NCBI GenBank assembly: GCA_032027005.1
Contig: JAVSMW010000015.1
Location: 10,354 to 42,353, forward strand
Length of the DNA stretch: 32,000 nucleotides
Reading direction: 5' to 3'
From: Thermincola sp.
Lineage (GTDB): Bacteria > Bacillota > Thermincolia > Thermincolales > UBA2595
The position numbers and the translations under genes are program-made. Below, piece after piece: positions 1 through 32,000 of this stretch (within the stretch, counting starts at the first letter, position 1; the number at the start of each line of letters is the position of its first letter). Below the pieces are notes generated by a model. The model ran no database searches and was not told where the DNA came from. It saw nothing but the letters and a program-made list of their open reading frames with translations.

Positions 1-1
1 C

Positions 2-637
2 GAATTGGCTGATAAGTGGCTTGCAATAGCTGCCAGGCTCAATGAGAAAATAAAAGAGTATTTCTGGGATGCGGATGTGGCAAGATATCTGCGCACCGGA
101 TGGTTGAGTGTCCATTATGATGAATTTGCCAGGCGGCAGAGCGGTGGGGAGAGAGTCCGGGAACTGGCAGGCCCTAAAGGTCAGATTACCCACCTGGTTT
201 TTGGTGACGACAGGGCGGATATATCCCTGCTTGGTTTGGCTGTGCCTTTTGAAGTACTTAGTCCGGCAGACGAGGGTATGCAAAAAACTTTTGAGCATCT
301 CGTGAAATGCCTGACCAACCCAGATGTTGGCGGTATTCATCGTTATGTCGGGGACAATTATATTGGTGGTAACCCCTGGGTTTTAACTACACTCTGGCTG
401 GGCCTTTTTGAAGCTATCCTGGGTAAATGGGATGCTGCTGCAGGGCGCCTGGACTGGGCCGTTCTGCACAGGACTGCCCTTGGATTTCTGCCCGAACAGG
501 TTGACCGGCATCATGGGCATGCTGCCTGGGTAGTTCCTTTGGCTTGGTCTCACGCGATGTATATTTTATTAGTCAATTTTTTATCACAGGCGAATAAAGT
601 GAAACTTACTTCAGATGGAGCTTTTTTCTCCATCTGA
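2..637 (+). CDS. Glycoside hydrolase family 15 / glucoamylase-like protein, 3' part (5' end outside window)
   Basis: Open frame reaches the window edge. GH15-like C-terminal segments GGIHRYVGDNYIGGNPWVLTTLWLG and LPEQVDRHHGHAAWVVPLAWSHA. Stop at 635-637. Confidence 0.85.
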   Translation, partial: ELADKWLAIAARLNEKIKEYFWDADVARYLRTGWLSVHYDEFARRQSGGERVRELAGPKGQITHLVFGDDRADISLLGLAVPFEVLSPADEGMQKTFEHLVKCLTNPDVGGIHRYVGDNYIGGNPWVLTTLWLGLFEAILGKWDAAAGRLDWAVLHRTALGFLPEQVDRHHGHAAWVVPLAWSHAMYILLVNFLSQANKVKLTSDGAFFSI

Positions 638-640
638 AGT
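608..640. terminator. Perfect 13-bp inverted repeat with T-rich loop overlapping the GH15 stop codon; possible terminator/mRNA 3' structure
   Basis: ACTTCAGATGGAG (608-620) / CTCCATCTGAAGT (628-640), loop CTTTTTT. There is no T-tract after the stem, so the terminator role is uncertain. Confidence 0.4.
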
Positions 641-768
641 TTAGTTGAACTTATCCAGGGGCTTAGCGCCACTTATCCCCCGCTCACAGAAGCGGGAGTT
701 TAATGGCGGTTAGCCATCGGGCAAACTTTAGGCCGTCCTGGTTTGACTGCCGGATAGGAGGGGAAACA

Positions 769-2748
769 ATGATTTTCAGTCGCGAGGAACTGGGTAATTT
801 TGAAAGCAGCATCGATAAGCAGTGGGTTGTCTCCAACGGTTTAGGTGGTTATGCCTCATCTACCATCACAGGCACCAATACCAGTAAATATCACGGCTTG
901 TTGTTTGCCGCCCTTAGGCCGCCAGGTGAAAGAACTTTATTACTGGCCAAACTTGATGACGAGATTGAGATTAACGGATCTGCCTATGCTTTGGGCAGCA
1001 ATCATACCGGCACAGGGGTATTCCCGTCCGGTTATCTGCACCTGCAGAGTTTTGAACTGCGGCCTTATCCGACCTACACCTATGCTATTATGGATACATT
1101 AGTGGAAAAGGTTATCTTTATGATCAGGGAAACCAATACTACTGTTGTTCGTTACACGATTTACGCCGGCAGGGGGACTTCTGTGAAATTAAAAGTTACC
1201 CCCTTTGTGAACTGCCGGCATTACCACCATACCACCAGGAAAAATGACTGGCCCTTTAACTCAACGGCGGGGGAAAAAGATGTTCTGATTGAAGCCTACC
1301 CTGGGGCACCTAAACTCAACCTGTATTCTGATAAAGCCCTTTATGTACCCGGCCGGGGCTACTGGTTTGAAGGCCTTTTTTACAGCCAGGAGGACCGCCG
1401 GGGACTCGATCCCTGGGAAGATCACTTTATGCCCGGTCATTTTGAAATTGAGCTGGTTAATGGTGAAACCTTTGCCATCACCGCCTCTACCGATGGAGAA
1501 AAACCCGTCAGCAACCCCTTGCTGGAACAGGTTGGTGCTGAACGGAGACTGGTTACACTGGTTGAGCAGGCCGGTTTTCAAGAGGAATTTACCAACAGGC
1601 TCATCTTGGCGGCAGATTCCTTTATTGTGAACCGGGAGTCGACGGGAGCCAAAACGATTATCGCCGGTTATCCATGGTTTACCGATTGGGGCCGGGACAC
1701 TATGATTGCCCTGCCCGGGCTCACCCTGGTAACCAGGAGATTTGCTGAAGCCAGGGAAATTTTGCTTACTTTTGCCAAGTATTGTGATCACGGCCTCATC
1801 CCCAATATGTTTCCCGATCAGGGGGAAAAGCCGTTGTATAACACTGTAGATGCTTCTCTTTGGTTTTTTCACGCGGTTTCCAGGTATATAGCCTACACGG
1901 GGGATAATGCCTTCATCAAAGAATCAATTTACCCTGTGCTGAAAGAAATTGTTAACAGCTACCGCCTGGGGACTCTTTTTAATATTAAAATGGATAAAGA
2001 CGGGCTGATTTCAGCCGGAGAACATGGTCAACAGCTGACCTGGATGGATGCCAAGGTTAACGATTGGGTAGTTACACCAAGGCATGGCAAGCCTGTGGAG
2101 ATAAATGCCCTGTGGTATAATGCCCTGCACGTGATCAGCAAGCTGGCCAAAACTTATGGAGACAAACCGGAGGACTACTTGGAACTGGCTAAAACAGTCC
2201 AGGTTAGTTTTAATCAGAAATTTTGGAACCATGAGGCAAAATGCCTCTTTGATTTGATTTCCGAAAACGGACCTGATCCGGCTGTCCGACCAAACCAAAT
2301 CCTGGCCGTGGCCTTAACATATTCACCATTGGATCACAGCAGGCAGGTCGATGTGGTGAACAAGGTTTGGCGGGACTTATATTTTTCCTATGGACTGCGC
2401 AGTTTGTCTCCATCATCACCGGAGTACCGCGGCAGATATATGGGGGGCGTAGTGCAGCGCGACGGAGCATATCACCAGGGAACAGGCTGGGCTTGGCTGA
2501 TTGGGCCATTTATAACTGCTTTCCGGCGGGTACACGGTTTTTCTGCGGAGAGCAAGACCATTGCCGAAAGATTTATCGACCCCTTAAAAGCCCATTTACG
2601 GCACCATGGGGTGGGCTCGATTTCGGAAATTTTTGACGGTGATCCGCCTCATGCCCCCAAAGGCTGCTATGCCCAGGCCTGGAGTGTGGCTGAGGTTTTA
2701 CGGACCTATGTGGAAGATATTTTGGGGATATCTCCGGAAAAAAAATAA
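769..2748 (+). CDS. Amylo-alpha-1,6-glucosidase / glycogen debranching enzyme family protein
   Basis: ORF 703-2748, with an in-frame ATG at 769 preceded by GGAGGGG. Motifs WVVSNGLGGYASSTITG, GYPWFTDWGRDTMIALPG and GPFITAFRRVHG are typical of the family. Confidence 0.9.
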   Translation: MIFSREELGNFESSIDKQWVVSNGLGGYASSTITGTNTSKYHGLLFAALRPPGERTLLLAKLDDEIEINGSAYALGSNHTGTGVFPSGYLHLQSFELRPYPTYTYAIMDTLVEKVIFMIRETNTTVVRYTIYAGRGTSVKLKVTPFVNCRHYHHTTRKNDWPFNSTAGEKDVLIEAYPGAPKLNLYSDKALYVPGRGYWFEGLFYSQEDRRGLDPWEDHFMPGHFEIELVNGETFAITASTDGEKPVSNPLLEQVGAERRLVTLVEQAGFQEEFTNRLILAADSFIVNRESTGAKTIIAGYPWFTDWGRDTMIALPGLTLVTRRFAEAREILLTFAKYCDHGLIPNMFPDQGEKPLYNTVDASLWFFHAVSRYIAYTGDNAFIKESIYPVLKEIVNSYRLGTLFNIKMDKDGLISAGEHGQQLTWMDAKVNDWVVTPRHGKPVEINALWYNALHVISKLAKTYGDKPEDYLELAKTVQVSFNQKFWNHEAKCLFDLISENGPDPAVRPNQILAVALTYSPLDHSRQVDVVNKVWRDLYFSYGLRSLSPSSPEYRGRYMGGVVQRDGAYHQGTGWAWLIGPFITAFRRVHGFSAESKTIAERFIDPLKAHLRHHGVGSISEIFDGDPPHAPKGCYAQAWSVAEVLRTYVEDILGISPEKK

Positions 2749-2772
2749 ATTATGCTGTGAGGGGGAATTTCT

Positions 2773-3846
2773 ATGAAAAATTCAGTGGATTTGAATAATC
2801 TTGATGCCATTCTGGCTAATGACCCCGGCAGGATGCTGGAAGCACTCCGGAATTTACCGGAACAATGCCAGGAAGCCCTGGAAATTGGGCGCAAAGTAAA
2901 TATACCGGCTGGTTATGCCGAAATATCAAATATTGTTGTCACCGGTTTGGGCGGTTCGGCCATCGGCGGAGATTTTCTGCGCTTATTTGTCGGTGACCGC
3001 ATAGGGGTGCCGGTGATTATTAACCGGGATTATACCCTGCCGAAATTTATTGATGCCAAAACTCTGATTTTTACAGTCAGTTACTCAGGGAATACAGAAG
3101 AAACCCTGAGTGCATATGCGGAAGCCAGAGAAAAAGGGGCCAAGATAGTAGCCTTGACAAATGGCGGACAGCTGCGGCAGTTGGCTGAAGCGGACGGGAT
3201 GCCGGTAATTGTGGTACCGGCCGGGATCTCACCCCGGGCAGCCACGGGCTACCTGCTGATCCCAACTTTGGCCGTACTTGAAAGCATAAGTTTGATTAAT
3301 GATCTGGATAATCAAATTTCGGACCTGACTACAGCTTTAAAGACACTAAGAGATAAATTGCAGCCTGAGACACCGGCTGACCGGAACCCGGCCAAGCAGT
3401 TGGCTGGAAGGTTTTACGGCAAGCTGCCTGTGATCTGGGCAGCCAGCGGCAATACTGAGGTGGTGGCTACCAGGTGGAAGGGGCAAATTAACGAAAATGC
3501 CAAAGCACCGGCCTACTGGAATATTTTCCCAGAACTTAATCATAACGAAATAGTTGGCTTTGAGGAGCCTGCAGAATTGCTCAAGAACCTGGAAATCGTA
3601 ATGCTGCGTGATCAGAATGACCACCCGCGGGTTCAGAAGCGGATGGAAGTCAGCCGCGAAATAATTCAAGATGTAGTCAGTGGGGTGACTGAAGTGTGGT
3701 CAGAGGGCGAATCCCGGTTGGCCAGGCTGTTTACCCTCACCTATATCGGAGACTTCACCAGTGTCTACCTCGCCACCTTATACGGCATCGACCCTACTCC
3801 TGTGAAGAACATAGATTTCCTGAAAAACAAACTCGCTCAAGGATAA
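2773..3846 (+). CDS. Bifunctional phosphoglucose/phosphomannose isomerase (SIS domain)
   Basis: SIS-domain pattern VVTGLGGSAIGGD...TLIFTVSYSGNTEET...NHNEIVGFE; RBS gaggggg upstream. Confidence 0.9.
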   Translation: MKNSVDLNNLDAILANDPGRMLEALRNLPEQCQEALEIGRKVNIPAGYAEISNIVVTGLGGSAIGGDFLRLFVGDRIGVPVIINRDYTLPKFIDAKTLIFTVSYSGNTEETLSAYAEAREKGAKIVALTNGGQLRQLAEADGMPVIVVPAGISPRAATGYLLIPTLAVLESISLINDLDNQISDLTTALKTLRDKLQPETPADRNPAKQLAGRFYGKLPVIWAASGNTEVVATRWKGQINENAKAPAYWNIFPELNHNEIVGFEEPAELLKNLEIVMLRDQNDHPRVQKRMEVSREIIQDVVSGVTEVWSEGESRLARLFTLTYIGDFTSVYLATLYGIDPTPVKNIDFLKNKLAQG

Positions 3847-4310
3847 TTAAAAGAAGCATAGTCGTGATATGGGGACTAAAAAGAAGACGCAGAGATTACA
3901 GAGCACACAGAGGGCGCAGAGGAAACAATATGTACATCAGCTCCGTTACTTCTTTCTGCTCCTCTGAGTCTCTTTCAAAATCCTTACCGAAACGATTTTT
4001 ATAGTTTACGAGATGCTATCATAGTAGGCCCTCGGAAATGGTTAAAGCCGGACAACAAGAAAATATACCACAGAGTGCGCAGAGACTTAGTGCTAAACCA
4101 GAAATTATTTTTTAACAACTGTGGTACAATTACTTCTTTGTAATTGCTTTTAATATCTTTCTCTGCGTCCTTTGCGACCTCCACTTCCTCCGCGTTTTCT
4201 TTTTGGACCGGATAAAGTGGAGGAAAATAGAAAAAGTCCAATGCGCCAAGCCTTGAGCATAAAGGTAACTTAACTTCCGAGAGACTTAAGTGATTTTGTA
4301 GGAGGAAAAA

Positions 4311-5048
4311 ATGATCAAGCCCGTAGCAGATTTACATATTCATACTATCAGCAGCGGCCACGCTTATAGCACGGTTGGGGAGATTTTCGATGCAGCCAGG
4401 CTTAAAGGGCTGCAGATGATTGCCATCACCGACCATGGACCGGCAATACCTGGTGGCCCGCACCTTTATCATTTTGGGAATCTGCGGGTCCTGCCCGCTG
4501 AAATAGGCGGCCTCAGGATTTTGAAAGGTGTGGAAGCCAATATCATTAATGAACAGGGAGAACTGGACATGCCGGTATCTTATCTTGAGCGGCTGGATAT
4601 TGTTCTAGCCGGATTCCACGCACCTTGTTTCCCTTCTAACGACCGCGAAATTTGTACACGGGCTATGCTGAATGCCATCAAAAACCCTTATGTAGACATC
4701 GTTGTACATCCCGGAAATCCTGAGTTTCCTGTTGATTTTGAGCAAGTTGTAAAAGCGGCCGCCGAACAGGGGGTTCCTTTGGAGCTAAATAACAGCTCAT
4801 TTTGTGGCAGCCGCCGGGGAAGTGAACATCACTGCCCTGTGGTAGCTGAGTTAATTGCCCATTACGGAGCCCTGACTGTCATTGACAGTGACGCTCATTT
4901 TGCAGGTGATGTAGGAAAATTCGACCAGGCCTTGGAAACGGTGCAAAATGCAGGTGTGCGCCCTGAGCAGGTCTTAAATACCTCGGTGGAAAAAGTTTTA
5001 AAATATTTAGCAGAAAGAAGGAATTTGCGTCAGGCAGACTTAAGATAA
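4311..5048 (+). CDS. PHP domain-containing phosphoesterase, YcdX-like
   Basis: VADLHIHTISSGHAYSTVGEI, IAITDHGPAIPGG, DIVVHPGNPEFPVD and SDAHFAGDVG metal-binding motifs; RBS aggagg. Confidence 0.88.
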   Translation: MIKPVADLHIHTISSGHAYSTVGEIFDAARLKGLQMIAITDHGPAIPGGPHLYHFGNLRVLPAEIGGLRILKGVEANIINEQGELDMPVSYLERLDIVLAGFHAPCFPSNDREICTRAMLNAIKNPYVDIVVHPGNPEFPVDFEQVVKAAAEQGVPLELNNSSFCGSRRGSEHHCPVVAELIAHYGALTVIDSDAHFAGDVGKFDQALETVQNAGVRPEQVLNTSVEKVLKYLAERRNLRQADLR

Positions 5049-5073
5049 ACATTAAGTTTAACCCGAAGCGGAG

Positions 5074-6039
5074 ATGATGAAATTGCATGAACTAATTATC
5101 GGAGTTGACCTGGGTGGGACCAATATCAAGGGAGCACTGTTAGATAAACAGGGCAGTATCATTATCAAAGACCAGAAATCCACCCAGGCTAATGCTGGGC
5201 CTGAAGCTGTAGCCAGGAGAATGTCTGAGATGATCTCTTCTCTCGAAGGGATAGCGGCCTCGAAGGGAGCCCAGGTATTGGGTATCGGCATAGGAGTGCC
5301 GGGGCAGCCTAATTCGCGCCTGGGCACAGTTGTATTTGCTCCTAACCTGCGCTGGCGGAACGTACCTCTGGTTAAATACCTGCATGGTGCGACCGGCCTG
5401 CCCATATTTCTGGAAAATGACGCTAATATGGCGGCCTTGGGAGAACAGTGGCTTGGTGCCGGCCGGGGCGCGCTGAACATGGTTATGATCACAATCGGTA
5501 CAGGCATTGGCGGGGGGCTGATTATTAATGGCCGCCTGTACAGTGGGGGCAGCGGCACAGCCGGGGAAATCGGCCATACTGTCATAGACCCCAATGGACC
5601 GTTGTGCAGTTGTGGGCGGAGGGGCTGCCTGGAAACCATGACTTCAGCCACAGCGATGATCAGAATGGCCAGAGAGGCCATAGATTCGGGTGAGGTTTCA
5701 GTGTTAAGCAAGGCGGAAAACCTGGAGGCCAGGGATATAATTAGGGCTGCCCAGGCCGGGGACAAAGTTGCGGACCGGATTATCAATAATGCCGCTTATT
5801 ACCTGGGGCTGGGGCTGGGCAATGTGATAAATCTCCTGAACCCCGATACAATTGTGGTTGGCGGGGGTGTTTCCCGGGCCGGGGAAATTCTCTTTGCTCC
5901 CTTAAGAGCAAATACCGCTCTCCATTCCCTGGAGTCAGCAGGACAGGCAGTCAAAATTGTTCCGGCAGAATTGGGCAATGATGCCGGATGTATTGGGGCG
6001 GCGGCCCTTGTCCGGCAGGAAACCTCCCTAAAAAAGTAG
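5074..6039 (+). CDS. ROK family glucokinase
   Basis: GVDLGGTNIKGALLD; ENDANMAALGEQWLGAG; TIGTGIGGGLIINGRLYSG; GEIGHTVIDPNGPLCSCGRRGCLETM (ROK signature and Zn-binding cysteines). Confidence 0.92.
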   Translation: MMKLHELIIGVDLGGTNIKGALLDKQGSIIIKDQKSTQANAGPEAVARRMSEMISSLEGIAASKGAQVLGIGIGVPGQPNSRLGTVVFAPNLRWRNVPLVKYLHGATGLPIFLENDANMAALGEQWLGAGRGALNMVMITIGTGIGGGLIINGRLYSGGSGTAGEIGHTVIDPNGPLCSCGRRGCLETMTSATAMIRMAREAIDSGEVSVLSKAENLEARDIIRAAQAGDKVADRIINNAAYYLGLGLGNVINLLNPDTIVVGGGVSRAGEILFAPLRANTALHSLESAGQAVKIVPAELGNDAGCIGAAALVRQETSLKK

Positions 6040-6115
6040 TGCCATCATTTTTAGTGAAAGTAGCAAAAGATGACAAGTCATAGATTAACTGCGGGTACAT
6101 TATATAAGAGGCGGC

Positions 6116-6157
6116 AAACCCCTATGGTCGTGGGCTTCGGCCGTTAAAGGGGTTTTT
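6116..6157 (+). terminator. Rho-independent terminator downstream of ROK kinase
   Basis: AAACCCC ... GGGGTTTTT with GGGCTTCGGCC-type apical region. Confidence 0.65.
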
Positions 6158-6263
6158 GTTACTTTTTATACATTTTTTAAAATTGAATTTACAGGAAATA
6201 GAGGAAAAGATTGAAAAATACCGAATAACGTAATTTAAAGTATTTTTTATACGAGGTGATCAA

Positions 6264-7895
6264 ATGCTGAAGGGAAAGTATCCACTTAACCTGATCGAGA
6301 GGTTAGGCCTGGAGGGACACATATTTTTGAAGTTAAGTTTTAATATCAAATATGTTTTTCCTGCGATTTATGTAAGTTTATTTTCCTTTTTAGTACCTTC
6401 CGTACTGTATCAGGGAAAATGGAACAGCATGAGTACTATAGTTCTGACTGTTTCACTCATTGGACTGATAGTTAATGTTATACTGGGCAGTAAAGTTTCA
6501 GCATTGAAAAGCTTCTCGGCAATTTTACAGCCTGTTTGGGCTTATCTGACAACGATTATTTTCGGTGTGGTTTCCGGAATCAGTGTTCGTGACTGGCTTT
6601 TGGCACTGGTTTTCGTGGTTTTCGGGGCAGTATGCTGGTGGATTATCAGTGCCGGTATGGCCAATGCCCTTCGTTCGATCCTTAATGGGATAGATTTAGC
6701 CGTGAGAGACCAGAGCCAAAGAATAAACTTAAGAATTAAGCGGAATGATGAAATTGGTATACTGGCTTCTAAGTTAAACAGGTTTTTTGATGAACGGGAG
6801 AAGTATTTATCCGTAATCTCTGAACACGCCTGGGTTTTAGACGAGACAAGCCGGGACATCAACACTAATTTCCAGGCCTCCTCACAGGCCACAGAGCAGG
6901 TTGCCAACGCTGTGGAACAGGTTACCAGAGGCTCTGTGGAACAGGCCAGGCATTTATCAGAAATAGCAGAAATTATGAAGCAGGTTAGGCAGGCGGTAGA
7001 GCAGGTTGCCACAGGTGCCGGAGACCAGGGCCGGGAAATTCAGGATATTTTAGAACTTATCAAATCGATAGCCGGCAAAATGGATGAAACTTCTCAAATT
7101 CTGGTTAAGGCTAAGGAGACTACTGTTGTTAACAATCAAAATGCTCAAAATGGTGTGGATGCTGTAAAGAGAACAGAAGAAGTCATGACCCAGATAAAAA
7201 CTTCAGTTCTGCAGACAGCAGACAAGATTCGCGGTCTTGGGGAGCAATCAGAGAAAATAGGTCAGATTATTCAGGTCATAGACGATATTGCGGAACAAAC
7301 AAACCTCCTTGCTCTAAATGCTGCTATAGAGGCTGCGCGGGCAGGAGAACATGGCAAAGGTTTTGCAGTTGTGGCAGATGAGGTGCGCAAACTCGCCGAA
7401 AGGTGCAGTAAAGCGACTAAAGAGACTGCAGATTTAATTACCAGGATTCAACATGAGACTGATATAGCTGTAAAGTCCACGCAAACTGCCTCAGAGCAGG
7501 TCAAAGTGGGTGAAGCACAGGCCCAGGAAGCCCAGCTGGCTTTAAATCAAATTGTGCAAGGTGCGCAGAATTCAAGCCGAAATGCAGGCAGGACTGCTGA
7601 AATGATAGAAGAAATGCTGCAGGACAGCAAAGAAATAGAACGGGCGGTTACGAGTGTAGCAACTGTAGCAGTGCAAAATGCGGCAGTCTCCCAACAGATG
7701 ACAGCTTCCGCTGAACAAGTTGATTCAGCTGTTGGGAATATTGCCGCCACTTCACAACAAAATGCGGCCGCTGCCCAGGAAGTGGCTGCTTCCACTGTGG
7801 AGTTAAGTAATTCTGTGCAAGAAATGGCTTCCTCAAGCGAAAAGTTATCTGGTGTGTGTCAGGAACTGCGGAACCTGGTCATTAAATATAACTAA
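6264..7895 (+). CDS. Methyl-accepting chemotaxis protein (membrane-anchored, HAMP and MA domains)
   Basis: Several hydrophobic segments at the N-terminus, then a HAMP-like [14 protein letters not shown], then signalling hairpin [51 protein letters not shown]. Confidence 0.93.
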
Positions 7896-7985
7896 GCGGG
7901 ATAGCTGGTTATAATAGGGTTTAAGAGGTCATTGTGTAGAACACTTTGCCTCTTTTTTATTTCAAATCATGAAATGGAAGGGGGA

Positions 7986-8282
7986 ATGTTTGTGGCATAT
8001 TTGCTGTACGGGGTAGGCGGGCTTATACTGTTATATGCAATTGTCATGCCCTTGGTAATGAAGAAAAGGAATATTGAAAAAGCCGAAATAGCCGTGGTCA
8101 GACGGTATTATTATTCGATATGGATACTGGGGATGGCCTTTGTTGCGGACTTCATGGACAAGACTATACTCAAGCAGCTTGGAGCAAATAAATTAGGCTT
8201 TAACGAGACAGTATGGTTTATTATTATAATGTTCCAAAAGACATTAACTATCTTATCGTCCCATATAACAGCTCCCTCGTAG
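7986..8282 (+). CDS. Small integral membrane protein of unknown function
   Basis: ORF 7932-8282. Internal ATG at 7986 preceded by GGAAGGGGG. Multiple hydrophobic segments; ends in SSHITAPS. Confidence 0.6.
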   Translation: MFVAYLLYGVGGLILLYAIVMPLVMKKRNIEKAEIAVVRRYYYSIWILGMAFVADFMDKTILKQLGANKLGFNETVWFIIIMFQKTLTILSSHITAPS

Positions 8283-8447
8283 AGGACCAATTCTATGTAA
8301 TAATGTCCACCAAAAACGACCTTTACAACGTAGAACACGTTATGGTGCTTATGCTGCTACAGGCGTTTGAAGTCCAGATTTTATGAGATTAGGCATTGTC
8401 AAAATGGGACAGGCAGTATTATAATAAAAGCAGGAGGAGGTGTTAGT

Positions 8448-8618
8448 TTGGCTACTCGATTTACTAAAGAGGATTTGGAAAAAGCAAAAGAAAGAATCGC
8501 AAAAGAAGGTCTACGTTCGATTTACGTCAAGTGGCCTTCTAATTACCCGGATCGTATTTCAATTGTAACGGAAAAAACCGAGAAAATGTTGCAAGAATTA
8601 GAACTTAAACGGGCGTAA
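8448..8618 (+). CDS. Small conserved-looking hypothetical protein (about 56 aa)
   Basis: TTG start at 8448 preceded by AGGAGGAGG; product LATRFTKEDLEKAKERIAKEGLRSIYVKWPSNYPD...; followed directly by a terminator. Confidence 0.6.
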   Translation: MATRFTKEDLEKAKERIAKEGLRSIYVKWPSNYPDRISIVTEKTEKMLQELELKRA

Positions 8619-8625
8619 AAGAGCG

Positions 8626-8654
8626 AGGGGGCATGTAAAAATGCTCCCTTTTTA
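8626..8654 (+). terminator. Rho-independent terminator
   Basis: AGGGGGCAT gtaaaa ATGCTCCCT + TTTTT, with one G-T mismatch/wobble. Confidence 0.75.
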
Positions 8655-8726
8655 TTGTTTAAGCAACCCAGAAACCGGCAATACTCTAGCTAATATTTAA
8701 TATGTTTAAGTTGAGGGGTTGAGATT

Positions 8727-8909
8727 GTGGCTGGGACAAAGTTTTATAAGTCAGACCTTGAAAAGGCTAGAGAGAGATACAAAAAAAGGGGGCCTGTTAA
8801 GCCAGGTGAGCTGACCAGGCATTCCCCGAACGACAAGTTTGAAAAGGTAATAAACAAAAGCCGGGAAATGTCCGTCATACTAAAATTTTTAAACTCAATG
8901 TACAAATAG
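8727..8909 (+). CDS. Small hypothetical protein (60 aa) related at its N-terminus to the 8448-8618 product
   Basis: MAGTKFYKSDLEKARERYKKRGPVKPGELT...; near-RBS ggggttgag; terminator downstream. Confidence 0.5.
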   Translation: MAGTKFYKSDLEKARERYKKRGPVKPGELTRHSPNDKFEKVINKSREMSVILKFLNSMYK

Positions 8910-8938
8910 GATTGCTTTTACGTTCAAAGAATGAGTTC

Positions 8939-8981
8939 AAGAGGCTGATTTGTGTTCAATAACACAAATTGTCTCTTTTTT
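8939..8981 (+). terminator. Rho-independent terminator
   Basis: Stem around GATTTGTGTT caat AACACAAATT, flanked by GAG/CTC and followed by TTTTTT. Confidence 0.7.
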
Positions 8982-9195
8982 GCTTTCAGGGAATAAGATG
9001 CTGTAGTAGCATTAAATATAAAAAAATAAGAGACCAGAACTAACATTTCTGTTCATCCAGAAGTGTTTTTTGCGCTTCCGCCCCCATGGTATAATTTGTA
9101 ACGGCTGCACACAATCTATATTAATACGGACTTTCATGTTGAAATTGTACAGTTACAAAAAAATAGCCTTTAATAATAAAGTGAGGTGTTTTTTT

Positions 9196-9939
9196 ATGGA
9201 GTTTTTTGCTGATTGGCATACCCACTCCAAATATAGTGACGGGCGTGGGAGCATAGAGCAAAACGTGGTCGCCGCTTTAAACAGGGGGTTGGATGAGATT
9301 GCCATTACTGACCACGGGCCGGCTAATATTTCTGCCGGAGTTGAAGGAATCCACAGCTATAATTTGGTCAGAGAAGAAGTTAAAAGAATTAATGAAAAGT
9401 ATCCCCAGATCCGGGTCAAGACCGGGGCTGAAGCAGATATTACGGACTTGGAGGGTACTATTGACCTGCCTGTTAAATGTGCAGACAGCCTGGATGTTCT
9501 GATTGTGGGACTGCACCCGTACGTTTGGCCGGCAACCCTGGACGCTGCCTGGTCTTTGGTAGTCAGAAACCGGACAGCTCAGGTCAGCCGCGGATCCAGG
9601 GAAAAAGTCAGGACCACCAACACTAAGGCATTAAAGGAGGCGGTTAACAGGTATGATGTGGATTTTGTCAGTCATCCGGATTTACAGATGCCTGTGGATA
9701 TAGGCGAGCTATCCAAAGCTTGTGCCGCTCAGGGGACCGCTATTGAAATAAACACCGGGCATCTCTACGATAAAACCGCTTTGGTGAGTATAGCCGCTAA
9801 AACAGGGGTGGGTTTTGTAGTCAACAGCGACGCGCATTTTCCGGAAACCGTTGGCCATTTGGAGGAGGGGGGGAGACTCCTGGAAAAACTTAATATCCCT
9901 GTCCAACGTGTTCTGAATGCGAGGGACCCTAAAAATTGA
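9196..9939 (+). CDS. PHP domain-containing phosphoesterase, second paralogue
   Basis: ORF 9070-9939; ATG at 9196 preceded by gtgaggtg. ADWHTHSKYSDGRGSIEQNV, IAITDHGPANIS, DFVSHPDLQMP and NSDAHFPETVG. Confidence 0.87.
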   Translation: MEFFADWHTHSKYSDGRGSIEQNVVAALNRGLDEIAITDHGPANISAGVEGIHSYNLVREEVKRINEKYPQIRVKTGAEADITDLEGTIDLPVKCADSLDVLIVGLHPYVWPATLDAAWSLVVRNRTAQVSRGSREKVRTTNTKALKEAVNRYDVDFVSHPDLQMPVDIGELSKACAAQGTAIEINTGHLYDKTALVSIAAKTGVGFVVNSDAHFPETVGHLEEGGRLLEKLNIPVQRVLNARDPKN

Positions 9940-9995
9940 AGGGAAAACATATTTTTTGGCGAACTAGGTAGTAACAGTTCATATGGGGTGGAGAC

Positions 9996-10877
9996 ATGAA
10001 AGATATTAGGTTTGTTATTGTGACAGGACTTTCAGGGGCCGGGAAAACTCAGGCAATCCGCGGTTTGGAGGATCTGGGATTTTTTTGCGTGGACAATCTT
10101 CCGCCAACCTTGATCCCCAAATTTGCCGAGCTCTGTGCACAATCTGAAGGCAGGGTTAATAAGATAGCATTGGTGGTAGACATCAGGGGCGGCGGTTTTT
10201 TCGATTCTGTTTACGAATCCCTGGAAAGCCTTAAAAGTTTGGGTATAAAATATGAAATCCTGTTCCTGGAAGCATCTGACGAAACCTTAGTCAGGAGGTT
10301 TAAGGAATCAAGACGGAGACATCCCCTCAGTGACAAGGGGAGTACTCTCGAAGGTATTCTTAAAGAGAGGGCCAGACTCGAGGAACTGAAAGGTAAGGCT
10401 CACAAGATTATTGATACATCTAACCTTACCAATAAGCAATTAAAAGAACAGATCACTTCCATATACGGGGCCGCCAGTGGGGAGCAGAGGCTTAATATCA
10501 CCCTGATGTCTTTTGGATATAAATATGGGATCCCCCTGGATTCAGACCTGGTATTTGATGTTAGGTTTCTTCCCAACCCTTACTATATTGACGAGTTAAG
10601 ACCCCTGACAGGTAATGATTTAGAGGTTCAAAGATATGTTATGGACTCACCTGTCTGCAAAACCTTTATGCGTAAATTTTCGGGTTTGATAAATTTTTTA
10701 ATACCTCATTACATCAAAGAGGGCAAAACAAATTTAACCATAGCCATTGGCTGCACCGGCGGCCAGCACAGGTCGGTGACACTGGCCAATAAACTGGCTG
10801 AAATCCTGGATACTAAGAATTACAATGTCAATAAACGGCACCGGGATATAGAGAAATTATCTGCAGGAGTGTCATAA
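9996..10877 (+). CDS. rapZ: RNase adapter protein RapZ / YvcJ-type nucleotide-binding protein
   Basis: [30 protein letters not shown]; [19 protein letters not shown]; [17 protein letters not shown]; RBS ggtggag. Confidence 0.95.
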
Positions 10878-12227
10878 ATGAATAAATTGAAGTGGTTATA
10901 CCCTGGTATGAGGGTTAAAAGGTGGATGGTTCTGTCGGTTCTGGGCGCAATGTTCTTTGGAGCAGGTTTTATCCTGATCACAAATGTCGGGGCCTTTAGA
11001 ATCCTTAGCTACCTTTATTACCAAAGCTTTGACCCGGACGGTGCCGGCTCGCCGGTTGGTCCCGGAATTGTGGTCCTGGCAGTAGGTTTGGTGATGATTA
11101 TCATTGGTATTCGGAACACAATTTCTTCAATCATAAAGGCTTTAGCTCCGGAAAAACAGGGCGAAGTGGCCGAGTTTATTTATCAAAAACACTACCTGAG
11201 CCGTGGCCCAAAAGTTGTAGTTGTGGGAGGGGGAACGGGGCTTTCGGTTCTCCTCAGGGGGCTGAAAAAATTTACCAGCAATATTACTGCCATTGTCACA
11301 GTAGCAGATGACGGCGGCAGTTCAGGCAAACTGCGGAATGAATTTGGCATGCTGCCCCCCGGTGATATCAGGAACTGCCTGGTGGCCCTGGCGGATAAAG
11401 AAACCTTGATGGAAGACCTGTTTCAACACCGTTTTTCTATTGGCGAAGGTTTGAACGGCCATAGTATGGGTAACCTGCTGATTGCTGCCATGACCCAAAT
11501 CGCCGGTGATTTTGAAACAGCAATTCGTGAAATGAGTAAAGTCCTGGCTATCAGGGGACACGTTTTGCCTGCTACCCTTGACCAGTGCCGCCTTTGCGCT
11601 GAATTTGAGGGTGGCTTGGTGGTTGAAGGTGAGTCAGAGATAACCGAGGTAGGCAAGCGGATAAAAAAGCGGATTAACCGGGTATTCCTGAAGCCTGGAC
11701 ATTGTGAACCACTACCGGAGGCCTTGGCAGCCATTGCTGATGCTGATTTGATTGTTCTAGGCCCGGGCAGCCTTTATACCAGTATTATTCCTAACCTTTT
11801 GGTCAAAGGTATGGCTGAAGCTATAACCAAATCATCTGCCGCAACTGTTTATGTCTGCAATATTATGACCCAGCCCGGGGAAACTGACGGGTACAAAGCT
11901 TCCGAACATATCAGAGCAATTCGCGAACATGCCGGTTCCGGGCTGATAAATTTCGCTATTGTAAACGGTGAGGATATTCCCAAAACTCTGCAGCAAAAAT
12001 ATAGACAGGACGGAGCTGTGCCGGTTAGCCCTGATGTTAAGGAAATCGAAAAAATGAATATAAAACCTATAAAAAGAAACCTTGTTTTTGAAACAGATGT
12101 TGTCCGGCATGACCCTGAAAAACTCTCCGAAGCCATCATGGAACTTGCGGACCAGCTTAAATACGGTAGTGAGAAGTTTAATCTGCAGAGCTTATTCCTG
12201 GGGAAGCAAAGGATTAGGGAAATGTAA
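10878..12227 (+). CDS. yvcK: YvcK/CofD-family gluconeogenesis factor with N-terminal membrane segments
   Basis: KVVVVGGGTGLSVLLRGLKKFTSNITAIVTVADDGGSSGKLRNEFGMLPPGDIRNCLVALA. Directly follows rapZ. Two hydrophobic N-terminal segments. Confidence 0.93.
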   Translation: MNKLKWLYPGMRVKRWMVLSVLGAMFFGAGFILITNVGAFRILSYLYYQSFDPDGAGSPVGPGIVVLAVGLVMIIIGIRNTISSIIKALAPEKQGEVAEFIYQKHYLSRGPKVVVVGGGTGLSVLLRGLKKFTSNITAIVTVADDGGSSGKLRNEFGMLPPGDIRNCLVALADKETLMEDLFQHRFSIGEGLNGHSMGNLLIAAMTQIAGDFETAIREMSKVLAIRGHVLPATLDQCRLCAEFEGGLVVEGESEITEVGKRIKKRINRVFLKPGHCEPLPEALAAIADADLIVLGPGSLYTSIIPNLLVKGMAEAITKSSAATVYVCNIMTQPGETDGYKASEHIRAIREHAGSGLINFAIVNGEDIPKTLQQKYRQDGAVPVSPDVKEIEKMNIKPIKRNLVFETDVVRHDPEKLSEAIMELADQLKYGSEKFNLQSLFLGKQRIREM

Positions 12228-12319
12228 ACTGAGAGTGGGTAGTGGAGAGTGGGAAAGGATAGTTTGGCGTGCAGATGGATGTTTTTAGCGAGGATGTTGA
12301 ATCGGGCGGTGTTTAGGTT

Positions 12320-12721
12320 GTGGACTTTTTAGCTGTAGGGCTGGGCGGGTTTCTGGGGGCTGCAGCCAGGGCCTGGTTGGCAAATCATTTAATACTAGAG
12401 AATTCGGGCAATTTTCCGTTTGGCACACTAATCATAAATCTAACTGGATCATTTGTCCTGTGTTTTTTTATGCTTATCACAGTTGACAGGCTTCAGGTCA
12501 ATTCAAATTTGCGTTTGGCGGTGGGAACCGGTTTTTGCGGGGCTTACACCACATTTTCCACTTTTTCGTTGGAAAATATCAACCTACTTAGAGATGGCAG
12601 GTATGTCGGTGCTTTTGCGTATATCGTTATTACCGCCTTTGGCTGTGTCCTGTTCGGATGGCTCGGCTCAAGAGCCGGCGGCCTGATAGCCCGAAAAGAT
12701 GACGCAGAGACGGAGGGCTAA
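12320..12721 (+). CDS. crcB: Fluoride exporter FluC/CrcB, first copy
   Basis: GGFLGAAARAWLANHL; FPFGTLIINLTGSFVLCFF; GTGFCGAYTTFSTFSLE (CrcB signature). GTG start at 12320. Confidence 0.9.
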   Translation: MDFLAVGLGGFLGAAARAWLANHLILENSGNFPFGTLIINLTGSFVLCFFMLITVDRLQVNSNLRLAVGTGFCGAYTTFSTFSLENINLLRDGRYVGAFAYIVITAFGCVLFGWLGSRAGGLIARKDDAETEG

Positions 12722-12722
12722 G

Positions 12723-13106
12723 ATGGAATACCTGCTAGTCGGGGCCGGCGGGGTACTGGGTGCTATAGCCAGATATGGCATTGGGAAATGGGCCGGCAGA
12801 AGGTGGGATAAAAGGTTTCCGCTGGCTACATTTTGTATAAATATAACCGGGTCCTTTGCTCTTGGTCTGTTGTACATAATCCTTTCAGGCACTGGAGGGA
12901 TTATCGGCGAAATGTTAAAACCTTTTGCCGCCACCGGTTTTCTGGGGGCCTATACTACTTTTTCGACCTTTAGTCTGGAGATTGTAAAATTACTGGAAGA
13001 CAGACAGGCGGCTGTCGCTGCTGCATATTTTGCGACGAGCCTGGCAGGCGGTCTGACGGCGGGCTACATTGGAATATTGGTGGGACAGGCAGTGGGTAGT
13101 GGGTAG
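12723..13106 (+). CDS. crcB: Fluoride exporter FluC/CrcB, second copy
   Basis: MEYLLVGAGGVLGAIARYGIG; FPLATFCINITGSFALG; ATGFLGAYTTFSTFSLE. ATG 1 nt after the upstream stop; ggaggg RBS in the upstream 3' end. Confidence 0.9.
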   Translation: MEYLLVGAGGVLGAIARYGIGKWAGRRWDKRFPLATFCINITGSFALGLLYIILSGTGGIIGEMLKPFAATGFLGAYTTFSTFSLEIVKLLEDRQAAVAAAYFATSLAGGLTAGYIGILVGQAVGSG

Positions 13107-13185
13107 TGGGAAACCACTGGCCACTCGCCTGAAAACCCAAAACGTGGTATAATAAATTGAAACGTTCCCTGGTGGGAGGCCGAAA

Positions 13186-14127
13186 ATGTCCTATTCAATT
13201 GATACCAAAAATGAATTAGCCAGGATAGTGGCAGCCAAAACTTGCTGTCAGCTTGCCGAGCTTGCCGCTATTGTCAAAATGGATGGGATAATGCAGCTTA
13301 GCGGTAAGCATGAAATTTCATTAAATATAATGACTGAAAATGCTGCCGTAGCCCGCAAGGTTTTCACTTATTTGAAAAATCTTTTTGGTGTGCCTACAGA
13401 TATAATGATGACCAAGAAAAACAGGCTGAAGAAAAATAATGTTTATCTGGTCAGAATGTCCCCCCAGGCCGAAGTTATCAATGTCTTGGGCTCAATCGGG
13501 ATGATTGATGAACAGGGTGGACTGCCTGGACTGATCAAGCCTGAATTACTGAAAAAAGACTGCTGCCGCCGCGCCTATCTGCGGGGGGTGTTTTTGGGCG
13601 GTGGTTCGGTAAGTGATCCTGAAGGTGATTATCACCTGGAAATCCTGGTTAATGATGAAAATTTCAGCAGATTTCTATGCCGGCTGCTAAAGAGGTATAG
13701 TTTAACAGCCAGGATTAATGAACGGAAGAATTGGGATGTGGTCTACCTTAAGGGCGGGGAAGATATTATTAAACTCCTTAACCTGATGGGGGCACACCAG
13801 GCCCTTCTCAGCTTTGAAAATATCAGAATATATAAAGATGTGAGAAATCAGGTTAATCGCCTGGTTAACTGTGAAACTGCAAATTTGAATAAAACGGTTA
13901 ATGCTGCTGTGCAGCAGATTGAAGACATTAAACTGCTTGACGAGGCTGTTGGTTTGGCCAAGCTGCCGCTTCCTCTACGTTCAGTCGCAGAAATCCGTCT
14001 GAAGTATCCGGATATCAGTTTGAAGGAACTGGGAGAAAAGCTGGACCCGCCCATAGGGAAATCCGGTGTCAATCACCGGATTCGCCGCCTGCAGAAAATG
14101 GCGGATAAAATAAAAGAGAAACATTAG
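13186..14127 (+). CDS. whiA: WhiA-type DNA-binding protein (LAGLIDADG-like N-domain and C-terminal HTH)
   Basis: CCRRAYLRGVFLGGGSVSDPEGDYHLEI; YPDISLKELGEKLDPPIGKSGVNHRIRRLQKMAD; synteny with rapZ-yvcK. Confidence 0.95.
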   Translation: MSYSIDTKNELARIVAAKTCCQLAELAAIVKMDGIMQLSGKHEISLNIMTENAAVARKVFTYLKNLFGVPTDIMMTKKNRLKKNNVYLVRMSPQAEVINVLGSIGMIDEQGGLPGLIKPELLKKDCCRRAYLRGVFLGGGSVSDPEGDYHLEILVNDENFSRFLCRLLKRYSLTARINERKNWDVVYLKGGEDIIKLLNLMGAHQALLSFENIRIYKDVRNQVNRLVNCETANLNKTVNAAVQQIEDIKLLDEAVGLAKLPLPLRSVAEIRLKYPDISLKELGEKLDPPIGKSGVNHRIRRLQKMADKIKEKH

Positions 14128-14217
14128 CCTAAATATATATTGATTAGAATAAGGACATATTTTACTTGAATAAACTGATATTAAGTGATAGAAGTAAAAA
14201 ATCAAGGAGTGTCTTTT

Positions 14218-15615
14218 ATGCGAATGGGGTTTAGAATCACTCAGGAACAGACACAAAAACTAATAATGACCCCGGAACTTCGGGTAGCTATCAAAATTTT
14301 GCAGCTATCTACTGTTGAATTAGTTCAATATATTGACCAACAGCTGATTGAGAATCCCGTCCTGGAAGTTGTGGAAGGACCAGTTGAACATGAAGCTGAA
14401 GAACCTGTAGAAAAAGCGTCGGAGAAGGAAAATCAAGTTGATATAGATTGGGAACAATATTTTGAAGATGCCGGTGAGCCGAAAGCGGAAAAAACAGTTA
14501 ACCGGGATCGGGAAAACCGACCTTTTGATAATTTTGTTACAGCTGTGCCGAACTTACACGATCACCTTCTCTTTCAGCTTTCTATGGCCAATTTGCCCAA
14601 AAACGAGTGGGATGTTGGCGAATTTCTGATTTTGAGCCTGGATGATAACGGGTATCTGCAGTGCAGTATTAATGAAGCGGCTGTTCGTTGTGGTGTTACT
14701 GTTGAAACGGCCGAAAAAATCTTAAAGGTGATTCAGGGATTTGACCCGCCAGGCATTGCTGCCCGCGACATCAGAGAGTGTTTGCTAATTCAGTATGAAC
14801 AGTTGGAAATTAAAAATGAGCTGTTAAAAAAATTAATCGAAAATTATTTGGGAGAACTTGCTGAGGGCAAAATGATGAAAGTTGCCAAAAAGTTAGGAGT
14901 CTCACTGCCGGATATTCAAAAAGCGGTTGATGAGTTAAAGCTCCTGGAACCCAAGCCGGGGCGAAAATTCTCCGTTAGTGATAATGTCAGATATATTGTT
15001 CCTGATTTAGTGGTAGAAAGAGTGGATGGGGAATATATTATTATGGTTAATGATGTTTCTGCTCCCAGGTTGACTTTGAACCCATTCTATAAAGAACTTG
15101 TCCGCACCGGCTCTTCTGATCCCGAGAGCCGCAAGTTTTTGGAGTCCAAACTCAATTCTGCCGTCTGGCTGATGAGGAGTATTGAGCAGCGCCGGGGCAC
15201 CCTTTACAAAGTGGCCAGATATATTGTTGACGCTCAGGTGGATTTTTTCGAAAAAGGGATAAAATATTTAAAACCGATGATTCTTAAACATGTGGCAGAT
15301 GCCACCGGTCTGCATGAATCCACTGTGAGCAGGGCCACATCCAATAAATATATGCAAACCCCCAAAGGTCTGTTTGAACTGAAATTTTTCTTTTCCAGCG
15401 GAATTTCACATATCCAGGGTTCTGCGGTATCTTCTGAAGCGGTGAAGAAAATTATCAGGGAATTGATAGATGCAGAAGATTCGCAGAAGCCTCTCAGTGA
15501 CCAAAAAATTGCAGATATCCTGCAGGATAAGGGTATGGATATTTCAAGACGGACTGTGGCAAAATATCGTGATGAAACAGGGATTCTTTCTTCAGCCCGG
15601 AGGCGTCGGTACTAG
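14218..15615 (+). CDS. rpoN: RNA polymerase sigma-54 factor
   Basis: FRITQEQTQKLIMTPELRVAIKILQLSTVELVQYIDQQLIENPVLE; HVADATGLHESTVSRATSNKYMQTPKG; RpoN box SRRTVAKYRDETGILSSARRRRY. ATG at 14218 with AAGGAGTG. Confidence 0.96.
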   Translation: MRMGFRITQEQTQKLIMTPELRVAIKILQLSTVELVQYIDQQLIENPVLEVVEGPVEHEAEEPVEKASEKENQVDIDWEQYFEDAGEPKAEKTVNRDRENRPFDNFVTAVPNLHDHLLFQLSMANLPKNEWDVGEFLILSLDDNGYLQCSINEAAVRCGVTVETAEKILKVIQGFDPPGIAARDIRECLLIQYEQLEIKNELLKKLIENYLGELAEGKMMKVAKKLGVSLPDIQKAVDELKLLEPKPGRKFSVSDNVRYIVPDLVVERVDGEYIIMVNDVSAPRLTLNPFYKELVRTGSSDPESRKFLESKLNSAVWLMRSIEQRRGTLYKVARYIVDAQVDFFEKGIKYLKPMILKHVADATGLHESTVSRATSNKYMQTPKGLFELKFFFSSGISHIQGSAVSSEAVKKIIRELIDAEDSQKPLSDQKIADILQDKGMDISRRTVAKYRDETGILSSARRRRY

Positions 15616-15674
15616 TTTGTTTTTTTACGACATATATTTACAAGAAACTCATGGTTAAAAAAGAGGATTTTACC

Positions 15675-15770
15675 ATGGAACCGGAGAATTATTATTCTGC
15701 TTTGAGAGAAATTTTTCGCTTAATTTTGAGTTTACCGGGACGTGAAATTGTACCCTGGGACACGAAATGA
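15675..15770 (+). CDS. Possible 31-aa small ORF between rpoN and cggR (MEPENYYSALREIFRLILSLPGREIVPWDTK)
   Basis: Manual translation of ATG 15675 to TGA 15768-15770; AGAGGA about 8 nt upstream. Not in the supplied ORF track because of its size. Confidence 0.35.
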   Translation: MEPENYYSALREIFRLILSLPGREIVPWDTK

Positions 15771-15797
15771 CCAGCCGCCTTCAAAGGGAGCGGGAAA

Positions 15798-16823
15798 ATG
15801 AGAGATATTATCAGTCTGCAGCAAAAGATTGTGCCTGAATTAATAGAACTAATGGAAAGAAGATATACTATATTGCGATATGTTTCTCACTCCCAGCCGG
15901 TAGGCAGGCGTTTACTTGCCAACGGATTGAAGATGGGTGAAAGGATTGTCCGCTCTGAACTTGAATTTCTTAAAAACCAGGGGCTCCTTGGAGGGGATGT
16001 AAGTGGTGTCAGGCTCACTGATGAAGGTACGCTCTTGGTCCACGAACTGGCTGATTTTATTAAATGTATGAGGGGTTTGGCCGATCTCGAAGCCCGTCTG
16101 AAAGAACAGTTGGGGCTTAGTCAAGTGGTCGTAGTACCGGGGAATTCGGATGAGGATGAGCTGGTCAAAAAGGAACTGGGCAGAGTAGCTGCCAGATGCC
16201 TTTTGGATAATATGCAGGGAGCGAGTACCGTAGCAGTTACCGGAGGCACCACGGTATGGGAAGTAGCTGAAGCCGTTCCGGCATCAAACGCACCCCATCA
16301 TATCCTGTTTGTCCCCGCTCGCGGAGGTTTGGGGGAAGATGTAGAAATCCAGGCAAATTCAATTGCAGCCAAAATTGCCAAAAAGCTGGCAGCAACTTAT
16401 CGCCTGCTGCATGTCCCTGACAATATCGGTGAAGACGCAGTCAAATCACTCAGTAAAGATCTGCATATTCAAGAAGTTATAACAACCATCAAGTCAGCCG
16501 ATATTTTAATTCACGGCATCGGTAATGCCGGGGAATTATCTGTCAACCGTGGCGATGCTCCGGAGACAACCCGTGAGTTAATGGCAGCCGGGGCTGTCGG
16601 GGAAGCTTTTGGCCACTATTTTGCCAAAGACGGGACTATTGTGAGAACTATCCACAGCCTGGGGGTACGCCTGAATGATCTGAAGAATATTGGCCATGTA
16701 ATAGGGGTTGCCGGTGGCCAAAAGAAAGCTGCAGCTATTATGGCAGTGATGTCAAATGGGTTTGAAACTGTTCTGATCACAGATGAAGCGGCCGGAAAAG
16801 CTATTCTGGCTATAGCAAAGTAA
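15798..16823 (+). CDS. cggR: CggR-type central glycolytic genes regulator (SorC/DeoR sugar-binding family)
   Basis: MRDIISLQQKIVPELIELMERRYTILRYVSHSQPVGRRLLA; VAVTGGTTVWEVAEA; located directly upstream of gap. Confidence 0.93.
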   Translation: MRDIISLQQKIVPELIELMERRYTILRYVSHSQPVGRRLLANGLKMGERIVRSELEFLKNQGLLGGDVSGVRLTDEGTLLVHELADFIKCMRGLADLEARLKEQLGLSQVVVVPGNSDEDELVKKELGRVAARCLLDNMQGASTVAVTGGTTVWEVAEAVPASNAPHHILFVPARGGLGEDVEIQANSIAAKIAKKLAATYRLLHVPDNIGEDAVKSLSKDLHIQEVITTIKSADILIHGIGNAGELSVNRGDAPETTRELMAAGAVGEAFGHYFAKDGTIVRTIHSLGVRLNDLKNIGHVIGVAGGQKKAAAIMAVMSNGFETVLITDEAAGKAILAIAK

Positions 16824-16829
16824 TAACTA

Positions 16830-16846
16830 TAAGGCTTAAAGCCTTA
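16830..16846. promoter_or_regulatory. 17-bp palindrome between cggR and gap
   Basis: TAAGGCTT A AAGCCTTA, perfect 8+1+8. A second short IR, AGGAAA gttaa TTTCCT, lies at 16854-16870. Confidence 0.4.
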
Positions 16847-16864
16847 AGAATATAGGAAAGTTAA

Positions 16865-17914
<1,050 letters not shown>

Positions 17915-17935
17915 TAAGCCGGAGGGAGTGTACTA

Positions 17936-19123
17936 ATGAATATCAATACGGTTAAAGATTTGGATGTCAAAGGTAAACGGGTGTTTGTCAGGGTAGATTT
18001 TAATGTACCCTTAAACGACGACAGGGCTGTTACTGACGATACAAGAATCAGGGCGGCTGTTCCTACCATAGACTATCTGACGGGTAAGGGTGCCCGGGTG
18101 ATTCTGGCTTCTCATCTTGGACGCCCTAAAGGGCAGGTCAATGAAAAATATTCCCTGGCGCCGGTAGCAGCTAAACTGAGTGAAATTATGGGGCAATCCA
18201 TTGCCTTCGCTAAAGACTGTATTGGGGAGGAAGCCCGCAAAGTTGTTGACGGCCTCAAGGACGGCGAGGTGGCCCTTTTGGAAAACCTCAGGTTTCATGC
18301 TGAGGAAGAAAAAAACGAGCCTGGTTTTGTCCAAGAGCTGGCTAGTCTAGCAGATGCCTATGTCAATGATGCTTTCGGCGCTGCCCACCGGGCCCATGCC
18401 TCAACTGCAGGGATTGCCGGACATCTGCCGTCAGCGGCAGGGCTCCTGATGGAAAAGGAAGTGGAATATCTCAGCAAGGCTCTGGCTGACCCGGTGAAGC
18501 CCTTTGCTGCTATTATTGGCGGAGCTAAAGTTACTGACAAAATCGGAGTTATCGAGAACCTGTTGGATAAGGTTGATACCCTGATTATCGGCGGGGGTAT
18601 GGCCAATACTTTTCTGAAAGCCCAGGGGTATAATCTGGGTAAATCCCTGGTTGAGGAAGATAAGACCGGTTTGGCCAAAGAAACTTTGGCAAAGGCTGCT
18701 GCCAAAGGTGTTCAATTATTGCTGCCGACCGATTTAATTATTGCGGAAAAGGTTTCTCCTGATGCAGATCATAAAACTGTAGCCAAGGATCAGATTCCTG
18801 CCGAGTGGGCGGCAGTTGATATCGGCCCCGAAAGTGCGCGCATTTTTGCGGATGCTGTCAGGGAAGCAAATACTATTGTCTGGAACGGTCCCATGGGGGT
18901 TTTTGAAATGGAGCCCTTTGCCAAAGGCACTGAGGCTGTGGCCAAGGCTGTGGCGGCATCGGGCGGCACATCCATCGTCGGGGGCGGTGACTCGGTAGCG
19001 GCTGTTAAAAAAATGGGAGTAAGTGCAGAGATAAGCCATATTTCCACAGGCGGCGGTGCTTCCCTGGAATTCCTTGAAGGTAAAGAACTGCCGGGAATCA
19101 AGGCTCTGGAGAGAAGGAGTTGA
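17936..19123 (+). CDS. pgk: Phosphoglycerate kinase
   Basis: [17 protein letters not shown]; [11 protein letters not shown]; [14 protein letters not shown]; [18 protein letters not shown]; GGGDSVAAV. Confidence 0.98.
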
Positions 19124-19127
19124 TATA

Positions 19128-19904
19128 ATGCGCAAACCCATCATCGCGGGGAACTGGAAAATGCATAAAACTGTACAAGAAGCCAAAGCACTAGTCACTG
19201 AACTCAGCGCCGAGCTAAAAGATGTCGGTGATGTTGAAATAGTCGTTTGCCCGCCCTTTACGGCCCTGAATGCTGTGCTTGCCACCGCCCAGGGGACAAA
19301 TGTCGCCGTAGGGGCGCAAAATATGCACTGGGAAGACCAGGGGGCCTATACCGGCGAGGTTTCACCGGTCATGCTCAGGGAAATGGGCTGTAAATATGTA
19401 ATTATCGGCCATTCTGAACGCCGGGAATATTTTGCCGAAACTGACGAAAATGTTAACAAAAAAACCAAAGCCGCCTTCAAACACGGCCTGCTGCCTATTG
19501 TTTGTGTCGGAGAAAAGTTAGACCACAGAGAACAGGGGATCACTGAGCAGATTGTTAAAGCTCAGGTCCAAGGCGGCCTTGCCGGCCTCGAAAAAGATCA
19601 GGTGGCCCAGCTTGTGGTGGCCTATGAGCCAGTTTGGGCCATCGGCACGGGTAAAACAGCTTCTGACGATGACGCCCAACAGGTCATTGGTTTTATCAGG
19701 GGCGTTATCACAGAGATGTACGGTCAGGAACCGGCTGGACAGGTTCGTATTCAGTATGGCGGCAGTGTCAAGCCTGATAACATTTCCGGATTGATGCAGC
19801 AAAAAGACATAGATGGCGCCCTGGTAGGCGGTGCCAGCTTAGATGTCCGGAATTTTGCCGGGATTGTTAAACGTAGTGGAGAGTGGAGAGTGGGGAGTGA
19901 GTAG
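19128..19904 (+). CDS. tpiA: Triosephosphate isomerase
   Basis: MRKPIIAGNWKMHKT; VIIGHSERREYF; VAYEPVWAIGTGK; IQYGGSVKPDN. The ORF track start (19056) lies inside pgk; ATG 19128 is the likely start. Confidence 0.97.
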   Translation: MRKPIIAGNWKMHKTVQEAKALVTELSAELKDVGDVEIVVCPPFTALNAVLATAQGTNVAVGAQNMHWEDQGAYTGEVSPVMLREMGCKYVIIGHSERREYFAETDENVNKKTKAAFKHGLLPIVCVGEKLDHREQGITEQIVKAQVQGGLAGLEKDQVAQLVVAYEPVWAIGTGKTASDDDAQQVIGFIRGVITEMYGQEPAGQVRIQYGGSVKPDNISGLMQQKDIDGALVGGASLDVRNFAGIVKRSGEWRVGSE

Positions 19905-19979
19905 TGGGTAGAAAAAAGGCGAGTTAGGGAACACTAACCACTGACCGCTCACCACTCATCACTCACCACTCCCCACTAC
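19873..19979. repeat. GTGAGTAG-type imperfect palindromic repeat (tpiA 3' end / gpmI upstream)
   Basis: GTAGTGGAGAGTGGAGAGTGGGGAGTGAGTAGTGGGTAG ... ACCACTGACCGCTCACCACTCATCACTCACCACTCCCCACTAC form largely complementary arms. Confidence 0.8.
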
Positions 19980-20005
19980 AATGAATCAGGGAGGTGGCGT
20001 TATTA

Positions 20006-21553
20006 GTGGCGGCTGACCGAAAACCGTTAATGTTATTAATCCTGGATGGCTGGGGAATTAGCCGGGAAAAAGAGGGAAATGCAGTCGCTCAGGCCAATAC
20101 CCCCTATTTTGACAGCTTGATCTCTACATATCCTAATACCTTCCTGCAGGCCGGAGGTGAAGATGCCGGGCTGCCGGAAGGCCAAATGGGAAATTCAGAG
20201 GTGGGTCACCTTAATATTGGAGCAGGCCGGATAGTCTATCAGGACTTTACCCGGATTTCGAAATCCATCCGGGAAGGTGAATTTTTCAGCAACGAGGTTC
20301 TCCTGGCAGCTTTAAAAAATGCACGGGAAAAGGGGACTGCCCTGCATTTGATCGGTCTGCTTTCCGACGGTGGTGTGCACAGTCATATTACCCACCTTTA
20401 TGCTTTGCTGGAAATGGCCAAGCAGTGCGGGCTGTCAAGAGTCTTTGTCCATGCCCTGCTGGATGGGCGTGATGTACCCCCGGCCAATGCCAGGGAATAC
20501 ATTGATGCTTTGGAAAACAAATTTAAAGAGCTGGGCATCGGGGCTATCGCCACTGTGATGGGGCGTTATTATGCCATGGACCGTGACAAGAGATGGGACA
20601 GGGTTGAAAAAGCATATCATGCCATGACTTTAGGGGAGGGCTTAAAAGCAACCCTGGCCTCAGGGGCCGTTGCCCGTTCATATGAAGAAGGCAATACAGA
20701 TGAATTTGTGCTGCCCACAGTTATCAGTAAGCCGCCAGGGCAGCCGGTGGGCGTAATAAGTGACGGGGATTCGGTTATTTTCTTTAATTTCCGCCCTGAC
20801 AGGGCCAGGGAAATTACCAGAGCCTTCGTAGATGAAGATTTTACCGGTTTTCCACGCCGGCCGGGTTTTCCCAAAGTTCATTATGTGTGCATGACACAAT
20901 ATGACAAGACTATTAATGCCCCTGTTGCCTTCAGACCGCAGACCCTGGCCAATACCCTGGGGGAATACCTCGGCAGGCAGGGACTTAGGCAGCTCAGGAT
21001 TGCCGAAACTGAGAAATATGCTCATGTGACCTTCTTTTTCAACGGGGGGGTAGAGCCCCCCAATGAGGGCGAGGAACGGATTCTGATCCCTTCTCCCAAA
21101 GTGGCCACCTATGACATTAAGCCTGAAATGAGTGCTTATGAGGTAACCGAGGCGGTACTTAAGGAGATTGATGCAGATACGTTTGACGTTATAATTCAAA
21201 ACTTTGCCAATCCTGATATGGTGGGGCATACAGGTGTGATGGAAGCTGCAGTTAAAGCAGTGGAGGTCATTGATGATTGTTTGTCCAGGATAGTGGAAAA
21301 GGTGAAAGCCCGGAATGGCATCGTATTAATTACGGCAGACCATGGGAATGCTGAGCAAATGGTTGATGCCGGGGATGGGCAGCCTTTTACCGCCCATACA
21401 ACGAACCCGGTCCCCTTTATTTATATTGATGACCGGCATAAAAATGCCAGGCTCAAGGAAGGCCGGCTGGAAGACATAGCTCCTACCATGCTCAGGCTGC
21501 TGGGACTTGAGATACCTGCAGAGATGACGGGTAAGCCCCTGATAGGCAGGTAA
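20006..21553 (+). CDS. gpmI: 2,3-bisphosphoglycerate-independent phosphoglycerate mutase
   Basis: [27 protein letters not shown]; [24 protein letters not shown]; [14 protein letters not shown] 20006 is preferred because GGGAGG overlaps the upstream GTG 19994. Confidence 0.96.
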
Positions 21554-22897
<1,344 letters not shown>

Positions 22898-22920
22898 CAC
22901 TTTCATAATAAAATAGTAAT

Positions 22921-22969
22921 AATAACAAGTCTGCAGTCATAGAAGTATTAGGGGTGCAGACTTGTTATT
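22921..22969. terminator. Terminator after the glycolytic cluster
   Basis: Perfect 15-bp inverted repeat AATAACAAGTCTGCA (22921-22935) / TGCAGACTTGTTATT (22955-22969), followed by CCTATTTTT. Confidence 0.8.
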
Positions 22970-23025
22970 CCTATTTTTGCTGTAGTCAAAAGGTTTTGAA
23001 TCTTCTTGATATTGCCTGAATTATG

Positions 23026-23054
23026 TTGTTTTTTTATGTTTTCTATGGTATAAT
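23026..23054 (+). promoter_or_regulatory. SigA-type promoter for hppA (-35 TTGTTT, 17-bp spacer, extended -10 TGG TATAAT)
   Basis: TTGTTT at 23026-23031, TATAAT at 23049-23054, TG motif immediately upstream. Confidence 0.7.
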
Positions 23055-23204
23055 TGACCATCATGGGTTGAGCTGGTTTGGGGGTTGTAGACTACATATC
23101 AGGTTTACTTGTTTGACCGTCAGCCCATGTGAAAATAGGGGTTAGAGACAAAGCACCCCAGGGTTATCCTAAAATACAAAGTATGAGGAGAGTGAGAGTT
23201 TCCA

Positions 23205-25310
23205 ATGAATTTAAGTGATCCGACTAGTGCTTTGGCTTGGTTATCATTTGGCGCAGGTATCATTTCTCTTATCGTAGCGTTCTTATTCCTTGCCAATGTA
23301 CTAAAGCAAGACCCGGGTACTCCGAGAATGAAGGAATTATCCGACGCTATCTTTGAAGGGGCAATGGCATTTCTAAACCGCCAGTACAAATCTATGGCTC
23401 CGATTGTAGCTATCATTTTCATTATTCTTTTGGCTGTTGGCATGACAAACCCTGCCTTGTTAATGGAAGTAAAAGATGAGAGTATTGATTTGACAAGTAT
23501 GTCAACTAAACTGGCCCTGCCTATCTCATTCCTGGTAGGTGCAGTTGCATCAGCAATTGCCGGATACTGTGGGATGGTTAGTACAACTAAATCAAATGCC
23601 CGTACAACCCACGCTGCCCGTAAAGGTCTGCAAAGAGCCCTGACCATTGCCTTCCGCGGTGGTGCTGTTATGGGTCTGTCAGTTGCAGGTCTCGGTTTGG
23701 CCGGTGTATCAGGACTTTATTTATTGTTTGGAAATCCGGCAGTTATCAACAGTTTCGCCTTTGGAGCCAGCGCCGTAGCTCTGTTTGCGCGGATTGGCGG
23801 TGGTATTTATACCAAAGCTGCTGACGTAGGTGCTGACCTCGTTGGTAAAGTTGAAGCCGGAATCCCCGAAGATGACCCGCGGAACCCCGCTGTTATCGCT
23901 GACAACGTAGGTGATAACGTTGGTGACACCGCCGGTATGGGTGCTGACTTGTTTGAGTCCTATGCTGCAACTGCTATTGCTGCCATGGTTATTGGTAACA
24001 AGGTTCTTGGCATTGAGGGTGTACTTTTCCCACTGTTGATCGGTGCTATAGGTATTATCGCTTCTATCATCAGTACTGCTTTTGTACGTATGAGCAGCGA
24101 AGACTCCAACCCACAGACTGCATTGAATATGGGTCTGTATGGAACCAACATTCTCACAGCCATAGCAGGTTACTTCCTGGCGAAAGCTCTGTTTGGTGAT
24201 GTAGCCATGGGTATTTTCATCGGTATTGTTATGGGTCTTGTAACCAATATCGCTATTGGCTATATTACTGAGTTATATACTTCTTATAATTATCGTCCGG
24301 CTCAGGAAATTGCTGAGGCGTCCCAGACCGGTCCGGCCACTAACATCATCAAGGGTCTGGCTGTTGGTCTGAAGTCTACAGTTTATCCGGTGCTGGTTAT
24401 CGTTATAGCTATCTGGGTGTCTTATTTCTTTGCTGAAAATGCCGGAGAACACCTAGGAATCTATGGTATCGCCATGGCTGCCATGGGGATGCTCTCAACT
24501 GCAGGTATGGTTGTAGCCATCGACTCCTTCGGTCCGGTAGCTGACAACGCCGGTGGTATTGCTGAAATGGCAGAACTGGGACCGGAAGTTCGGAAGAACA
24601 CCGACCGCCTGGATGCTGTTGGTAACACAACTGCTGCAGTGGCCAAAGGTTTCGCTATCGGTTCTGCAGCTTTAACAGCTCTGGCTCTGTTTACCGCCTA
24701 TGCTGAGTCTGCAGGTTTAGCTGAAGCAGGCATCAACATTCTGGAGCCCATTGTTATTATCGGTCTGTTTATCGGTGCAACTGTACCCTTCCTTGTAGCA
24801 TCATTTGCTATGGAGGCTGTTGGTAAAGCTGCTTTTGAAATGATTGACGAAGTACGCCGTCAGTTCCGTGAGATTCCCGGCCTGATGGAAGGTAAAGCCA
24901 AGCCCGACTATGCCCGCTGTGTTGACATCAGTACCCGGGCTGCTATCAAGCAAATGGTTGCTCCCGGTCTCGTGGCAATTGGTACCCCTGTAGTTGTTGG
25001 CTTCCTCCTGGGACCTCTGGCTCTCGGTGCTGTGCTGGCCGGTGGTACCGCTTCCGGTGTGTTACTGGCCCTCTTCATGGCTAACGCCGGTGGTGCCTGG
25101 GATAACGCTAAGAAATATATTGAGACCGGCAAATTAGGCGGCAAAGGCAGCGAAGTTCACAAAGCGGCAGTTACCGGTGACACCGTAGGTGACCCCTTCA
25201 AGGATACAGCCGGTCCTGCCATGAACCCGCTGATCAAGGTTATGGGGACTATCTCCCTGATCTTGGCTCCGATTGTGGCGAAGGTGTACTTGTTCAAAGA
25301 TCTGATCTAA
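23205..25310 (+). CDS. hppA: Membrane-bound ion-translocating pyrophosphatase
   Basis: [56 protein letters not shown]; [24 protein letters not shown]; [23 protein letters not shown]. Confidence 0.97.
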
Positions 25311-25313
25311 TTT

Positions 25314-25360
25314 GCAAATAGATTGAGGGTGCAGAGGAATCTGCACCCTCAATTATTTGC
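25314..25360. terminator. Strong hairpin downstream of hppA
   Basis: ATTGAGGGTGCAG (25322-25334) / CTGCACCCTCAAT (25341-25353), extended by GCAAAT/ATTTGC; 6-nt loop. No clear T-tract. Confidence 0.6.
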
Positions 25361-25382
25361 GATGCATGCTATGTGCATGCAG

Positions 25383-25490
25383 GTGAAAATGCCCTCTGGC
25401 TTCGTTGCGCTGGCCGACCCAATCCTCAACGTACAACTAGTACGCCTCCGGTTGGGTCGGCCAGTGCGCCTTGCCAGAGGGCATTTTCAC
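25383..25490. repeat. Long hairpin element, copy A of a two-copy family with a conserved tip
   Basis: 18-bp perfect stem GTGAAAATGCCCTCTGGC/GCCAGAGGGCATTTTCAC; 12-bp stem TGGCCGACCCAA/TTGGGTCGGCCA; tip AATCCTCAACGTAC aacta GTACGCCTCCGGTT. Confidence 0.85.
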
Positions 25491-25542
25491 ACCTCTGGGT
25501 CGGAAATTTGGCCAATAATATTTATGCAAGATTCTTTGGTAA

Positions 25543-25880
25543 CTCAGCTAAATTTTTGCTTACCAGTGAATCCGAGCAGTTATTACCGTTTGCGGAAGTT
25601 TCCCTTGGGCGGCATCGTTATGAATCTTGCTGTAAAGCGGAGAGCAGCAAGCCGGGGAGTCCCCGTATGTCCGCAGACGGCGAAGGCCGCCGGGAAGTTT
25701 CGCTGGCTATAATCGCGAAATGGGAGGCGGCCCTCTCATAAGGAATGCATTCTGAGCCGTCAAGTTCGGGGACGCCGGCTTGCTGCCGGAGCTTTACAGC
25801 TAGATGAATAGATGCCGCCCTAGGAAACTGGAGCAAACGGTAATACCTGCGGTGGATTATGGTGAGCAGAAAATTGAGGG
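25543..25880. repeat. Large imperfect palindrome (about 330 nt), non-coding
   Basis: Paired blocks 25581-25593/25833-25845, 25597-25603/25823-25829, 25607-25616/25811-25820, 25629-25638/25791-25800, 25644-25655/25775-25786, 25659-25665/25767-25773, 25685-25691/25726-25732 and 25698-25703/25715-25720; apical loop 25704-25714. Confidence 0.85.
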
Positions 25881-25908
25881 AAGCTAAGAATAATCTTAAG
25901 CCCAACAC

Positions 25909-25937
25909 TTGCTTTCAACAAACTGCCGGGTTATAAT
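25909..25937 (+). promoter_or_regulatory. Putative SigA promoter for gntR (-35 TTGCTT, 17 bp, -10 TATAAT)
   Basis: TTGCTT 25909-25914; TATAAT 25932-25937. Confidence 0.55.
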
Positions 25938-25940
25938 ATA

Positions 25941-25964
25941 AGTGTATTAGTGTACTAGTACAGC
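25941..25964. promoter_or_regulatory. Putative operator for the adjacent GntR/YtrA-type regulator
   Basis: AGTGTATTAGTGTACTAGTACAGC contains repeated GTRYTAGT half-sites and the palindrome GTACTAGTAC, just downstream of the -10. Confidence 0.45.
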
Positions 25965-25981
25965 ATGAGGAGGCGGAGCAG

Positions 25982-26371
25982 TTGTGGTTTCATGTTGATC
26001 CCTCAAGTGGAGTGCCGATATATTTACAGATACTTAACCAGGTGAAACGAGCGGCTGCTTCAGGCATGCTCAAACCCGGAGACCAGATGCCTTCGGTGCG
26101 GGAACTGGCTACTGAACTCACCGTAAACCCCAATACCATTGCCAAAGCTTATCGGGAACTGGAACGCGACGGGGTGATTAAGACAGTACGCGGTGTAGGC
26201 ACCTTCGTGGCTGAAACAGAAGTTAAAATTGTCCATGAGGAACGGGTCAAGGTTATTTATAATGCCATTGACAAAGTACTTGTCGAAGCCCATTACCTGG
26301 GATTTAACGAAAATGAGGTCAGACAGTTTATAGATGATCGCATCAGGGAATGGAAGGAGAGGAAAAAGTGA
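25982..26371 (+). CDS. GntR family transcriptional regulator, YtrA-like (short C-domain)
   Basis: PIYLQILNQVKRAAASGMLKPGDQMPSVRELATELTVNPNTIAKAYRELERDGVIKTVRGVGTFVAE; RBS GAGGAGGCGG before TTG. Confidence 0.92.
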   Translation: MWFHVDPSSGVPIYLQILNQVKRAAASGMLKPGDQMPSVRELATELTVNPNTIAKAYRELERDGVIKTVRGVGTFVAETEVKIVHEERVKVIYNAIDKVLVEAHYLGFNENEVRQFIDDRIREWKERKK

Positions 26372-26529
26372 TGATGGAAATTGCTATAAAAACCAGCGAG
26401 TTAACCAAAAGCTATGCCGTCATTCAGGCTATTAATGGTCTGAATCTGCAGGTTAACAAGGGAAGTATATACGGTTTCCTGGGCCGGAATGGGGCAGGCA
26501 AAACTACTACTATCGGTAATGTTGTTTGA
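26371..26529 (+). pseudogene. Truncated ABC transporter ATP-binding protein (ends just after Walker A)
   Basis: MMEIAIKTSELTKSYAVIQAINGLNLQVNKGSIYGFLGRNGAGKTTTIGNVV*; start overlaps the gntR stop; no Q-loop, signature or Walker B follows. Confidence 0.85.
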
Positions 26530-26535
26530 GAAAAA

Positions 26536-26751
26536 ATGAAAAGTGCGTTAGCTTCCATCTTTACCGTGTTTTTGCTGCAAATATCATCTTGGCTGCCGTT
26601 CTCAAAAAAATTCTCAATTTTTTATCATATGTCAGGGCCGGGGATTTATTCCGGACATGGCTTCCCGTATATAACCCTGGTGGTTTTGGCAGCAATATCG
26701 GCACCACTTTACTATCTTGGCAGAACGAGATTTGTGAGCAGGGACTTTTAA
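26536..26751 (+). pseudogene. Probable C-terminal remnant of the ABC permease partner
   Basis: MKSALASIFTVFLLQISSWLPFSKKFSIFYHMSGPGIYSGHGFPYITLVVLAAISAPLYYLGRTRFVSRDF; hydrophobic C-terminal segment followed by a basic RFVSRDF tail typical of ABC-2-like permeases. Confidence 0.45.
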
Positions 26752-26810
26752 AACCATGGCTGGAATGGAAGAGTCAGGTTTGTTTACCGTTAATGAAAAG
26801 GAGGGGCATT

Positions 26811-27692
26811 ATGACAATCTATAAACCGACACCAGGTAAAGGATTTTTTTGGAGCGTTATTTTTATGATATTTGTGACCGGTGCTGTGGCTGCGCCTCTG
26901 ATAATCAGTACAGTCAGCGGCACGCCGCGGCTGGAGTTCCAGCTTATCATGGGTGGGGTCCTGGTATTGGTCCTGGGGATTTTTGGATATCTGGCCTGGA
27001 CGGCAAAAAATCTCACGTATGAGATTAATAAGGAAAACATGACAATTAAATGGGCTTTTAACAGGAAGACTATACCACTGACCAGTATCAAAGGCATTAA
27101 CCGGGTGGTTGGCAATAGTGCCACCAAAGTAGTAGGGGCCAGTCTGCCGGGTTTGCATATCGGGTCCTTCACCAGTCCAACGGGAAAAGGCTCAATAAAT
27201 CTTTTTGCCACCAGGCTATGGGGAGAAATCCTGCTTATCCGGACCAAATGGGAATTAATCGGAATTACCCCGGAAAACCCCGAAGAGTACCTGGAAGAAT
27301 TGTCTGCCAAAGTACCAGGCCTTAACTCTGACGGCCTGGCCGGTTTAGATCATAATCCCGCACCTTTTTCGCCCTGGCAGGCAAAACACTTCCTGGCCGT
27401 GATGGGCTTAACGGCAGCGACCATAATTGGTACAGGAATATACCTCTTGAAAACTATTCCAGCCCTGCCGGCAAAAATCCCAATGCACTATGATTTTTAC
27501 GGTCAGGTCAACCGCTATGGCTCTCCCAGTGAATTATGGGTAATTTATGGGATTGGGGTTGGCATAGTGGCTTTCATGATAATCCTCATGAGCACAGTTG
27601 TCAGAAACAACCGGACATCAGCATATTTGATGGCTTATACGTCGCTATTCATTGCCATCTTGTTTTCGGTAATCAGTATAGCTATTGGATAA
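26811..27692 (+). CDS. Membrane protein with bacterial PH-like region and DUF1648-like C-terminal part
   Basis: ORF 26526-27692; ATG 26811 with AGGAGGGG. LTYEINKENMTIKWAFNRKTIPLTSIKGINRV is PH-like; LPAKIPMHYDFYGQVNRYGSPSE is DUF1648-like. Confidence 0.75.
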   Translation: MTIYKPTPGKGFFWSVIFMIFVTGAVAAPLIISTVSGTPRLEFQLIMGGVLVLVLGIFGYLAWTAKNLTYEINKENMTIKWAFNRKTIPLTSIKGINRVVGNSATKVVGASLPGLHIGSFTSPTGKGSINLFATRLWGEILLIRTKWELIGITPENPEEYLEELSAKVPGLNSDGLAGLDHNPAPFSPWQAKHFLAVMGLTAATIIGTGIYLLKTIPALPAKIPMHYDFYGQVNRYGSPSELWVIYGIGVGIVAFMIILMSTVVRNNRTSAYLMAYTSLFIAILFSVISIAIG

Positions 27693-27696
27693 GAAG

Positions 27697-27774
27697 TGAC
27701 CTGTTGTTAGTGGCGATTTGACAAGTGAGAGGCGATCTTCACTAACCACTCGCCCTAACAACTAACCACTAAAA
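27697..27774. repeat. Palindromic repeat of the ACTAACCACTCGCC / GTTAGTGG type
   Basis: GTTGTTAG (27703-27710) / CTAACAAC (27754-27761), and AGTGGCGA / CGCC..ACCACT. Confidence 0.6.
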
Positions 27775-27785
27775 TGTATTTTCTG

Positions 27786-27814
27786 TTGCCAATGCGGACA
27801 AAATATGCTAAAAT
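27786..27814 (+). promoter_or_regulatory. SigA-type promoter upstream of secG (TTGCCA, 17 bp, TGc-TAAAAT)
   Basis: TTGCCA 27786-27791; TAAAAT 27809-27814, extended -10. Confidence 0.6.
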
Positions 27815-27852
27815 TTAAATGTTGATTTTGTAAATCACCGGGAGGTGATATT

Positions 27853-28092
27853 TTGAACGCTTTACGCATTATTGTTTCGATGTTTCATATAATTTTTGCA
27901 CTTGGTGTAGTTGTTACCGTCTTGCTACAGTCTGGTAAAAGTGCCGGTTTATCCGGATCTATAGCCGGTGGTGCAGAAACCTTTTTTGGCAAAAAAAAGG
28001 GTATGGATGAGTTTCTCGGCAAATTATCCGCCGGTTTCGCAGTTGGTTTCCTGCTGACTTCTTTATTACTTAGCGTACCAGCATTAAGATAG
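27853..28092 (+). CDS. secG: Preprotein translocase subunit SecG
   Basis: Two hydrophobic segments flanking VLLQSGKSAGLSGSIAGGAETFFGKKKGMDEFLGKLS; RBS GGGAGGTGAT; TTG start. Confidence 0.93.
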   Translation: MNALRIIVSMFHIIFALGVVVTVLLQSGKSAGLSGSIAGGAETFFGKKKGMDEFLGKLSAGFAVGFLLTSLLLSVPALR

Positions 28093-28110
28093 TTGTTTGG
28101 GGATGATTAG

Positions 28111-28137
28111 TAGTGCCGTTTATCGGCACTATTTTTA
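28111..28137 (+). terminator. Rho-independent terminator after secG
   Basis: TAGTGCCG ttat CGGCACTA + TTTTTATTT. Confidence 0.8.
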
Positions 28138-28322
28138 TTTACACATGGAAAAGAGTTTACCTGGTGAAAAATTTCGGGACAGCTGTCAAGGCTGAATGGT
28201 ATAATATTTAGTAAATGGCCATGAAGGATATTCACGATGTTTTGGGGCTGTAATAATTCGATTAACGACTGCGTTTGCCAATTTAACAAGGTGGGCAGAC
28301 TAAGGACAAAGAAGGTGACGAA

Positions 28323-30479
28323 ATGAAAGAAAAAGTAATGGAATTCATGAAAAGGGAAGCCTACCGTCCATTATCGGCAGCGGAATTATATAACGCCCTT
28401 GGCTTTTCTGATCATGACGGATTTTTAAAAATCCTAGAGGAACTGGAAAATGAGGGTAAGGTTATTTGCACCAGGAAAATGAAGTACGGTCTGCCGGAGA
28501 AAATGAATCTGGTAGTGGGAAAACTTCAGGGGCATGCCAATGGTTTCGGTTTCTTAATTCAGGACACACCTGGAGTGCCTGATGTGTTTATCAGTGCTGA
28601 CAACATGAACAGTGCCATGCATAACGACAGGGTAATTGCCAGGTTATTGGGGCGAAGCTGGGATGGTCCCAAACAAGAGGGAGAAATCATCAGAATCTTG
28701 TCAAGGGCCAATAAGACTATTGTGGGGACCTTTGACAGGGGAAACAGGTACGGTTTTGTCACACCAGACGAAAACCGGATCAGTACCGATATTTTTATCC
28801 CCAAGGGGCAGGAAATGAATGCCCGGACCGGTGACAAGGTAGTTGTAGAAATTACCGACTGGCCGGAGCGCCGCTGCAACCCGGAAGGGCGTATTATTAC
28901 AATAATTGGTCATAAAAATGAGCCTGGAACAGATATAGAATCTATTATCTGGAAGTTTGGCCTGCCTAAAGAGTTTCCGAAGCCTGTCTTGGCAGAGGTC
29001 GCCAAAATTCCCATGGAGGTCATTGCCGCGCAGGAGGCTGGACGCCGTAATCTCAGGGATCTTATGATGGTAACCATTGACGGTGAAGATGCTAAGGATC
29101 TTGATGATGCTGTATCCTTAGAGGTTCTGCCTAATGGCAACTTTCATCTGGGAGTCCACATTGCCGATGTTGGCAGCTATGTAACACCTGGCAGCGCCCT
29201 GGACAAAGAGGCCTATAAAAGAGGGACCAGTATTTACCTGGTGGACAGGGTGATTCCTATGCTGCCGCATGAATTATCCAATGGGATCTGCAGCCTGAAT
29301 CCGAAGGTGGATCGGCTGGCATTGTCTGTCTTCATGGAGATTGACAACAAAGGCCGGGTGCTGAGGCATGACATTTGCGAATCAGTTATCAATATCAATG
29401 AACGAATGACTTACAGTAATGTTAAAAAGATTTTGGTTGATAAGGACCAGGAACTGATTAGCAAATATGATTACCTTGTGGAAACTTTTAATTTGATGGA
29501 AAGATTGTGCCTAATTTTAAATGGGCGCAGGCTGGCACGGGGCACTGTGGACTTTGAATTTCCGGAAGTCAAGGTAAAACTTGACGAAAAAGGGCAACCC
29601 ATTGATATACTTAAATATGACCGTTCTGTTGCTGACAGGATAATCGAGGAGTTCATGCTTGTTACCAATGAAACGGTGGCCCAGCATTTCTTTGAACAGG
29701 GCGTACCTTTTGTATATCGGATTCATGAGAAGCCTGACTCTGAAAAAGTATCTAATCTTAACAGATTCCTGTTTACCTTTGGTCTTAGTATAAAAGGGTT
29801 CAATAAAATTCATCCGGGTGCTTTTCAGGAAGTCTTGAAAAAGGTTGCGGGGCGCCCAGAAGAACGAGTAATCAGCACTGTCATGCTGAGAACTATGAAA
29901 CTGGCCAGGTACAGTGAAGAAAATAGCGGTCATTTTGGGTTGGCTGCCGAACATTACTGCCATTTTACGTCCCCCATCAGAAGGTACCCGGACCTTGTTA
30001 TTCACCGGATCATCAAAGAAGTCCTGGTCAAAGGGCAGCTGCCCGGTCAGAGAAAAGATAAGCTGGCCATCTTTGTTACTGATGCGTCGATACAGTCTTC
30101 GGAACGGGAAAAGCTGGCTACTGAGGCAGAACGGGATAGTGTGGACCTTAAAAAAGTAGAATTTATGCAAAATAAAATCGGTGAGGAATATCAGGCGATT
30201 ATTTCGGGAGTTACTTCCTTTGGTATCTTTGTGGAGCTAGATAACATGGTCGAAGGTTTGGTTCACGTCACCACCATGATGGATGATTTTTACGAATATG
30301 ATGAAAATAAACTGTCTTTGACCGGGCGGCATACAGGCAGGTCCTTCCGGATTGGGGATAGTGTCAGGGTAAGACTAGAGCAGGTTAATCTTGATGAACG
30401 CAAGCTGGATTTTGAACTGGTAGAAAATGTCGACAGACCAAGTAAAATATTGGTCGGGAGCGGCATTTCTACCCCTTGA
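28323..30479 (+). CDS. rnr: Ribonuclease R
   Basis: [79 protein letters not shown]; C-terminal S1 domain. Confidence 0.96.
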   Translation: [718 protein letters not shown]

Positions 30480-30544
30480 CATCAGAAAGCTATATGCTAT
30501 AATGTAATGTACGTCTCAAGGATTAGTTATCGAGGTGGCCGAAA

Positions 30545-31009
30545 ATGGCTGACAGTATTAAGGTAATAACTGAAAACAGAAAAGCCCGGCACGATTTTCA
30601 TATTGAAGAAACTTTTGAAGCCGGGATTGTTCTGGCCGGTACGGAAGTGAAATCTCTGCGGGCCGGCAAAGCCAATTTAAAAGACAGTTTTGCCAGGGTT
30701 GATCATGGGGAGATATTTCTTTACAATGCCCATATCAGTCCTTATGAGCAGGGGAACAGGTTTAACCACGATCCTCTAAGGACCCGCAAGCTGTTAATGC
30801 ATGCCTTTGAAATACGCAAGCTCATTGGCAAAGTTCAGGAGAAAGGCCTTACTTTGGTGCCGCTAAAGATGTATTTCAAAAACGGCAAAGCCAAAGTCCA
30901 GTTAGCCCTGGCCAAAGGGAAAAAGCTCTATGACAAGCGAGACGACATGGCTGCCCGGGATGCGAAACGAGAAATGGAGAAGGCATTTCGGGAGAGGCAG
31001 AAAATGTAG
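30545..31009 (+). CDS. smpB: SsrA-binding protein SmpB
   Basis: [39 protein letters not shown]; [25 protein letters not shown]. Confidence 0.97.
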
Positions 31010-31058
31010 CTCTGAGAATGATGAATGACTTTCATTCTTACTTTAAAAGTTTTTGCTA

Positions 31059-31179
31059 GGCTGTTCAAAAGCGAGCATAGCTAGGAGCCATTTGTGTCGG
31101 AACCGGAGGCGTACTGGGTATGTACGTCGAGGATTACGGCACAAATGGCGACAACGCTAGGCGACGCTTTTCAACAGCC
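31059..31179. repeat. Long hairpin element, copy B (inverted relative to copy A)
   Basis: GGCTGTTCAAAAGCG (31059-31073) / CGCTTTTCAACAGCC (31165-31179), 14/15 paired; GCCATTTGTG (31087-31096) / CACAAATGGC (31140-31149); tip AACCGGAGGCGTAC tgggtat GTACGTCGAGGATT. Confidence 0.85.
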
Positions 31180-31187
31180 GTAAACAT

Positions 31188-31538
31188 GGGGGTGTAATGG
31201 TTTCGACGGGGGAAGAATAAACACAATAAGCGAGCCGGGATCCCACAGGCCCGTTAAACAGTGGAACTTAAATTAAACGCTAAAAACGATTTAGCTTACG
31301 CAGCTTAATTGCTGCTCACCTCTCTGCTTCTGTGCTCTGTGTGAGGCAGATGAGGTCATTTAACAGAGCTGGCTGACCCCCAATTCTCGGAGGGGTGACG
31401 CGAGATTTATCGAGATAGTGAGCCGGTAGCCTGTCGGTAGGCGATTGGTGAGCGAAATTTAAAATACTCGACTACGCTCGTAGAAGGTTGTGTGGGTTCT
31501 CTTTCGGACGCGGGTTCGACACCCGCCACCTCCACCAA
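31188..31538 (+). ncRNA. ssrA: tmRNA (transfer-messenger RNA)
   Basis: 5' GGGGGTGTAATGGTTTCGAC; 3' GGGTTCGACACCCGCCACCTCCACCA; 7-bp acceptor pairing GGGGGTG / CACCTCC with encoded CCA; tag reading frame ending GCTTACGCAGCTTAA. Confidence 0.96.
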
Positions 31539-31611
31539 ATAATCTACCATCTATTGATAAAATTCAGTTTATTGTTGGTGGTTTTTAAATAGTCAATAAA
31601 CCCAGTATTTA

Positions 31612-31647
31612 AGCCGCTTTCGCAGGTTTTGCGAGGCGGCTTTTTTC
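31612..31647 (+). terminator. Rho-independent terminator downstream of ssrA
   Basis: AAGCCGC tttcgcaggttttgcgag GCGGCTT + TTTT. Confidence 0.85.
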
Positions 31648-31690
31648 GTTTGCTGAAGAATTTTTGGGCGGAGTGTTTTAATAACACTGG

Positions 31691-31897
31691 TTGAATTGGT
31701 ATCAATTTGATGAAGACGCACCTGTGGAGCAAATTCTTGGTATACTCGAAACCGTCACCATCACTGATCTTGTAGTCATACGGGACAATAACCTGCTTAA
31801 CGATAGCGTGACGGCTACTGACAATGTAGTAGTAACAGGGGCAAACAACGGGGCATATTTAGCAGACACGGCTAAGGCAGACTTCTGCAGTGCTTAG
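31691..31897 (+). CDS. Small hypothetical protein (68 aa)
   Basis: Open frame from TTG 31691; repetitive VTITDLVVIRD...SVTATDNVVVTG; stop TAG at 31895-31897; start uncertain. Confidence 0.35.
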   Translation: MNWYQFDEDAPVEQILGILETVTITDLVVIRDNNLLNDSVTATDNVVVTGANNGAYLADTAKADFCSA

Positions 31898-31913
31898 GAA
31901 GGAGTGGGCGAGC

Positions 31914-32000
31914 TTGATTAATGAAAAAATTGGCATTGTTGGCCGGGTAAAGGTTAGGACATACCCGGCGCACCTTGAACAAAAAATTATACAGCTTTTT
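31914..32000 (+). CDS. 5' end of an unidentified protein running off the window (MINEKIGIVGRVKVRTYPAHLEQKIIQLF...)
   Basis: TTG 31914 preceded by GGAAGGAGTGGG; uninterrupted frame to the window end. Confidence 0.5.
   Translation, partial: MINEKIGIVGRVKVRTYPAHLEQKIIQLF

Follow-up and report, generated by a model that had tools for sequence, protein, structure and literature searches.

In the 32,000-nt window analyzed here, the genes eno, hppA, a GntR regulator, a bPH_5/DUF1648 protein, rnr, smpB and ssrA follow one another in this order, and the source genome belongs to the Bacillota and is close to Phosphitispora (SmpB 92-93% identical). Two copies of a long palindromic element, referred to here as copy A and copy B, lie downstream of hppA and between smpB and ssrA, respectively. 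Copy A (25377-25496, + strand) is located ~70 nt 3' of the hppA stop codon, past hppA's own terminator, a terminator-like hairpin on the same strand (25322-25353) with a 14-bp perfect stem followed by TTATTTG, which lies outside the element and is conserved in a related locus, L128. The outer stem of copy A is formed by the + strand arms GTGAAAATGCCCTCTGGC (25383-25400) and GCCAGAGGGCATTTTCAC (25473-25490), each 18 nt long and 100% complementary to the other, in agreement with the perfect 18-bp stem of the original prediction. Above this stem lies a second module, in which a TTC loop and GTT on the 5' side (25401-25406, + strand) stand opposite CGC CTT (25467-25472). It is followed by an inner arm pair (25407-25422 and 25452-25467, + strand; 16 nt, 94% complementary) and by the apical module (25421-25453, + strand). 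The latter reads AATCCTCAACGTAC-AACTA-GTACGCCTCCGGTT, and folds with closing pairs AAUC/GGUU, a 5x5 internal loop CUCAA x CCUCC and, at its top, a CGUAC/GUACG helix capped by the loop AACUA. The complete fold of copy A has a free energy of -82.3 kcal/mol (z = -10.7 relative to shuffles), and a short T run is present in the 3' arm.

Copy B (31056-31184, - strand) is oriented opposite to copy A and occupies most of the smpB-ssrA spacer, where it is antisense to both genes. Its match to the family model (see below) stops 4 nt before the adjoining tmRNA gene (ssrA, 31188-31537, + strand; Rfam RF00023, 193.4 bits), while its outer stem stops 8 nt before. The apical module of copy B, AATCCTCGACGTAC-ATACCCA-GTACGCCTCCGGTT (31101-31135, - strand), matches the tip pattern, and differs from the tip of copy A by one change (A to G) and by its 7-nt loop. 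The claim that the reverse complement of 31101-31135 matches 27 of 28 tip bases of copy A was therefore confirmed by the sequence. When folded separately, the two strands of copy B reached -56.6 and -66.6 kcal/mol (z = -7.0 and -7.7, respectively).

We compared the occurrence of the tip with that expected by chance. The pattern AATCCTCRACGTAC-N3..14-GTACGCCTCCGGTT is present twice in the window, while 100 dinucleotide shuffles gave a mean of 0.00 matches and never 2. A covariance model (R1), built from a Nitrospira-only alignment that did not include the window copies, found copy A at 66.5 bits (E = 4e-15) and copy B at 56.5 bits (E = 1.6e-12), with all model positions (1-129) matched in both. 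The reverse strands of copies A and B scored ~17 bits with this model, and the search found no third copy in the window. If copies A and B were ordinary gene-specific terminators, or chance palindromes sharing a short motif, their 3' or intergenic positions and the short T run in the 3' arm of copy A would be readily understood. However, this explanation is refuted by the shuffles, by the model E-values and by the size of the family (at least 120 loci with the tip, almost all of them with the full architecture), and we attach next to no probability to it. A simple consensus terminator scan of the window called neither copy, and the element lacks terminal inverted repeats with a target-site duplication, in line with the view that it is neither a plain terminator nor a simple MITE.

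We scanned a collection with one genome per species for the tip pattern CCTCRACGTAC-N3..14-GTACGCCTCC. At least 120 loci in at least 8 phyla matched, mostly in Nitrospira/Nitrospiraceae, a number far above the two copies of the original prediction. Among the matches listed, the other loci belong to Methylomirabilota/Rokubacteria, Desulfobacterota, Planctomycetota, Acidobacteriota, Gemmatimonadota, Eisenbacteria, Spirochaetia and Bacillota. Four matches (L017, L067, L112 and L118) lie inside genes without a hairpin and look like chance; in almost all others listed, single-sequence folds placed the tip at the center of a ~125-nt hairpin. Nitrospira loci contain up to 5 copies per 8 kb, and a rough extrapolation from these extra copies suggests that Nitrospira genomes may carry a few hundred copies each. 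Several Nitrospira copies were found at contig ends, where a repeat that interrupts assembly would be expected to lie. On viral contigs we observed 4 pattern matches, of which the model confirmed only one (L122, 32.8 bits), and BLAST searches of plasmids with copy A and with the tip returned nothing significant. As a separate observation, open frames derived from the repeat (e.g., ...ESKPEAYPQGYVEDFDEPRTKLA...) in 16 Nitrospira loci, L006 and L011 among them, group together and mimic a protein family, and such frames are likely called as spurious ORFs in metagenome-reconstructed genomes.

Searches for an earlier description of the element were negative. No Rfam family matched it at either of the thresholds used: with Rfam 15 at the gathering score, the window and 10 related loci yielded the tmRNA only, and scans of copy A and one Nitrospira copy at E-values up to 10 returned only noise, consisting of miRNA and sRNA models that scored 12-28 bits compared to cut-offs of 45-109. 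A literature search with the tip string, in both DNA and RNA spelling, retrieved unrelated primers only, and keyword searches for Nitrospira repeats, REPIN or RAYT did not turn up a report of this kind of element. The hairpin family is apparently undescribed.

The secondary structure of the family was derived from an alignment (A2) of 39 Nitrospira-type copies. Since RNAalifold applied to a plain MAFFT alignment recovered the inner helices only, the structure was curated by hand and with a covariance model, resulting in 45 pairs arranged in five helices with 3x3 and 5x5 internal loops. Within this Nitrospira set, 89.4% of cells were paired, compared to 32-44% when the partners were slid, and both sides had changed at 29 of the 45 pairs; none of 500 shuffles matched the observed values. 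A second set comprised 42 model matches from the window and from loci outside the main Nitrospira set. In the alignment of this set, which was fitted to the model and hence favors the structure, 85.2% of cells were paired (31-39% when slid), 39 of the 45 pairs had changed on both sides, and most pairs showed all four Watson-Crick types. Single-sequence folds gave the same hairpins as this model-fitted, cross-phylum alignment. Thus, the stems remain complementary as predicted, with 85-89% of cells paired in the two sets versus 31-44% when slid, demonstrating that pairing within the hairpin is kept by selection while the stem sequences drift. The original prediction had named a restriction to two copies, a lack of covariation and a match to a known family as grounds for abandoning the claim of a new element family; none of the three was found.

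Conservation differs between parts of the hairpin. The CGUA/UACG pairs of the apical helix are invariant in every family member examined, and the 5x5 loop CUCRA x CCUCC is near-invariant together with its closing C-G and U.G pairs, consistent with the predicted fold of the tip as a CGUAC/GUACG helix plus an internal loop. In the second module, all 39 Nitrospira copies share the same G-C, U.G and U.G pairs, and conserved islands (5' CNNCGTT and 3' GCCTNG) lie ~20 nt from the tip on each side across phyla. The ends of the element pair with each other, yet they are its most variable part. TGAAAA...TTTTGA tracts are present in the outer stem of the Nitrospira and window copies, which also contain a run of 4-5 Ts inside the 3' arm after the GC-rich inner stem; U-tracts are absent from the Rokubacteria, Desulfobacterota and Clostridia versions. 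The outer stems of copies A and B had been considered non-homologous. Instead, they are diverged homologues, as indicated by the end-to-end alignment of both copies to the Nitrospira-only model, by the shared TGAAAA/TTTT tracts and by the second loop module.

Several other interpretations of the sequence were rejected. The idea that the outer stems represent host terminators with a core inserted in their loop was discarded, given that identical outer-stem sequences were found at several loci unrelated to one another. We likewise rejected a coding function: although open frames cross the element on both strands, the tip varies in length from 27 to 31 nt by non-multiples of three, and a Pfam search of the frames found nothing. 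Resemblances to a K-turn, a sarcin-ricin loop, an anti-Shine-Dalgarno sequence and attC, each of which was compared by eye, were unsupported.

The two strands of the hairpin provide conflicting signals. The strand bearing CCUC displays three conserved U.G pairs and matches the sense of the gene at whose stop codon the element sits; in unidirectional contexts, this orientation outnumbers the opposite one by 30 to 11 among the matches listed. In contrast, thermodynamics and wobble asymmetry point to the strand bearing GGAGG, which was the more stable RNA in 101 of 108 copies among the matches listed (median 8 kcal/mol), with DNA parameters showing the same trend. At variable stem positions, mismatches that are G.U on the GGAGG strand exceed the reverse by 57 to 14, and every internal loop on this strand is purine-rich, with possible tandem G.A pairs. 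In addition, A-tracts and U-tracts flank the GC-rich inner stem on both sides in the Nitrospira and window versions, as is the case for bidirectional terminators, but are missing from the versions of other phyla.

We next consider the position of the element relative to genes. Among the matches listed, a stop triplet lies exactly at the 5' edge of the hairpin in 56 of the 103 copies with enough upstream sequence. Forty-four of these 56 edge stops terminate ORFs with 100 or more codons (30 TAG, 11 TAA and 3 TGA). In 44 of the 103 copies, the first base of the element thus directly follows a genuine stop codon, which is TAG in most cases. Real TAG/TAA stops amount to ~8% of the TAG/TAA triplets outside ORFs in the same Nitrospira loci, and this background implies a 5-10-fold excess at real stops, which is more than expected from a simple TAG/TAA target. 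Copies away from gene ends have no TAG at the boundary among the matches listed. As for the neighboring genes, 76 of the 119 copies listed have a same-strand gene upstream, and the downstream neighbor is co-directional in 43 and convergent in 48 of them. Neighbor strands among these 119 copies were (+,+) in 30 cases, (+,-) in 26, (-,-) in 11 and (-,+) in 3, with divergent gene pairs flanking only 3.

The 3' end of ftsH offers a comparison of filled and empty sites. In the filled sites (L100, L045 and L129), a 128-nt element starts on the base after ...MDKY-TAG, whereas the empty sites (L130-L134) encode the same C-terminus followed by TGA, TAA or TAG; in one of these (L131), downstream synteny is kept with a spacer of similar length. 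These findings indicate that insertion took place exactly 3' of the native stop codon, leaving the protein unaltered and generating no target duplication. The flanks of the copies, in which the original prediction had proposed to look for a target-site duplication, agreed with the ftsH comparison in showing none: the 3' flank contains neither a direct repeat nor a conserved base. A TA target-site duplication was rejected on the basis of both results.

Presence of the element varies among relatives of the window. Three loci with SmpB 92-93% identical to that of the window (L125-L127) are without copies A and B, while L128, the closest relative (SmpB 95% identical), has both. Copy A of L128 is decaying, with a score of 26.9 bits and a mutated tip, and copy B of L128 is separated from that of the window by two compensatory double changes and one wobble change. 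On the metagenome contig L141, a copy-A-like element (50.9 bits) lies behind a tRNA gene and its terminator. Near-identical full-length (master) sequences are shared by different loci and by different genomes of Nitrospira, copies are kept at orthologous sites across Nitrospira species, and truncated copies are present in L011 and L060. Taken together, these results demonstrate both the multiplication of the element within genomes and its long-term retention at orthologous positions.

Individual loci display further features of the family. In L127, a 92% relative, the smpB-ssrA spacer (10466-10552) contains a short hairpin with ~25 nt that match one arm of copy B (AAGGATGTTTAGAAACGAGCATAGC); this stretch may have been left behind by a deletion, or it may represent a precursor of the element. 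L068 (5130-5561) contains three tandem copies with the variant tip helix CGTAGC/GCTACG in place of CGTAC/GTACG (the fifth pair is swapped), and the outer-stem A/T tracts of this variant subfamily have the opposite polarity. In some Nitrospira copies (L038 3266-3461, L080 4928-5123, L091 1610-1805, L010 703-897; L030 112-286, L034 6427-6597 and L044 6822-6997), conserved apical inserts of ~67 nt (GGGGACCCGGCCGCC...) or ~45 nt replace or extend the apical hairpin; these inserts may represent nested small elements or an expanded apical domain. Finally, L043 (6162-7071) contains a riboflavin synthase gene positioned exactly between two inverted copies, one of which ends at the first ATG of the ORF, while the other begins at its TAA stop codon.

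The window contains other palindromes and insertions as well. A larger palindrome (25579-25855, + strand), ~80 nt 3' of copy A, forms a ~275-nt hairpin with a branched top; the stretch 25600-25830 folds at -124 kcal/mol (z = -8.7), and the palindrome has no Rfam match. L128 has an 84% identical version of this palindrome, which differs by 9 or more compensatory changes, and two or more other metagenome loci (L135/L140 and L141) have versions with 86-89% identity. Based on this recurrence, it looks like another mobile palindrome family of the lineage. An intergenic hairpin at 19875-19978 has 18-nt arms (19889-19906 and 19960-19977) that are 83% complementary, and a 40-nt match (85%) to 19875-19914 lies 5 nt from the larger palindrome in L135 and L140. 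The closest relatives have no GntR regulator and bPH_5/DUF1648 genes (25853-27775) in their orthologous region. The positions that match 25852 and 27776 of the window are joined across ~48 nt in L136 and L138, indicating that the window carries a 1.9-kb insertion right after the larger palindrome.

As for a protein partner, all-against-all clustering of the ORFs in ~120 loci of up to 8 kb each revealed no shared protein near the copies: the largest cluster was the repeat's own spurious translation, and the others consisted of histidine kinases, ABC ATPases and TPR proteins. A regular expression for the HUH/Y1 motif gave no credible match over the same loci. The Y1/TnpA-like processing enzyme that the original prediction had proposed to look for was not found near the copies in these loci, nor was a TnpA gene or a recurring integrase or recombinase.

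With respect to the overall claim, the family of single-strand-folding hairpins with a conserved tip and co-varying stems was upheld, but the description of the stems as non-homologous was not. The element clearly behaves as a mobile intergenic repeat at gene 3' ends, which places it near REP/TRIT-like elements rather than among stand-alone regulatory RNAs. The family is nearest in behavior to REP and TRIT, the latter compared by description only, and appears to correspond to the definition of neither. Similar to REP, BIME and REPIN sequences, it consists of multi-copy intergenic palindromes in unidirectional or convergent contexts that are rarely divergent (3 of the 119 copies listed), and it shares with REPs the G.T pairs in stems and the long-term vertical persistence (PMC3733652). 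In GTAG REPs, the neighboring gene often ends in the TAG at the REP edge (Di Nocera et al. 2013, PMC3733652). At the edge of the element described here, the base before TAG is mostly T, A or C, and not G, among the matches listed. REPs are 20-40 nt in length, lineage-specific and conserved in head and stem, whereas the element is ~125 nt in length, conserved in its tip and found across phyla. Its arms, in contrast to those of REPINs, are not themselves palindromes: isolated 5' and 3' arms folded no better than shuffles (z = +0.2 to +1.0), which argues against a REPIN dimer. A genome carries a single RAYT copy, and the ~120 loci of up to 8 kb contained no RAYT gene.

TRIT is a conserved palindromic hairpin with ~147 copies, found in Mycobacterium only (Gardner et al. 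2011, PMC3152330). It is mostly bidirectional and tightly tied to gene termini, where it occupies a very narrow position around -8 from the stop codon and thus overlaps with the end of the coding sequence; binding of the conserved motif by a dsRNA-binding factor was proposed in the same study (PMC3152330). The element resembles TRIT in being a hairpin with a narrow stop-codon placement, a resemblance that is functional only and taken from the description of TRIT. It differs from TRIT in that it spans many phyla, begins on the base after the stop codon, and combines variable stems with an invariant tip.

Elements of the MITE and insertion sequence type provide a second group for comparison. ERIC/IRU, Correia, RUP and BOX are imperfect palindromes of ~100-130 nt in transcribed intergenic regions; ERIC-type MITEs have size variants with internal insertions, and both of their strands can fold. 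The element is similar to ERIC-type MITEs in size, in its internal-insert variants and in having two foldable strands. However, terminal inverted repeats are conserved in MITEs, and their insertion duplicates the target site (TA in the case of ERIC and Correia), whereas the element has variable ends, a conserved center and no duplication. Like IS200/IS605 (TnpA, Y1/HUH), it inserts just 3' of a short motif without duplication and displays an orientation bias; the likeness in dependence on a folded single strand is, for the element, a predicted one. The ends of IS200/IS605 contain two separate subterminal hairpins 10-20 nt from the cleavage sites. In the derived elements (PATE), two such hairpins lie in direct orientation, and insertion occurs 3' of a fixed target of 4-5 nt without duplication, with which the insertion of the present element 3' of TAG/TAA is compatible. 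Unlike both IS200/IS605 and PATE, the element is one long hairpin with a recognition-like module ~50 nt from both ends. Finally, a canonical intrinsic terminator consists of a short GC-rich hairpin with a U-tract directly behind it; the Nitrospira and window versions of the element contain a 4-5 T run inside the 3' arm, past a GC-rich inner stem, and versions from other phyla do not.

We also considered whether the hairpin represents a ssDNA recombination site of the attC or IMEX kind, upon which a site-specific recombinase would act in the folded strand. The conserved unpaired bases and strand-specific features of the hairpin would fit such a site, and the element occurs in phyla known to be rich in integrons. 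However, attC sites carry their R''/R' core sites (RYYYAAC / GTTRRRY) at the base, have a variable tip, and form same-orientation arrays near intI. The element instead has a variable base and a conserved tip, and is scattered in both orientations beside housekeeping genes rather than in same-orientation cassette arrays. Together with the absence of a recurring integrase or recombinase from the neighborhoods described above, these differences make a recombination site very unlikely.

A different possibility is that the element is a cis-acting RNA of mRNA 3' ends, i.e., a TRIT-like terminator (factor-assisted or bidirectional) or a stabilizer of 3' ends, whose tip binds a conserved host RNA-binding protein; mobility would then be secondary, and multiplicity would result from selection for function after each gene. 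Strong covariation and conserved internal loops agree with this explanation, as do the persistence at orthologous sites across Nitrospira species, the narrow stop-codon placement with its avoidance of divergent promoter regions, and the 30 to 11 preference for the CCUC sense in unidirectional contexts among the matches listed. The A-tracts and U-tracts around the GC-rich stem in the Nitrospira and window copies and the apical-loop expansions, which are typical of RNAs, point in the same direction. TRIT itself combines the same narrow stop-codon placement with a proposed dsRNA-binding factor (PMC3152330), and the excess at stop codons reported above would also fit selection for an RNA function. 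Nevertheless, the terminator of hppA itself precedes copy A in the window, copy B is oriented antisense to both smpB and ssrA, neither copy was called by the simple terminator scan, and the decay of copy A in L128 argues against local constraint. Moreover, the Rokubacteria, Desulfobacterota and Clostridia versions have no U-tracts, the strand of higher stability is in most cases antisense to the gene next to which the element lies, and near-identical stems at unrelated loci require copying, and not selection alone. We therefore regard a primarily cis-acting RNA as possible but rather doubtful.

We favor, with a probability of roughly 0.6, the explanation that the family represents a ~125-nt non-coding, non-autonomous mobile palindromic repeat, whose tip is read by a factor, and which hosts tolerate as a 3'-end hairpin. 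The element is a long imperfect hairpin of five helices parted by small conserved internal loops, and the observations above show that it inserts into the 3' regions of genes, generates no target duplication and very often begins directly behind a TAG or TAA stop codon. According to this mobile account, the nearly invariant apical module, comprising the CGUA/UACG helix and the CUCRA x CCUCC loop (GGAGG x UYGAG on the other strand), would serve as the recognition site for a trans-acting factor. This factor would most likely be the enzyme that mobilizes the element from a folded single strand. Hosts may tolerate or exploit the element as a hairpin at 3' ends, which could be either bidirectional and terminator-like or RNA-stabilizing; it is plausible that this role is a lineage-dependent by-product. 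Copy A would accordingly represent a well-preserved insertion behind the hppA terminator, and copy B an older insertion between smpB and ssrA.

Several observations argue against the mobile account. The ~120 loci contain neither a recurring neighbor protein nor a Y1/HUH-like ORF, and the conserved tip lies ~50 nt from either end of the element, whereas known transposases recognize element ends or subterminal hairpins. The size of the excess at real stop codons, the lack of TAG at the boundary of copies away from gene ends among the matches listed, the conflicting strand signals and the fitting of the cross-phylum alignment to the model also weigh against it. A more specific version of the mobile account would be a stop-codon-homing element, whose tip is read on the folded single strand by a putative enzyme that spreads horizontally across at least 8 phyla. 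We consider this specific version unlikely. If true, such an element would supply genes with 3'-end hairpins by targeting the nucleotide right after the stop codon.

To our knowledge, most palindromic repeats of intergenic regions, REP, ERIC and TRIT among them, do not extend beyond one genus or family, and the spread of most of them is unexplained. In the family described here, a 24-base apical motif is nearly constant from Nitrospira to Clostridia, while the remainder of the hairpin drifts by compensatory change. The covariance model could be used to mask a repeat that breaks Nitrospira metagenome assemblies and yields spurious ORFs. The nearly constant tip provides a sharply defined bait for finding the partner protein, and the family as a whole represents a tractable case for learning how repeats pick gene ends.
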